NCBI GenBank assembly: GCA_964409035.1
Contig: CAYPBQ010000003.1
Location: 41,530-105,529 of the forward strand
Length of the DNA: 64,000 bases
Direction: 5' to 3'
DNA from: an uncultured Candidatus Saccharibacteria bacterium
GTDB lineage: Bacteria > Patescibacteriota > Minisyncoccia > Phycocordibacterales > UBA12088
The position numbers and the translations under genes were made by a program. Shown here one piece after another: positions 1 through 64,000 of the stretch; within the stretch, counting starts at the first letter, position 1, and the number at the start of each line of letters is the position of its first letter. A model generated the notes under the pieces. That model was given only the letters and a program-made list of their open reading frames with translations, had not been told where the DNA came from and did not search any database.

Positions 1-1
1 T

Positions 2-2941
2 TCACTCGTTAGATCAATGATTAAGGCGAAGATTCGTCCAGAGTGGATGTTTCTTACTACACTTCCTGTTATGCCACCGGGACTACGTCCTATGGTTCCA
101 CTTGAAGGTGGGCGCCACGCAACAAGCGATGTCAACGACCTCTATCGAAGAGTTATAAATAGAAATAACCGCTTGCGTAAACTAATTGATATTCATGCGC
201 CTGAGGTTATTCTTCGAAACGAAAAGCGTATTCTTCAAGAGGCAGTAGACGCTCTACTCGATAACTCTATCCGCCACGGCTCACAGCAAGCTGCGGCAAA
301 TACCGCACAGCGACGTCCACTCAAATCACTTTCAGACTACCTACGTGGAAAGCAGGGATACTTCAGACAAAACCTTCTTGGTAAGCGTGTTGACTATTCT
401 GGCCGATCAGTAATTGTGGTAGGTCCAGAGCTACGACTTGATGAGTGCGGTTTGCCAAAGCACATGGCACTTGAGTTGTTCCGACCATTCATTATTGCAG
501 AGCTACTCAAGCGAGAGCTTGCGTACAATATCCGTGGAGCAGGGCGCCTTATTGAAGAGGGCGAGCCTGAGGTATGGGCTATTCTTGAAAATGTGATCAA
601 GGATAAACACGTACTCCTTAACCGTGCTCCAACACTTCACCGACAAAGTATTCAGGCATTCCGACCAATCCTTATTGAAGGAAATGCTATTCGACTTCAC
701 CCACAGGTATGTCCTGCCTTTAACGCAGACTTCGATGGTGACCAGATGGCGGTACACGTACCACTCTCTGAAGAAGCTCAATGGGAAGCAGCAAACATTA
801 TTTCTGCTCGAAAGAACATTCTAAAGCCAGGATCAGGAGCACCAGTTATCGCGCTCGATAAAGACATCGTTCTTGGTTCTTACTGGATGACCAAAGATGT
901 TAATGGCGAAAAGGGAGAAGGAAAATATTTCTCAAGCCCAAATGAAGCTATTAGCGCATATGACTACGACATTGTTGGATTCAGGGCAAAAATAAAAGTG
1001 CTTCCAACTGATTCTCCAAAGTACAGCGCGTATGAAGGAAAACTTTTTGAGACTACCGTAGGAAGACTTCTCTTTAACAGTGTACTTCCAAAAGATTTCC
1101 CATATGTAAATGAGGAGATGAAGAAGGGAATGCTACCTAAGCTTACCGACAAGCTGATTGAGAAGTACGGACTTGATAAGATTCCAGAAATTATTGATAA
1201 AATTAAGGCATTCGGCTTTTACTACGCTACAAAGTCAGGTATCACCTTCAGCGTTGATGACCTTGTAGTACCAAAGGAAAAGGAGGGTATTATCAATGAA
1301 GGCTTTGAAAAGCAACGCCTCATCATGAGCCAGTTTAATGAAGGATTGCTCTCTCGCGAAGAAAGAAAGCGTCTCTCAATTGAAATTTGGCAACACGCAA
1401 AGGGAGAAATCGAAAAGCACATGCCAGGAGCACTCGATCCAAATGGATCAGTACATGATCTTGTAGTCTCTGGTGCCCGCGGTTCTATGGGACAGATTAC
1501 ACAGATGGCAGGTATGAAGGGACTCATGCAATCAACAAGCGGTGAGATTATTGAGTTCCCAGTTATTGCCTCAATGAAAGAGGGACTTTCACCTATTGAA
1601 TACTTCACCACTACACACGGAGCACGAAAGGGTCTAGCTGATACCGCCCTCAAGACTGCAGCAGCTGGATACCTTACCCGAAAACTCTTCGATGTTGCAC
1701 AAAATGCAATTGTCTCGGAAGTGGATTGCGGAGTAAAAACTGGAGTTCGCATCTCAAAGAAAGGAGCATCAGGAATTGAAATTGCACTTGCAAAGAGTAT
1801 TTCTGGTAGATTCCTTGCGACTGACCTTACCCTTGCGGATGGTACTACTTACAAGCGTGGTCACTTAGTAACTACAGTTGATGCAGCCAAGATTGAGGAA
1901 TCAGGAATTTCTGAAGTAACCGTTCGATCACCGATGAGCTGCAAAACACTCTATGGTGTTTGCCAGCACTGTTACGGTATTGATCTAACTACACAGGAGC
2001 TTATTGATCTTGGCGAAGCAGTGGGCACAGTTGCGGCGCAAGCTATTGGTGAGCCGGGTACACAGCTTACTATGCGTACATTCCACACAGGAGGAGTATC
2101 AAGTGTCGGTGGAGACATCACGCAAGGTCTTCCTCGTGTAGAAGAAGTGTTTGAACGCCGCGCTCCAAAAAATCCTGCTACCGTATCTAAGACAGCGGGT
2201 GTAGTTACAGAAATAAAAGATGAGGGTGGAGAACGAGTAATCGTAGTCACACCTGAAGTTGGTGATAAACACGCGCCAAAGAACAAAAAACCTATTGAGT
2301 ACGGAGTACACTTTAGGCGTATGATTTTGGTTAAAGTTGGAGATGAGGTAAAGAAGGGTCAACTCATAACTGACGGTTCTGCAGATATATCTGAGCTGTA
2401 CAAGTATGGAGGAAAAGAGCTTGCACAAGAATATATCATTCAAGAAACTACAAAAATTTACGAGCTACAAGGTGTGTTTATTTCAAGGAAGCACATTGAG
2501 GTGGTGGTAAAGCAGATGTTCTCACGCGTAAAGGTAAAAGACGCTGGTGATGTTGCGCTTAACGTAGGAGACATTGTTGAGGATTGGGAAATTGAAGTAC
2601 TTAATGCAGAAGCTGAAAAGGCGGGACTCATTTCGGCAACGTATGAACCTCTCGTACTAGGTATCACTGAAGTCTCCCTCACAAGAAAGAGCTTCCTTTC
2701 AGCTGCGTCATTCCAACACACACCACGTATTCTCATCAATGCTGCGGTAAGAGGATCACAGGATGATCTAAAGGGTCTTAAGGAGAATGTCATCATAGGA
2801 CGACTTATTCCTGCGGGTACTGGATTTGCTGGTAGCAAGAAGCAGGGTGCAATTAAATCACTACAGGCACGACTAGACTCAACTGATGTGTTCGATGAAA
2901 ATGTTGAAGTGACTCATTCGGTAAAAGAAATAACCGAATAA
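2..2941 (+). CDS. rpoC: DNA-directed RNA polymerase subunit beta' (C-terminal ~975 codons; the 5' part of the gene lies upstream of the window)
   Basis: Open frame runs from window edge; translation contains beta' hallmarks '[49 protein letters not shown]' and '[16 protein letters not shown]' (catalytic Mg site NADFDGDQM). Confidence 0.95.
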
Positions 2942-2983
2942 TGTATCGCTCGCATCGCCTTATAACGTATACCCATCTTTTGG

Positions 2984-4747
2984 GTGATCAATATGTCGCT
3001 TGATGCCGTACAGCAAATAAAAGACAGAGTAGACATAGTCGAACTTATTGGTTCGTATGTACGGCTTACAAAGGCAGGAAGGTCATACAAGGGATTGTCT
3101 CCTTTTAAAAAGGAAAAAACACCCTCGTTCTACGTATCTCCGGATAAGGGTATGTACTACTGTTTCTCTACCAACAAAGGTGGTGACATATTTACCTTTG
3201 TTGAAGAGATGGAGAGGGTGGATTTTCAAGGAGCACTTAGGTTACTCGCTGAAAGAGCAGGTATCACTCTAACAAATGAGCTTAAGGAGGATAAAAACTC
3301 ACGTGAGAGACTCTTTGCAATACTTGAGCGAGCTGCAAATCTTTATGCTAAGGAACTTGCGACAAATACCGAAGCTCTTGAGTACATACAAAAGCGTGGT
3401 TGTACCCCTGACACAATTAAAACGTGGGGTATTGGTTACGCTCCTGAACCAAAAAAGAAAGGGTGGACATTTATCTTTGACGCTCTTTGTAAAGAGGGTT
3501 TTGAACCACATGAAATTGAGCGTGTTGGGCTGATAAAGAGAAAGGATGATACTGCAACTGGCACCCCATATGACAGATTCAGATCAAGAATAATGTTTCC
3601 TCTTAAGGATGTGTCTGGTCGGGTTGTGGGATTCTCAGGAAGACTTTTTCCAGATGACAAAAGTGGACTCTCACCCAAGTATCTAAATAGCCCAGAAACA
3701 CCTCTATATCACAAGTCCTCGTTACTGTATGGCATAGATAAGGCAAAACAGGCAATGCGTAAACATGACTTTGCTATTTTGGTAGAAGGACAAATGGACC
3801 TTGTCTTGTCGCATCAAAGTGGATACGCAACCACCGTTGCGGTATCGGGTACAGGACTTACCAATGAGCATATGGATATAGTAAGTAGAATGACAAAAAA
3901 GGTGGTACTCGCGTTTGATGCAGATAGTGCAGGTATTGCCTCCACTCACAAAGCCGGTATTCTTGCGCTTAAAAGGGGTATGGAGGTTAAAGTTGCCGTA
4001 CTACCAATGGGAGTAGATCCCGCGGATATGATACGAGAGAATGCTGAGGATTGGAAAAGTGCTATCAGAGAAGCGTTGCCCCTTATAACTGTTGCAATGC
4101 AAAACGCAAAAGTAGGAGCAAAAAATGAACAAGCACTAGTGCGCAATTTACGAGAACAAGTGCTTCCCCTTATTGCAGCAATGCCAAATAGTATGGACAG
4201 ATCACTTTTGGCGAGAGAAGTATCTGAGTTTGCTCGTCTTCATAATGATACAGTGTACGAAGAGGTTGAAAAAATCCGTCAACAAAAATCGTTTGGTGAT
4301 CAAGATATTGATGTGGTGCGTGGTGTGGAATTAGAGAGCGGTGCGCAGATTATGACAAGACGTGCCGGTCTTGAAAGGGTGGTGGCGGGGTTTATGATTC
4401 GCGCGCAGGTAGATAAAGAGGTGCAGTACGACTCATTAACTGCAGATGTAGCGTTAGCATTAAGAGGTACATCGGTGCAAGAATTACTTAGTAGGTATAG
4501 TGATGATAGAGCACTACCATTTGAGATAGAAATGATGCTTGAAGGATCGATGCATAAAGTGGCGCTTGTCAAAGATGCGGTATATGATTTACGATTAGTA
4601 ACAATTAAGGATACATTTTTTGATGTATCAAAGGCATTACGCCTCGCAGAGGAAGAAGGGGATCAAGAAAAGCAAGTAACATTACTATCAACGCTACATC
4701 AACTAACAAAGGAGCTTACTGAGTTACAAGCTGTTACTCGTAAGTAA
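2984..4747 (+). CDS. dnaG: DNA primase
   Basis: N-terminal primase zinc-finger-like region ('KEKTPSFYVSPDKGMYYCF') and Toprim motifs 'EGQMDLVLSHQ...AVSGTG...VLAFDADSAG'; sits between rpoC and rpoD. Confidence 0.9.
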   Translation: MINMSLDAVQQIKDRVDIVELIGSYVRLTKAGRSYKGLSPFKKEKTPSFYVSPDKGMYYCFSTNKGGDIFTFVEEMERVDFQGALRLLAERAGITLTNELKEDKNSRERLFAILERAANLYAKELATNTEALEYIQKRGCTPDTIKTWGIGYAPEPKKKGWTFIFDALCKEGFEPHEIERVGLIKRKDDTATGTPYDRFRSRIMFPLKDVSGRVVGFSGRLFPDDKSGLSPKYLNSPETPLYHKSSLLYGIDKAKQAMRKHDFAILVEGQMDLVLSHQSGYATTVAVSGTGLTNEHMDIVSRMTKKVVLAFDADSAGIASTHKAGILALKRGMEVKVAVLPMGVDPADMIRENAEDWKSAIREALPLITVAMQNAKVGAKNEQALVRNLREQVLPLIAAMPNSMDRSLLAREVSEFARLHNDTVYEEVEKIRQQKSFGDQDIDVVRGVELESGAQIMTRRAGLERVVAGFMIRAQVDKEVQYDSLTADVALALRGTSVQELLSRYSDDRALPFEIEMMLEGSMHKVALVKDAVYDLRLVTIKDTFFDVSKALRLAEEEGDQEKQVTLLSTLHQLTKELTELQAVTRK

Positions 4748-4756
4748 TAACATTTT

Positions 4757-6061
4757 ATGATACAAAAACGACCAGCAAAAAAGGTGGCAAAGAAGGTAAA
4801 GAAGTTACCTAAAAAACCATCAGCAAAAAAAGCAGCACCACAGAAAAAGGTGATAAAAAAAGCTGCAAAGAAGCCTACCTCGGTAAAGCCTATCGCAAAG
4901 CCAGCCGTAAGAACAAAAGGACTCCAGAAGCGTGAGCTTCAGCAGATTGTAGTGCCAAAGAAAAAGGGCGCACCATCAAAAAGTGAGGCAGAAATGGAGG
5001 CTAAGGCTCAAAAGTTGGTAGAGAAGGGAAATGAGCGTGGGTACGTTACTTTCGATCAGATTTTGCAAGTATTTCCACGCATAGAGGAGGATGTGGTATT
5101 TCTTGAAACGTTATATGAAAAATTCAGCACTTCTGGTATTGATGTGCTTGAGGGTGGAAATATTCTTGATGACTCAGTCTCCGATGATCTTCTTGATAAG
5201 AAAAATACATACAAGGGTGGAAGTGATTCATCGTATGACTCGATACAAATGTATTTGAGAGAGATCGGACAATACCCCCTTCTTAACGTCTCAGAAGAGC
5301 GTGAGCTTGCAAAACGAGTAATGGACGGTGATATTGATGCTAAGAACCTTCTCGCAAGAGCAAACCTTCGACTCGTGGTATCTATCGCAAAAAAATATAT
5401 TGGACGATCTGCTGATCTTACTCTTCTTGATTTAATTCAGGAAGGTAACCTTGGTCTCTTTAAGGCGGTAGATAAATTTGACTATACAAAAGGGTACAAG
5501 TTTTCTACGTATGCCACATGGTGGATTAGGCAGGCTATTACGCGCGCCCTTGCAGATCAGTCACGTACTATTCGTATACCTGTTCACATGGTAGAAACGA
5601 TTGCTAAGTATAAGCAGGTCTTTAGACGTCTTTCTCAGGACCTTGGACGTGACCCCATGCCAGAGGAGATTGCTGATGAGATGGGTCTTGAAGTAGAGAA
5701 AATACACACTATTGAAAAAATAGACCAGACTACCGTATCACTTGAGTCACCAGTGGGAGATGAGTCAGACGATAGATCAGTGCTCGGTGATTTTATTGCT
5801 GATGACAAGATACAATCTCCTGATCAAGAGACTGCGCATAATATACTTGCTGAGCAGATTCGAACTATTCTTGACGATCTTTCTCCAAAAGAGAGAAAAA
5901 TTCTTGAAATGCGTCATGGACTTGAGGACGGTATTTATCATACTCTTGAAGAGGTGGGTAAGGAGTTTGGTGTTACCCGTGAACGTATTAGACAGATTGA
6001 GGCAAAGGCAATTGAAAAGATTCGTGCTCATGATGGATCAAAGCAGTTAAGGAGCTACTAA
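4757..6061 (+). CDS. rpoD: RNA polymerase sigma factor (sigma-70, primary) with Lys/Ala-rich N-terminal tail
   Basis: Regions 1.2-4: '[14 protein letters not shown]', '[40 protein letters not shown]', '[23 protein letters not shown]'; classic dnaG-rpoD linkage. Confidence 0.95.
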
Positions 6062-6080
6062 TTAATCTATAGGCAATACA

Positions 6081-6108
6081 AAAGGGGGCGCATAGCGCCC
6101 CCTTTTGC
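6081..6108. terminator. Bidirectional rho-independent terminator between rpoD (+) and GNAT gene (-)
   Basis: 'AAAAGGGGGCGCATAGCGCCCCCTTTTG' : 7-bp GC stem flanked by A-run and T-run. Confidence 0.8.
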
Positions 6109-6113
6109 GTCCA

Positions 6114-6692
6114 CTATTCTGGACGCATGCACACCATCATAATCTCATCGTCATATTTTCCTGGAGATAGATAAAGCCAATTGGCTATTCTTCCTATCTC
6201 TACAAATCCACACCTTTCGTATACCTTCCTTGCAGCGATATTGTTTCCATAGAGACATAATTCAACTCCACGCAAATCAAGAGTATTGAACGCGTAGGTA
6301 AGAATCAGTGACGTTGCTTCGGTTCCATACCCCTTTCCCCAAGAGTTTCTATCTCCAATAGTAAGTCCAAAACTTGCGGTACGGTCTCTTTGCGTGTTGT
6401 TCCATCCGAGTCCTGTTGTCCCAATAAGTGTGGTTCCACCTTTTGGAACTATTCCAAGTGTAAGACCATTTTTCCTTTCTGCCATAGACTCTATCCATCT
6501 TTCCTCCGCCCCAATATGGAGGGGCAAGTATCGTAGTAGATATCGTGTTACTGCAGAATCATTCATGTATGTGGCGAGGGTTCGTGCATCACCTTTTTCT
6601 ATGATAACAAGGTCTATTTTAGACCCAGTAATCAAAACAATACGAGACTCTTCACGAGTGGCGCTGGCGGTTGTCATGTCAAAGAACTCCAC
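6114..6692 (-). CDS. GNAT-family N-acetyltransferase (RimJ/RimL-like)
   Basis: Acetyl-CoA binding motif 'WGKGYGTEATSLILTYAFNTLDLRGVELCLYGNNIAARKVYERCGF'. Confidence 0.8.
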   Translation of the reverse strand: MEFFDMTTASATREESRIVLITGSKIDLVIIEKGDARTLATYMNDSAVTRYLLRYLPLHIGAEERWIESMAERKNGLTLGIVPKGGTTLIGTTGLGWNNTQRDRTASFGLTIGDRNSWGKGYGTEATSLILTYAFNTLDLRGVELCLYGNNIAARKVYERCGFVEIGRIANWLYLSPGKYDDEIMMVCMRPE

Positions 6693-6918
6693 ATTAGCTG
6701 AACAGGCATTTGTTCAGCTTTAGAGATTCAATACTTGTTATAGATAGGAGAGAGATTGAATAGCCACAGCCAAACAAAGCGATAATAGGGTAGTAGGGAG
6801 CATTCCTGAACAATAGGAAACTCGCGCCCACATAATCGCGTCTACTTTTTTATGCTGTTGTGGATATATTCGATCCATGTGTTACATCTACAATACTTTA
6901 AAATACTTGTCAATAAAA

Positions 6919-6947
6919 CAAAACATCCGCGCAAGCGGATGTTTTGT
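6919..6947. terminator. Hairpin terminator downstream of antiporter gene
   Basis: 'AAAACATCCGCGCAAGCGGATGTTTTG' perfect 8-bp stem with A/T flanks. Confidence 0.7.
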
Positions 6948-6967
6948 AGGGCCACGATACTCTTTTC

Positions 6968-9073
6968 CTACCCTCTATTTGCATTGGCATCTTCTTGCTC
7001 AAGATCGTTTTTGATTGTTATCACTAGTTTTGGGGTGATAAGCTCCTTGCTAGATAGTTCCTCAAGAATATGCTCTTCTACTTTTGCAATACCTTTTTTC
7101 GCAAGGGTAGTGTTGAGTGCGTGAATAATGTTTGGGTGTTCTTTCTCAAGATTCTTCATTTTATCTTTCGCGCCATCCTTAAAGGTCTCGTATATCTTCT
7201 TTACCTCATTGAGTGATGTGAGTGATAGAAGCATTTCCGACTCTTTGTCATCTGTAAGTGTATCTAGCTCTTTCAAAACCTTGCGGGAGATAATAGTCTG
7301 CGCGCGGTAATACATATACTGCTCTTCAATTGCTAGCTCGCGTGATCGCCACGGCACAAAGAATCTAAGAAATACATCGGATATTATTTCAAAGATATCC
7401 ATCTTATCCTTGTACTTAGAAAGGTCATCAAGTGGTAGGTTCTTTTCAATGGCTTCAAATTGCAACGTTAATTTTCCTGCGATGCGCTTGTATACTGGTT
7501 CAGTTATTTCATCATAGGCAAAGAGGTCTTTCAGATACTTTCGTTCAATTCCAATGGCATGTAGGCGGAGTGTCCTGTCCATGATTGCGTGGTCGTTTTT
7601 GTCAGTATTTGAACAATCAGTAGAGTACTTAGCAAAGTCTTTTTTGTGCGCTGTATTGAGTGTGGTGTACGTAGTTGCGTCAATGTAGCCCTTCGCGTGA
7701 AAGGTATCAAGGCGGGCAAGTACTGTTCGGTGTATGAGTGCTCGCGCCTGTGCGTACTCTAGTTTTTCAAGTGTGGTGAGCGCATCAAGTCCAAGTTTTT
7801 TAATAAAGTAGTTGATGGTGGTCGCCTTGATAAAGAGAGTGGCAAATATGCAACCAACAGTTAGCGCAAGAAGAAATTCTTGTACTGAGTAGGGAAGCGC
7901 CCATCCCGGAACGGTAAAGTCAGAGGGGATAAGCAGCACCATGGTGATAGCAAGTGCCCCACGTAGTGATCCCCACGAGAGAAGGTGTTGCCACGAGCGA
8001 GGTACTTTTTTCTCTTCCTTGGCAAATGCATTATACGCCTCAGCAACAGGGTAAATAGAGAGTGCGCGGGCAAATGCTACTACCAAAATAGTGATACCGA
8101 TTGGAACAATAAGTGACGGCACACTAGAAGGAAGCTCAACAAAAATAAGACCTATGAGGATAAATACAAGCGAGTTTGCGATGAAAGCAAAAATACCCCA
8201 AAACTTTTCAACAAACTCTTCTGCGTGAGGTGATATTTTAGACCTGCCGTAGTTACCCATAACAAGTGACGCCACCGTTGTAGCGATTATTGATGAAATG
8301 ATGAGATGAAAATCACCAAAATGCGCATAGTGAGAAATAGCTTCAGATGAGATAAAGGTGGTGTGTGCTAGTACTACAGTAAGGACAATAGACACCATCT
8401 CATTTGATTTTGTCATGCTGATGAGGCGTGTAAACACACCTCCCATGAGTAAACCAAATACAATACCCCCAACTATCATTGTTGAGAAAGTGAGTATTCC
8501 ATCACTAATTGAGGACACTCCCTTGTACCCAAACATTGCTATTTCAAGCACTATCAAAAAGAGCGCAACTGATGTTGCGTCATTAAATAGTGATTCGCCT
8601 TCAAAAATAAGTGATAGCCTTCGTGGAGCGCCGTACTCTTTAAAAAGGGCAAGCACCGCGACAGGGTCGGTTGCGCTGATGAGGGCGCCAAAAAGTAGCA
8701 ATATTATAAATGGTACCTCAAGCCCAATAGCTGGAAATATTAATGAGAGTAGAAATGCAATTGCTCCAGCACTAACAACAAGGCTAAGCACCGCAAAAAG
8801 CCAAATGATGGTGTTGTTTTCCATCACTCGTCTAATATTTATATTATACGCGGATTCAAAAATGAGCGTCGGTAGGAAGATGTAAAAAAGTAATTCTGGC
8901 GTGAGCTTAAACTCGGTAAAAAAACCAAAACCAGGGACAAGAGATAGTGCGCCAAGTACCACACCAATAACCACCAAAAAAACTGTATAGGGTACCTGTA
9001 AGCGCTTGGCAATAAGGTAAGAGACACTTGAAAGCGCTAAGAGAAAGAATAATACAAAATAGTATGTCAGCAT
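6968..9073 (-). CDS. Na+/H+ (cation/proton) antiporter, CPA1/NhaP-like, with long C-terminal cytoplasmic domain
   Basis: ~12 predicted TM helices; CPA motifs 'FFYIFLPTLIFESAYN', 'ALISATDPVAVLALFKE'; 701 aa with soluble C-terminal ~280 aa. Confidence 0.8.
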   Translation of the reverse strand: MLTYYFVLFFLLALSSVSYLIAKRLQVPYTVFLVVIGVVLGALSLVPGFGFFTEFKLTPELLFYIFLPTLIFESAYNINIRRVMENNTIIWLFAVLSLVVSAGAIAFLLSLIFPAIGLEVPFIILLLFGALISATDPVAVLALFKEYGAPRRLSLIFEGESLFNDATSVALFLIVLEIAMFGYKGVSSISDGILTFSTMIVGGIVFGLLMGGVFTRLISMTKSNEMVSIVLTVVLAHTTFISSEAISHYAHFGDFHLIISSIIATTVASLVMGNYGRSKISPHAEEFVEKFWGIFAFIANSLVFILIGLIFVELPSSVPSLIVPIGITILVVAFARALSIYPVAEAYNAFAKEEKKVPRSWQHLLSWGSLRGALAITMVLLIPSDFTVPGWALPYSVQEFLLALTVGCIFATLFIKATTINYFIKKLGLDALTTLEKLEYAQARALIHRTVLARLDTFHAKGYIDATTYTTLNTAHKKDFAKYSTDCSNTDKNDHAIMDRTLRLHAIGIERKYLKDLFAYDEITEPVYKRIAGKLTLQFEAIEKNLPLDDLSKYKDKMDIFEIISDVFLRFFVPWRSRELAIEEQYMYYRAQTIISRKVLKELDTLTDDKESEMLLSLTSLNEVKKIYETFKDGAKDKMKNLEKEHPNIIHALNTTLAKKGIAKVEEHILEELSSKELITPKLVITIKNDLEQEDANANRG

Positions 9074-9205
9074 ACTGGTGTTTAATATGGTAATTGCCTA
9101 GTCATTTGCCCAGTTAACTTGTGGGCGCAAACAAAAGCCACTATACTCCTGTTTCGTTGGTGCGACAATGGCAGCTTTCCACCGCTAGGGTATACTGCCT
9201 ATATA

Positions 9206-12117
9206 TGAAGCAAGATGCCTTTGTGAAAGCGTATTCTGCCCTAAATGAAGCCCAAAAGGAGGCAGTAGATGCTATTGAGGGGCCGGTCATGCTTGTGGCT
9301 GGCCCTGGTACTGGTAAGACTCAGGTACTTGCCCTACGAATAGCAAACATTCTTAAGCAAACAGACACACCCCCAAATGGCATACTATGCCTTACTTTTA
9401 CTGAGTCTGGAGTGTCTGCAATGCGTAGTAGGCTTAGAAGCATCATTGGTGAGGATGCATATAAAGTTGAGCTACATACATTCCACGGATATGCGAATAT
9501 GATTATCGAACGCTTTCCATCATATTTTTCTCACATGGCGGGAAGTAAGGCATTAAGCGACCTTGAACGAGCACTTCTTTGGGAAGATATTTTCCAAACA
9601 CACTCATTTGCCCATTTACGAACATCAAATGACCCCTTTTATTACCTGTATGAAGTTAAGGAGTCAGTAAAGAAGGCGAAGCAAGAAAAAGTTTCTCCAG
9701 ATGAGCTTCAGGATAGATTGGAAAAGTTGCGTGATACATTCTACGCACGTGATGATCTGCTATCAACAAGAGGCAAAACAAAGGGGAAAATGAAATCTGA
9801 GCACTTAAGGTATCAGGAAAAACTAGCACGAAGCATGGAAGTAGTTACTGCATACAGGGCGTATGAGGAGTCGCTTTCACGTATGAAGCGGCATGACTAC
9901 GAGGATATGGTACTTTCAGTCATTGCCGCGTGTGAACAGCATGAAGAACTGCTCCTTATTCTTTCTGAGGCGTCGTTGTATGTACTGGTTGATGAACATC
10001 AGGATACCAATAGGGCACAAAATAGATTGCTAGAGCTTATTACAGGCTTTCATGATGAACCAAATTTGTTTGTTGTCGGAGACGAAAAGCAAGCGATATA
10101 TCGCTTTCAGGGCGCATCAATGGAAAACTTCCATGGTATACATGCCTTTGCTCCTAATGTTCGTGTTATTACCCTCACGCACAACTATCGATCCACACAA
10201 GCAATACTTACTACAGCCCATTCACTTATTGAGGGTGGTGAATATAGTAATCCTCAACATCTAGTAGCAGCGAAAGAAGGTGAGGGTACCATGCCAATGC
10301 TAATCGAATGTGAACGTGCGACCGATGAGCTATCCCTCATCGCGTCCCGAATTGCTGATGACATTGCAAATGGTGTAAGCCCACACGAGATTGCCGTTTT
10401 ATATAGAAAAAATAAGAATGCGCTTGCTATATCGCACGCATTGTCAGCGCAGAATATTCCTCATGTTATTGAGTCTGAACGAAGTATATTTTCTGTCCCA
10501 GCAATTGGATTGCTTCTTTCTTACTTTAAGGGTGTATTGCATGGAGACGAAGAGAGTATAACGCGAGCGCTCGGTAGTCCATGGTTAGCTATTACGCTCC
10601 AAACTTTTTTTGGCCTCATGCGAGAACGTGTTAAGGGTAGGCGATCTGTTCTTTCGGTGATGGATACTCATGCGGACCTTGCCCACATTAAGCAAATGTT
10701 GCTCACACATGCCAGTGTGGCAAGGGTAACACCACTCCTTTATTTTATAGAAACAGTTGCGAGAGAAACAGGATTTCTCTCTTACGCGCTTTCGCGAGAG
10801 GATGTGTACGAGTCGTATCTCGGATTATTTTCGTTTGCACAATCATTAGCGTACGAGAGTCCTGGAGCAACCATAGAAGCTCTGATAGAGAGGCTTGTTG
10901 TCATGGAGCGTCATGGCATAGATATTCATAGGTCATTTATTATTAAGGAAGGCTCGGTCCGCTTGATGACAGCGCACAAATCAAAGGGGCTTGAGTTTGA
11001 GAAGGTTTACATTGCCCACCTAGTTGATAGGGAATGGAGAGGTAGAGCTGATAAAGAGTATTTTATCATGCCGCTATACAAAGATGATGGTGAGCATGAG
11101 GTTATAGAAGACGAACGTCGTCTACTATATGTTGCTATGACAAGAGCAAAGCATACACTTACCCTCACGTACTCAAAAGAGTTACCCGATGGTAAGGAGG
11201 CAGAACAGAGTAGGTTTATTGATGATATTGATGCTTCACTACTTGAAAGATTCTCCGCGCCACCGCAAGAGTATAGTATAGACACTGGACATTTTTCATC
11301 TTCAGAAACTGTCCTAACACTTGGTGAATTAATGCGTGAACATCTTACTACAGATGGACTATCCGTTACTGGCCTTAATCAGTATTTAGATAATCCATGG
11401 CGATTTATATTTTCAACGTTCTTGCGCGTTCCATCTGCTAAGAAGCATCACCTAATGTATGGGTCTGCTATAGACAAAGCATTAGAAAAATTTGTTCTTT
11501 TAGAAAAAAAGCAAAAGCATGAGCTTATAGAGTTGTTTGAAGAAACACTTGAAAAGGAACCGATTGCAGCGAATGAATTTGAACATTATCGCACTCGTGG
11601 CGCACATGCACTTTCAGCGCTATTTGATAGCGCTGCTCATGAGCTCATTTTACCCGGTGAGCCAAAGCGTCGAATCAAGACTCCGCTTAGGGTTGCAGAT
11701 ACTGAGATACTATTAACAGGTGAATTGGATTTGTTGCGTAGAGGACCTGACGGCCTTGTGGTGATTGATTATAAAACAGGTGAGCCAAAGACTAGAAATG
11801 AAATTGAGGGAATAGCTGCAAATAGTGACGGAGGTTACTACAGACAATTAGTATTTTATAAACTTCTTTTAGAAGCTGGGGGTGTTGGTGAAATGAGAAA
11901 GGGCATACTACAATTTGTTGAACCAGATAAAAAAGGAGAGATACACACAGAAGCATTTGTTATCCCTCAAGAAGCGGTGGCAGAGCTTAAAGAGCAAATA
12001 CAAACAGTAGTTAATGAGCTGCTTACGGGAACGTATCTTGATGCTGAATGTGATCCAAAAACATGTGACTACTGTGATTTGGTTGACATGTACAAGGTTA
12101 GGTTTGCGAAAGAGTAA
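9206..12117 (+). CDS. UvrD/PcrA-like superfamily-1 helicase fused to C-terminal PD-(D/E)XK (RecB/Cas4-like, Cys-cluster) nuclease domain
   Basis: Walker A 'LVAGPGTGKTQVL', SF1 motifs 'VLVDEHQDTN', 'GDEKQAIYRFQGA', 'TLTHNYRS', 'LMTAHKSKGLEFEKVYI', 'YVAMTRAK'; C-terminus 'LDLLRRGPDGLVVIDYKTG...CDPKTCDYCDL'. Start chosen at 'MKQDAF' (ATG 9206) rather than ORF-track 9121. Confidence 0.85.
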
Positions 12118-12121
12118 ACGT

Positions 12122-12156
12122 AAAATGGCGCAGACAATTTGTCTGCGCCATTTTAC
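12122..12156. terminator. Bidirectional terminator between helicase gene (+) and dsbA-like gene (-)
   Basis: 'AAAATGGCGCAGACAATTTGTCTGCGCCATTTT' perfect 14-bp palindromic stem with A/T flanks. Confidence 0.85.
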
Positions 12157-12175
12157 TGCAGGCCCTGATAGGTAA

Positions 12176-12955
12176 TTATTGAGCTACCTTTCCGGTCTGT
12201 GTATCTACAATAAGTGTAATGATATCAGCAGGAAGCGCTCCACTCATACCAAGCTGGTTTTCAGTAATAACACTGAAGAGTGCGTTACCATACTGTGCGT
12301 TAAAGGACTCTGCAAGCTTCTTCACCTCATCCTTGATAGGCTCCTTGAAGATAAATACAGAGAAAGGTGTACCCGTTCCACCAGCAGCTCTTGCTTCAGC
12401 AAAATCAGTATCAACCTCGTTTTGATAAGTGGTTTCAGTAAGACATGCGCCAAAGGCGTCTTTATCTACACCTGCGCCGCTTGCAAGTGATGGAAGAATA
12501 GCCAAGTCAACCTGGTTATTTGATGGGGTGGTTTCGTAATAGGTGTCAGCAAAGTTCCAAAAGGCATCATTTCCTCCTAGACTTGCAACGCACTCAGAGG
12601 CAAGTGATACAAATGGCGCCTTTGAATGTAGTTCTTGAAGCGGGAAGTGTCGGTACACCCATGCAAGATCACCACTCTTTCCTCTTGTATCCATTACCGT
12701 CTTTAGATCCTTATGGAATCGCTGGCAGAATGGGCATTCAAAATCAGAATATTCAACAATAACAACAGGTGCATCTGGATTGCCACGTAGGTGGTCTGCT
12801 TCACTGACACCACGAATTTCTTTACCGCTTGTAGGTATGGTTGCTGTATTTGGCTCCTCATTTGTGGGTGATGATTTACCCACAAAAAATACTGAAATGG
12901 CAATAATAATTCCTGCTGCAAGAATCGAAAGTGGGATTAGTTTGTTTTGTTCCAT
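12176..12955 (-). CDS. DsbA-like thiol:disulfide oxidoreductase, membrane-anchored
   Basis: N-terminal TM helix; thioredoxin-fold active site 'FECPFCQRFH' (CxxC). Confidence 0.75.
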   Translation of the reverse strand: MEQNKLIPLSILAAGIIIAISVFFVGKSSPTNEEPNTATIPTSGKEIRGVSEADHLRGNPDAPVVIVEYSDFECPFCQRFHKDLKTVMDTRGKSGDLAWVYRHFPLQELHSKAPFVSLASECVASLGGNDAFWNFADTYYETTPSNNQVDLAILPSLASGAGVDKDAFGACLTETTYQNEVDTDFAEARAAGGTGTPFSVFIFKEPIKDEVKKLAESFNAQYGNALFSVITENQLGMSGALPADIITLIVDTQTGKVAQ

Positions 12956-13043
12956 GAATGATGATGTGTAAAAAATGCGTTCTCAGCTAGTAATTTATAC
13001 CACTATCCTAGCACATTTATTATTGATATGAGAATATAGACAA

Positions 13044-13874
13044 ATGGATATTATTTCAGCTATTACCCCAGGCATTATCCTCGGAATAGTACAGGGAATT
13101 ACTGAGTTTTTGCCAGTTTCCTCAACTGGGCACCTTATTCTCGCGAGAGATATATTTGGTTTTTCTTCAGAAAATGGTTTGGCGCTCGATGCGATGCTGC
13201 ACCTTGCAACCGCAGGGGCAGTGCTTGCGTATTTTTGGCGGGACTTTCTTACCCTTGCCTATAACGCCTATCGTATGGTGGCAAGAAAAGGAGTAGACCC
13301 AGATACAAGAACACTGCTTTTTGCATTGCTACTTGGTACATTGCCCGCAGTAGGTGCGGGATTGTACCTCGAGGGTTATATGGAAACAGTATTTCGCTCT
13401 AGTACGGTAGTTGCCTGGACCCTTATTGTAGGGTCTGTAATTATGTTACTTGCTGAATATACACACAACAATTTGCATAAAAAATCTGTATCGCAGGGTC
13501 GACTAACGGTACGTAAAGGTATTGCAATTGGCTTTTTTCAAGTGCTTGCGCTTATGCCTGGAATGTCTCGCTCTGGAGCAACTATTTCGGGCGGATTACT
13601 ACTTGGCCTATCTCGCGAGACAGCGGCAAGATTTGCATTTCTGCTTTCATTTCCTGTGATACTTGGCGCGGGGCTCAAAAAGTTTATTGAATTGGAGGCG
13701 AATGGCGCACTCGCAAGCGAAGCATCGGTAATTATTGCGGGTTCAATAAGTGCATTTGTGGTTGGATTAGCGGCAATACACTTTATGATTACATTCCTTC
13801 GTTCTCACACACTTATTCCGTTTGTGATCTACCGCGTGGCACTTGCGCTTGGTATTCTCTTTTTTGCAATGTAG
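13044..13874 (+). CDS. uppP: Undecaprenyl-diphosphatase (BacA/UppP)
   Basis: 'GIVQGITEFLPVSSTGHLIL' and 'PGMSRSGATISGGLLLGLSRE' conserved UppP motifs. Confidence 0.9.
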   Translation: MDIISAITPGIILGIVQGITEFLPVSSTGHLILARDIFGFSSENGLALDAMLHLATAGAVLAYFWRDFLTLAYNAYRMVARKGVDPDTRTLLFALLLGTLPAVGAGLYLEGYMETVFRSSTVVAWTLIVGSVIMLLAEYTHNNLHKKSVSQGRLTVRKGIAIGFFQVLALMPGMSRSGATISGGLLLGLSRETAARFAFLLSFPVILGAGLKKFIELEANGALASEASVIIAGSISAFVVGLAAIHFMITFLRSHTLIPFVIYRVALALGILFFAM

Positions 13875-13959
13875 GTTGGAGTAGGGCTTGTAATCAAAGA
13901 TATTGCACAAGTCAATTTTTGTGAGATATTGCATAAAGTAAACAAACAGGAGAAGTGTC

Positions 13960-14184
13960 ATGCGGCCTGAAATCGACGACGTAGTACAGTATTTAGCAAG
14001 AAGAATTGTAGCCGAAACAGGAGTTTCGGAAGAAGTGGCAATATATTGTGTTAGATGTATTTTCTTTCAAGATCTTCCAGCGTTACTTGAAAGCATAGTG
14101 AGTCAAAATGTATTGGATAAACAAAGCGTAGATACCTGTGTATTGTTGTTACGGGTAATAAATGGGATAGTAGAAGCCAAATAA
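13960..14184 (+). CDS. Hypothetical small protein (74 aa)
   Basis: ORF only; followed by hairpin 14194-14220. Confidence 0.3.
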   Translation: MRPEIDDVVQYLARRIVAETGVSEEVAIYCVRCIFFQDLPALLESIVSQNVLDKQSVDTCVLLLRVINGIVEAK

Positions 14185-14193
14185 ATTTTTTTT

Positions 14194-14220
14194 GAAACCC
14201 CCGTCATTAACGGGGGTTTC
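14194..14220. terminator. Hairpin between convergent genes
   Basis: 'GAAACCCCCGTCATTAACGGGGGTTTC' 10-bp stem, preceded by T8 run. Confidence 0.6.
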
Positions 14221-14243
14221 GCACATAATTATTTTTGTAAGAG

Positions 14244-14822
14244 TTAAAATGGCAGAGTGTGGGTCATGGCGCCATTTTCGGTTGGTTTCTCCCAGTGACT
14301 TGTATCGAGGTGTATTTTTTTGGTTTCTCCAAAGTCCTTATACTTAACATAACCATGCTTCATTGCATAGTCATACACATCTCTTGTTATTTTTACATCA
14401 TCTATACAGTACTTTCTAATTTTCTCAATTTCGCCTTGCTTCCACCATTCATACGCCTGAAGTCCGTGGCTACTTTTACCAACACCAAGGGTGGCTTCGG
14501 CTACGGCATCTAGCTTGAGTCTTCGCCCGAAAGACTTTTGAATCTCTTTGAGAATATCGAGGCTTTTAATATGGGTAAGGTCGCCAGGGTAGTATTTGTT
14601 TAAAAGCGGTATGTCAAAATGGTCACTATTATAACCTATGAGCATGTCTGCTCGTTCAAGTAGTGGCCACAATTTTGGTAGTTCTTCTTCAAGGTAGCTG
14701 GTAAACTCGTTTGTCTCTGAATCCCAGGCGCAGAGCATTGAGATATCAAGAAGTGTCGGGTCGTTTTTACCGACATCAGAAAAAATATTTTTTGTTTCGA
14801 TATCAAATACTACTTTTCGCAT
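14244..14822 (-). CDS. DEDD-type 3'-5' exonuclease (RNase H-like fold, PolB-exonuclease-like)
   Basis: ExoI motif 'VVFDIETKN', ExoII-like 'IGYNSDHFDIPLL', ExoIII-like 'YCIDDVKITRDVYDY'. Confidence 0.6.
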   Translation of the reverse strand: MRKVVFDIETKNIFSDVGKNDPTLLDISMLCAWDSETNEFTSYLEEELPKLWPLLERADMLIGYNSDHFDIPLLNKYYPGDLTHIKSLDILKEIQKSFGRRLKLDAVAEATLGVGKSSHGLQAYEWWKQGEIEKIRKYCIDDVKITRDVYDYAMKHGYVKYKDFGETKKIHLDTSHWEKPTENGAMTHTLPF

Positions 14823-14824
14823 AG

Positions 14825-16135
14825 TTAGGCGGTAGTAGTAAGTAAGGCGCTCGCTATTGCATCTATAGGTAAAATACTTTCTTCTTTTGTGAGCATGTTT
14901 TTTAGTGGGTAGGCATGTGCGTTGCGCTCATTTTCTCCCACAGTAAGTACGAATGGAATTGATTTTTTTGACGCGTATGACACTTGTTCACCAACTTTCT
15001 TATTTGTAACATTTACCACCACTTCCACTCCTTTTGCTCTAAGCTCAGTAGCGATAGTGTGAGCAAACAGGATATCGGCTTCGGTAACAGTGGCAATATA
15101 TAGTTGATGTGCTGATGATAATGCAGGAAGCAAATCATGGGTAGTAAGAAAATCAGCTATGGTGACATCACCCATTCCAAACCCCACCGCGGGAACACTT
15201 TCAACTCCAAATATATCAACCAAGTGGTCGTATCTTCCGCCACCAAAAATGGAACGTCTGTTTTCAGGGTTGGTATCAAATACCTCAAACACCATGCCAT
15301 TATAGTAGTCAAAGCCACGCATAAGCGTAGGAACAAATCTGATGTTGCGTAGTGACAGTGCTTCTAGCTGTGATAGTAGCGCACGCAAATCATTTGCACC
15401 TTCTGAAGATTCAAGCAGTGGCGATTGTTGCAAAAATTCATCAAGAGTTGCTGCTTCAAGCATGGTGGCAAGCATGGTTGCCTTCTCTGGAATAAGTACG
15501 GTGAGGTCACTAAGAAACTCATCCTTGGAGATTTTCTCTTTTTTATCAAGAAGCTTTGCAAGTTTATATCGAGCGTCTGCTTCAAGTGATAACACATCAT
15601 CAAAAAGCGCATTCATGAGACTTCGATGATTGATGCGAATTTCAAAGTCTTCTTCCTTAGCACCAAAGTCCTTCATGATAGTGGAGGCAAGGAGTAGAAT
15701 CTCTGCGTCCGCAGTAACACTTTTTGCGCCAAATAAATCGCAATTTAGTTGCCAATGTTCTCGGAGTCGACCACGTTGTGGGCGTTCGTATCTAAATAGG
15801 TTTGGTATAGAGTACCACCGCAATGGGAAGACAAGCTCCTTTCTCTTGGCGGCTATCATGCGAGCTACTGTTGGGGTCATTTCTGGGCGAAGGGTTACGC
15901 GCCTTTCACCTCTGTCAGTAAATGTGTATGTTTCGTTGTTAACCATCTCCTCTCCGCTTTTGGCTTCATAGAGTTCTGCGCTTTCAAGTACTGAGGCGGT
16001 ATACTCCTCATAGCCAAATTTCTCAGCGCTAGCGCGCATACCATCAGTTATGTAGCGCATAAGGCGCATATCCTCTGGATAGAAGTCTCTTACCCCCTTA
16101 TACGGTTCTTTGCTTATGCGACTTGCGTTTTCTTT
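14825..16135 (-). CDS. hisS: Histidine--tRNA ligase
   Basis: Class II aaRS HisRS motifs 'RWYSIPNLFRYERPQRGRLREHWQLNCDLFG', 'GGGRYD'; start set at 'MKENASR' (ORF-track begins further upstream at 16186). Confidence 0.9.
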   Translation of the reverse strand, partial: KENASRISKEPYKGVRDFYPEDMRLMRYITDGMRASAEKFGYEEYTASVLESAELYEAKSGEEMVNNETYTFTDRGERRVTLRPEMTPTVARMIAAKRKELVFPLRWYSIPNLFRYERPQRGRLREHWQLNCDLFGAKSVTADAEILLLASTIMKDFGAKEEDFEIRINHRSLMNALFDDVLSLEADARYKLAKLLDKKEKISKDEFLSDLTVLIPEKATMLATMLEAATLDEFLQQSPLLESSEGANDLRALLSQLEALSLRNIRFVPTLMRGFDYYNGMVFEVFDTNPENRRSIFGGGRYDHLVDIFGVESVPAVGFGMGDVTIADFLTTHDLLPALSSAHQLYIATVTEADILFAHTIATELRAKGVEVVVNVTNKKVGEQVSYASKKSIPFVLTVGENERNAHAYPLKNMLTKEESILPIDAIASALLTTTA

Positions 16136-16160
16136 CATGATGAGGTTCATTGTAGCAAAT

Positions 16161-16928
16161 ATGGACAATATGGTGAATCTATACAAAGCACGATTTGAGA
16201 CGCCAAAAGAGTGTCTGGATGCGTTTGTACAATCTCATAAGGAGTATCAAGGGGTAAAGGCTACTTACGCAGGAAGACTCGATCCGCTTGCCGAGGGGGT
16301 ACTTCCAATTCTTTTTGGAGATGCGGTGCATACCAAGGAAGCAGTAACTGTATTGTTAAAGGAGTATCGGGTACAGATACTCTTTGGATTCAGCACAGAT
16401 ACCGCTGATGTTCTTGGTGTACTTGAGAAGGTGGAGCAGGTATCCGCACCTTCACTAGTTGCGCTTCTTAAAGCGCTTGAGAGTTTGATTGGAACACGCG
16501 AGCAGAAATATCCACTCTTCTCTTCAAAGACTGTGAACGGCAAGCAATTACATGAGTACGGTAGAAGTGGTACAGCAGTTAGTGTGCCAAGTCATGTGGT
16601 TACTATAGATTCTATAACTCTTACCACGCTTTCTTCTATTGGCACTAATAACATAGAGTCCCTTGTCCATGCCGCATGTGCTCATGTTCACGGAGACTTT
16701 AGACAAGAAAAAATCAAAGCGATATGGCATGACACACTTAGAAAACTCCCACACGCAACGTTTCCACTCGCGGAGATTACTGTTACGTGCGGTAGCGGAG
16801 CATATATGCGAGTGTTAGCACAGGAGATAGGAGAGGCGCTTAACATTCCTGCGCTTGCCTTTAGTATTGTGAGAACAAGAGTTGGAGACCTTACCTTAGA
16901 CAACGCTATTCATCCACATCTCGGTTAA
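16161..16928 (+). CDS. truB: tRNA pseudouridine(55) synthase TruB-like
   Basis: Catalytic motif 'YAGRLDPLAEGVLPILFGDA' (TruB 'GTLDPxAxGVL'); start taken at 'MDNMVNL', divergent from hisS. Confidence 0.7.
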   Translation: MDNMVNLYKARFETPKECLDAFVQSHKEYQGVKATYAGRLDPLAEGVLPILFGDAVHTKEAVTVLLKEYRVQILFGFSTDTADVLGVLEKVEQVSAPSLVALLKALESLIGTREQKYPLFSSKTVNGKQLHEYGRSGTAVSVPSHVVTIDSITLTTLSSIGTNNIESLVHAACAHVHGDFRQEKIKAIWHDTLRKLPHATFPLAEITVTCGSGAYMRVLAQEIGEALNIPALAFSIVRTRVGDLTLDNAIHPHLG

Positions 16929-17523
16929 TCATACGATTAAATTCGTCATCTTCTTCAAATTCAACTCCACTAACTCCTGACTTGCCCTTTTTCTCCTCAG
17001 TTTTGATTTGTATAAGAATATCACGCAGTTTTTCAGGGTGAGATACTCCCTGGAGGGTGAAGTGACGCATTTCTCCTGCGGTTTGTATTTCGATTGTGCC
17101 AAAATTTAGTAATGAGGCAATCACACCATTAACCTCATATGCAACATCTTGGATAAAGTCGAGACGAACATTTGCGACATTTCTATTAAAAAATCCTTTT
17201 TGCTCGATATCAATTAAGCGATGGTTTGTGATTATCCATACATCAAGGTAGTAATCTATCCATACCCAAAATAGGCGCATCCACAGCAACAATGACCAGA
17301 GCGCAAGGCTAAAAATTATAACGGCATTATCTATAGATACCGCTACAATGATTTCTTCTTCTGAGGGTATAAAACGAGATAGCGACACTGATTCTGGGAT
17401 GAAGGGGAGCGCAAGGAAGGGAAGGGCAAGTAGTACGAATATAGGTAGTAACTCGCCAAATAATACAAATACATGCTTGCGGGCAGTGGTTACTATTCTT
17501 TCATCTGGTCCTAAATTAATCAT
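16906..17523 (-). CDS. Membrane protein with bacterial PH-like (bPH_2/YdbS-like) domain
   Basis: Two TM helices followed by soluble domain; family call is from general resemblance only. Confidence 0.45.
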   Translation of the reverse strand: MINLGPDERIVTTARKHVFVLFGELLPIFVLLALPFLALPFIPESVSLSRFIPSEEEIIVAVSIDNAVIIFSLALWSLLLWMRLFWVWIDYYLDVWIITNHRLIDIEQKGFFNRNVANVRLDFIQDVAYEVNGVIASLLNFGTIEIQTAGEMRHFTLQGVSHPEKLRDILIQIKTEEKKGKSGVSGVEFEEDDEFNRMINRDVDE

Positions 17524-17753
17524 GACGCAATGCTAGACATGCTAATGATGAGTACAAAAAAGAGAAACCCTGACACACCAAAGTATACTAGTAATGCAGT
17601 ACTCATGACGGCATTGCTGACGCTGTACTTTGTGAGGTGGTACACAAACAATAGGCTAAACACCATAAATACAAATGCCACAATATTAAATGCGGCCCCC
17701 ATTGGAGATGTGCCAAATATATCTAGTATGGTGATGTCGCTAAAATTTGTCAT
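17520..17753 (-). CDS. Small hydrophobic protein (77 aa)
   Basis: Two predicted TM helices; overlaps stop of downstream gene by 4 nt (operon-like). Confidence 0.3.
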   Translation of the reverse strand: MTNFSDITILDIFGTSPMGAAFNIVAFVFMVFSLLFVYHLTKYSVSNAVMSTALLVYFGVSGFLFFVLIISMSSIAS

Positions 17754-17756
17754 TGT

Positions 17757-18410
17757 TTATCGTACTTCAATTGATTGCTCCTCATTACATACGCCCTCTG
17801 CCCACAACCCGCGCTTTGCTGCGATGGCATCTTGTTCAATTGCTACAAATCTATCATGCAGCTCGTATGGCGATTGGTACAGATATTCGTACGCAAAACC
17901 ATCTCGTAGCAGTAGCTCATTTATACTTCGTCCATCTGAAAGGTAGGCATAGGCTAGCAACCTACCGTACTTGTCGTAGATGCCTTGGGTTGCATCTGTT
18001 ACTAGTACTACGTCGTGATTACTAATGAGATAGGTGAGATGTTCTGATGCTTCCTTGCCAAAGCACTCTACTGGTTTGTTAGGATGCACCGTCTCTGGAG
18101 TATCAATACCTAGTAGTCGTACCGTAACTGGCTTGTCATTTATTGATACAACAAATGTATCGCCATCAACAACTCGCATCACCTTAGCAATTTTTGGAAA
18201 TGATACCTGACTCTTTGATTGCGATTCAAGGTCAATTACTTCTGCCACTTCTTGCTCGCTTGTGTACTCAGCAACAAGTGCCCCTTGGTCATGAATTTGA
18301 ACATCGTTGGTATCTGCTTCTTGTAGTGTGATTGATCCAGACCACATCAAATACACAAATACAAGCGAGGATACGATGGCGATTGCGGTGTTTAGTGTCT
18401 TTTTATTCAT
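17757..18410 (-). CDS. Secreted/membrane-anchored thermonuclease (staphylococcal nuclease, SNase fold)
   Basis: N-terminal TM/signal; 'VVDGDTFVV...VRLLGIDTPE...YGRLLAYAY...LLRDGFA' SNase catalytic core. Confidence 0.85.
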   Translation of the reverse strand: MNKKTLNTAIAIVSSLVFVYLMWSGSITLQEADTNDVQIHDQGALVAEYTSEQEVAEVIDLESQSKSQVSFPKIAKVMRVVDGDTFVVSINDKPVTVRLLGIDTPETVHPNKPVECFGKEASEHLTYLISNHDVVLVTDATQGIYDKYGRLLAYAYLSDGRSINELLLRDGFAYEYLYQSPYELHDRFVAIEQDAIAAKRGLWAEGVCNEEQSIEVR

Positions 18411-18412
18411 GG

Positions 18413-18979
18413 CTAAAACACAACCGGAATGGTAAGCGAATCATCATGTTCTGGTAGTCCAGAGGCATTTGCCTTTTTGATAAGAAGATAGCCGCTACCT
18501 GTTGCAGATGTTGGGAAGCTTAGTGTCCCGGTATATGGGACAAAATTTTCAGTCATCCACTCTCCTTGAGCTTCTATATAGCCACTTGAAATAAGCACTC
18601 CACTATTGTTATACAGCTCAACTGGAGCTGTCGCTTCAAAAAACCAATATCCACGCGCCTCGCCCGCAATGATTAATGGATTCATTACTGTGTCACCTGG
18701 GCGTGGGGCAGTGCTTTTGATGAGGTTTGTTTTTTCTAATTCATTACCTATATCTCTGGTGAAGGATGTGCCACTGTTAGTAATACATCGCTCTGGATAT
18801 GACTCAAGGACAGGATAGTAGTGCGCGCATTCTTCAAAGGTGGTAATAGAACTATCTGGTTTTTTGTTTAGCTTTTTTTCTAGCCACATCTTAGGACCAG
18901 GAAAATAAAACACAATAGCCAATATGCCGGTAATCACCAGTAATCCGAGTAGCAGTTGTTGCTTGGTGGTTAATATCAT
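18413..18979 (-). CDS. Hypothetical exported protein with N-terminal TM anchor
   Basis: ORF + N-terminal hydrophobic helix; no recognisable motif. Confidence 0.4.
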   Translation of the reverse strand: MILTTKQQLLLGLLVITGILAIVFYFPGPKMWLEKKLNKKPDSSITTFEECAHYYPVLESYPERCITNSGTSFTRDIGNELEKTNLIKSTAPRPGDTVMNPLIIAGEARGYWFFEATAPVELYNNSGVLISSGYIEAQGEWMTENFVPYTGTLSFPTSATGSGYLLIKKANASGLPEHDDSLTIPVVF

Positions 18980-18999
18980 ATATACGAGTATAGCAAATG

Positions 19000-19170
19000 T
19001 TACATTGCTCCGTCCTTCTCATCTTTTGCATATGCCTCTAAGTGCATACCATCAACGCACGAGCAGGGGGTAAGGAGTACTTGATGTTTTGGGCAATCTA
19101 CCGCGGCGCAAGTTTTTTGTGTTGGTGATACTCCTCCACAACCTCCAGTACATACATAGTGTTCTCCCAT
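19000..19170 (-). CDS. Possible small cysteine-rich protein (56 aa; below ORF-track cutoff)
   Basis: Reverse-strand ORF 'MGEHYVCTGGCGGVSPTQKTCAAVDCPKHQVLLTPCSCVDGMHLEAYAKDEKDGAM' with 7 Cys (CxxxC, CxxxxC, CxC); lies in otherwise empty 340-bp gap. Confidence 0.3.
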   Translation of the reverse strand: MGEHYVCTGGCGGVSPTQKTCAAVDCPKHQVLLTPCSCVDGMHLEAYAKDEKDGAM

Positions 19171-19283
19171 ACAATTAGATATTAATTATTGGTTAATACC
19201 TCTAGTGTGGCATGTCTGTCGTATTGAGCAAGAGTATGAAGTGGAATACTCAGTATATAGATAGGTGTTACTTATCCACAGTT

Positions 19284-19309
19284 GTATACTGAACGAACGT
19301 TCAGTATAC
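19284..19309. promoter_or_regulatory. SOS box (LexA operator) upstream of lexA
   Basis: 'GTATACTGAAC GAAC GTTCAGTATAC' : perfect 11-bp inverted arms around 4-bp spacer containing the GAAC-N4-GTTC (Cheo-box type) core; overlaps TATACT -10-like hexamers. Confidence 0.8.
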
Positions 19310-19337
19310 TAACTTCATGACACAAAGAGAAGGAAAA

Positions 19338-19889
19338 ATGATTTTAGATTTTTACTACGCAAACAAACGGATGCCCAGCTACCGAGAAATTGCTGATTTG
19401 ATGGGGTATGCGTCTAAAAATGCCGCGTTTTCACTAGTTAGCAAGCTCATCGATGCAGGGTTTATTCAGAAAGACCACACCGGAAAGCTCATTCCAACTC
19501 ATTTATTTAGTGAGGTAAAACTACTCGGTGCGGTTGAGGCGGGATTTCCATCTGTAGCAGAAGAACAGCTTATCGACACCATGTCGATTGATGATTTTTT
19601 AATTGAACATCGAGACGCCTCATATGTACTCACAATAAAGGGTGACTCCATGAAAGATGCTGGAATCATGGAAGGAGATCTTGTCATCGTTGAGCGAAGA
19701 GAAAAGGCAAAGGAAGGATCAATTGTCATTGCCGAGCTAGACGGAGAATGGACTATTAAATATCTTCGGAAAGATAAAACAGGCGCCCAATATCTTGAAC
19801 CAGCAAATGAGAAGTACCCCGATTTATATCCGAAAGAAAGTTTACGAGTGGTAGCGGTGGTAGTGGGAGTTATACGTAAATACAGATAA
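19338..19889 (+). CDS. lexA: LexA repressor (SOS regulator, S24 peptidase)
   Basis: wHTH N-domain; cleavage site 'GAVEAGFP' (Ala-Gly), catalytic 'GDSM' Ser and 'TIKYL' Lys; start moved to ATG 19338 which has RBS 'GAAGGA' 5 nt upstream (ORF-track start 19317). Confidence 0.9.
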   Translation: MILDFYYANKRMPSYREIADLMGYASKNAAFSLVSKLIDAGFIQKDHTGKLIPTHLFSEVKLLGAVEAGFPSVAEEQLIDTMSIDDFLIEHRDASYVLTIKGDSMKDAGIMEGDLVIVERREKAKEGSIVIAELDGEWTIKYLRKDKTGAQYLEPANEKYPDLYPKESLRVVAVVVGVIRKYR

Positions 19890-20170
19890 TAACAAATATG
19901 AAATCAAAAAAAGTCCCGCAGGTAAAAATACTTCTCTCCTCATTTTGTGCTACGAATCAAGCGCGATGGTGGCGAGAATGGAATTATGATCATTCTCCTC
20001 AAGAAGTGTACGCAAGGGCGGTATCGCTAAGATAAAAAAAGACGACCCCTCAGACGAGATGGGGGCGTCCTAAAATGGGGTCGTCAATTCCAATCAAATG
20101 ACTCCAGAGTGACCTACAAATAGGTTCTTATATACCGGAGTCTTGTATAGCATCACCTGTTTCTAATTTC

Positions 20171-21430
20171 ATGTCCAGCAATTTTCCGCACATTATTCAT
20201 ATAGATGCCGATGCATTTTTTGCATCATGTGAAGAGGCTATGAATCACCGTCTCATTGGAAAGCCGGTAGTAGTAGGGCAGGAGAGAGGTATGGTGACGG
20301 CACTTAATATACACGCTAAACGTATGGGGATAGCACGCGGACTGCCTATTTTTCAAGTAAAAAAAATATGCCCACGCTGTATTATTTTGTCGGGTAATTA
20401 TAGAGCGTATAGCATGTTTTCTTCGCGCATGGCTCGTATCACTAAACGATTTGCGTCCGTAGTGGAGCCTTACAGCGTGGACGAATGTTTTGCTGATATT
20501 GCAGATGATGCTTCATCCCTTGATGAGGCAATATCTCTTGCAAAGGCTCTGTCACATACATTGCACGAGGAATTAGGTATTACATTTTCTCTTGGATTAG
20601 CACCAACAAAAACGCTTGCTAAGGTGGCATCAAAGTGGAACAAGCCACAAGGCTTTACTGTTATTGAATCATCTACCATCGCATCGTTTCTTAATGATAG
20701 ATCAATAGAAGATGTCTGGGGTATTGGTCCTGCACTTGCTCATAAACTCAAGGGGTTAGGAGTAATGACAGCAAATGCTTTTAAAGAGAAGAGTCATGAG
20801 TGGGTACTAGAGCATGTACCTCACAAGCATGAACGTTCGCTGTGGCATGAGTTACGAGGAGAAATAGTATCAGCTGTAAGCAATCAATCGTCACCACCAT
20901 CATCAACTCAGGCATTCAAAAGTTTTAAGGCATTACACGATATTGATATGGTGTATGCTCACTTGGTTAGCAATCTATCTCGCGCAACATTGCGATTGCG
21001 ACATGCTGGGCTTTTTGCATCGAGGGCAAGTTTTCATGTTCGAGACCATAGACGTATGCGTAAATCAATAGATATACAGATTTCGCCATCATCCTCAAAC
21101 CCAAATGCATTTTTAACTGAATTTAAAAAAAGGAGTAAAGAAATACTTATTCCATCAGTGGTGTATACACAAACAGGTGTATCACTGTTTGGTCTTTCTC
21201 CTTACCCGGTATACAGCACTCTCTTTGGTGAAGAAACTACCACCAAGAGATGGCAACAAGCATATTCATCGGTAGATGGAGTAAATGCCGTATATGGCTC
21301 TCACACCATTATGCTTGGTGTTAGTATGCCTCTCGATACAAAATCAAATAAAAAAGCTACATCGATCACAGATATAGCAAAAGGTGACGCGCAGACACTT
21401 ACCATGCCGTATTTAGGAGAGGTATCGTGA
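20171..21430 (+). CDS. Y-family (translesion) DNA polymerase, DinB/UmuC-like
   Basis: 'IIHIDADAFFASCEE' catalytic Asp motif, 'YSVDECFADI' second Asp/Glu motif, 'SLGLAPTKTLAKVASK', 'VWGIGP'; adjacent to lexA. Confidence 0.85.
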   Translation: MSSNFPHIIHIDADAFFASCEEAMNHRLIGKPVVVGQERGMVTALNIHAKRMGIARGLPIFQVKKICPRCIILSGNYRAYSMFSSRMARITKRFASVVEPYSVDECFADIADDASSLDEAISLAKALSHTLHEELGITFSLGLAPTKTLAKVASKWNKPQGFTVIESSTIASFLNDRSIEDVWGIGPALAHKLKGLGVMTANAFKEKSHEWVLEHVPHKHERSLWHELRGEIVSAVSNQSSPPSSTQAFKSFKALHDIDMVYAHLVSNLSRATLRLRHAGLFASRASFHVRDHRRMRKSIDIQISPSSSNPNAFLTEFKKRSKEILIPSVVYTQTGVSLFGLSPYPVYSTLFGEETTTKRWQQAYSSVDGVNAVYGSHTIMLGVSMPLDTKSNKKATSITDIAKGDAQTLTMPYLGEVS

Positions 21431-21590
21431 ATAGAAGTGGATATGACGCTTTTATGGAGACACACACATGGTACACTTATACTGCTGTACGTAATAATTG
21501 CCATTACATCGTAACTAATTAGCAGTAAGCCTTACTACTATAAAAAAGGAATCCAATAACAAAACAGTCTCCAGTGCAGATAAAGCTTCA

Positions 21591-38620: not shown

Positions 38621-38973
38621 TCATTCACAAAAAACAGACCGGGTACACCCTCATGGGTAGCGAGGAGTCATACATTGAGGCAAGGCTCCCTCAAATTGAA
38701 AAATTACTCTCGACTCCACAAACTGCAAAAGTTGATATCGAAATTGCAAAAGAAGAACACGGCGCCACTCCATTTTATGCAGAGATAACAATAGAGGATA
38801 ATGGAAAGCTGTTTCGATCTTCTTCTGAGGCGGTTTCAGCTGAGATTGCGTTTGAAGAAGCTAAGGATGGTATTTTGCGGGAGCTCCGCGAGAAGAAACA
38901 TAAAGATAACAAAGATAGAAAGAAGTGGGGTGCAAAGCTAAAAGACATGTTTAGATTTGGGGGTAAGCAATAA
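38617..38973 (+). CDS. hpf: Ribosome hibernation promoting factor (HPF/RaiA family)
   Basis: 'LPQIEKLLSTPQTAKVDIEIAKEEHGATPFYAEITIEDNGKLFRSSSEAVSAEIAFEEAKDGILRELREKK' typical beta-alpha-beta-beta-beta-alpha fold sequence. Confidence 0.75.
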   Translation: MIIHKKQTGYTLMGSEESYIEARLPQIEKLLSTPQTAKVDIEIAKEEHGATPFYAEITIEDNGKLFRSSSEAVSAEIAFEEAKDGILRELREKKHKDNKDRKKWGAKLKDMFRFGGKQ

Positions 38974-39163
38974 ATAAAAAAGTGCCGCCTCTTTCGAGGC
39001 GGCTTAAGCGGGAGGAGCAAGGTAGGGGAGTATTGCGCTCGCCCAAGTCATGAGTTTAGAACGCATGAAATTACTGCGCGTGTTTGCCTGCTTGCCAGTC
39101 AGGCACTCATGACAAATTGACTTTATCATGTTGCTGATTTATGGCAAGTAATCAGGGTGGCTA

Positions 39164-39991
39164 TTATGAAGTATAGGGGCGCTCTTGCTTCCCTTCAGGG
39201 ATTATTTTAGTAGGGGAGAATACACCTTGTTTGTAGGTGGCTTCAGTTATTTTGATTCGCTTTCCTTCGGCGTCAAAGTAGAATATTCCCGGCCATGGGT
39301 AGAATGCGTTATAGGCAAGCCAATTTTTATATGCGTCGTCAGTGAGGCGTATTTCGCCCATCTCCTTGGTTATCTTTTTAGAGTAGGTTGCAAGTGAATG
39401 GTCCTGTGGTGAATATAGCGATATATCGCTATATTCGTTTGAGGTGAGTAGGTCCGCGAGGAGTTTGCCTCCTTCGTACATAAGGAGTGATTCAAGAACA
39501 TCAGCACGCATTGGCCATTCTTCAAGTTCAACACGTCCTTGCGCTAGGATAGGTCCATGATCCATTTTGTCATCAAGCTTCATAATAGAGACTCCAATCG
39601 CGCTTTGATCATCTGCGAGTATTGCAGAGCGCACGGGTGATGCGCCTCGATAGCTAGGGAGGAGTGATGGATGAATGTTAAGCACTCCATGTTGTGGAAT
39701 GTCTAAGAGTGCTTGAGGAAGAATCATCCCATATGCCGCAACAATAAATACATCCCAATCTGTGTTACCAAGCTCATTGATGAAGGCTTCAGTTATTTTT
39801 TCAGGTTGCAAGACCTCAATGCCTTCATTTGTTGCCCACTCCTTAACTGGTGGTTCAGTTAGCTGAAGCTTTCTCCCTGCGGGCTTGTCAGGTTGTGTCA
39901 CCACAACAGTGGGGAGTATGCCGTTCTCCTTTAGGGCGTTAAGTGCAGGGATAACAATGCTTGGCGTACCAAAGAAAATAATTTTTTTCAT
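39164..39991 (-). CDS. fmt: Methionyl-tRNA formyltransferase
   Basis: 'MKKIIFFGTPSIVIPALNAL', 'NIHPSLLPSYRGASP' ; immediately downstream of def. Confidence 0.9.
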   Translation of the reverse strand: MKKIIFFGTPSIVIPALNALKENGILPTVVVTQPDKPAGRKLQLTEPPVKEWATNEGIEVLQPEKITEAFINELGNTDWDVFIVAAYGMILPQALLDIPQHGVLNIHPSLLPSYRGASPVRSAILADDQSAIGVSIMKLDDKMDHGPILAQGRVELEEWPMRADVLESLLMYEGGKLLADLLTSNEYSDISLYSPQDHSLATYSKKITKEMGEIRLTDDAYKNWLAYNAFYPWPGIFYFDAEGKRIKITEATYKQGVFSPTKIIPEGKQERPYTS

Positions 39992-39992
39992 A

Positions 39993-40487
39993 TTAGCGGG
40001 CATGATACTCAATATCCCTTGCTTTCTCTATAAATAAAATACCATCAAGATGATCTATCTCATGTTGAAAGGCTTGCGCGAGTAGCCCCCCTGCGCCTCG
40101 GGTGAATTTTTCACCACGCTCGTTATATGCCTCTATTGTTACCCTAACGGCTCGCTCTACCTTGCCATACTTGCCTCGTACTGATAGGCAACCTTCTTCA
40201 AGCGGGATACGCCGCCGTGATGAGCGGGTGATAGAAGGATTAATGCAAACCAAGTCTTCCTCAGGATGTTCTGGGTCTTTTCCTAGGATTTTGCCAGATA
40301 CCACAAAGATGCGGAGTGATACACCTATTTGTGGCGCGGCTATAGCCGCGCCATCCTCTTCTTTATTTAGCGCTTCCTTCATATCCGCAATAACTGTTTG
40401 AATATGGGAAGAGGGTATCTCTTGAAGCGGCACTTCCTGTGCTACCTGTGAGAGGACTTTGTCGCCAATTTGGACAATTTTTTTCAT
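39993..40487 (-). CDS. def: Peptide deformylase
   Basis: Motifs 'GAAIAAPQIG', 'EGCLSV', 'QHEIDHLDG'. Confidence 0.9.
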   Translation of the reverse strand: MKKIVQIGDKVLSQVAQEVPLQEIPSSHIQTVIADMKEALNKEEDGAAIAAPQIGVSLRIFVVSGKILGKDPEHPEEDLVCINPSITRSSRRRIPLEEGCLSVRGKYGKVERAVRVTIEAYNERGEKFTRGAGGLLAQAFQHEIDHLDGILFIEKARDIEYHAR

Positions 40488-40561
40488 GTACCACAAGCAT
40501 ACAAAAAATGCAGGGTATTTCAATGGCTACAACATTATAGATACAATTAGTGCACCACCTC

Positions 40562-42454
40562 TTATAGCACGCTGTCAGGGTCAACCGTTACGGTAATATC
40601 GTGCGGAAGGTGTGATAGCACTTGAGATAATTCATTGTGTGGCCACTTGCCCGCGTCACATTTTATAAATCCATGCATCTCATATGAGGTCGCAGTCTTT
40701 CTAATGAGATGGGTGGTACCTGAGAATCCATACGGTACAAGCAGCGCCTCAAGTTCCTTCATTCTTTTTTCAACTTCGGATGCAGTACCACTTACTGACA
40801 CTTTGATAAGTGTAGAAAAGGGTGGGTAACCAAATGCCCCGCGTACCGCTAATTCATCCTTACAAAAATCACCAATTTGTCCGCGCATGGCGTGTTTAAT
40901 CAGGTCTTGCTCAGGGTGCCTGCTCTGAAGTACAAATACATCACTTGAGAGTTGGTGCAGCTTTATGAGTAATCGGAAGATGCGCTCATACATATTCCAC
41001 TGCGGGATAGACAATAGTGAATCAATAGATGCTATTGCGGTAAGTGGTATTGGCTCTCCTAGGTAGGGAAGTACCATGTCAGTGCCAACAAGTATTGTCT
41101 TTTTTTCACGGTAAAATGCTTCACACATTGCTTGCGCTTCTTTATATGTAGAGACGGTATCCGCGGTAAACTCAACCACTGTATGTTCAGGAAATAGCTC
41201 CTTTAGAGTATCCACCACTAAACCAGTAGATACACCAAAGGTTTGTAGTCGCCACGATGAACAATGGCGACAACGCTCGGCGGTGCTACGCACCGCGCCA
41301 CACGCATGGCATACAAAAAGGTTTTCTTTCTTGCCTTTGTGTACAACCACTGATGCTTCACACACATCACATCTAACCGTGTTTTTACAATCTTCACATA
41401 TAGTGATTGGAGCTAGTCCTCTGCGTGCGCTTATTATTAGTGCGCGCTCCGCGGTATCTATTTTTTCTTTAAGAAAGTCACTTATTATGTAGCTTGATGC
41501 TCTCCCTTCCTTTTTTTGTTCACTTCGCATGTCAACTAAAAATGCCTTTGAAGTATCAAGGAGTCTTTTGTGTAGTGGAGCTAGTTCATCAAATTCTCCT
41601 TGTGCCCTGCGATGAATTGTTTCTACACGAAGAGGAAGATCACCAAGTATAAGACGCGCATTAATCTCCTCAGCGTATCGCTCTACAAGTAGTCGTACAT
41701 CTATTCTTGGCGCATGTACCAATCGATAGTGATTACTTCCTTCTGACTCAATGATGATGGTGTGTATGTCATTTCTTGGTACTGCTACAAAGGTGCCAGT
41801 AGAGATGATAAGCACAGGATGCTCTTCATGGAGTGCTTTTTTCCATTCTGATATAAGTACTTTTTTTGATAGTGCTCCATGAAGCAGTACGATGTAATCA
41901 CTTATACCTCGAGCTAATGCGGATTGAATTTTTTCACCATCAATACGTGTGGGTACTACGATAAGTACAGATTGCTTCCTTGCAAAACATGCCCTAACTA
42001 TATTGCGGTATTCATCCATCCGCTCATCATCTGGTATTTGTAGTATAAGCTTTTCGGAGGTTGCATTTTTTACTGCAGCCTTAGGTGATTGAGGTGGCGC
42101 GTCCGGAAGTTCGGTAATAAGTTGAGTGGGTAGTAACCCAAATAATGTGCTCCCTACAGACGCGCAATAATGCGTCGCTGTCATTTGAAGCGCGCTAACA
42201 AACGCTGGTGAGATAGGGTTTTTATAACTGCGAGCAGAAACCTTTTTAATGGCATATGAGGCGCTCCGTAATACGCTTTTTGCGTCACGAATTTCTTCTA
42301 CCTCAACAATGAGGGCGGGTACTTGCTTTCCGCGTATTGGTACCTGGACTATGGCTCCAGTAGTAACCGGTAGGGTGGTGTAGTAGCTTAGTGTTGCTAA
42401 ACGAGTATTTCGGACTATGGGGCATACATGAATTAGCTTCATGATGTTTAGCAT
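40562..42454 (-). CDS. priA: Primosomal protein N' (replication restart helicase)
   Basis: Helicase Walker A region; Cys-rich Zn-binding insert 'CEDCKNTVRCDVCEASVVVH...LFVCHACGAVRSTAERCRHCSS'; start approximate. Confidence 0.85.
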   Translation of the reverse strand: MLNIMKLIHVCPIVRNTRLATLSYYTTLPVTTGAIVQVPIRGKQVPALIVEVEEIRDAKSVLRSASYAIKKVSARSYKNPISPAFVSALQMTATHYCASVGSTLFGLLPTQLITELPDAPPQSPKAAVKNATSEKLILQIPDDERMDEYRNIVRACFARKQSVLIVVPTRIDGEKIQSALARGISDYIVLLHGALSKKVLISEWKKALHEEHPVLIISTGTFVAVPRNDIHTIIIESEGSNHYRLVHAPRIDVRLLVERYAEEINARLILGDLPLRVETIHRRAQGEFDELAPLHKRLLDTSKAFLVDMRSEQKKEGRASSYIISDFLKEKIDTAERALIISARRGLAPITICEDCKNTVRCDVCEASVVVHKGKKENLFVCHACGAVRSTAERCRHCSSWRLQTFGVSTGLVVDTLKELFPEHTVVEFTADTVSTYKEAQAMCEAFYREKKTILVGTDMVLPYLGEPIPLTAIASIDSLLSIPQWNMYERIFRLLIKLHQLSSDVFVLQSRHPEQDLIKHAMRGQIGDFCKDELAVRGAFGYPPFSTLIKVSVSGTASEVEKRMKELEALLVPYGFSGTTHLIRKTATSYEMHGFIKCDAGKWPHNELSQVLSHLPHDITVTVDPDSVL

Positions 42455-42787
42455 AACAAAATTTGTACGTATGCGTAGGCTGCAATTACTTAGTGGTGTG
42501 GTGTAAATGTAGAGGCGGGACCTGTAAACAGGTCCCGCCTTCGCATGCTCGATCAACGTGAGCATGCTATTTGATTGAGAATGCGAGGAAAACTATCCTA
42601 CTCTGGGTAGATAAGCATTCTTCGTCTGCGTTTAAGTAATCTAAGCGCTCTCAATATGGAGAGCACAACCAAGAAAATTCTTGATTTCAATGCTTGGCAT
42701 ATTATCATGGTGTCTCTCCCACACGAATGCGTACCACACGCACCCTTCATGGTGATGGTAGTGTATTAGCCCAGCTTTGGCAAGAGA

Positions 42788-44122
42788 TTACTCGTGAAGA
42801 AGTGAAATATCTGCTCCAAGCGATCTAAGACGGGTAACTAAATCCTCATACCCTCGATTAATGCTGTATACATTACGAAGTATCGAATGACCCTTAGCGC
42901 CAAGCATTCCTATAAGTAGGATAGTGGCAGGGCGTAGTGCTGGTGGGCAAATAAGCTCTGCTGGTCGGAGGGTGGTTGGCCCCTGTATAAGCATGCGGTG
43001 CGGATCCATAAGCGTGGTGTTTGCACCGAGTTTATCTAATTCTGTGTAATAGATGGCTCGCTTTTCATACGTCCAATCATGAATAAGTGTTTGTCCAATG
43101 GCTTGTGTTGCAATTACCGCAAAGAAAGGGAGATTGTCCATGTTAAGTCCTGGATATGGACGAGAGTAGATTTTTTCATCAAGAGCAGTAAGGGTGGATG
43201 GTTTGGTGACGATATCAACTAGATCAATTTCGCCATTTCTTCCTTTGTACTGTTTTTTAATTGTGTATGAGAATCCCATCTTCTTTAATTTAAGAAGCTC
43301 TAATTCCAAAAATCGTATTGGCGCGCGTGTGATAGTGATAGATGATTTTGTGATGATTGACGCAGCAAGGAAAAACATCGCATCAGTCGGATCCTCGCTG
43401 ATAGCATAGGTTACATCCTTGTTCATGTCGGCTACTCCATGAATGGTGAGGGTGGTGGTACCTACGCCCTCAAATCGAACACCAAAAAGCTCTAGAAATG
43501 AGCACAAGTCCTGCACCATGTAGTTAGATGAGGCGTATCGTATGGTGGTAGTTTGTGGAATGCGTGCAGCCGCCATAATTGCATTTTCTGTAGCGGTATC
43601 ACCAGATTCATACATAACAAAGTCCGCACCTCGTAACCCAGCATGATGCACTTTGTGTGCTACTTCAGTGGTTTCGATGGACACTCCCAAATTTTCTAAT
43701 GCAAAGAAGTGCGGCTGCACAGTCCTGCTACCCAATTTACACCCACCAGATTGCGGAATGCTGAATGATGAAAAGTGATGCAGAAGTGGACCAATGAACA
43801 TAAGCAAGCTTCGTGTTTTTTGACCTGCTTCTTTATCAAGTGTGCGAAGTGATAGTTTTTTAGGTGGGGTGATTGTTAATGTTGAGCCACTCCATACGGT
43901 AGAAACACCAATTGACTCAAGTACTTCGATAAGTCTGTACACCTCTTCAATTTTTGGTACGTGGGTGAGGGTGGTAGTTCCTTTGTTAAGTAGTGAAGCG
44001 CACAGCATTACTACCGCGCCATTTTTTGAAGAATTTGTTTCGATTGTACCAGTGAGCTTTTTGCCTCCATGTACTGAAAAGTGCTTAGCCTCTGCCTTTT
44101 TTATTGGAATTGTTTTTTTCAT
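42788..44122 (-). CDS. murA: UDP-N-acetylglucosamine 1-carboxyvinyltransferase
   Basis: EPT-family two-domain enzyme; general MurA resemblance including 'GGCKLGSRTVQPH'. Confidence 0.8.
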   Translation of the reverse strand: MKKTIPIKKAEAKHFSVHGGKKLTGTIETNSSKNGAVVMLCASLLNKGTTTLTHVPKIEEVYRLIEVLESIGVSTVWSGSTLTITPPKKLSLRTLDKEAGQKTRSLLMFIGPLLHHFSSFSIPQSGGCKLGSRTVQPHFFALENLGVSIETTEVAHKVHHAGLRGADFVMYESGDTATENAIMAAARIPQTTTIRYASSNYMVQDLCSFLELFGVRFEGVGTTTLTIHGVADMNKDVTYAISEDPTDAMFFLAASIITKSSITITRAPIRFLELELLKLKKMGFSYTIKKQYKGRNGEIDLVDIVTKPSTLTALDEKIYSRPYPGLNMDNLPFFAVIATQAIGQTLIHDWTYEKRAIYYTELDKLGANTTLMDPHRMLIQGPTTLRPAELICPPALRPATILLIGMLGAKGHSILRNVYSINRGYEDLVTRLRSLGADISLLHE

Positions 44123-44148
44123 AGTTTTGGTGATTAGCGGATTATAGC

Positions 44149-45222
44149 ATGACGAAAAAAGATTGCAGTTTGCATAATTCTCTTAAAATCACTAGTATTG
44201 ATGGGATGCAATTTTTCTCTCCAAAATTAGGAATAGACCTTGGAACCACCACCACGCTCGTGTTTGTTCCGGGTAGGGGTATCGTTCTCAATGAGCCATC
44301 GGTGGTAGCAATATCTCAGCTTGATAAAAAGGTACTTGCCGTAGGTGATGAAGCAAAAGAAATGCTCGGCAGGACACCAGAGGAGATAGTGGCGTACCGC
44401 CCTATGAAGGATGGAGTGATTGCGGATTATCGAGTGACCGAGATCATGCTTAGGTATTACATGAGAAAGGCGCTTGGAAAGTTTAATATCTTTAAGCCAG
44501 AGGTAATGGTGTCAGTGCCAGCAGGAGTAACATCAACCGAGCGACGTGCGGTGGTGGAGGCGGCACTACGCGCGGGCGCTCGCAGTGCATATGTAATTAA
44601 AGAGCCGATACTCGCAGCGATAGGCGCGGGTATACCAATTCACGAACCAAAGGGTTACATGATAGTTGATGTAGGTGGAGGCACTATTGATGTTGCGGTG
44701 ATAGCCCTTGGAGGTATTGTTGCGGCAAAATCTGTAAAGTGCGCGGGCAACAAGCTTGATCATGCAATTGCTGACTATATAAAAAAGACATTCAATTTAG
44801 CGATAGGCGACAAGACTGCAGAAAATATAAAAATTGAGGTTGGCTCTGCGGTTTCTATGGAAGAAGAGTTGACCATGACTATCAAGGGCCGTGACTTGCT
44901 TTCTGGATTACCACGTACTGCACAAGTTCGTACCAATGAGATTGTAAAAGCATTGTCACGCGAGCTTCGCGACATGATAAAGGCAATAAAGGATGTGCTT
45001 CAAGAAACCCCTCCCGAGCTTGCTGCAGATATTATTGATCACGGCATTATTATGACAGGAGGTTCATCAATGCTTCGCAACTTCCCAGAGCTTGTACTCA
45101 GACGAACAGGTGTTAAAGCAGCACTCGCAAAGGACCCACAATTTTGTGTGGTAAAAGGGACAGGTATCGCCCTCAATCACCTTGATACCTACAAAAAGGC
45201 AATGGTATCTAAACGAGCATAA
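44149..45222 (+). CDS. mreB: Actin-like rod-shape protein MreB (paralog 1)
   Basis: 'GIDLGTTTTLVFV', 'MIVDVGGGTIDVAVIALGG', 'IIMTGGSSMLRN'. Confidence 0.85.
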   Translation: MTKKDCSLHNSLKITSIDGMQFFSPKLGIDLGTTTTLVFVPGRGIVLNEPSVVAISQLDKKVLAVGDEAKEMLGRTPEEIVAYRPMKDGVIADYRVTEIMLRYYMRKALGKFNIFKPEVMVSVPAGVTSTERRAVVEAALRAGARSAYVIKEPILAAIGAGIPIHEPKGYMIVDVGGGTIDVAVIALGGIVAAKSVKCAGNKLDHAIADYIKKTFNLAIGDKTAENIKIEVGSAVSMEEELTMTIKGRDLLSGLPRTAQVRTNEIVKALSRELRDMIKAIKDVLQETPPELAADIIDHGIIMTGGSSMLRNFPELVLRRTGVKAALAKDPQFCVVKGTGIALNHLDTYKKAMVSKRA

Positions 45223-45869
45223 TGAATACAGCATCAGCAAAAAGTGTGACATGGCAGGCGGGTACTGTACTGCTCTTTGTTGCTGTGTTTTTTGTTATCG
45301 GTGTGGTGGCAAATAATTACAGAGAATTGCTAGAGGAGGTGGTACATACTACAGGGGTGCTGGGTATGGTTGGGTATGTAGCTATAACCGCGGGAGCAGT
45401 TATAGCAGCACCACTTTCGACGTTTCCTCTTGTGCCTATAGCAGCAATGATGTGGGGTAGCTTTATAGGCGCGCTCCTAAGTGCGCTTGGGTGGTTTATT
45501 GGATCAGTAGCGGTCTTTGGTATTGGGGTATATGCGCGCCCCTTCTTAATAAAAAAAGGTAATGTATTTGAAACTGCAGAAAAACTAGGGAGTGTGATAA
45601 CAAAGCACAACGACCCACTGACACTTATTTTTTTGCGTATGGTGCTACCAGTTGATGTGGTTTCGTATGCGCTTGCGTTATGTAATCCGATGCCATTTGG
45701 TCGGTATTGCTGGACTACGCTTATCGGTATACTTCCATTTGCGTTTATATTTTCTTATGTCGCAAACCTTAGTATGTGGTACCAAGGGATAGCGCTTGCT
45801 GGGATTGCGGTGTTTCTATTGCTGTCATATGTGCGTCTTCATTCGTGGTACAATGAGCGGCGTGTATGA
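45222..45869 (+). CDS. Integral membrane protein (TVP38/DedA-like?)
   Basis: 5-6 TM helices; translationally coupled to mreB paralog 1. Confidence 0.4.
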   Translation: MNTASAKSVTWQAGTVLLFVAVFFVIGVVANNYRELLEEVVHTTGVLGMVGYVAITAGAVIAAPLSTFPLVPIAAMMWGSFIGALLSALGWFIGSVAVFGIGVYARPFLIKKGNVFETAEKLGSVITKHNDPLTLIFLRMVLPVDVVSYALALCNPMPFGRYCWTTLIGILPFAFIFSYVANLSMWYQGIALAGIAVFLLLSYVRLHSWYNERRV

Positions 45870-46522
45870 AGTCCTATCGCGCGCCAAAAGAGGTCTTTTC
45901 TACTCACCACGCATTTTTGTGTGTGGGTGATGATGCTCTCTCCAGAGAGTATCTTGAAAGCATGGGAATTAGCGCAAAAGCGCTTGGCGTAGACTATAAA
46001 GAGATTGTCGAATCTCCCTTGTCGATTGGTACGGTACGAACTATCCGTAGCATGCTATCTGTTCGCCCTATTAAGACGCGCGTATATACAGCTATATACG
46101 CGCACACACTTGCACATGATGCGATGCATGCCCTACTCAAGATGTGTGAAGATCCAAATGGTTCTAGCGCGTTAGTGCTTATTACAAGAGATAGTGAATC
46201 ATTGTTACCTACACTACGCTCACGTTTTGTTACTGTCTTTCAATCTCAAAAGATAGCCTCTCCTCAAGTGCAGAAAGATGCCACTGCCTTTGCCCGCGCG
46301 TCAGTAAAAGGTAGGCTAGATATTGTTAAAAAATACATCGAGGAAGGCCGTGAATCCGCGCTTTATTTTGTTGATACCCTCCATGAAATATTTCGCCCAT
46401 ATCACACCACGCACCCCGATAGTATACGTGCGCTTGTTACGGCAAGATCCTATCTTACTGATACCTCTTCAAGTACTAAGCAGCTATTGGAGTACGTAGC
46501 GGGGGTACTGCCGCGAACGTGA
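45866..46522 (+). CDS. DNA polymerase III delta'-like (clamp-loader, no Walker A)
   Basis: 'LLPTLRSRF' matches HolB 'LPTIRSRC' sensor-2 motif; lacks P-loop. Confidence 0.5.
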   Translation: MKSYRAPKEVFSTHHAFLCVGDDALSREYLESMGISAKALGVDYKEIVESPLSIGTVRTIRSMLSVRPIKTRVYTAIYAHTLAHDAMHALLKMCEDPNGSSALVLITRDSESLLPTLRSRFVTVFQSQKIASPQVQKDATAFARASVKGRLDIVKKYIEEGRESALYFVDTLHEIFRPYHTTHPDSIRALVTARSYLTDTSSSTKQLLEYVAGVLPRT

Positions 46523-46545
46523 TTTTCTGATACACTACCCAATGT

Positions 46546-47097
46546 ATGGCATATAACCTTTCAACCTTTAAAAAAGACTTAGAAGAAGTAACACAATGGC
46601 TTTCTCGGGAGTTTTCTGCACTTCGTAGCTCACAAGCAACACCGGCAATGCTTGATAATGTGCGTGTAGAATCATATGGATCATATATGCCACTTAATCA
46701 AGTTGCATCTATTTCGCTTGAAGATTCACGCACTATCCGCATTGCGCCATGGGACACTACGCAAATACCTACCATAGAGCGGGCTATCAGAGACGCAGAT
46801 CTTGGACTCTCTACAGTCGCAGATGGAAAAGGTGTGCGAGCAATTCTTCCTGAGCTTTCATCTGAGCGCAGAGAACAAGTGGTAAAGGTGATGAAAGAAA
46901 AATTAGAAGATGCCCGAGTGAAGGTGAGAAAACTACGTGATGAAACAAAAGCAGACATTGCAAAAAAAGAAAAGGACGGAGAGATAGCAGAGGATGACAA
47001 ATTTAGATCGCTTGAGGCAATGCAAGACATGGTGACCGCGATCAACAATGAGCTTGATGAGATGGCTAAGACTAAAGAAGCGGCAATTAGATCATAA
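46546..47097 (+). CDS. frr: Ribosome recycling factor
   Basis: Full-length RRF similarity incl. 'LDNVRVESYGSYMPLNQVASISLEDSRTIRIAPWD'. Confidence 0.9.
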   Translation: MAYNLSTFKKDLEEVTQWLSREFSALRSSQATPAMLDNVRVESYGSYMPLNQVASISLEDSRTIRIAPWDTTQIPTIERAIRDADLGLSTVADGKGVRAILPELSSERREQVVKVMKEKLEDARVKVRKLRDETKADIAKKEKDGEIAEDDKFRSLEAMQDMVTAINNELDEMAKTKEAAIRS

Positions 47098-47105
47098 TCA
47101 CATTC

Positions 47106-48209
47106 ATGAGCATACTAATTTTTTTTGGAGTACTTTTTATTCTTGTGGTGGTACACGAGTGGGGACATTTCATCGCTGCAAAAAAGCTCGGTATCAGAGT
47201 AGATGAATTTGGTGTCGGCTTTCCACCTAAGGCATATGGATTTACTCCAAAAGGTAGCGAGACTGAATATAGCATCAACTGGCTTCCTATTGGGGGCTTT
47301 GTGCGTATTTTTGGTGAAGACCCTAACGACGAATCAATAAATGGCCCTGATGGTGCCAGAAGTTTTGTGAATAAGCCAGCGTGGGTACGTGCAGTGGTAC
47401 TTGTTGCCGGTGTCACCATGAATATCCTACTTGCATATCTACTATATGTAGTAGCATTTTCAATGGGGATTCTCACTAGCACCGAATCTGTAAATGGTGG
47501 TGAGATGCGCGACAGGCAGGTTGTGGTATATGAGGCATTTGAAGGGGCGCCAGCAAGTGTTGCAGGGTTATCATCGGGCGACCTCATCGTTGGGATAGAG
47601 GGCGTCTCAAGTGATACGCCAGTAACCGGGCAAGCAATTACCGCGCATATTGCACAAGCTAAAGATAGCCCAGTTACCTTGTTGGTAAATAGCAATGGAG
47701 AGCGAAAGCCGATAACAGTAGTACCACAGACTGGCATACTCGAGAGTAATCCATCAGAGTATGCAATTGGCGTAAGTATGGGTGATGTTGCAATCGTATC
47801 CTATCCTTTTTACAAGGCGCTGTTTGTGGCAGGAGAGCATACGGCAAGTATGTTTTATCAAATAGTTGTTGGTCTCGGATCACTGCTATTTGATGCGGTA
47901 AGACTCAAGGCTGATCTTAGCTCGGTATCTGGTCCAGTGGGGATCGTATCACTTGTTGGAGATGCCTCAGCGCTTGGTATAGTGTATCTTCTTAGCTTTA
48001 CCGCATTTATCTCACTTAACCTTGCGGTTATAAACTTACTCCCATTTCCAGCACTTGATGGTGGCAGGCTCTTCTTCTTAGTAATAGAAAAAATCAAAGG
48101 TTCTGCAATCAATCCAAAAATAGCTAATACAGTTAACGCGGTTGGTTTTGCGTTTCTTATTATACTTATGGTGGTGGTCACCATAAGTGATATATTCAAA
48201 TTCTTTTAG
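47106..48209 (+). CDS. rseP: RIP zinc metalloprotease (site-2 protease, RseP family) with PDZ domain
   Basis: 'HEWGHFIAA' HExxH, PDZ 'GDLIVGIEG', 'NLLPFPALDGG' LDG motif. Confidence 0.85.
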   Translation: MSILIFFGVLFILVVVHEWGHFIAAKKLGIRVDEFGVGFPPKAYGFTPKGSETEYSINWLPIGGFVRIFGEDPNDESINGPDGARSFVNKPAWVRAVVLVAGVTMNILLAYLLYVVAFSMGILTSTESVNGGEMRDRQVVVYEAFEGAPASVAGLSSGDLIVGIEGVSSDTPVTGQAITAHIAQAKDSPVTLLVNSNGERKPITVVPQTGILESNPSEYAIGVSMGDVAIVSYPFYKALFVAGEHTASMFYQIVVGLGSLLFDAVRLKADLSSVSGPVGIVSLVGDASALGIVYLLSFTAFISLNLAVINLLPFPALDGGRLFFLVIEKIKGSAINPKIANTVNAVGFAFLIILMVVVTISDIFKFF

Positions 48210-48214
48210 TCTGT

Positions 48215-49474
48215 ATGAGACAAACAGCACTATTTACTAAAACAAGAAAAGAAGCACCAAAAGATGAGGTGTCAAAAAACGCTCAGTTGCTAATTCGCGC
48301 CGGGTTTATTCACAAAGAAATGGCAGGTGTATATTCACTCTTACCCCTTGGTCTTCGTACTTTTAACAAGGTATGCGACATTATTCGCGAAGAGATGAAT
48401 GCGATAGGAGGGCAAGAGCTTCACATGACCGCGCTGCAACACAAAGAGCTATGGGAGCAGACGAAGCGATGGGATGCTGATGTGTGGTTTAAAACTGCGC
48501 TTAAAAATGGTACCGAGCTTGGACTTGGTATCACACACGAAGAGCCAATAACCGCCATTATGCGTGATCATCTCAATTCATACAGAGATTTGCCACGCTA
48601 CCCATATCAAATTCAGTTAAAGTTCAGAAATGAAGAAAGGGCAAAAAGTGGTCTCATGAGAGGAAGAGAATTTTACATGAAGGACCTCTACTCATTTAGC
48701 AGATCAGACGAAGAGCACGAGCAGTTTTACGAAAAGGCAAAGATTGCCTACATGAACATATTTACCAGAGTTGGTATCGGCGAAAAGACCCATATCACTT
48801 TTGCTTCTGGCGGCATGTTTAGTAAATACAGTCATGAATTTCAAACAGAATCTGATGCGGGCGAGGATACAATATATATTGACGATGCATCAGGACTTGC
48901 AGTGAATGAAGAAGTAAATAATGACGAAGTGTTACAAGATCTTAAACTCTCACGAGCATCACTTAGACAAGCTAAGAGTATCGAGGTAGGAAACATATTC
49001 TCTCTTGGTACACGTTTTAGTGACGCGCTTAATCTCACCTATAAAGACGAAACTGGCAAAGAGCAAAAGCCAGTCATGGGATGCTATGGTATCGGGCCTA
49101 ATCGTTTAGTGGGTACTATCGCAGAATTACACAGTGATGAAAAAGGGTTGGTGTGGCCAAAAGGCGTTGCTCCATTTTTTGTGCACTTGGTGAGGGTGGG
49201 TGATGGAGACACCGAGGTAGCAACAGCTGATGCGCTGTATCATGAATTAACAGCTGCAGGCATAGAGACACTGTACGACGATAGAGCCACCTCTCCCGGA
49301 GAAAAATTTGCAGATAGTGATTTGTTTGGTATGCCGGTGAGGGTGGTGGTAAGCAAACGCACAATTGAAGCTAGTGCACATGAGGTGGTGTGGAGGAAGA
49401 GTGGAGCGGTTGAACATGTCGGAGCGGATTCCCTGATCAGTACTCTAAAAGCGGCACATGAAAAAATGGCATGA
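48215..49474 (+). CDS. proS: Proline--tRNA ligase (short form lacking bacterial INS editing domain)
   Basis: 'LIRAGFIHKEMAGVYSLLPLGLRTFNKVCDIIREEMN' N-terminus; class II motifs; 419 aa. Confidence 0.8.
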   Translation: MRQTALFTKTRKEAPKDEVSKNAQLLIRAGFIHKEMAGVYSLLPLGLRTFNKVCDIIREEMNAIGGQELHMTALQHKELWEQTKRWDADVWFKTALKNGTELGLGITHEEPITAIMRDHLNSYRDLPRYPYQIQLKFRNEERAKSGLMRGREFYMKDLYSFSRSDEEHEQFYEKAKIAYMNIFTRVGIGEKTHITFASGGMFSKYSHEFQTESDAGEDTIYIDDASGLAVNEEVNNDEVLQDLKLSRASLRQAKSIEVGNIFSLGTRFSDALNLTYKDETGKEQKPVMGCYGIGPNRLVGTIAELHSDEKGLVWPKGVAPFFVHLVRVGDGDTEVATADALYHELTAAGIETLYDDRATSPGEKFADSDLFGMPVRVVVSKRTIEASAHEVVWRKSGAVEHVGADSLISTLKAAHEKMA

Positions 49475-50510
49475 ACAATTCGGACGACTCTTTGCTAATG
49501 ACATAGGTATCGACTTAGGAACTGCTAATACCCTTGTTTATGTAAAAGGAAAGGGAGTGGTCCTCAATGAGCCTACCGTTGTTGCGATTAATACAAAGAC
49601 CGGTCAAGTGGTTGCGGTGGGTAAGCAAGCTCGTGACATGCTTGGCAGAACACCCGCACACATTCAGGCGGTACGGCCTCTTGTTGATGGGGTGATTTCT
49701 GATTTTGAAATCACCGAAGAAATGCTTTCGTATCTAATTAATAAAGCACAGGGTGATAAGAAAAGATTGCTAGGTCCACGAGTGGTTATTGGTGTGCCAA
49801 GCGGTATTACCAATGTAGAGACTCGCGCGGTAAGAGACGCTGCAAAGAGTGCCGGCGCTCGTGAGGTGCATATAGTAGAAGAGCCGATGGCGGCTGCAAT
49901 CGGTATTAAGCTACCAATCCGCGCCCCTATTGGAAGCATGATAATAGATATCGGTGGAGGAACAACAGATATAGCGGTGATTGCACTTGGCGGCATAGTA
50001 AAGAGTAAGAACCTACACATTGCCGGAGACAAGCTCGATACAGATATCATGTCATATATTCGTGGAGAGTTTAAAATTCTTATCGGAGAGAAAACCGCAG
50101 AAGAATTAAAACGAGCAGTGTGTTCAGTTGAAGAGGGTGGCGCACCACTTGAGAAACCAGTACGTGGTCGCGATCTTATAACTGGACTTCCACGAGAAGT
50201 AATTATTACTGACGCGGATATTCGAGAAGCTATCTCACATTCTGTTGATACTCTTGTTGACGGTATAAAAGAAGTACTTGAGACAACACCACCTGAAGTA
50301 CTTTCAGATGTGATGCAGCGTGGAGTACACCTTACTGGTGGGGGAGCATTGATTCGCGGGTTACCCGAAATGCTCGCTCAAATACTTAAGATGCCTATTT
50401 ACGTTGCGAGCGAACCGCTTACTGCAGTAGTGCGTGGCACCGGGATTATTCTTGAAGATATTGCCGCGTACACAGACGTATTACTAACCGATGAAGATGA
50501 ACTTTCGTAG
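49458..50510 (+). CDS. mreB: Actin-like rod-shape protein MreB (paralog 2), first gene of mreBCD-mrdA
   Basis: 'IGIDLGTANTLVYV', 'MIIDIGGGTTDIAVIALGG', 'VHLTGGGALIRG'. Confidence 0.9.
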   Translation: MKKWHEQFGRLFANDIGIDLGTANTLVYVKGKGVVLNEPTVVAINTKTGQVVAVGKQARDMLGRTPAHIQAVRPLVDGVISDFEITEEMLSYLINKAQGDKKRLLGPRVVIGVPSGITNVETRAVRDAAKSAGAREVHIVEEPMAAAIGIKLPIRAPIGSMIIDIGGGTTDIAVIALGGIVKSKNLHIAGDKLDTDIMSYIRGEFKILIGEKTAEELKRAVCSVEEGGAPLEKPVRGRDLITGLPREVIITDADIREAISHSVDTLVDGIKEVLETTPPEVLSDVMQRGVHLTGGGALIRGLPEMLAQILKMPIYVASEPLTAVVRGTGIILEDIAAYTDVLLTDEDELS

Positions 50511-51387
50511 AACATCACAGAAGAAAACATCAAGAACCAGGATACTGCTAGGTGTTCTATTTTTTCTTATTATTACGATTGTCCTTTTTAAGCCTACCGT
50601 ACCAGCATTTGTTGTTAGCTCTGTACACTTTGTCGCGACCCCTCTTATGGTAGGTACTCCGGCACTACACAGTGTTTCCGATACTGTTTCAAGTATATTT
50701 CACTCAAAAAAAGCATTACTCCAAAGAGTAGAAACTCTTGAACGTGAGCTACTCGAAAATGAATTGCGTAGTAAGACCGCGGAGGTTATTGAACAAAATT
50801 ACGAAACCCTTGGTGCGCTCATGGCGCGATCTCTGAATGAACATCTTATTGTTGCATCAGTACTATTGCGTCCTCCCCAAACAATATACGACACGCTCAT
50901 TATAGACGCAGGAAGTACAAATGGGGTAAAGAAGGACATGCTCGTACAATCAAGCGAAGGGGTTGTGCTCGGTACGGTAGTTAATGTATTTGATACTACA
51001 TCTGTTATTGAGCTGTTTTCATCACATGGTAGAGAAACGGTTGTTCATATAGGTAAGGAGCAAATTGAAATGATCGCTAAAGGTAGAGGGGGAGGTAATT
51101 TTGAGGCTGAAGCGCCCCGCACTATTCCTATAGCAGAGGGTGATATTGTGGTGCTTCCTGGATTTTCACCTAAGACATTTGCGGTGGTAGAGGAGATAAT
51201 CATGCGCCCATCTGATGCATTTCAGCGCATCCTATTCAAGAATCCAAGTAATCTTTTTGAAATTAGAATGGTAGGAGTAATAGATGAGGTGACTAAGCAG
51301 CCCCATGACGACCTGCCAGGCGTTGTTATAGATGAGAGTGTTTCAAGTACCACGTCTGAATATGCAACAAGCACAAGTAATCAATAG
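50491..51387 (+). CDS. mreC: Rod shape-determining protein MreC
   Basis: N-terminal TM, coiled coil 'LERELLENELRS', beta-rich C-domain; position after mreB. Confidence 0.75.
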   Translation: MKMNFRRTSQKKTSRTRILLGVLFFLIITIVLFKPTVPAFVVSSVHFVATPLMVGTPALHSVSDTVSSIFHSKKALLQRVETLERELLENELRSKTAEVIEQNYETLGALMARSLNEHLIVASVLLRPPQTIYDTLIIDAGSTNGVKKDMLVQSSEGVVLGTVVNVFDTTSVIELFSSHGRETVVHIGKEQIEMIAKGRGGGNFEAEAPRTIPIAEGDIVVLPGFSPKTFAVVEEIIMRPSDAFQRILFKNPSNLFEIRMVGVIDEVTKQPHDDLPGVVIDESVSSTTSEYATSTSNQ

Positions 51388-51399
51388 TAAGATTCACGT

Positions 51400-51657
51400 A
51401 TGATTCGCATTGCGGCTCTTATTGTGGTTGTCATCTCTTTTCTTACGTTTCCATTTTGGATTACGTTACTAGTCGGTGTTGGGTATACACTCTATTACCA
51501 ATCTCCAGAAGTCATGGCGGTAGGAATTTTTTTTGATGCGCTTACTATTACTGGTGATGGGGTGCATGGGTTCACATTCTTCTTCACTATCATATTTGCA
51601 ATTACCTACTTTCTTACGCTGCTATTGCGTGAGAGATTTGTTGGTTATACATCGTAA
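51400..51657 (+). CDS. mreD: MreD-like small membrane protein
   Basis: 85-aa, 3 TM helices, position between mreC and mrdA. Confidence 0.5.
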   Translation: MIRIAALIVVVISFLTFPFWITLLVGVGYTLYYQSPEVMAVGIFFDALTITGDGVHGFTFFFTIIFAITYFLTLLLRERFVGYTS

Positions 51658-51659
51658 TC

Positions 51660-53336
51660 ATGAAAAGCAATAAGAAAAATAGCACATATTCTGATATTGC
51701 TCCTGATGAGATATTCATTGATGCAAGCAATTTGCCACTGTTTGATACGTATCAATTTGAGGGAAATATTGAAAAACCGATACGAAAGCAATCGCTCTAC
51801 TATTTTGGCGCGGTGGCGATTCTTATACTGCTCGCATTTATTGGTAAGGCAGGAATGCTACAAATTGCAAAAGGCGAAGAGTACCTATCTATTGCAGAAC
51901 AAAATCGTCTGGATAAATCAATTATCTTTGCTGACCGTGGTGTACTCTATGATAGAAATAATGTGCTTCTTGCGTGGAATGAAGCAGGTAGCGATGAGTA
52001 TGCAGTACGTACGTATACTAACCTTGCAGGTTTTTCCCATGTGCTTGGTTATGTTACGTCTCCAAAAAAGGATAAGTATGGAGAATTTTTTAAATATACG
52101 TATGACGGAGTCGCGGGTGCTGAGCGACTTTACAATGATCAGCTCTTAGGAGAAAACGGACTCACGTTATTTGAGACAAACGCACAAGGGGAGCGTGAAT
52201 CTGAATATTCTGTAGCGCCGCCAAAAGACGGCACCAATCTAGTCCTATCTATTGATAGCAGGTTACAGGAGAAGCTACACTCACTGATTGAATACACTGC
52301 TAGCGAGCGTGGGTTTAGTGGAGGAGCAGGAGTCATCATGGATGTGACCACAGGAGAAATACTCTCATTGGTAAGTTACCCTGAGTACAGTAGCAATGCT
52401 CTTTCAACAGGTGATACAAAGAGTATCCAATCACTACTTGATAATGAGCAAAAGCCATTTCTCAATAGAGCAATTTCAGGATTGTACGCACCAGGATCGA
52501 TTGTAAAACCATATATGGCAGCAGCTGCTTTAACTGAAGGCACGATCACAGCAAATACCGTGGTGCATAGTACTGGTAAATTGATTATTCCTAATCCGTA
52601 TTTTCCCGATCAACCTACCGTATATTCAGACTGGGGTGTTCCAGCGCATGGTGACAACGAGGTAACTCGTGCACTGGCTATATCATCGAATGTCTTTTTT
52701 CTTTCTGTGGGAGGTGGCGCTAATGGAATTACTGGTCTGGGTATAGAACGAATTGAAAAGTATGTCAGAATGTTCGGCTTCGGCTCTCCTGCTGGTTTGC
52801 CACTTTCTGAAGAGGTGAGCGGCACAATACCATCACCGGCATGGAAGAAAGAAGCTTTCGACTCCGAGTGGCGACTTGGTGATACGTATCTTACATCTAT
52901 TGGACAATATGGATTTCAAGTATCCCCACTCCAAGTTGCGCGAGCGGTAGGTGGTGTTGCCTCTGGTACATTAGTGACACCAGTACTAATAAAAGGAAGC
53001 ACAAGCGCAAGTAGTACGTTACCTATTTCAGAAAATGACTTTGCATTGGTACGTAAGGGTATGCGAAGAGCGGTACTAGAAGGAACTGCGGGTGGATTAA
53101 ATGTTCCGTACGTTGCCGTTGCCGCAAAAACAGGTACTGCAGAGCTTGGTGTATCAAAAGCAAATGTTAATTCATGGGTGACTGGGTTCTTTCCGTATGA
53201 AAAACCTCGATATGCCTTTGTTGTACTCATGGAGAGGGGTCCACGCTCAAATACTATTGGAGGAGTGTATGTGATGCGCGGTCTACTAGACTGGATGCAC
53301 ATAAATACACCTGAATATTTTGTTGCTGAGCCTTGA
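51660..53336 (+). CDS. mrdA: Penicillin-binding protein 2 (elongasome transpeptidase)
   Basis: 'GSIVKP' SxxK, 'SSN', 'KTGTA' transpeptidase motifs. Confidence 0.85.
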   Translation: MKSNKKNSTYSDIAPDEIFIDASNLPLFDTYQFEGNIEKPIRKQSLYYFGAVAILILLAFIGKAGMLQIAKGEEYLSIAEQNRLDKSIIFADRGVLYDRNNVLLAWNEAGSDEYAVRTYTNLAGFSHVLGYVTSPKKDKYGEFFKYTYDGVAGAERLYNDQLLGENGLTLFETNAQGERESEYSVAPPKDGTNLVLSIDSRLQEKLHSLIEYTASERGFSGGAGVIMDVTTGEILSLVSYPEYSSNALSTGDTKSIQSLLDNEQKPFLNRAISGLYAPGSIVKPYMAAAALTEGTITANTVVHSTGKLIIPNPYFPDQPTVYSDWGVPAHGDNEVTRALAISSNVFFLSVGGGANGITGLGIERIEKYVRMFGFGSPAGLPLSEEVSGTIPSPAWKKEAFDSEWRLGDTYLTSIGQYGFQVSPLQVARAVGGVASGTLVTPVLIKGSTSASSTLPISENDFALVRKGMRRAVLEGTAGGLNVPYVAVAAKTGTAELGVSKANVNSWVTGFFPYEKPRYAFVVLMERGPRSNTIGGVYVMRGLLDWMHINTPEYFVAEP

Positions 53337-53400
53337 AATGTGTGCCATTGCTCTGATTTCTAAATACGGTATACTATTCACCACAACTATTACATAACAT

Positions 53401-53862
53401 ATGAAGCAAGAATATCTTTCACAAGAAAAATTTGATGAGCTGAAAAGCGAGCTAGATTACCTTAAAACGGTAAAACGAAAGGAGATCGCGGACAACCTCG
53501 AGTATGCAAGATCGCTTGGTGACCTTTCTGAAAACGCCGAGTATCAAGAGGCGCGCGAGCTACAAGCTTCAACTGAAGAGCGAATAAAAAAGATTGAAAG
53601 CATTCTCCAAAATGCACGCATTGTCTCACATACCAAAACTGACTCAGTTACTCTTGGCTCTGTTGTAACCATACAAAAAGACGGAGAGAAAGAAACCCAC
53701 CGCTATGAAATAGTAGGGAGTGAGGAGGCAAATATGATTGAAAGAAAGATATCTCACCAGTCACCACTTGGTGATGCACTCATGGGTAAAAAGAAGAAAG
53801 ATGCATTTGAATTTGAAACACCAAACGGCAAAATGAAGTATCGAATTGTGGATGTTGAATAA
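53401..53862 (+). CDS. greA: Transcription elongation factor GreA
   Basis: 'LSENAEYQEARE' acidic-finger tip; coiled-coil N-domain + FKBP-like C-domain. Confidence 0.9.
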   Translation: MKQEYLSQEKFDELKSELDYLKTVKRKEIADNLEYARSLGDLSENAEYQEARELQASTEERIKKIESILQNARIVSHTKTDSVTLGSVVTIQKDGEKETHRYEIVGSEEANMIERKISHQSPLGDALMGKKKKDAFEFETPNGKMKYRIVDVE

Positions 53863-53921
53863 TATTGACATTCTAGAGTATTGTTGTATGCTCCACTGAG
53901 CAAAAGAATGGGGGTGCTTGC

Positions 53922-54395
53922 ATGGAAAATCCGCTTGGGTTAGTGCTTGACTCTTCAATCCATCTAGAATTAAGGGATGGAAGAAGAAAGTGGGATCGAC
54001 CCACCTGGAGAAGATATGCAAATAGAACATTCAAAATATCTTTTCCTGAGATAGAACATAGGACCAATTGCAAGAATAAAAGCATTACTTTGTCACTATA
54101 CAAGCCGCAACCATCATCTAGGCCGTTCCGTGTAAATGCCCTAAAAAAGAACTTTGCATCTTTGAAGTATCTTCATTCCACGACTCTAGAGCTCGCACTG
54201 GAGTCATTGTTTGAAGATGTCATACCACGTCAGGATGGCGCACTCAAAACGGAATTTGTTTATGTTATCTTTGCATTTAACAGAGGTAACAGAACTATTC
54301 CGGTAAGTATTTCATGGAATAGAAAATGGAGTGTTGGAATAATGGCATTCTCTGATTGGTGTGCTGCTTCCACGATGTTGATGGTGCTCAAATGA
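53922..54395 (+). CDS. Hypothetical basic, Trp/Arg-rich protein (157 aa), or non-coding region; see findings
   Basis: ORF ends inside loop of strong terminator; composition atypical for this genome. Confidence 0.25.
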   Translation: MENPLGLVLDSSIHLELRDGRRKWDRPTWRRYANRTFKISFPEIEHRTNCKNKSITLSLYKPQPSSRPFRVNALKKNFASLKYLHSTTLELALESLFEDVIPRQDGALKTEFVYVIFAFNRGNRTIPVSISWNRKWSVGIMAFSDWCAASTMLMVLK

Positions 54396-54410
54396 GCACC
54401 ATCTTTTTTT
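54380..54410 (+). terminator. Strong rho-independent terminator
   Basis: 'GATGGTGCTCAAATGAGCACCATCTTTTTTT'. Confidence 0.85.
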
Positions 54411-54447
54411 ATTGAAAAAAGCCTAGATATTGATACGATAGGGATAC

Positions 54448-55911
54448 ATGGCATCTATAGACGACATTCGCGCTGAGCGCATAAAAAAGCTAGACCTACT
54501 TCAAGCGGCAGGTATGGACGCGTATCCCGCAACCACAAACCGTACTCATAGTATTAGCACCATTCGTACAGCATTTGATGACTTCTCACACTCAAGTAGC
54601 GAAGTCACCCTCGTCGGGAGAGTGCGTTCATTCAGACAGCACGGGGGAGTTATATTTGCAGATATTTTTGATGGCACGGCAACCATTCAGGTTATTTTTA
54701 AAAAAGACACAATTGGTGATGAGTTGTTTACACTGCTTATTGATGCGGTAGATGCAAGTGATTTTATTGAGGTTACCGGTACTATCGCGCTTTCTAAAAC
54801 AAATCAAGAATCAATTCTTGCTAGCACATGGCGCATGCTCGCAAAAAGTATTCGTCCAGTTCCTGATGAGTGGTTTGGTATTAAAGATGAGGATGAACGG
54901 TACCGAAAGCGTTACCTTGATATGCTGCTTAATGAAGATACACGAGCAATTGTTTACAAGCGAGCATTGTTTTGGAAAACTATCAGAAACTTTTTAGAGG
55001 AGCGAGAGTACATCGCAGTAGAGACTCCCGTCCTTGAGAATACTACAGGCGGAGCTGATGCACGACCGTTTGTTACTCACCACAATGCGCTTGATATGGA
55101 TGTATATCTACGCATCTCTGCGGGGGAGTTGTGGCAGAAAAAGCTAATGGTAGCTGGTATACCAAAAGTGTACGAAATAGGAAGAATTTTTAGGAATGAA
55201 GGCATGTCTGCCGAGCATCTTCAAGACTATACCCAGATGGAGTGCTATGAGGCGTACAGTGACTATCACAAGGGCATGGAGATGATTAAAGAGATGTATC
55301 AAAGAATCGCAAAGGATGTATTTGGGACAAGTATATTTACAATTCATGGACACACAGTAAATCTAGAGAGTGAGTGGACTACCTATAATTTTTGCGATCT
55401 CATAAAAGAGCACTACAGCATTGATCCACTCGCTACCACTGTAGAGGCAGTAGAAGAAGCGCTCACAAAGAACAATATCTCTTATGAAAAGAAAGAGATA
55501 AGTATAGAGCGAGGTGTTGATCTGCTTTGGAAAAAAATTCGAAAAGAGATTACTGGACCTGGATTTTTAATTGGTATACCTGTTTACCTTGAGCCGCTAG
55601 CAAAAAAATCTTCAGACGATGCACGTGTTGTTGAACGATTTCAAATAGTACTTGCGGGTAGCGAAGTAGGTAAGGGGTTTTCAGAACTTAATAACCCTAT
55701 TGATCAAGCAGAGCGTTTTGCGCAACAACAAGCTCTACGAGATAACGGAGATGGCGAGGCACAGATGGCCGATTGGGAATATGTTGAAGCGATGGAGTAT
55801 GGTATGCCACCAACATTTGGCTTTGGAGTGAGCGAACGACTCTTTGCGTTTTTGATGGATAAGCCTGTTCGTGAGACGCAGCTCTTTCCTTTAATGCGAC
55901 CAAGAGAATAA
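54448..55911 (+). CDS. lysS: Lysine--tRNA ligase (class II)
   Basis: OB-fold N-domain; 'RYLDM', 'EIGRIFRNEG', 'EFTQME'-like 'DYTQMECYEAY', 'GFGVSERL'. Confidence 0.9.
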   Translation: MASIDDIRAERIKKLDLLQAAGMDAYPATTNRTHSISTIRTAFDDFSHSSSEVTLVGRVRSFRQHGGVIFADIFDGTATIQVIFKKDTIGDELFTLLIDAVDASDFIEVTGTIALSKTNQESILASTWRMLAKSIRPVPDEWFGIKDEDERYRKRYLDMLLNEDTRAIVYKRALFWKTIRNFLEEREYIAVETPVLENTTGGADARPFVTHHNALDMDVYLRISAGELWQKKLMVAGIPKVYEIGRIFRNEGMSAEHLQDYTQMECYEAYSDYHKGMEMIKEMYQRIAKDVFGTSIFTIHGHTVNLESEWTTYNFCDLIKEHYSIDPLATTVEAVEEALTKNNISYEKKEISIERGVDLLWKKIRKEITGPGFLIGIPVYLEPLAKKSSDDARVVERFQIVLAGSEVGKGFSELNNPIDQAERFAQQQALRDNGDGEAQMADWEYVEAMEYGMPPTFGFGVSERLFAFLMDKPVRETQLFPLMRPRE

Positions 55912-55938
55912 ACACTCATAACGCTTTCTTTTGACAAC

Positions 55939-55965
55939 ACACCCCGAACATTGCGGGGTGTTTTG
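55939..55965 (+). terminator. Rho-independent terminator after lysS
   Basis: 'ACACCCCGAACATTGCGGGGTGTTTTG'. Confidence 0.8.
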
Positions 55966-55987
55966 TTGTGGATAACATTTACCAGCA

Positions 55988-56032
55988 AGTGGGATAAAGT
56001 GTTGTATTATACATGAGCAGTGGGATAAAGTG
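55988..56032 (+). promoter_or_regulatory. Direct repeats upstream of mraZ (candidate MraZ operator)
   Basis: 'AGTGGGATAAAGTG' occurs twice (55988-56001, 56019-56032), 31-bp period, 15 nt before mraZ ATG. Confidence 0.5.
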
Positions 56033-56046
56033 GTATATCGAGAAAC

Positions 56047-56481
56047 ATGCTGATAGGAGAATACATTCACACACTCGACCCCAAAAAGCGTTTATCGCTC
56101 CCTGCTAAGTTTAGAAAAGAACTTGGAAAAGGAGTGGTAGTAACAAGAGGGCTCGATCACTGCTTGTGGGTGTACTCAACTAAAGAGTGGCATGCGATAG
56201 CTACACGACTTGCTGCACTGCCTATAGGGCAGGCTGATACAAGAGGGTTTGCACGGTTTATGTTTTCGGGTGCTACCGAGGTAGACATAGACAGTGCAGG
56301 GAGAATGCTCATTCCTGACTTTCTCAAAACATTTGCGGGCCTAGAGAGCAAGGTAGTACTTGCAGGTGCGCAAACACGAATCGAGATATGGAACGAAGCA
56401 TCGTGGGAAGAGTACAAAAAGCGTATCGAATCTCAAGCGGATGTAATGGCAGAAAAACTTGGTGAGATAGGCATTGTATGA
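56047..56481 (+). CDS. mraZ: Transcriptional regulator MraZ
   Basis: Duplicated MraZ/SpoVT-AbrB fold; 'LDPKKRLSLP' and second-half 'DSAGRMLIPDFL'. Confidence 0.9.
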   Translation: MLIGEYIHTLDPKKRLSLPAKFRKELGKGVVVTRGLDHCLWVYSTKEWHAIATRLAALPIGQADTRGFARFMFSGATEVDIDSAGRMLIPDFLKTFAGLESKVVLAGAQTRIEIWNEASWEEYKKRIESQADVMAEKLGEIGIV

Positions 56482-57374
56482 CCACCCACATTCCAGTTCT
56501 TCGTAATGAAGTAATAGAAGCGCTACTCATCAATGACACTGATGTTGTGGTAGATGCTACCCTTGGCGGAGCCGGATATGCCAAAGAGATAGTTGGCAAA
56601 CTCTCTGACAAAGGCGTGCTTGTCGGCATTGATGCTGATGCACACGCAATTGCTCGCGCGCAAAAAGCGCTACAAGGAACAGCAGCAACCACCTATCTTG
56701 TTAACACTAATTTTAGACACATTGGTGTAGTACTTGATGAGCTTCACGTTGGCACGGCAAATAAATTTGTCTTTGATCTGGGGCTATCATCATATCAACT
56801 TGATGATGGAGACAGAGGGTTTACCTTTCAAAAGGATGAACCGCTTATCATGACATTTGCCACCGAGACACTACCTCATGAAAGGACCGCACGAGACATT
56901 GTAAATGAGGATACTGTTGAGGCGCTCACCACCATGCTCTTTACGTATGGAGATGAAAAGTACGCTCGACGAATCGCAAAAGCGATTGTAGAGCAACGTG
57001 AAATAGCACCAATAGAAACTACCGGTGATTTGGTAGCGATTATTGAAAAGGCGGTTCCTGTTGTGTACAAAAAGCAGCGCACACATCCAGCCACGCGGAC
57101 ATTTCAGGCACTAAGAATTGCAGTTAATGAAGAATACGATGCGCTTACAGAGGCGCTCACAACAGCAATACAGAGACTAGCAAGTAAAGGAAGAATAGCA
57201 GTTGTAAGCTTTCATAGCGGAGAAGACAGAATTGTAAAAACGATTTTTCGGGAGGCGGCACAAATGGGTAGTGGGGTGCGTGTAACTAAAAAGCCAATTG
57301 TGCCGCGCCCCGAGGAAATCGAATACAATCCTCGTTCAAGAAGCGCAAAGTTAAGAGTATTTGAAGCACTATGA
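56478..57374 (+). CDS. rsmH: 16S rRNA (cytosine1402-N4)-methyltransferase
   Basis: 'HIPVLRNEV', 'DATLGGAGYAKEI', 'VVSFHSGEDRIVK'. Confidence 0.9.
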   Translation: MTTHIPVLRNEVIEALLINDTDVVVDATLGGAGYAKEIVGKLSDKGVLVGIDADAHAIARAQKALQGTAATTYLVNTNFRHIGVVLDELHVGTANKFVFDLGLSSYQLDDGDRGFTFQKDEPLIMTFATETLPHERTARDIVNEDTVEALTTMLFTYGDEKYARRIAKAIVEQREIAPIETTGDLVAIIEKAVPVVYKKQRTHPATRTFQALRIAVNEEYDALTEALTTAIQRLASKGRIAVVSFHSGEDRIVKTIFREAAQMGSGVRVTKKPIVPRPEEIEYNPRSRSAKLRVFEAL

Positions 57375-57682
57375 ATAGACGAGTAACATCATTATTTTTA
57401 TACACAGACGAAAAGGCGGTATACACCTCTTTGGTGCTTTGCCTTATGTGCTTTTTTGCATACATTTATTTTGTAAGTGTATCTATTGTTGAGGTGGTAA
57501 TGCGCGAAGAGTTGGTAGAAAAGGTAGGAGAGGTTGCAACGGGTATTTCAGTACGTGAATCAGAGTATATCTCTCTTAAAGCTTCTATTAATGAAGTAGA
57601 AATGGAGAGGATGGGACTTGCATCACTTTCAGGAAAGACATATGTCACTGTACCAGTGGCGTCACTGTCACTTAATCAGTAA
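57371..57682 (+). CDS. ftsL: FtsL-like cell-division membrane protein
   Basis: Single TM + short coiled coil; position between rsmH and ftsI. Confidence 0.5.
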   Translation: MNRRVTSLFLYTDEKAVYTSLVLCLMCFFAYIYFVSVSIVEVVMREELVEKVGEVATGISVRESEYISLKASINEVEMERMGLASLSGKTYVTVPVASLSLNQ

Positions 57683-57692
57683 TTAGTGTGAC

Positions 57693-59405
57693 ATGAGAAG
57701 AGTGTTTTTGGTGAGAGTTCGCATTATACTCGTCTGTGTCATAGTGTTTGCACTTTTGATAATTGGAAGACTCTACCATGTGCAGATTATAAAAGGAGAA
57801 GAATACACCGATCGTGCCGAGCGCCAATATCTGCGCCCAGGCAAAAATTTGTTTGATAGAGGTTCCATCTTTTTTACCAACAAAGATGGAAGCGAGGTAT
57901 CTGCTGCTACTATAAAACGAGGATTTAGTATTGCACTTGATCCACGCGCGCTAGAGCATCCTGACGAGGCGTATTATATGCTCAAAGACTACCTTCCGCT
58001 TGATGAAGAAGGCTTTTTAACCAGCGCAGCAAAGCGAAATGATGCCTATGAAGAAATAGCTCATAAAGTAGAAGCTGATATTGGCAGCAAGATCAAAGAG
58101 CGAAAGGTGGATGGGGTTAATGTAATACGAGAACAGTGGCGATACTATCCTGGCAATTCACTTGCATCGCATGTTGTTGGCTTTGTTGGTTATGATGGTG
58201 ACAATCGAGTGGGTATGTATGGATTGGAGAGAAAATTTAATGACGTACTTACCAGAGACGGTAAGGGTGCCTCTCTTAACTTTTTTGCTGAACTATTTAC
58301 CTCATTAGGAGAAACGTTGTTTGAGTCAGATACCGAGCGAGACGGTGATTTAGTACTTACCATCGAACCTACAGTACAACTTACACTTGAAGATACGCTA
58401 CACGATATTAAAGAAGAGTGGGGATCAAAGACAATCGGTGGCATCATCATAAATCCAAAGACAGGAGAAATATATGCAATGGCAGCGTACCCCACGTATA
58501 ACCTCAACGAATACGGTGCAGTAGATGATCCAGTTGTTTATAAAAACCCATTGGTTGAAAATGTGTACGAGATGGGATCTATTATCAAGCCACTTACCAT
58601 GGCGGCTGGTATTGATGCGGGTGCGGTAGCTCCTACAACTACCTACTATGATGGCGGTACGCTCACGCTTGACGGCTATACTATTTCAAACTTTGACGGA
58701 AAGGGAAGAGGTACCGTGAGTATGCAAGAAGTGTTAAGTCAATCACTTAACACTGGTGTTGCATACGTGGTTGATAAAATGGGACATGAAGCATTTAAAC
58801 GCTACATGCTAGGCTACGGACTTGGTACCACAACCGGTATAGACCTTCCTAATGAATCTTCAGGCATTATCACCAATCTTACCTCGCCAAGGTCAATCGA
58901 GTACGCCACCGCATCATTTGGACAGGGTATTGCGCTTACCCCCATTCAAACTGTTTCTGCGCTTTCTGTGCTTGCTAATGGAGGTACTCGTATTACCCCT
59001 CATGTGGTAAAGGCAATAGACTACAAAGCCTTTCCCACGATGGAAACAACCCCAAAAACAGGTGAACAAGTACTCTCCCTTAGTACCAGTCTCACTATTT
59101 CGCGCATGCTAGTTGAGGTGGTAGACAAAGCACTACGAAACGGCGAGGTAAAAAAAGAGCACTATAGTATAGCGGCAAAAACCGGTACCGCGCAGATTGC
59201 CAAGTCTGGAGCTCGCGGCTACTATGACGACAGGTACCTTCATTCATTCTTTGGATACTTTCCTGCCTATGATCCTACATTTCTGGTATTCTTATTCCAT
59301 ACAGAGCCAGTTGGCGCCAGGTATTCATCAGAAACCCTTACAAAACCATTTATTGACCTTACTGACTTTCTCATTAATTACTACGAAGTGCCACCAGATA
59401 GGTAA
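57693..59405 (+). CDS. ftsI: Penicillin-binding protein (FtsI/PBP3-type divisome transpeptidase)
   Basis: 'GSIIKP' SxxK, 'SLN', 'KTGTA'; dcw cluster position. Confidence 0.85.
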   Translation: MRRVFLVRVRIILVCVIVFALLIIGRLYHVQIIKGEEYTDRAERQYLRPGKNLFDRGSIFFTNKDGSEVSAATIKRGFSIALDPRALEHPDEAYYMLKDYLPLDEEGFLTSAAKRNDAYEEIAHKVEADIGSKIKERKVDGVNVIREQWRYYPGNSLASHVVGFVGYDGDNRVGMYGLERKFNDVLTRDGKGASLNFFAELFTSLGETLFESDTERDGDLVLTIEPTVQLTLEDTLHDIKEEWGSKTIGGIIINPKTGEIYAMAAYPTYNLNEYGAVDDPVVYKNPLVENVYEMGSIIKPLTMAAGIDAGAVAPTTTYYDGGTLTLDGYTISNFDGKGRGTVSMQEVLSQSLNTGVAYVVDKMGHEAFKRYMLGYGLGTTTGIDLPNESSGIITNLTSPRSIEYATASFGQGIALTPIQTVSALSVLANGGTRITPHVVKAIDYKAFPTMETTPKTGEQVLSLSTSLTISRMLVEVVDKALRNGEVKKEHYSIAAKTGTAQIAKSGARGYYDDRYLHSFFGYFPAYDPTFLVFLFHTEPVGARYSSETLTKPFIDLTDFLINYYEVPPDR

Positions 59406-59413
59406 TTCACTAT

Positions 59414-60712
59414 ATGCCAGCTAAAGACATTTTTAGAAAAATTATATTGCTCATTATTACCACAGAGGCAAAGCTCATTCTAAAGAAGTATAAGCCAAAG
59501 ATAGTGGCGGTTGCAGGAAGTGTAGGCAAGACCTCTACCAAGGATGCGGTGTACACCGCGCTTTCAAGCACCTTTCATACACGAAAAAGCGAAAAGAGTT
59601 TTAACAGCGATTTTGGCGTACCCCTTACCATACTTGGAGTAGGGAATGGATGGTACGACCCAGTAGTGTGGATCAAAAATATTTTGATTGGTCTCAATCT
59701 TCTTATTTTCAGAGAAAAGTATCCCGAGTGGCTAGTGCTTGAGATTGGTGCTGATAGGCCAGGTGATATTGCCTCGCTTATGTCATGGATACAACCACAT
59801 ATTAGCGTCCTCACCCGATTTCCTGAGGTGCCAGTGCATGTAGAATTTTTTTCTTCACCAGAGGAACTTCATCAAGAGGATTTTCTCATTGCTGATACGC
59901 TACCTGCTGATGGGGTGCTTGTTATTAACGAGGACGACGAACTACAACGTGCTCATGAGATAAAGTCACCAGCAACAGTTATCAGGTATGGATTTTCATC
60001 ACATGCAGAGGTGCGTGGCTCTGGGGTACAGCTACGCTACACCGACAAACAGGTGCGTGGCGTGGCATTTAGAATCCGTGAGAGTGATCATAAGGCTGAG
60101 GTCATTGAAGTTGAAGGTTCGCTTGGCATTCAGCATGCATACCCAATACTTGCCGCCTTTGCGGTAGGGAAGGCGCTCGCGATACCCTTTGATACATTGC
60201 AACAAGCATTTACATCATATGATCCACCGCGAGGAAGGATGCGCATAATCAAGGGAATTAAGCATTCTATTATCATTGATGACACATACAACTCTTCTCC
60301 AATAGCAGTCGAGCATGCACTTGCTACACTTAGTGATGTAGTCGCGCAGGGGAGAAAAATCGCAATCCTAGGTGATATGCTCGAGCTTGGCGAATACTCC
60401 GTAGAGGCGCACAAAGAAGCGGGTAGACAAGTGGCTAAAGTAGTAGATGAGCTGTATACCGTGGGTATACGTGCGCGCATGATTGCTACAAGCGCTCATG
60501 AAAGCGGACTTGCTATTGAACATATTCACTCTTTTGATGATGCAATTGCATGCGCAAATGCGCTTGAGACATCAATTGCCCATGGCGATGTAGTTTTAAT
60601 AAAAGGATCACAATCAATACGACTTGAAAAAGCCGTAGAAGAACTAATGCAAGAACCAGAGAAAAAAGCAGAGCTACTTGTACGCCAAGATTCTGCTTGG
60701 CTTGACAAATAA
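59414..60712 (+). CDS. murF: Mur ligase, most likely UDP-MurNAc-tripeptide--D-Ala-D-Ala ligase (MurF); MurE not excluded
   Basis: 'IVAVAGSVGKTSTK' P-loop, Mur ligase middle/C domains; 432 aa. Confidence 0.65.
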   Translation: MPAKDIFRKIILLIITTEAKLILKKYKPKIVAVAGSVGKTSTKDAVYTALSSTFHTRKSEKSFNSDFGVPLTILGVGNGWYDPVVWIKNILIGLNLLIFREKYPEWLVLEIGADRPGDIASLMSWIQPHISVLTRFPEVPVHVEFFSSPEELHQEDFLIADTLPADGVLVINEDDELQRAHEIKSPATVIRYGFSSHAEVRGSGVQLRYTDKQVRGVAFRIRESDHKAEVIEVEGSLGIQHAYPILAAFAVGKALAIPFDTLQQAFTSYDPPRGRMRIIKGIKHSIIIDDTYNSSPIAVEHALATLSDVVAQGRKIAILGDMLELGEYSVEAHKEAGRQVAKVVDELYTVGIRARMIATSAHESGLAIEHIHSFDDAIACANALETSIAHGDVVLIKGSQSIRLEKAVEELMQEPEKKAELLVRQDSAWLDK

Positions 60713-60754
60713 TCGCAAGTAACGACAATTGCTACAGCAACATGGAGGTTTGGT

Positions 60755-61024
60755 ATGTCTAACGACACCAAGAATAAAGTTATAGAGATATTAAAAAGCG
60801 TTCAAAGGATTAAGAGAGGCAGAAAGCCGTACCAAAAATTGGGAATAATAAGGAAGGGAGAAGTGGTGCAGATTGTAATCGGCCATAGCGCCTTCCGCGG
60901 CATTGCTATGTGGGATAGTAATAGGGGATTTGTCACAGTTAGATATGTGGGTTTTTCAGGTGAAGCAGAAACAAGACCAATCCGTTTACGTCATGTACGT
61001 AGAGTGGAAGAAGAAACGAAATAA
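60755..61024 (+). CDS. Hypothetical basic protein (89 aa)
   Basis: ORF followed by terminator 61040-61072. Confidence 0.35.
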   Translation: MSNDTKNKVIEILKSVQRIKRGRKPYQKLGIIRKGEVVQIVIGHSAFRGIAMWDSNRGFVTVRYVGFSGEAETRPIRLRHVRRVEEETK

Positions 61025-61039
61025 AACCATGTATGAAGG

Positions 61040-61072
61040 TAGCGTGAAAGGGTCAATTCGTTGACCCTTTCA
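61040..61072 (+). terminator. Rho-independent terminator
   Basis: 'GAAAGGGTCAATTCGTTGACCCTTTCATTTG'. Confidence 0.75.
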
Positions 61073-61116
61073 TTTGTTGCATTTACTGCCATTTTCCTCC
61101 ATAATCGTAACTACTT

Positions 61117-61191
61117 GGCCCTATCGTCTAACGGTTAGGACGGAGCCTTCTCAAGGCTTAAATCGGGGTTCGATTCCCCGTAGGGTCACCA
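61117..61191 (+). tRNA. tRNA-Glu (anticodon CUC) with encoded CCA
   Basis: 'GGCCCTATCGTCTAACGGTTAGGACGGAGCCTTCTCAAGGCTTAAATCGGGGTTCGATTCCCCGTAGGGTCACCA'; anticodon loop UUCUCAA; T-loop TTCGATT. Confidence 0.85.
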
Positions 61192-61225
61192 ATTAGAGAA
61201 CTAGTTCGAGCACTCGAGAAGGCTC

Positions 61226-61258
61226 GGATTTAGAGGAAAAGAGTAGGTCTGTATAAGA
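61226..61258 (+). terminator. Hairpin terminator after tRNA-Glu
   Basis: 'AAGAGTAGGTCTGTATAAGATCTACTCTTTTCG'. Confidence 0.6.
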
Positions 61259-61348
61259 TCTACTCTTTTCGTATTATGTACGCATCAGGTGACCAAGAAC
61301 TCTGCTCGGCTACAAGCTCCCTTTATACATTATCCCTCTTTCACTAGG

Positions 61349-61941
61349 CAAACTGTGGCGTCGCTTCGGAACGGCGACGGACAATTGCGGAGTATGTTTT
61401 CCATACAGGCATACTTGTTCTACATTCGCTCACATTGAATTTTGAAACCACGTACTTGCATTTACGATAATATGGCTATAAATAAGGACTTAGGTAATAA
61501 ATATCTGCAAATGATAAGGAACAAAACCTAATTAAGAACAAGATACGTTCGTGGAGTTTCACCTCCGACCGTTTGCTGGCCTGTTCCATTTCCGTACTTT
61601 TGGCTCCAAGACGTCGGATATATGCTTAAATATAAGGGTATTGTTTAAAGTATTACGACCAAACTGTGGCGTCGCTTCGGAACGGCGACGGACAATTGCG
61701 GAGTATGTTTTCCATACAGGCATACTTGTTCTACATTCGCTCACATTGAATTTTGAAACCACGTACTTGCATTTACGATAATATGGCTATAAATAAGGAC
61801 TTAGGTAATAAATATCTGCAAATGATAAGGAACAAAACCTAATTAAGAACAAGATACGTTCGTGGAGTTTCACCTCCGACCGTTTGCTGGCCTGTTCCAT
61901 TTCCGTACTTTTGGCTCCAAGACGTCGGATATATGCTTAAA
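61349..61941. repeat. Perfect tandem duplication: two ~283-bp copies (61349-61631 and 61659-61941) separated by 27 bp
   Basis: Both copies begin 'CAAACTGTGGCGTCGCTTCGGAACGGCGACGG...' and end '...GACGTCGGATATATGCTTAAAT'; every block compared by eye is identical. Confidence 0.85.
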
Positions 61942-62061
61942 TTCTAGTTTTCTTCTCTAAAAGAAGCACTTTACTGCTGATGTTGTTATTTGCTGAGGAT
62001 GTACTTGCGCCTTAAAAGCATTTCTGTATAATAAAGATGTAACCCATTAACCATTTTATAT

Positions 62062-62457
62062 ATGAACACGACACCTAACCCTCTAGACGCACTTCTTACT
62101 GATGATGCAGCAACAAACCGCGAACAGTTGGCAGCATTGGTTGGACCATTCGTAAAAATCGTAAAGGATTCAAAGGAGTTTGAATTTCTCCCCGCTTTCT
62201 CCAAGCTCGATAACAGCTCAAAGGTAGAAATCATGTTGGCCGCTAGTAAGGCTCGCGCACTTCTCTTTGATGAAACCGACGGCCTTGCCCCTTCCGAAAT
62301 CATCGCGACGCAGGTGATGACTGAGGGTTCAACAAAATCGGCGATCAAAAGTCTTTTTGATGGACGCAAGATCAAGAAGAACAAGGAAGGTAAAAAATAC
62401 ATTTTGCCACCCTACCGTATTCCCGAGCTTGTTGAAAAATTTATCAAAAGTAACTAA
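62062..62457 (+). CDS. Hypothetical protein (131 aa), gene 1 of 4-gene operon
   Basis: ORF; 9-nt gap to next gene. Confidence 0.4.
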   Translation: MNTTPNPLDALLTDDAATNREQLAALVGPFVKIVKDSKEFEFLPAFSKLDNSSKVEIMLAASKARALLFDETDGLAPSEIIATQVMTEGSTKSAIKSLFDGRKIKKNKEGKKYILPPYRIPELVEKFIKSN

Positions 62458-62466
62458 TACACACTT

Positions 62467-62844
62467 ATGGAAACAAATGAACAACGTATATCTGCATTGG
62501 AATCCCGCGTAAAAACACTTGAAGCACTGATCCTTAATGCCGATGCTCCCACAGTAAACGTAAATAGGAAGGAAAAGACCCTTCGAGAAATCATAAAAGG
62601 AAAGAAATTTAATGGGCAGGAGCAGGTTGCTGCTATCGTTGGCTATCACGAAAAGATTCTCGGTCAGGCTGTTCACAAAAATGAGATCAAAAATGCATGG
62701 CAGGAAGCAAAAATGAATGGAAAGTACGCAGCCATCTATCTGACCCGAGCGCAAAAAGACGCGCTTGTACGTATTCTTGCTGATGACACATGTGACCTTA
62801 CTCAAACTGGAGAAGATTTTTTTGACGGATTACTAACTAATTAA
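62467..62844 (+). CDS. Hypothetical protein (125 aa) with N-terminal coiled coil
   Basis: 'ETNEQRISALESRVKTLEALIL' heptad-like. Confidence 0.4.
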   Translation: METNEQRISALESRVKTLEALILNADAPTVNVNRKEKTLREIIKGKKFNGQEQVAAIVGYHEKILGQAVHKNEIKNAWQEAKMNGKYAAIYLTRAQKDALVRILADDTCDLTQTGEDFFDGLLTN

Positions 62845-62851
62845 AATTGAT

Positions 62852-63442
62852 ATGGAATCAGAAGAAATAAAAAAGAATATCTCCTTGGCGCTCGAGGCTG
62901 TCGAAGAGATGCAGGACAAAGAACTGAAGGCTGTTGCTTTCAGTGTTGTGCTTGAACAGATGCTTATAACATCACTTCCAGATCAGAATAAGGTCCATAC
63001 TCCAAGTAAAGCGCCCCTAAGAAATGACGTTGTTCCGAGCTTGTCACCGACCATTAGGATGTCTCCGGCTTTGAGTTCCTTGCCTATTACACAGGAGCAA
63101 CTATCAGAAATTTATGAAGTGAATGGTGATGAGCTCAGATTGCGAGTAAAGGTAAATGATGTGAAGAATTCAGAGCAGCAACGGAAGCTTGCGCAAGCTA
63201 TGCTTTTTGGCTACAAAGTGCTCCTTGATGAAAAGGACGTAAAGGGCTCAAAATTGCTTATTACTGCAAAAGAATGGGATATCCCTACTGATCATTTCGT
63301 GAAGAACATCAAGGGTAATAAGAAAAATCCAAACAAGTACGTAGATATCCGAAATACTGGTAAGGGAAAAGATCCAATCTTTTCCCTTAGACCAGGAGCT
63401 CTCAATAAACTGGTAGACGAAGTGAAGGCGCTCGCTTCCTAG
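62852..63442 (+). CDS. Hypothetical protein (196 aa)
   Basis: ORF; 8-nt gaps on both sides. Confidence 0.4.
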   Translation: MESEEIKKNISLALEAVEEMQDKELKAVAFSVVLEQMLITSLPDQNKVHTPSKAPLRNDVVPSLSPTIRMSPALSSLPITQEQLSEIYEVNGDELRLRVKVNDVKNSEQQRKLAQAMLFGYKVLLDEKDVKGSKLLITAKEWDIPTDHFVKNIKGNKKNPNKYVDIRNTGKGKDPIFSLRPGALNKLVDEVKALAS

Positions 63443-63450
63443 CTTTTACT

Positions 63451-64000
63451 ATGAATCCTCTAGTACAACACCTAAAGAATCTGCCGAATGATCTAGTTAC
63501 CGCACTACAGACGGAATTTCAAAAACTGCATCAGCAATATTTTCTCGGGAAGTGGGAGCCGGCCCAACTAAACGGAGGACGCTTTGGTGAAGCAGTTTTG
63601 CGCATCGTGGAGTATAAAGACACCAATAAGTTCACACCTGTAGGCACTCAATTGAACCGTAAGCAAATAGTAAATAGCGTTGCACAAAATACGGCACTTC
63701 CAAAATCATTGCGACTTCAGATACCAACACTCGCAGAACTGGTTATGGATTTTCGTAATGATAGGAATGTGGGACATCTTGGGACAATTGACGTTAACGA
63801 GATGGATTCTGCCTTTGTACTCAATGCAACTAATTGGATCGTGGCTGAGCTAATTCGACTAGAGACACAGATGAGTCCATCTGATGCTCAAGCAGAGATC
63901 AAGAAGATCATCGAGCGAAAAGTACCAATTGTCGAGGAAATAGGGGGTCGCTTGAAATGTCTAAATCCGAAATTAGACGCAAAGACCAAAGCTGTGGTTT
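63451..64000 (+). CDS. Hypothetical protein with R-x6-H (HEPN-like) motif; 3' end beyond window
   Basis: Open frame from ATG 63451 to window end (not in ORF track because no stop); 'FRNDRNVGHLG'. Confidence 0.4.
   Translation, partial: MNPLVQHLKNLPNDLVTALQTEFQKLHQQYFLGKWEPAQLNGGRFGEAVLRIVEYKDTNKFTPVGTQLNRKQIVNSVAQNTALPKSLRLQIPTLAELVMDFRNDRNVGHLGTIDVNEMDSAFVLNATNWIVAELIRLETQMSPSDAQAEIKKIIERKVPIVEEIGGRLKCLNPKLDAKTKAVV

Follow-up and report, generated by a model that had tools for sequence, protein, structure and literature searches.

We found that a 283-nt non-coding unit (unit X) occurs in two identical direct copies upstream of a four-gene cassette in the 64-kb window, by which we mean the whole stretch of DNA analysed here. 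With modest confidence, we read this arrangement as an unstable tandem duplication of cis-regulatory DNA that would be expected to affect the expression of the cassette. Tandem duplications or VNTRs under concerted evolution are a known kind of feature; this unit, its cassette and the fact that repeats recur upstream of the cassette have not been described. The locus is a clear natural case, in a genome of the Patescibacteria, of a long non-coding unit that evolves in concert and whose copy number turns over very fast; experimental genetics is unavailable for this group.

The two copies lie at 61349-61631 and 61660-61942, with no strand assigned to either. A repeat finder and a position-by-position script found them to be 100% identical, and TRF reported the same array with a period of 311, 1.9 copies, 100% matches and a score of 1188. 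Because the repeat is perfect over 283 nt, an origin by chance is impossible. The copies are separated by a unique 28-nt spacer at 61632-61659 (ATAAGGGTATTGTTTAAAGTATTACGAC; no strand assigned), and they form the sole direct or inverted repeat of at least 30 nt within the window. The spacer is repeated neither 3′ of copy 2 nor 5′ of copy 1, and it shows no relation to the flanks. The flanks of the two copies do not match each other, and the upstream flank (U) and downstream flank (D) were rejected as diverged extra copies of the unit when their local alignment was compared with shuffles (z about 0). The array extends over 1.91 periods, rather than the integral number expected of a simple head-to-tail junction.

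These data confirm, with small corrections, the original prediction of a perfect duplication. Identity was borne out at 283/283 positions and copy 1 lies where it had been placed, while copy 2 had been set one base too early (61659-61941) and the spacer, correctly described as unique, had been counted as 27 nt. The GC hairpin attributed to each unit (CGTCGCTTCGGAACGGCGACG) was located by sequence search at 61359-61379 and 61670-61690 on the + strand, in the form CGTCGC-TTCGGAACG-GCGACG. The setting was also as described, with tRNA-Glu(CTC) at 61117-61191 on one side and an unannotated operon from 62062 on the other. The suggestion that the unit might be a common dispersed repeat fell away, as no further copy was found elsewhere in the 64-kb window.

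Copy number and history of the duplication

A scan of a genome collection with the unit returned an L001-type MAG as its sole match, and a scan of metagenomes matched only two JGI contigs. The unit was absent from IMG/VR, and a blastn search with 61200-64000 gave no match in phage and plasmid collections. A related reference MAG is labelled Candidatus Paceibacterota. More than 20 contigs, drawn from many samples, encode the 131-aa protein of cassette gene 1 in identical form.

We found one copy of the unit in six contigs (L001, L002, L003, L005, L006 and L010; 92.9% identity to the window unit, 20 differences) and two copies in L004, identical to each other and to the single-copy version, although some of the single-copy and two-copy contigs counted as independent may be re-assemblies of related samples. 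In the window itself, the copy number read from assemblies is two or more. L004 (a JGI contig from sample 3300025323) has the same unit-spacer-unit layout in an independent assembly; its unit differs from the window unit at 20/283 positions (92.9% identity), and its spacer differs at 2/28 positions. Paralogues therefore show 0 differences within each genome, and orthologues differ at 20/283 positions between lineages, the window lineage being 4-7% diverged from the L001/L004 lineage. At 7% divergence, two 283-nt copies would show 0 differences with a probability of about 1e-9 per lineage.

A more distant locus, L019 (71-79% identity), contains tRNA-Glu, the terminator hairpin, a single unit and the operon, and its homology to the window is unbroken through U, X and D, including both unit ends. 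Because this homology runs through both ends of the unit, the ends are duplication endpoints only and not the ends of a mobile element. Since L019 is single-copy with continuous homology, the spacer is new junction DNA; it is missing in single-copy relatives, and the 28-nt sequence was absent from the rest of the window and from all fetched loci. The junction DNA is common to the window and L004, supporting one duplication before their split, a conclusion that assumes the spacer to have no template elsewhere in both genomes. Further, the copies are identical within genomes and 20 sites differ between lineages, consistent with homogenization by recombination. The pattern indicates a single old duplication that has been kept uniform, in all likelihood through concerted evolution.

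The comparison of L004 (two copies) with L001 and L003 (one copy each) shows how rapidly the copy number changes. Their identity is 100.000% over 6741 and 9116 nt, about 16 kb, and copy gain or loss therefore outpaces point mutation. At the level of the assembled sequences, collapse to one copy is shown to be faster than one point substitution in about 16 kb. Homologous recombination between the 283-nt copies, through unequal crossing-over and gene conversion, would homogenize them, and recombination between them would also delete one copy together with the spacer. The resulting one-copy state would be unable to regenerate the spacer; as the one-copy allele lacks it, re-expansion to the two-copy form would be impossible. 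That both lineages still have the two-copy form hints at selection, or at a re-supply of this form by recombination between cells. Three origins had been offered in the original prediction (a very recent event, active homogenization or an assembly artefact), and it is active homogenization that is upheld by the same unit-spacer-unit layout in a lineage 20/283 apart, with paralogues identical within each; the artefact is dismissed on evidence given below.

Intergenic VNTRs evolve in concert by unequal crossing-over and gene conversion, as in mycobacterial MIRU-VNTR loci, and gene conversion also occurs between bacterial duplicates such as tufA/tufB. The locus resembles VNTRs in its adjacent, direct, head-to-tail copies in an intergenic or operon-leader position, in a copy number that is polymorphic among close relatives and varies in otherwise identical strains, and in paralogues that are closer to each other than to their orthologues. 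It differs from them in its period (311, compared to roughly 40-100 bp in VNTRs), in having 1.9 periods and a unique 28-nt insert, and in a one-copy state that cannot re-expand.

Putative regulatory content of the unit

The unit appears, from its conservation, to be the upstream region of the cassette and not of the tRNA. Two blocks are invariant across four lineages, a 19-nt core (ATATGGCTATAAATAAGGA, 61470-61488) and GGAACAAAAC (61518-61527), and a shorter invariant AGAACA block lies inside the 8-mer AGAACAAG (61535-61542). In L016/L017, where the cassette sits between hsdM and hsdS and there is no tRNA, the core and the GAACAAAAC/AGAACA blocks are kept upstream of the cassette. The core, identified on the + strand by alignment of lineages, has its second copy at 61781-61799, and it is specific to the unit (2 matches in 64 kb, compared to 0.05 expected). 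A second ATAAATA box (GGTAATAAATA, 61493-61503) follows 21 nt after the first, and an 8-bp inverted pair surrounds the core (CTTGTTCT at 61414-61421 and AGAACAAG).

A promoter-like site (TTGAAA-18 nt-GATAAT) was found on the + strand by consensus match at 61442-61471, with its second copy at 61753-61782. Its TTGAAA hexamer is kept in the window, L001 and L019, although promoter-like consensus matches are not enriched in the region (3 found, 5.0 expected). Outside the repeat, about 30 nt 5′ of gene 1, is a proximal extended -10 promoter element on the + strand (TGTATAAT, 62025-62032) that is conserved in L019-L023. Upstream of the unit, the unique flank U (61192-61348) contains a terminator-like hairpin 3′ of the tRNA (61236-61270, + strand); L019 keeps a hairpin at this position with a different stem sequence. 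At the position of the GC hairpin, L019 has hairpin potential that is out of register.

From these elements, we conclude that the unit is putative cis-regulatory DNA, made up of operator sites, a distal promoter or both, and that it is present in double dose through the duplication. This agrees with one of the identities originally suggested, a duplicated promoter or leader, inasmuch as the unit is a conserved non-coding region upstream of the operon with a promoter-like site. Each unit would contribute a distal promoter-like site, the 19-nt core, the second box 21 nt downstream and the flanking inverted 8-mers. With two units, the cassette's own extended -10 promoter would be preceded by twice as many cis-regulatory sites, which would alter the strength or the tightness of cassette expression. 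The two-copy state is easily lost, and its retention in two diverged lineages suggests that it is favoured.

Alternatively, the same homogenized duplication could be functionally neutral, a by-product of illegitimate recombination or template switching in an often-exchanged region that has been maintained by drift or hitch-hiking. We consider this reading unlikely, though it is the rival that best survives the data. The duplication leaves the proximal promoter and the genes unaffected, and because this conserved promoter is outside the repeat, the unit may be dispensable for transcription. Alleles with one copy are common and in other respects clonal, nothing points to differences in expression, and a 28-nt junction filler is what an illegitimate event is expected to leave. 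A neutral duplication could also persist if recombination between cells re-supplies the two-copy form. Against neutrality, the two-copy state persists in two lineages even though the change to one copy is irreversible and proceeds faster than point mutation. In addition, repeats are found upstream of this cassette in three lineages, whereas about 200 kb of non-redundant DNA yielded no other long perfect repeats.

The regulatory reading also has a counterpart in enterobacteria, where the duplication-amplification model describes adaptive tandem duplication and amplification of promoter regions. The likeness is in the duplicated upstream DNA with a promoter-like site, in its instability and loss by homologous recombination, and in possible dosage effects on downstream genes. 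Unlike those cases, the genes here are unduplicated, the junction contains filler, and the duplication is old (its lineages are 7% apart) instead of transient.

The 19-nt core was also observed outside bacterial loci. Extended to ATATGGCTATAAATAAGGATAT, it is present in four IMG/VR contigs that are otherwise unrelated, one of which has it twice, and in 3/4 of these viral contigs it lies 150-700 nt 5′ of terS-like, terL and portal genes. A literature search for the longer core motif found no paper that mentions it. The core in the unit includes TATAAATA, which is the consensus of T4-type late promoters at -13 to -6 (PMC1524935). The likeness to T4-type late promoters consists of this consensus and of the 19-22 nt shared with viral contigs, and the difference is that the conserved block in the unit is far longer than the 8-bp consensus. 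These comparisons suggest that the core may be a phage-type promoter or a packaging-region signal.

The cassette, its island and recurrent upstream repeats

The cassette consists of four genes on the + strand: gene 1 (62062-62457, 131 aa), gene 2 (62467-62844, 125 aa), gene 3 (62852-63442, 196 aa) and gene 4 (63451-64000, 250-252 aa, cut at the window end). Searches of the cassette proteins against Pfam, PHROGs, PADLOC, NCBIfam and PDB sequences returned nothing informative, and tblastn of protein 4 against phage and plasmid collections gave no match. Protein 1 belongs to a small family of 12 clusters, and its structure model (pLDDT 61.6) is too low in confidence for use. The protein 4 family is much wider, with at least 160 clusters (E <= 0.001) across Patescibacteria. 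Among the best 120 of 160 matches, from which the cluster traits were drawn, almost all proteins are 250 aa long, have no Pfam domain and share an invariant DFRNxRNVGH motif. The model of protein 4 (pLDDT 85) has an N-terminal helical domain, which contains this motif, and a C-terminal winged helix that, in the predicted structure, matches MarR/IclR/CggR DNA-binding domains. Attention is thereby drawn to an undescribed cassette that is widespread in Patescibacteria and whose protein 4 carries the invariant motif RNxRNxxH.

We found the cassette in different genomic contexts: beside Type I R-M genes in L016 and L018, beside a Type ISP enzyme and a DUF2779/Cas4-like nuclease in L032, and stand-alone in L028 and L030. 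Therefore, it is evidently exchanged horizontally.

In the window, the cassette is downstream of tRNA-Glu (+ strand; found by ARAGORN and Rfam), whose 3′ end contains the core AGGTCAC, an integration site. Upstream of the tRNA is a cell-division and cell-wall cluster (MraZ, an RsmH-type methyltransferase, a transpeptidase and a Mur ligase), together with an 89-aa ORF for which an exact-protein look-up returned no record. In L001-type genomes, a 6.2-kb element encoding a large serine recombinase and an OLD-family nuclease is inserted exactly at the AGGTCAC core, and tRNA-Glu is found 6.2 kb further upstream, beyond the element. Homology between the window and these genomes correspondingly begins about 10 nt inside the tRNA 3′ end. 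The integration site is thus empty in the window and occupied in relatives. Breaks in window-type Logan contigs fall at the tRNA end as well (window position 61189). The right-hand end of the shared homology falls inside a large serine recombinase gene, of which L002 has an intact version (426 aa) and the window-type contig L007 only a 174-aa remnant. The recombinase remnant at the right end and the integration site at the tRNA end place the cassette in a decayed integrated element or a defence island at tRNA-Glu.

The crr region of satellite phage P4 consists of two direct repeats of about 120 bp with a short spacer and Rep-binding iterons. Two long direct repeats, a short spacer and a mobile-element context are common to both loci, and the two ATAAATA boxes, 21 nt apart, would be putative iterons, as short boxes in helical register. 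The difference is that no replication initiator is encoded near the unit and the element's recombinase is decayed.

Perfect repeats also precede the cassette in two other lineages. L028 (a 1.34-Mb contig, GCA_964596525.1) has perfect 95-nt repeats at 6223-6317 and 6642-6736 around a 324-nt insert with 15.6% GC; the -35 hexamer of the proximal promoter falls within the repeats, whose end is 53 nt from gene 1. In a different sample, a Logan contig begins 30 nt before the L028 repeat end. L032 has perfect 52-nt repeats at 4102-4153 and 4456-4507 around 302 nt, about 80 nt before gene 1. The repeats and inserts of L028, L032 and the window are mutually unrelated in sequence. No such long repeat was found in the upstream regions of L019, L016/17, L018 and L030; the 'intergenic' region of L030 seems, from its sequence, to hold small hicAB-like genes. 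All fetched DNA, about 370 kb with redundant copies counted, contains just one further perfect repeat of at least 40 nt, a 40-mer. Since long perfect repeats are this rare, their association with the upstream region of the cassette is unlikely to be due to chance. The recurrence could reflect selection favouring duplicated upstream DNA, or illegitimate joins made when the cassette is replaced horizontally.

More speculatively, the region upstream of the cassette might be a hotspot of an undescribed, specific DNA rearrangement, or a selected copy-number switch, which we regard as improbable. In that case, the cassette could act as a defence-type module that senses phages, with repeats gained and lost to tune the dosage of its sensor or promoter. 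This proposal draws on the perfect repeats of 283, 95 and 52 nt, unrelated to each other, around inserts of 28, 324 and 302 nt in three lineages, and on a core identical to the sequence that heads a phage terminase and packaging module, with the T4-type late-promoter consensus. If repeats do tune a defence-type module, phase or dosage variation would proceed by units of hundreds of bases and not by the usual short repeats.

A slightly less probable explanation is that the repeats are the footprint of a cassette-linked DNA insertion with a long target duplication, just upstream of the promoter. Such an insertion could proceed by homology-facilitated illegitimate recombination during horizontal cassette replacement, or by an unknown element. 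The repeat, unique insert, repeat, promoter and cassette recur in this order with unrelated sequences in L028 and L032, none of the three arrays is simply head-to-tail (1.91, 1.23 and 1.15 periods), and a cassette found in different contexts is evidently exchanged. However, no transposase, inverted termini or second copy of an insert was found, and the inserts share no similarity. Insertion alone also does not explain paralogues that remain identical after 7% divergence. Finally, bacterial transposable elements are not known to generate target duplications of 52-283 bp.

Other identities of the unit and the reality of the repeat

Compared to the cis-regulatory reading, it is very unlikely that the unit is a small or structured non-coding RNA gene in two copies, such as a regulator or antitoxin RNA of the cassette. 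The promoter-like site in the unit points toward the operon, the invariant 19-nt core lies directly 3′ of the -10-like hexamer, and the potential to form the GC hairpin is kept in L019. However, an Rfam search of 58-64 kb at E<=1 matched the tRNA alone. Folding of the unit was no better than that of shuffles on either strand (z of +0.69 on the + strand and -0.34 on the - strand). Folding of the alignment on both strands gave a covariation term of about 0, with 2-4 compensatory pairs among the 57-61 predicted, from three alignable lineages and hence with low power. There is also no terminator-like site between the unit and the operon. The structured RNA put forward in the original prediction is thus not sustained.

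Tandem repeats 5′ of a defence-type operon do recall type III toxin-antitoxin loci (ToxIN-like), in which the antitoxin RNA is encoded by tandem repeats upstream of the toxin gene. Each ToxI-type repeat is about 34-45 nt long, and several copies are followed by a terminator and a toxin of the ToxN/AbiQ family. The likeness is limited to direct repeats immediately 5′ of a small operon in a defence-island setting. A ToxIN-like system was rejected, as the unit is 283 nt long and single-copy in some relatives, no terminator was found before the operon, and the operon proteins have no Pfam or PADLOC match and include no ToxN-like protein.

Coding and mobile-element identities were also rejected. 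Small ORFs in the unit (76, 67, 49, 37 and 29 aa) were discarded as genes because their reading frames, as read from alignments, are broken in L001 and L019. The junction-spanning ORFs (67 and 76 aa) had no match in Pfam and one marginal match in PHROGs (E of 0.036). The att-type repeat of an adjacent island, also suggested originally, is contradicted by repeats that enclose only 28 nt and by homology with single-copy relatives (L019 and L001) that passes continuously through both unit ends. The unit ends do not match the homology ends, and what remains of the recombinase gene is not between the repeats but about 2.5 kb downstream of them. A CRISPR array, with several repeats of about 23-50 nt, spacers of similar size and cas genes, does not fit two 283-nt repeats with one 28-nt spacer and no cas-like Pfam or PADLOC matches nearby. 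An IS or MITE, which would have terminal inverted repeats, a short target duplication and several dispersed copies, was rejected, there being no further copy in the window and fetched loci and no long inverted repeats in the window.

The least probable alternative is an assembly artefact, a mis-traversed graph loop or a chimera of strain variants, and we regard it as extremely unlikely, because the junction was recovered independently with proportionate divergence (2/28 in the spacer and 20/283 in the unit). Suspicion of an artefact arises from the metagenome-type assembly, the perfection of the repeat, the single copy seen in most related contigs and the interruption of short-k assemblies at the repeat. 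However, a single read or large k-mer exceeds the 28-nt spacer in length and can span it together with both unit ends, so that the junction from unit end through spacer to unit start must exist in real DNA. The interruptions also have a simple origin. Logan contigs built at k=31 and matching the window at 100% identity start exactly 30 nt short of the unit end, and in JGI sample 3300002502, one contig stops at the last base of the unit while another begins 101 nt before the unit end and continues into the operon. Breaks at the unit end are the expected behaviour of a de Bruijn graph at a true repeat, and the window has no other long repeats. For genome quality control, the data support a perfect tandem repeat in a metagenome-derived CPR genome that is real in this case, with the breaks of other assemblies at this position being caused by the repeat.

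Recombinases and the integration site beside the cassette

The four-gene cassette is located within a decayed integrated element, because the large serine recombinase gene adjoining it downstream is intact in the related one-unit locus L002 (426 aa; L002:12166-13446, 3′ of the cassette) but the window-type genome retains only a C-terminal remnant of 174 aa (L007:2321-2845, also 3′ of the cassette). This remnant lies ~2.3-2.9 kb downstream of the 283-nt repeat, past the window's end.

An integration site is found at the tRNA-Glu 3′ end (window 61181-61191; core AGGTCAC), which is empty in the window and is occupied in relatives by a 6.2-kb element (L002:3184-9430) that encodes a 518-aa large serine recombinase, a 635-aa OLD-family nuclease and small ORFs. 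Window-type Logan contigs, which are short-k assemblies, break at window position 61189, and these breaks suggest heterogeneity in the population. In the one-unit locus L001, a 200-aa gene of the OLD-nuclease element is flanked on both sides by a perfect 40-nt direct repeat (L001:5803-5842 and 6463-6502; spacing 660 nt).

Rearrangements and repeats upstream of the cassette

In the lineage of L001 and the two-unit locus L004, the unit's final 10 nt, ATGCTTAAAT, are doubled in tandem exactly at its 3′ edge (L001:9861-9880, equivalent to window 61933-61942), so that this junction has undergone a further, small rearrangement.

Two other lineages also have perfect direct repeats just 5′ of this four-gene cassette: 95-nt copies separated by a 324-nt insert of 15.6% GC (L028:6223-6736), and 52-nt copies separated by a 302-nt insert (L032:4102-4507). 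Their sequences bear no relation to the window's 283-nt unit, and perfect direct repeats of this kind are almost lacking elsewhere in all the DNA retrieved. In one distant lineage, the long stretch upstream of the cassette (L030:4400-4760) appears, from its sequence, to carry two small hicAB-like toxin-antitoxin genes and no repeats.

The unit's invariant core and protein 4

Each unit copy contains one invariant 19-nt core, ATATGGCTATAAATAAGGA (window 61470-61488 and 61781-61799), within which is the T4-type late-promoter consensus TATAAATA. Exact matches to this core occur in four unrelated IMG/VR viral contigs (reverse complement at L024:9346; L025:1742; L026:2459; L027:401 and 541), three of which have terS-like, terL and portal genes 150-700 nt downstream of it.

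Protein 4, encoded by the cassette's fourth gene (window 63451-64000, cut by the window end), belongs to a large Patescibacteria-wide family of at least 160 clusters, nearly all 250 aa in length, in which no Pfam domain was found. Protein 4 carries an invariant DFRNxRNVGH motif within a helical domain (alignment A5) and has a C-terminal winged helix. In several lineages its gene has restriction-modification genes of Type I or Type ISP as neighbours. We suspect that protein 4 is a HEPN-like nuclease, for which it is a candidate.

A low-G+C stretch elsewhere in the window

Window positions 29000-37800, a stretch of ~8 kb, have a G+C content of 0.35-0.39, compared to about 0.42-0.46 elsewhere. 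The end of this stretch adjoins a tRNA-Asn gene (37735-37807, minus strand), and it may be another tRNA-linked island.

Follow-up and report, generated by a model that had tools for sequence, protein, structure and literature searches.

HEPN RNases serve as effectors in Cas13, Csm6, PrrC, a number of Abi systems and many toxin–antitoxin (TA) pairs, and new HEPN families have repeatedly yielded defence systems or tools for RNA work. PrrC and RloC are anticodon nucleases, linked to type I R-M systems, in which an N-terminal ABC-ATPase is fused to the HEPN domain, AbiJ joins an N-terminal AbiJ-NTD to a C-terminal HEPN domain, and AbiV is the small HEPN effector of a two-component lactococcal abortive-infection system in which it works with a partner. 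HEPN–MNT pairs are small cassettes of a HEPN toxin with an Rx4H motif and a nucleotidyltransferase (MNT). The superfamily is defined by an Rx4-6H motif whose arginine is followed by a polar residue (N, D or H), and has as a second signature a conserved upstream acidic residue, typically Ex3[KR]; non-catalytic HEPN families are those that have lost the Rx4-6H motif, and AbiV typically lacks its histidine and uses an alternative one (PMC3710099). ‘Solo’ AbiJ HEPN genes occur in R-M operons, as do the HEPN domains of the EC042_2821/DUF3644 family, whose fusion partners are wHTH, REase and zinc-ribbon domains (Anantharaman et al. 2013, PMC3710099).

Here we describe four genes, g1 to g4, at the end of the window (the whole stretch of 64,000 nt that was analysed, from an uncultured Candidatus Saccharibacteria bacterium). 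We think it probable that they form one mobile conflict cassette in which a HEPN RNase effector, g4, is kept latent or regulated by its partners. The features of the region are as follows.

61117..61191, + strand: tRNA-Glu(ctc), left border of the variable region (ARAGORN; Rfam tRNA, 61.5 bits)
61349..61942, no strand: perfect 311-bp tandem duplication, 1.9 copies (TRF), in non-coding spacer DNA ahead of g1
62062..62457, + strand: g1, type ‘A’ partner, 131 aa; an identical protein is encoded in L009
62467..62844, + strand: g2, type ‘D’ partner, 125 aa
62852..63442, + strand: g3, type ‘E’ partner, 196 aa
63451..64000 (window end), + strand: g4, predicted HEPN-wHTH effector, codons 1-183 of 252, with the remainder at L001:1539-2297
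63589..63603, + strand: E47-x3-R51, acidic Ex3[KR] HEPN motif of g4 (codons gaa...cgc), in helix 35-58
63754..63777, + strand: R102-N-D-R-N-V-G-H109, Rx6H HEPN motif of g4 with N after R (sequence motif)

The initial annotation had described four co-oriented ORFs spaced by 7-9 nt, and both the ORF list and the sequence confirmed this arrangement on the + strand (gaps of 9, 7 and 8 nt for g1–g2, g2–g3 and g3–g4). The full length of g4, 252 aa, was read from an identical Logan contig (L001) that runs past the window end. Comparison with the 77%-identical cassette in L010 gave dN/dS values of 0.07, 0.10 and 0.03 for g2, g3 and g4, and a dN of 0.097 with saturated dS for g1, and a homologue family exists for each of the four. 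The low dN/dS and the homologue families indicate that these are real genes rather than chance ORFs, and all four are under purifying selection. The composition check found no GC deviation of the cassette. The four proteins had also been said to match no recognised family, a statement that stands: scans against Pfam, PADLOC, PHROGs and NCBIfam returned noise and nothing significant, and the PADLOC-DB v2 models gave no match at E<=1.

The structural model places g4 in the HEPN superfamily as a protein not classified before, with a HEPN-fold helical domain at aa 1-155, a beta hairpin at approximately 161-170 and a C-terminal wHTH at 177-243. Because wHTH regulators swamped the PDB and BFVD results of Foldseek searches with the full-length model, a domain-only model was needed. 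The AF2 model of the N-domain is confident (pLDDT 94.2, pTM 0.90) and contains the four-helix up-down bundle of the HEPN superfamily. The structural search, which had been proposed as a check on the initial annotation, returned HEPN proteins of several families as the best PDB matches of this domain (1ufb, 2q00, 2hsb, 3o10, 4nqf, 1wol, 1o3u, AbiV 9bj5-7 and Csm6), with TT1696, AF_0298 and sacsin among them. TM-scores against the top HEPN structures were 0.51-0.57 when normalised to the length of the query and 0.61-0.67 to that of the target; the Foldseek E-values were weak (0.2-2), so that the assignment of a HEPN fold rests on enrichment and TM-scores. A Fic protein, the top Foldseek match of the full-length model (E 0.03), was rejected for its poor alignment (rmsd 16 Å), and PCI/COP9-like and kleisin/kite (MksE) resemblances were dropped because the matches were weak and scattered.

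The string ‘FRNDRNVGH’ (g4 residues 101-109, nt 63751-63777) had been picked out as fitting the HEPN Rx4-6H signature, and its conservation bears this out. Among 126 g4 relatives sharing down to 24% identity (24-97%), R102 is present in 125, N103 in 113, R105 in 124 and H109 in 125; in the same set the upstream acidic motif is also kept, with E47 in 126/126 and R51 in 111/126. From this pattern R102-N103-x5-H109 is predicted to be an RNase active site, and the loop that carries it has pLDDT <50 in the full-length model. The sequence of g4 has no significant match to any characterised HEPN family, and neither the Pfam scan nor the model reveals a P-loop domain within its ~250 aa.

The g4 family comprises 1,010 clusters (50% identity) at E<=1e-3; among the matches listed, all are ~250 aa except fragments, and the sampled members come mostly from Patescibacteria, with Salinibacter ruber also represented. 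It is a large family (~1,000 clusters), compact (250 aa) and unseen by Pfam, NCBIfam, PADLOC and PHROGs. Abi_C was the commonest weak Pfam match among the relatives (9/126, best E 0.02) and the only recurrent one to the catalytic domain, with no member reaching the Pfam threshold; the Abi_C (PF14355) profile did not match g4 of the window. The 126 relatives had weak matches only in PADLOC, mostly to wHTH/CARF-type models, and profile searches against PDB sequences, run for the g4 family and for partners of types A, D and E, gave weak wHTH/coiled-coil matches only. A tblastn search of g4 against phage and plasmid collections returned no match.

At least one small wHTH-type gene adjoins the HEPN gene in all 21 loci with readable flanking genes. 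These partners are a variable set of small proteins with wHTH-like ends, arranged in the order A-B-C-D-E and numbering 2-4, which is unusual for a toxin–antitoxin pair. Type D is the most constant (14/16 close-family loci) and lies directly upstream of the HEPN gene in 12/14 loci, with gene ends overlapping by ~20-30 nt; type E also takes this place in L025 and L029. In all close loci a D or E partner abuts or overlaps the HEPN gene, and in most it overlaps its start. The C-terminal half of g1 is wHTH-like, and its family has 91 members, all unannotated and all from Patescibacteria. The coiled coil noted earlier in g2 is plausible, given an N-terminal heptad pattern and a weak leucine-zipper match; a linker leads on to the C-terminal domain, a homologue of the g4 wHTH. 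Only the relationship of type D to the g4 family is convincing in profile comparisons (hhalign probability 78%, E 1.8e-5); g1 against the g4 wHTH was weak (E 0.0023, probability 13%) and the A–D and D–E comparisons were not significant. In g3, of a small family with 19 matches, a helical N-terminus is joined by a low-complexity linker to a wHTH-like C-terminus. Other arrangements also occur: the partner lies downstream in L026 and L027, a B-type domain is fused to the HEPN protein in L027, two such domains are fused to a zinc ribbon in L028, and a zinc ribbon is also present on the partner side of the two-gene Salinibacter version.

The chromosomal site of the cassette differs in nearly every genome, its gene content varies, and homology between genomes is confined to the cassette itself (blastn); the cassette moves as a unit. 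In two loci (L012 and L016) it lies within a type I R-M operon in the arrangement hsdR-hsdM-[cassette]-hsdS, with the HEPN gene co-oriented with the hsd genes and overlapping hsdS; these two copies may go back to one insertion. Neither the window copy nor most of the others are linked to an R-M system. In four loci serine recombinases are found beside the cassette; they occur in L009, L015 and L022, with a remnant in the window lineage. Elsewhere its neighbours are an OLD nuclease, AbiGi with PIN/Phd and an integrase, an MTase-Mrr fusion with TA genes, a C5-MTase with HNH and ParE, and HicA. Some copies (L003, L028 and L029) sit amid housekeeping genes with no defence neighbour. Conserved housekeeping synteny, which would speak against the defence role proposed in the initial annotation, was thus not what was found: the position varies, R-M operons hold the cassette twice, and recombinase, OLD, AbiGi, TA and methylase genes neighbour it.

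Comparison with the described systems places the cassette near several of them. Like AbiJ/Abi_C (PF14355), g4 has a predicted helical HEPN bundle in which an R-N...H motif and, upstream of it, an acidic residue are conserved, and copies of the cassette also lie inside R-M operons; in g4, however, the HEPN domain comes first and the wHTH forms the C-terminus, and, unlike AbiJ, the cassette always has separate small wHTH partner genes. The location of a predicted HEPN RNase gene within a type I hsd operon in L012 and L016 recalls PrrC and RloC, and by this analogy suggests that the inserted gene is a latent suicide RNase backing up restriction, although g4 has no ABC-ATPase, its partners are not Hsd subunits but wHTH proteins, and no tRNA target is established for it. 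AbiV resembles the N-domain of g4 in structure (Foldseek E 0.5-1.4, TM ~0.45) and, as is predicted for g4, works as a small effector with a partner, but has no wHTH and no sequence similarity to g4. The closest structures are those of the minimal HEPN toxins of HEPN–MNT pairs, TT1696 (1ufb), AF_0298 (2hsb) and TM0613 (1o3u), with TM-scores of 0.51-0.54 for query length and 0.61-0.67 for target length. HEPN–MNT pairs share the small cassette with a HEPN toxin, putative in the case of g4, but differ in their MNT partner, since Pfam and profile searches found no NTase match among the partner proteins, and in their motif, which is Rx6H in g4, where extra helices and the C-terminal wHTH are added. 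With DUF3644 the cassette has in common the set of HEPN, wHTH and zinc ribbon and the association with R-M operons; it differs in having no REase domain and in spreading its domains over separate polypeptides, and DUF3644 was absent among the Pfam matches listed for g4 family members. In a generic type II TA module, small co-transcribed genes place a DNA-binding-type antitoxin ahead of the toxin, often with overlap; the narrow gaps in the window (7-9 nt) and the upstream wHTH genes may recall this layout, but partners number two to four and are downstream in L026 and L027.

The cassette is most likely a toxin- or abortive-infection-type defence module outside current family and defence databases, with a predicted function. 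We infer that g4 is a toxic RNase which its partners neutralise and phage triggers, along the following lines. The effector g4 would be a metal-independent RNase using E47/R51 and R102/N103/H109. The small partners fall into five interchangeable classes, of which g1, g2 and g3 represent three; in each, a flexible linker connects an N-terminus of oligomerisation type (a coiled coil, beta motif or zinc ribbon) to a winged-helix-like domain, and that domain of g2 is a paralogue of the one in g4. The partners would bind g4 and hold the RNase latent or regulate it, in the manner of an antitoxin or a sensor, and its release upon phage infection or element loss would lead to growth stop or abortive infection; PrrC/RloC and other HEPN genes embedded in R-M operons offer a parallel. 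The earlier proposal of a candidate abortive-infection or anti-phage module is supported by the kept motifs, the HEPN-like fold and the lack of fixed synteny, with the anti-phage and RNase activities predicted. The R-M-embedded copies are a natural and directly testable parallel to the PrrC paradigm, and the unusual, modular regulatory layout, with winged-helix partners that stand alone, are joined to one another or form a fusion with the effector, could throw light on the sensing and restraint of small RNase toxins.

A more elaborate version, which we hold tentatively, is a distinct, widespread multi-subunit defence system in which the HEPN RNase would be complexed with variable paralogous winged-helix ‘decoy/sensor’ subunits, each class responding to a different phage cue, and could be plugged into type I R-M as a second defence line; partners here range from one fused protein to four separate ones. 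If true, it would join a short list of immune systems that occur chiefly in the Patescibacteria (CPR), a defence-poor group. Alternatively, the HEPN RNase toxin and wHTH antitoxins may constitute an addiction module that stabilises a serine-recombinase element or islet, with no phage role. The adjoining recombinases and their remnant, the compact overlapping genes, in which proteins of DNA-binding type precede the putative toxin, and the TA genes among the neighbours all fit this idea, which also overlaps strongly with the preferred defence module because many TA modules also defend. We nevertheless regard it as unlikely, as insertion between hsdM and hsdS is a pattern of defence-coupled HEPN genes and not of element maintenance, many copies have no nearby recombinase, and three to four ‘antitoxins’ would be unusual.

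The wHTH-like domain in every product could instead point to a non-catalytic nucleic-acid-binding or regulatory complex, with transcription- or partition-like wHTH regulators and the HEPN-like domain as a ligand- or protein-binding bundle, and some HEPN domains are indeed non-catalytic (PMC3710099). This is improbable given that R, N, H and the upstream E of g4 are kept in 113-126 of 126 relatives, and a purely regulatory operon would be unexpected within type I R-M operons. Strong purifying selection, high sequence conservation across CPR lineages and copies adjoining RNase Y/RecA or metabolic genes might suggest a housekeeping RNA-processing operon of Patescibacteria. The shifting position, variable gene content and confined homology argue against such a role, as do the mobile or defence genes that flank the cassette in many loci; moreover, a scan of 185,579 species genomes with close-family peptide patterns found 14 related loci, a number that understates the true count. 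We consider a housekeeping role very improbable.

The tRNA and the repeat, to which the initial annotation had drawn attention, are both present upstream of g1, and neither is a conserved feature of the cassette. Homology with a related Paceibacterota contig (L009) begins at 61181, inside the tRNA 3' end (blastn and junction sequence), and beyond the common ‘GGTCACCA’ junction no direct repeat of the tRNA 3' end that might serve as an att site was found in L001 or L009. A known RNA was rejected as the identity of the 311-bp repeat, as Rfam matched the tRNA only. The 311-bp unit is single copy in L009, and both short-read contigs, L001 and L002, are broken within the repeat. Homology with L010 begins only at 61998, which places the repeat outside the mobile cassette.

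At its right end, the window holds a tRNA gene and four forward-strand genes, which proved to be as closely packed and co-oriented as the initial annotation had described (gaps of 9, 7 and 8 nt):

61117-61191: tRNA-Glu(ctc)
62062-62457, + strand: g1, ORF of 131 aa
62467-62844, + strand: g2, ORF of 125 aa
62852-63442, + strand: g3, ORF of 196 aa
63451 to window end, + strand: g4, 252 aa at full length as read from L001

L001 is an identical metagenomic contig that extends beyond the window end; what follows g4 there lies on the opposite strand, so the operon ends with g4. These are real genes; comparison with a 77%-identical copy of the gene set (the cassette) in contig L010 gave dN/dS values of 0.07 for g2, 0.10 for g3 and 0.03 for g4, with a dN of 0.097 and saturated dS for g1. 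The earlier statement that no family could be recognized was borne out, as none of g1-g4 matched Pfam, PADLOC, PHROGs or NCBIfam. The closest relatives are annotated as Candidatus Paceibacterota, which places the window in the genome of a member of the Patescibacteria (CPR), and the families of g1 (91 matches) and g3 (19 matches) carry no annotation.

A word-index search detected 160 relatives of g4 with 60-97% identity and lengths of about 250 aa, none of them annotated and all from Patescibacteria wherever the source gives an organism name. Profile searching of 1.84 billion cluster representatives extended the family to 1,010 clusters at E<=1e-3 (641 at E<=1e-10), including a member in Salinibacter ruber (WP_162890548.1); the matches listed, fragments aside, are about 250-260 aa long and align across the entire profile. 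Anantharaman et al. 2013 (PMC3710099) give three defining features of HEPN domains: the fold is an up-down bundle of four helices, the R of an Rx4-6H motif is followed by a polar residue, and an acidic residue lies upstream, mostly as Ex3[KR]. We counted residue conservation in 126 g4 relatives of 24-97% identity. R102 (125/126), N103 (113/126) and H109 (125/126) are conserved, and therefore FRNDRNVGH, which the initial annotation had put forward as an HEPN signature, stands as a conserved Rx6H motif; E47 (126/126) and R51 (111/126) are likewise conserved, and GEAVLR of g4 is thus the source of Ex3R. Also retained are D119 and W129 (126/126 each) and R105, E133 and R136 (124/126 each).

In the full-length model of g4 (pLDDT 84.6), a helical N-domain is followed by a beta hairpin and then, at the C-terminus, by a winged helix (wHTH); the PDB matches of this model were exclusively wHTH regulators of the MarR/IclR/PadR type. 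For a domain-only model (window residues 1-158, alignment of 126 relatives; pLDDT 94.2, pTM 0.90), the best PDB matches were HEPN proteins: TT1696 (1ufb), SSO P95883 (2q00), AF_0298 (2hsb), sacsin HEPN (3o10), 4nqf, ST0689 (1wol), TM0613 (1o3u), AbiV (9bj5-7) and Csm6 (6tug, 5fsh). TM scores normalised to query length were 0.51-0.57, those normalised to target length were 0.61-0.67, and E-values were weak (0.2-2). The commonest weak Pfam match among the relatives was Abi_C (9/126, best E 0.02), which we take to be the AbiJ-type HEPN domain. From the predicted fold and the conserved residues, we conclude that the N-domain of g4 is a member of the HEPN superfamily outside every described family.

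Comparison of 22 distinct loci resolved the genes upstream of the HEPN gene into five classes with the fixed order A-B-C-D-E. The window lineage has the layout A(g1)-D(g2)-E(g3)-HEPN, and among the other layouts are A-B-D, C-D, A-B-C-D, B-D, D alone and A-E. Of the 16 close-family loci, 14 have type D, which in 12 lies immediately upstream of the HEPN gene, overlapping its start by ~20-30 nt. Each partner begins with a short coiled coil, beta motif or zinc ribbon, followed by a low-complexity linker and a wHTH-like domain of ~70 aa; that of type D is homologous to the g4-family wHTH (hhalign probability 78%, E 1.8e-5) and that of type A resembles it weakly. Distant relatives retain the association in altered packaging: a single 264-aa partner with a double zinc ribbon, acidic linker and wHTH-like end abuts the HEPN gene in Salinibacter, a 407-aa partner in contig L028 combines a zinc ribbon with two wHTH-like domains, and the partner in L026 lies downstream. 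In L027, a 344-aa family member (4087-5121) has a B-type domain fused to the HEPN-wHTH C-terminus, and a second, free B-type gene follows (5184-5735). Such fusions argue that partners and effector may act together physically.

Homology between L010 and the window lineage is restricted to the cassette, which moves as one unit. L009 (96% identity) is the nearest relative. It begins to align with the window at a point 11 nt within the 3' end of tRNA-Glu, and to the left of this junction lies different cargo, including a 635-aa OLD-family ATPase-nuclease (L009:1455-3362; PADLOC Old 8.5e-34, AAA_15/AAA_21); sister genomes therefore differ in defence cargo at this site. Directly after the HEPN gene, L009 encodes a large serine recombinase that is complete, with Resolvase, Recombinase and Zn-ribbon domains, and then an N6/N4 methylase; in L015 and L022, too, recombinases lie next to the cassette. 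Just past the window end, L001 has a 174-aa ORF (2321-2845, - strand), of which the final ~130 residues match the C-terminus of the L009 recombinase at 87% identity. This ORF is what remains of a truncated recombinase and marks the islet's right edge; in the window lineage nothing more than those ~130 residues of the enzyme is left.

The most informative context is provided by cassettes embedded in restriction-modification (R-M) operons. Two contigs, L012 (940-7934) and L016 (54-7922), have the type I order hsdR, hsdM, [small wHTH gene, D, HEPN], hsdS, with all genes co-oriented and the HEPN stop overlapping the hsdS start. Placement inside type I R-M operons is also known for PrrC/RloC and several further HEPN families (PMC3710099). 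Defence-related or mobile neighbours elsewhere comprise AbiGi, PIN/Phd and integrase fragments at one locus, a methylase-Mrr fusion, DUF3800 and toxin-antitoxin pairs at another, and a C5-methylase with HNH, ParE, SNase and TraG at another; HicA, integrase and transposase genes were also found. Neutral or contrary to a defence or mobile role are three observations: several copies lie among housekeeping genes, cassette GC content is that of the host, and phage and plasmid collections gave no match. In L008 (6975-9059), an unassigned 129-aa gene directly follows the HEPN gene and overlaps its stop, and genes for a C5 DNA methylase and an HNH protein come next, which may be a further R-M linkage.

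By analogy, the cassette may act in the manner of HEPN effectors that are of the Abi type or linked to R-M systems (AbiJ solos, PrrC/RloC, AbiV and HEPN-MNT toxins), but it falls outside each of these groups. The cassette HEPN protein has no Abi_C match above threshold and g4 has a domain order reversed relative to AbiJ; g4 lacks the ABC-ATPase of PrrC/RloC and differs from AbiV by its Rx6H motif with the H kept, and the cassette has no MNT partner. The HEPN family is new, and the modular make-up of its winged-helix partner set is unusual. The family is large, is missed by current annotation and defence-finding tools, occurs mainly in CPR bacteria and is directly testable.

The best-supported reading is that the cassette is probably a toxin/abortive-infection-type module. 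The HEPN domain of g4 would be a latent RNase, and the wHTH partners would bind the HEPN protein and either keep it inactive or link it to a signal; infection or partner loss would then lead to activation and cell arrest. Catalysis, toxicity, neutralization and trigger are all features that we infer. A pure addiction module serving a recombinase element is a distinctly less likely interpretation. Less likely again is a DNA-binding regulatory complex without catalysis, a reading weakened by the fact that non-catalytic HEPN families have lost the motif as well, and a housekeeping operon for RNA processing is highly improbable given the patchy, non-syntenic distribution.

The non-coding sequence that separates tRNA-Glu from g1 contains a perfect 311-bp tandem duplication (61349-61942, 1.9 copies) with GC-rich hairpins, for which Rfam returned no family. 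The unit is single-copy in the near-identical L009, and L001 and L002, both assembled from short reads, are broken within the duplication, which could be recent or an assembly artefact. An 89-aa ORF (60755-61024) lies between a murF-like gene (59414-60712) and tRNA-Glu. A 516-aa ORF at 36197-37747 (+ strand) resembles a large serine recombinase (tblastn against that of L009, 29% identity, E 2e-28) and its end overlaps a tRNA-Asn gene (37735-37807, - strand); this suggests that the window carries a second integrated element.
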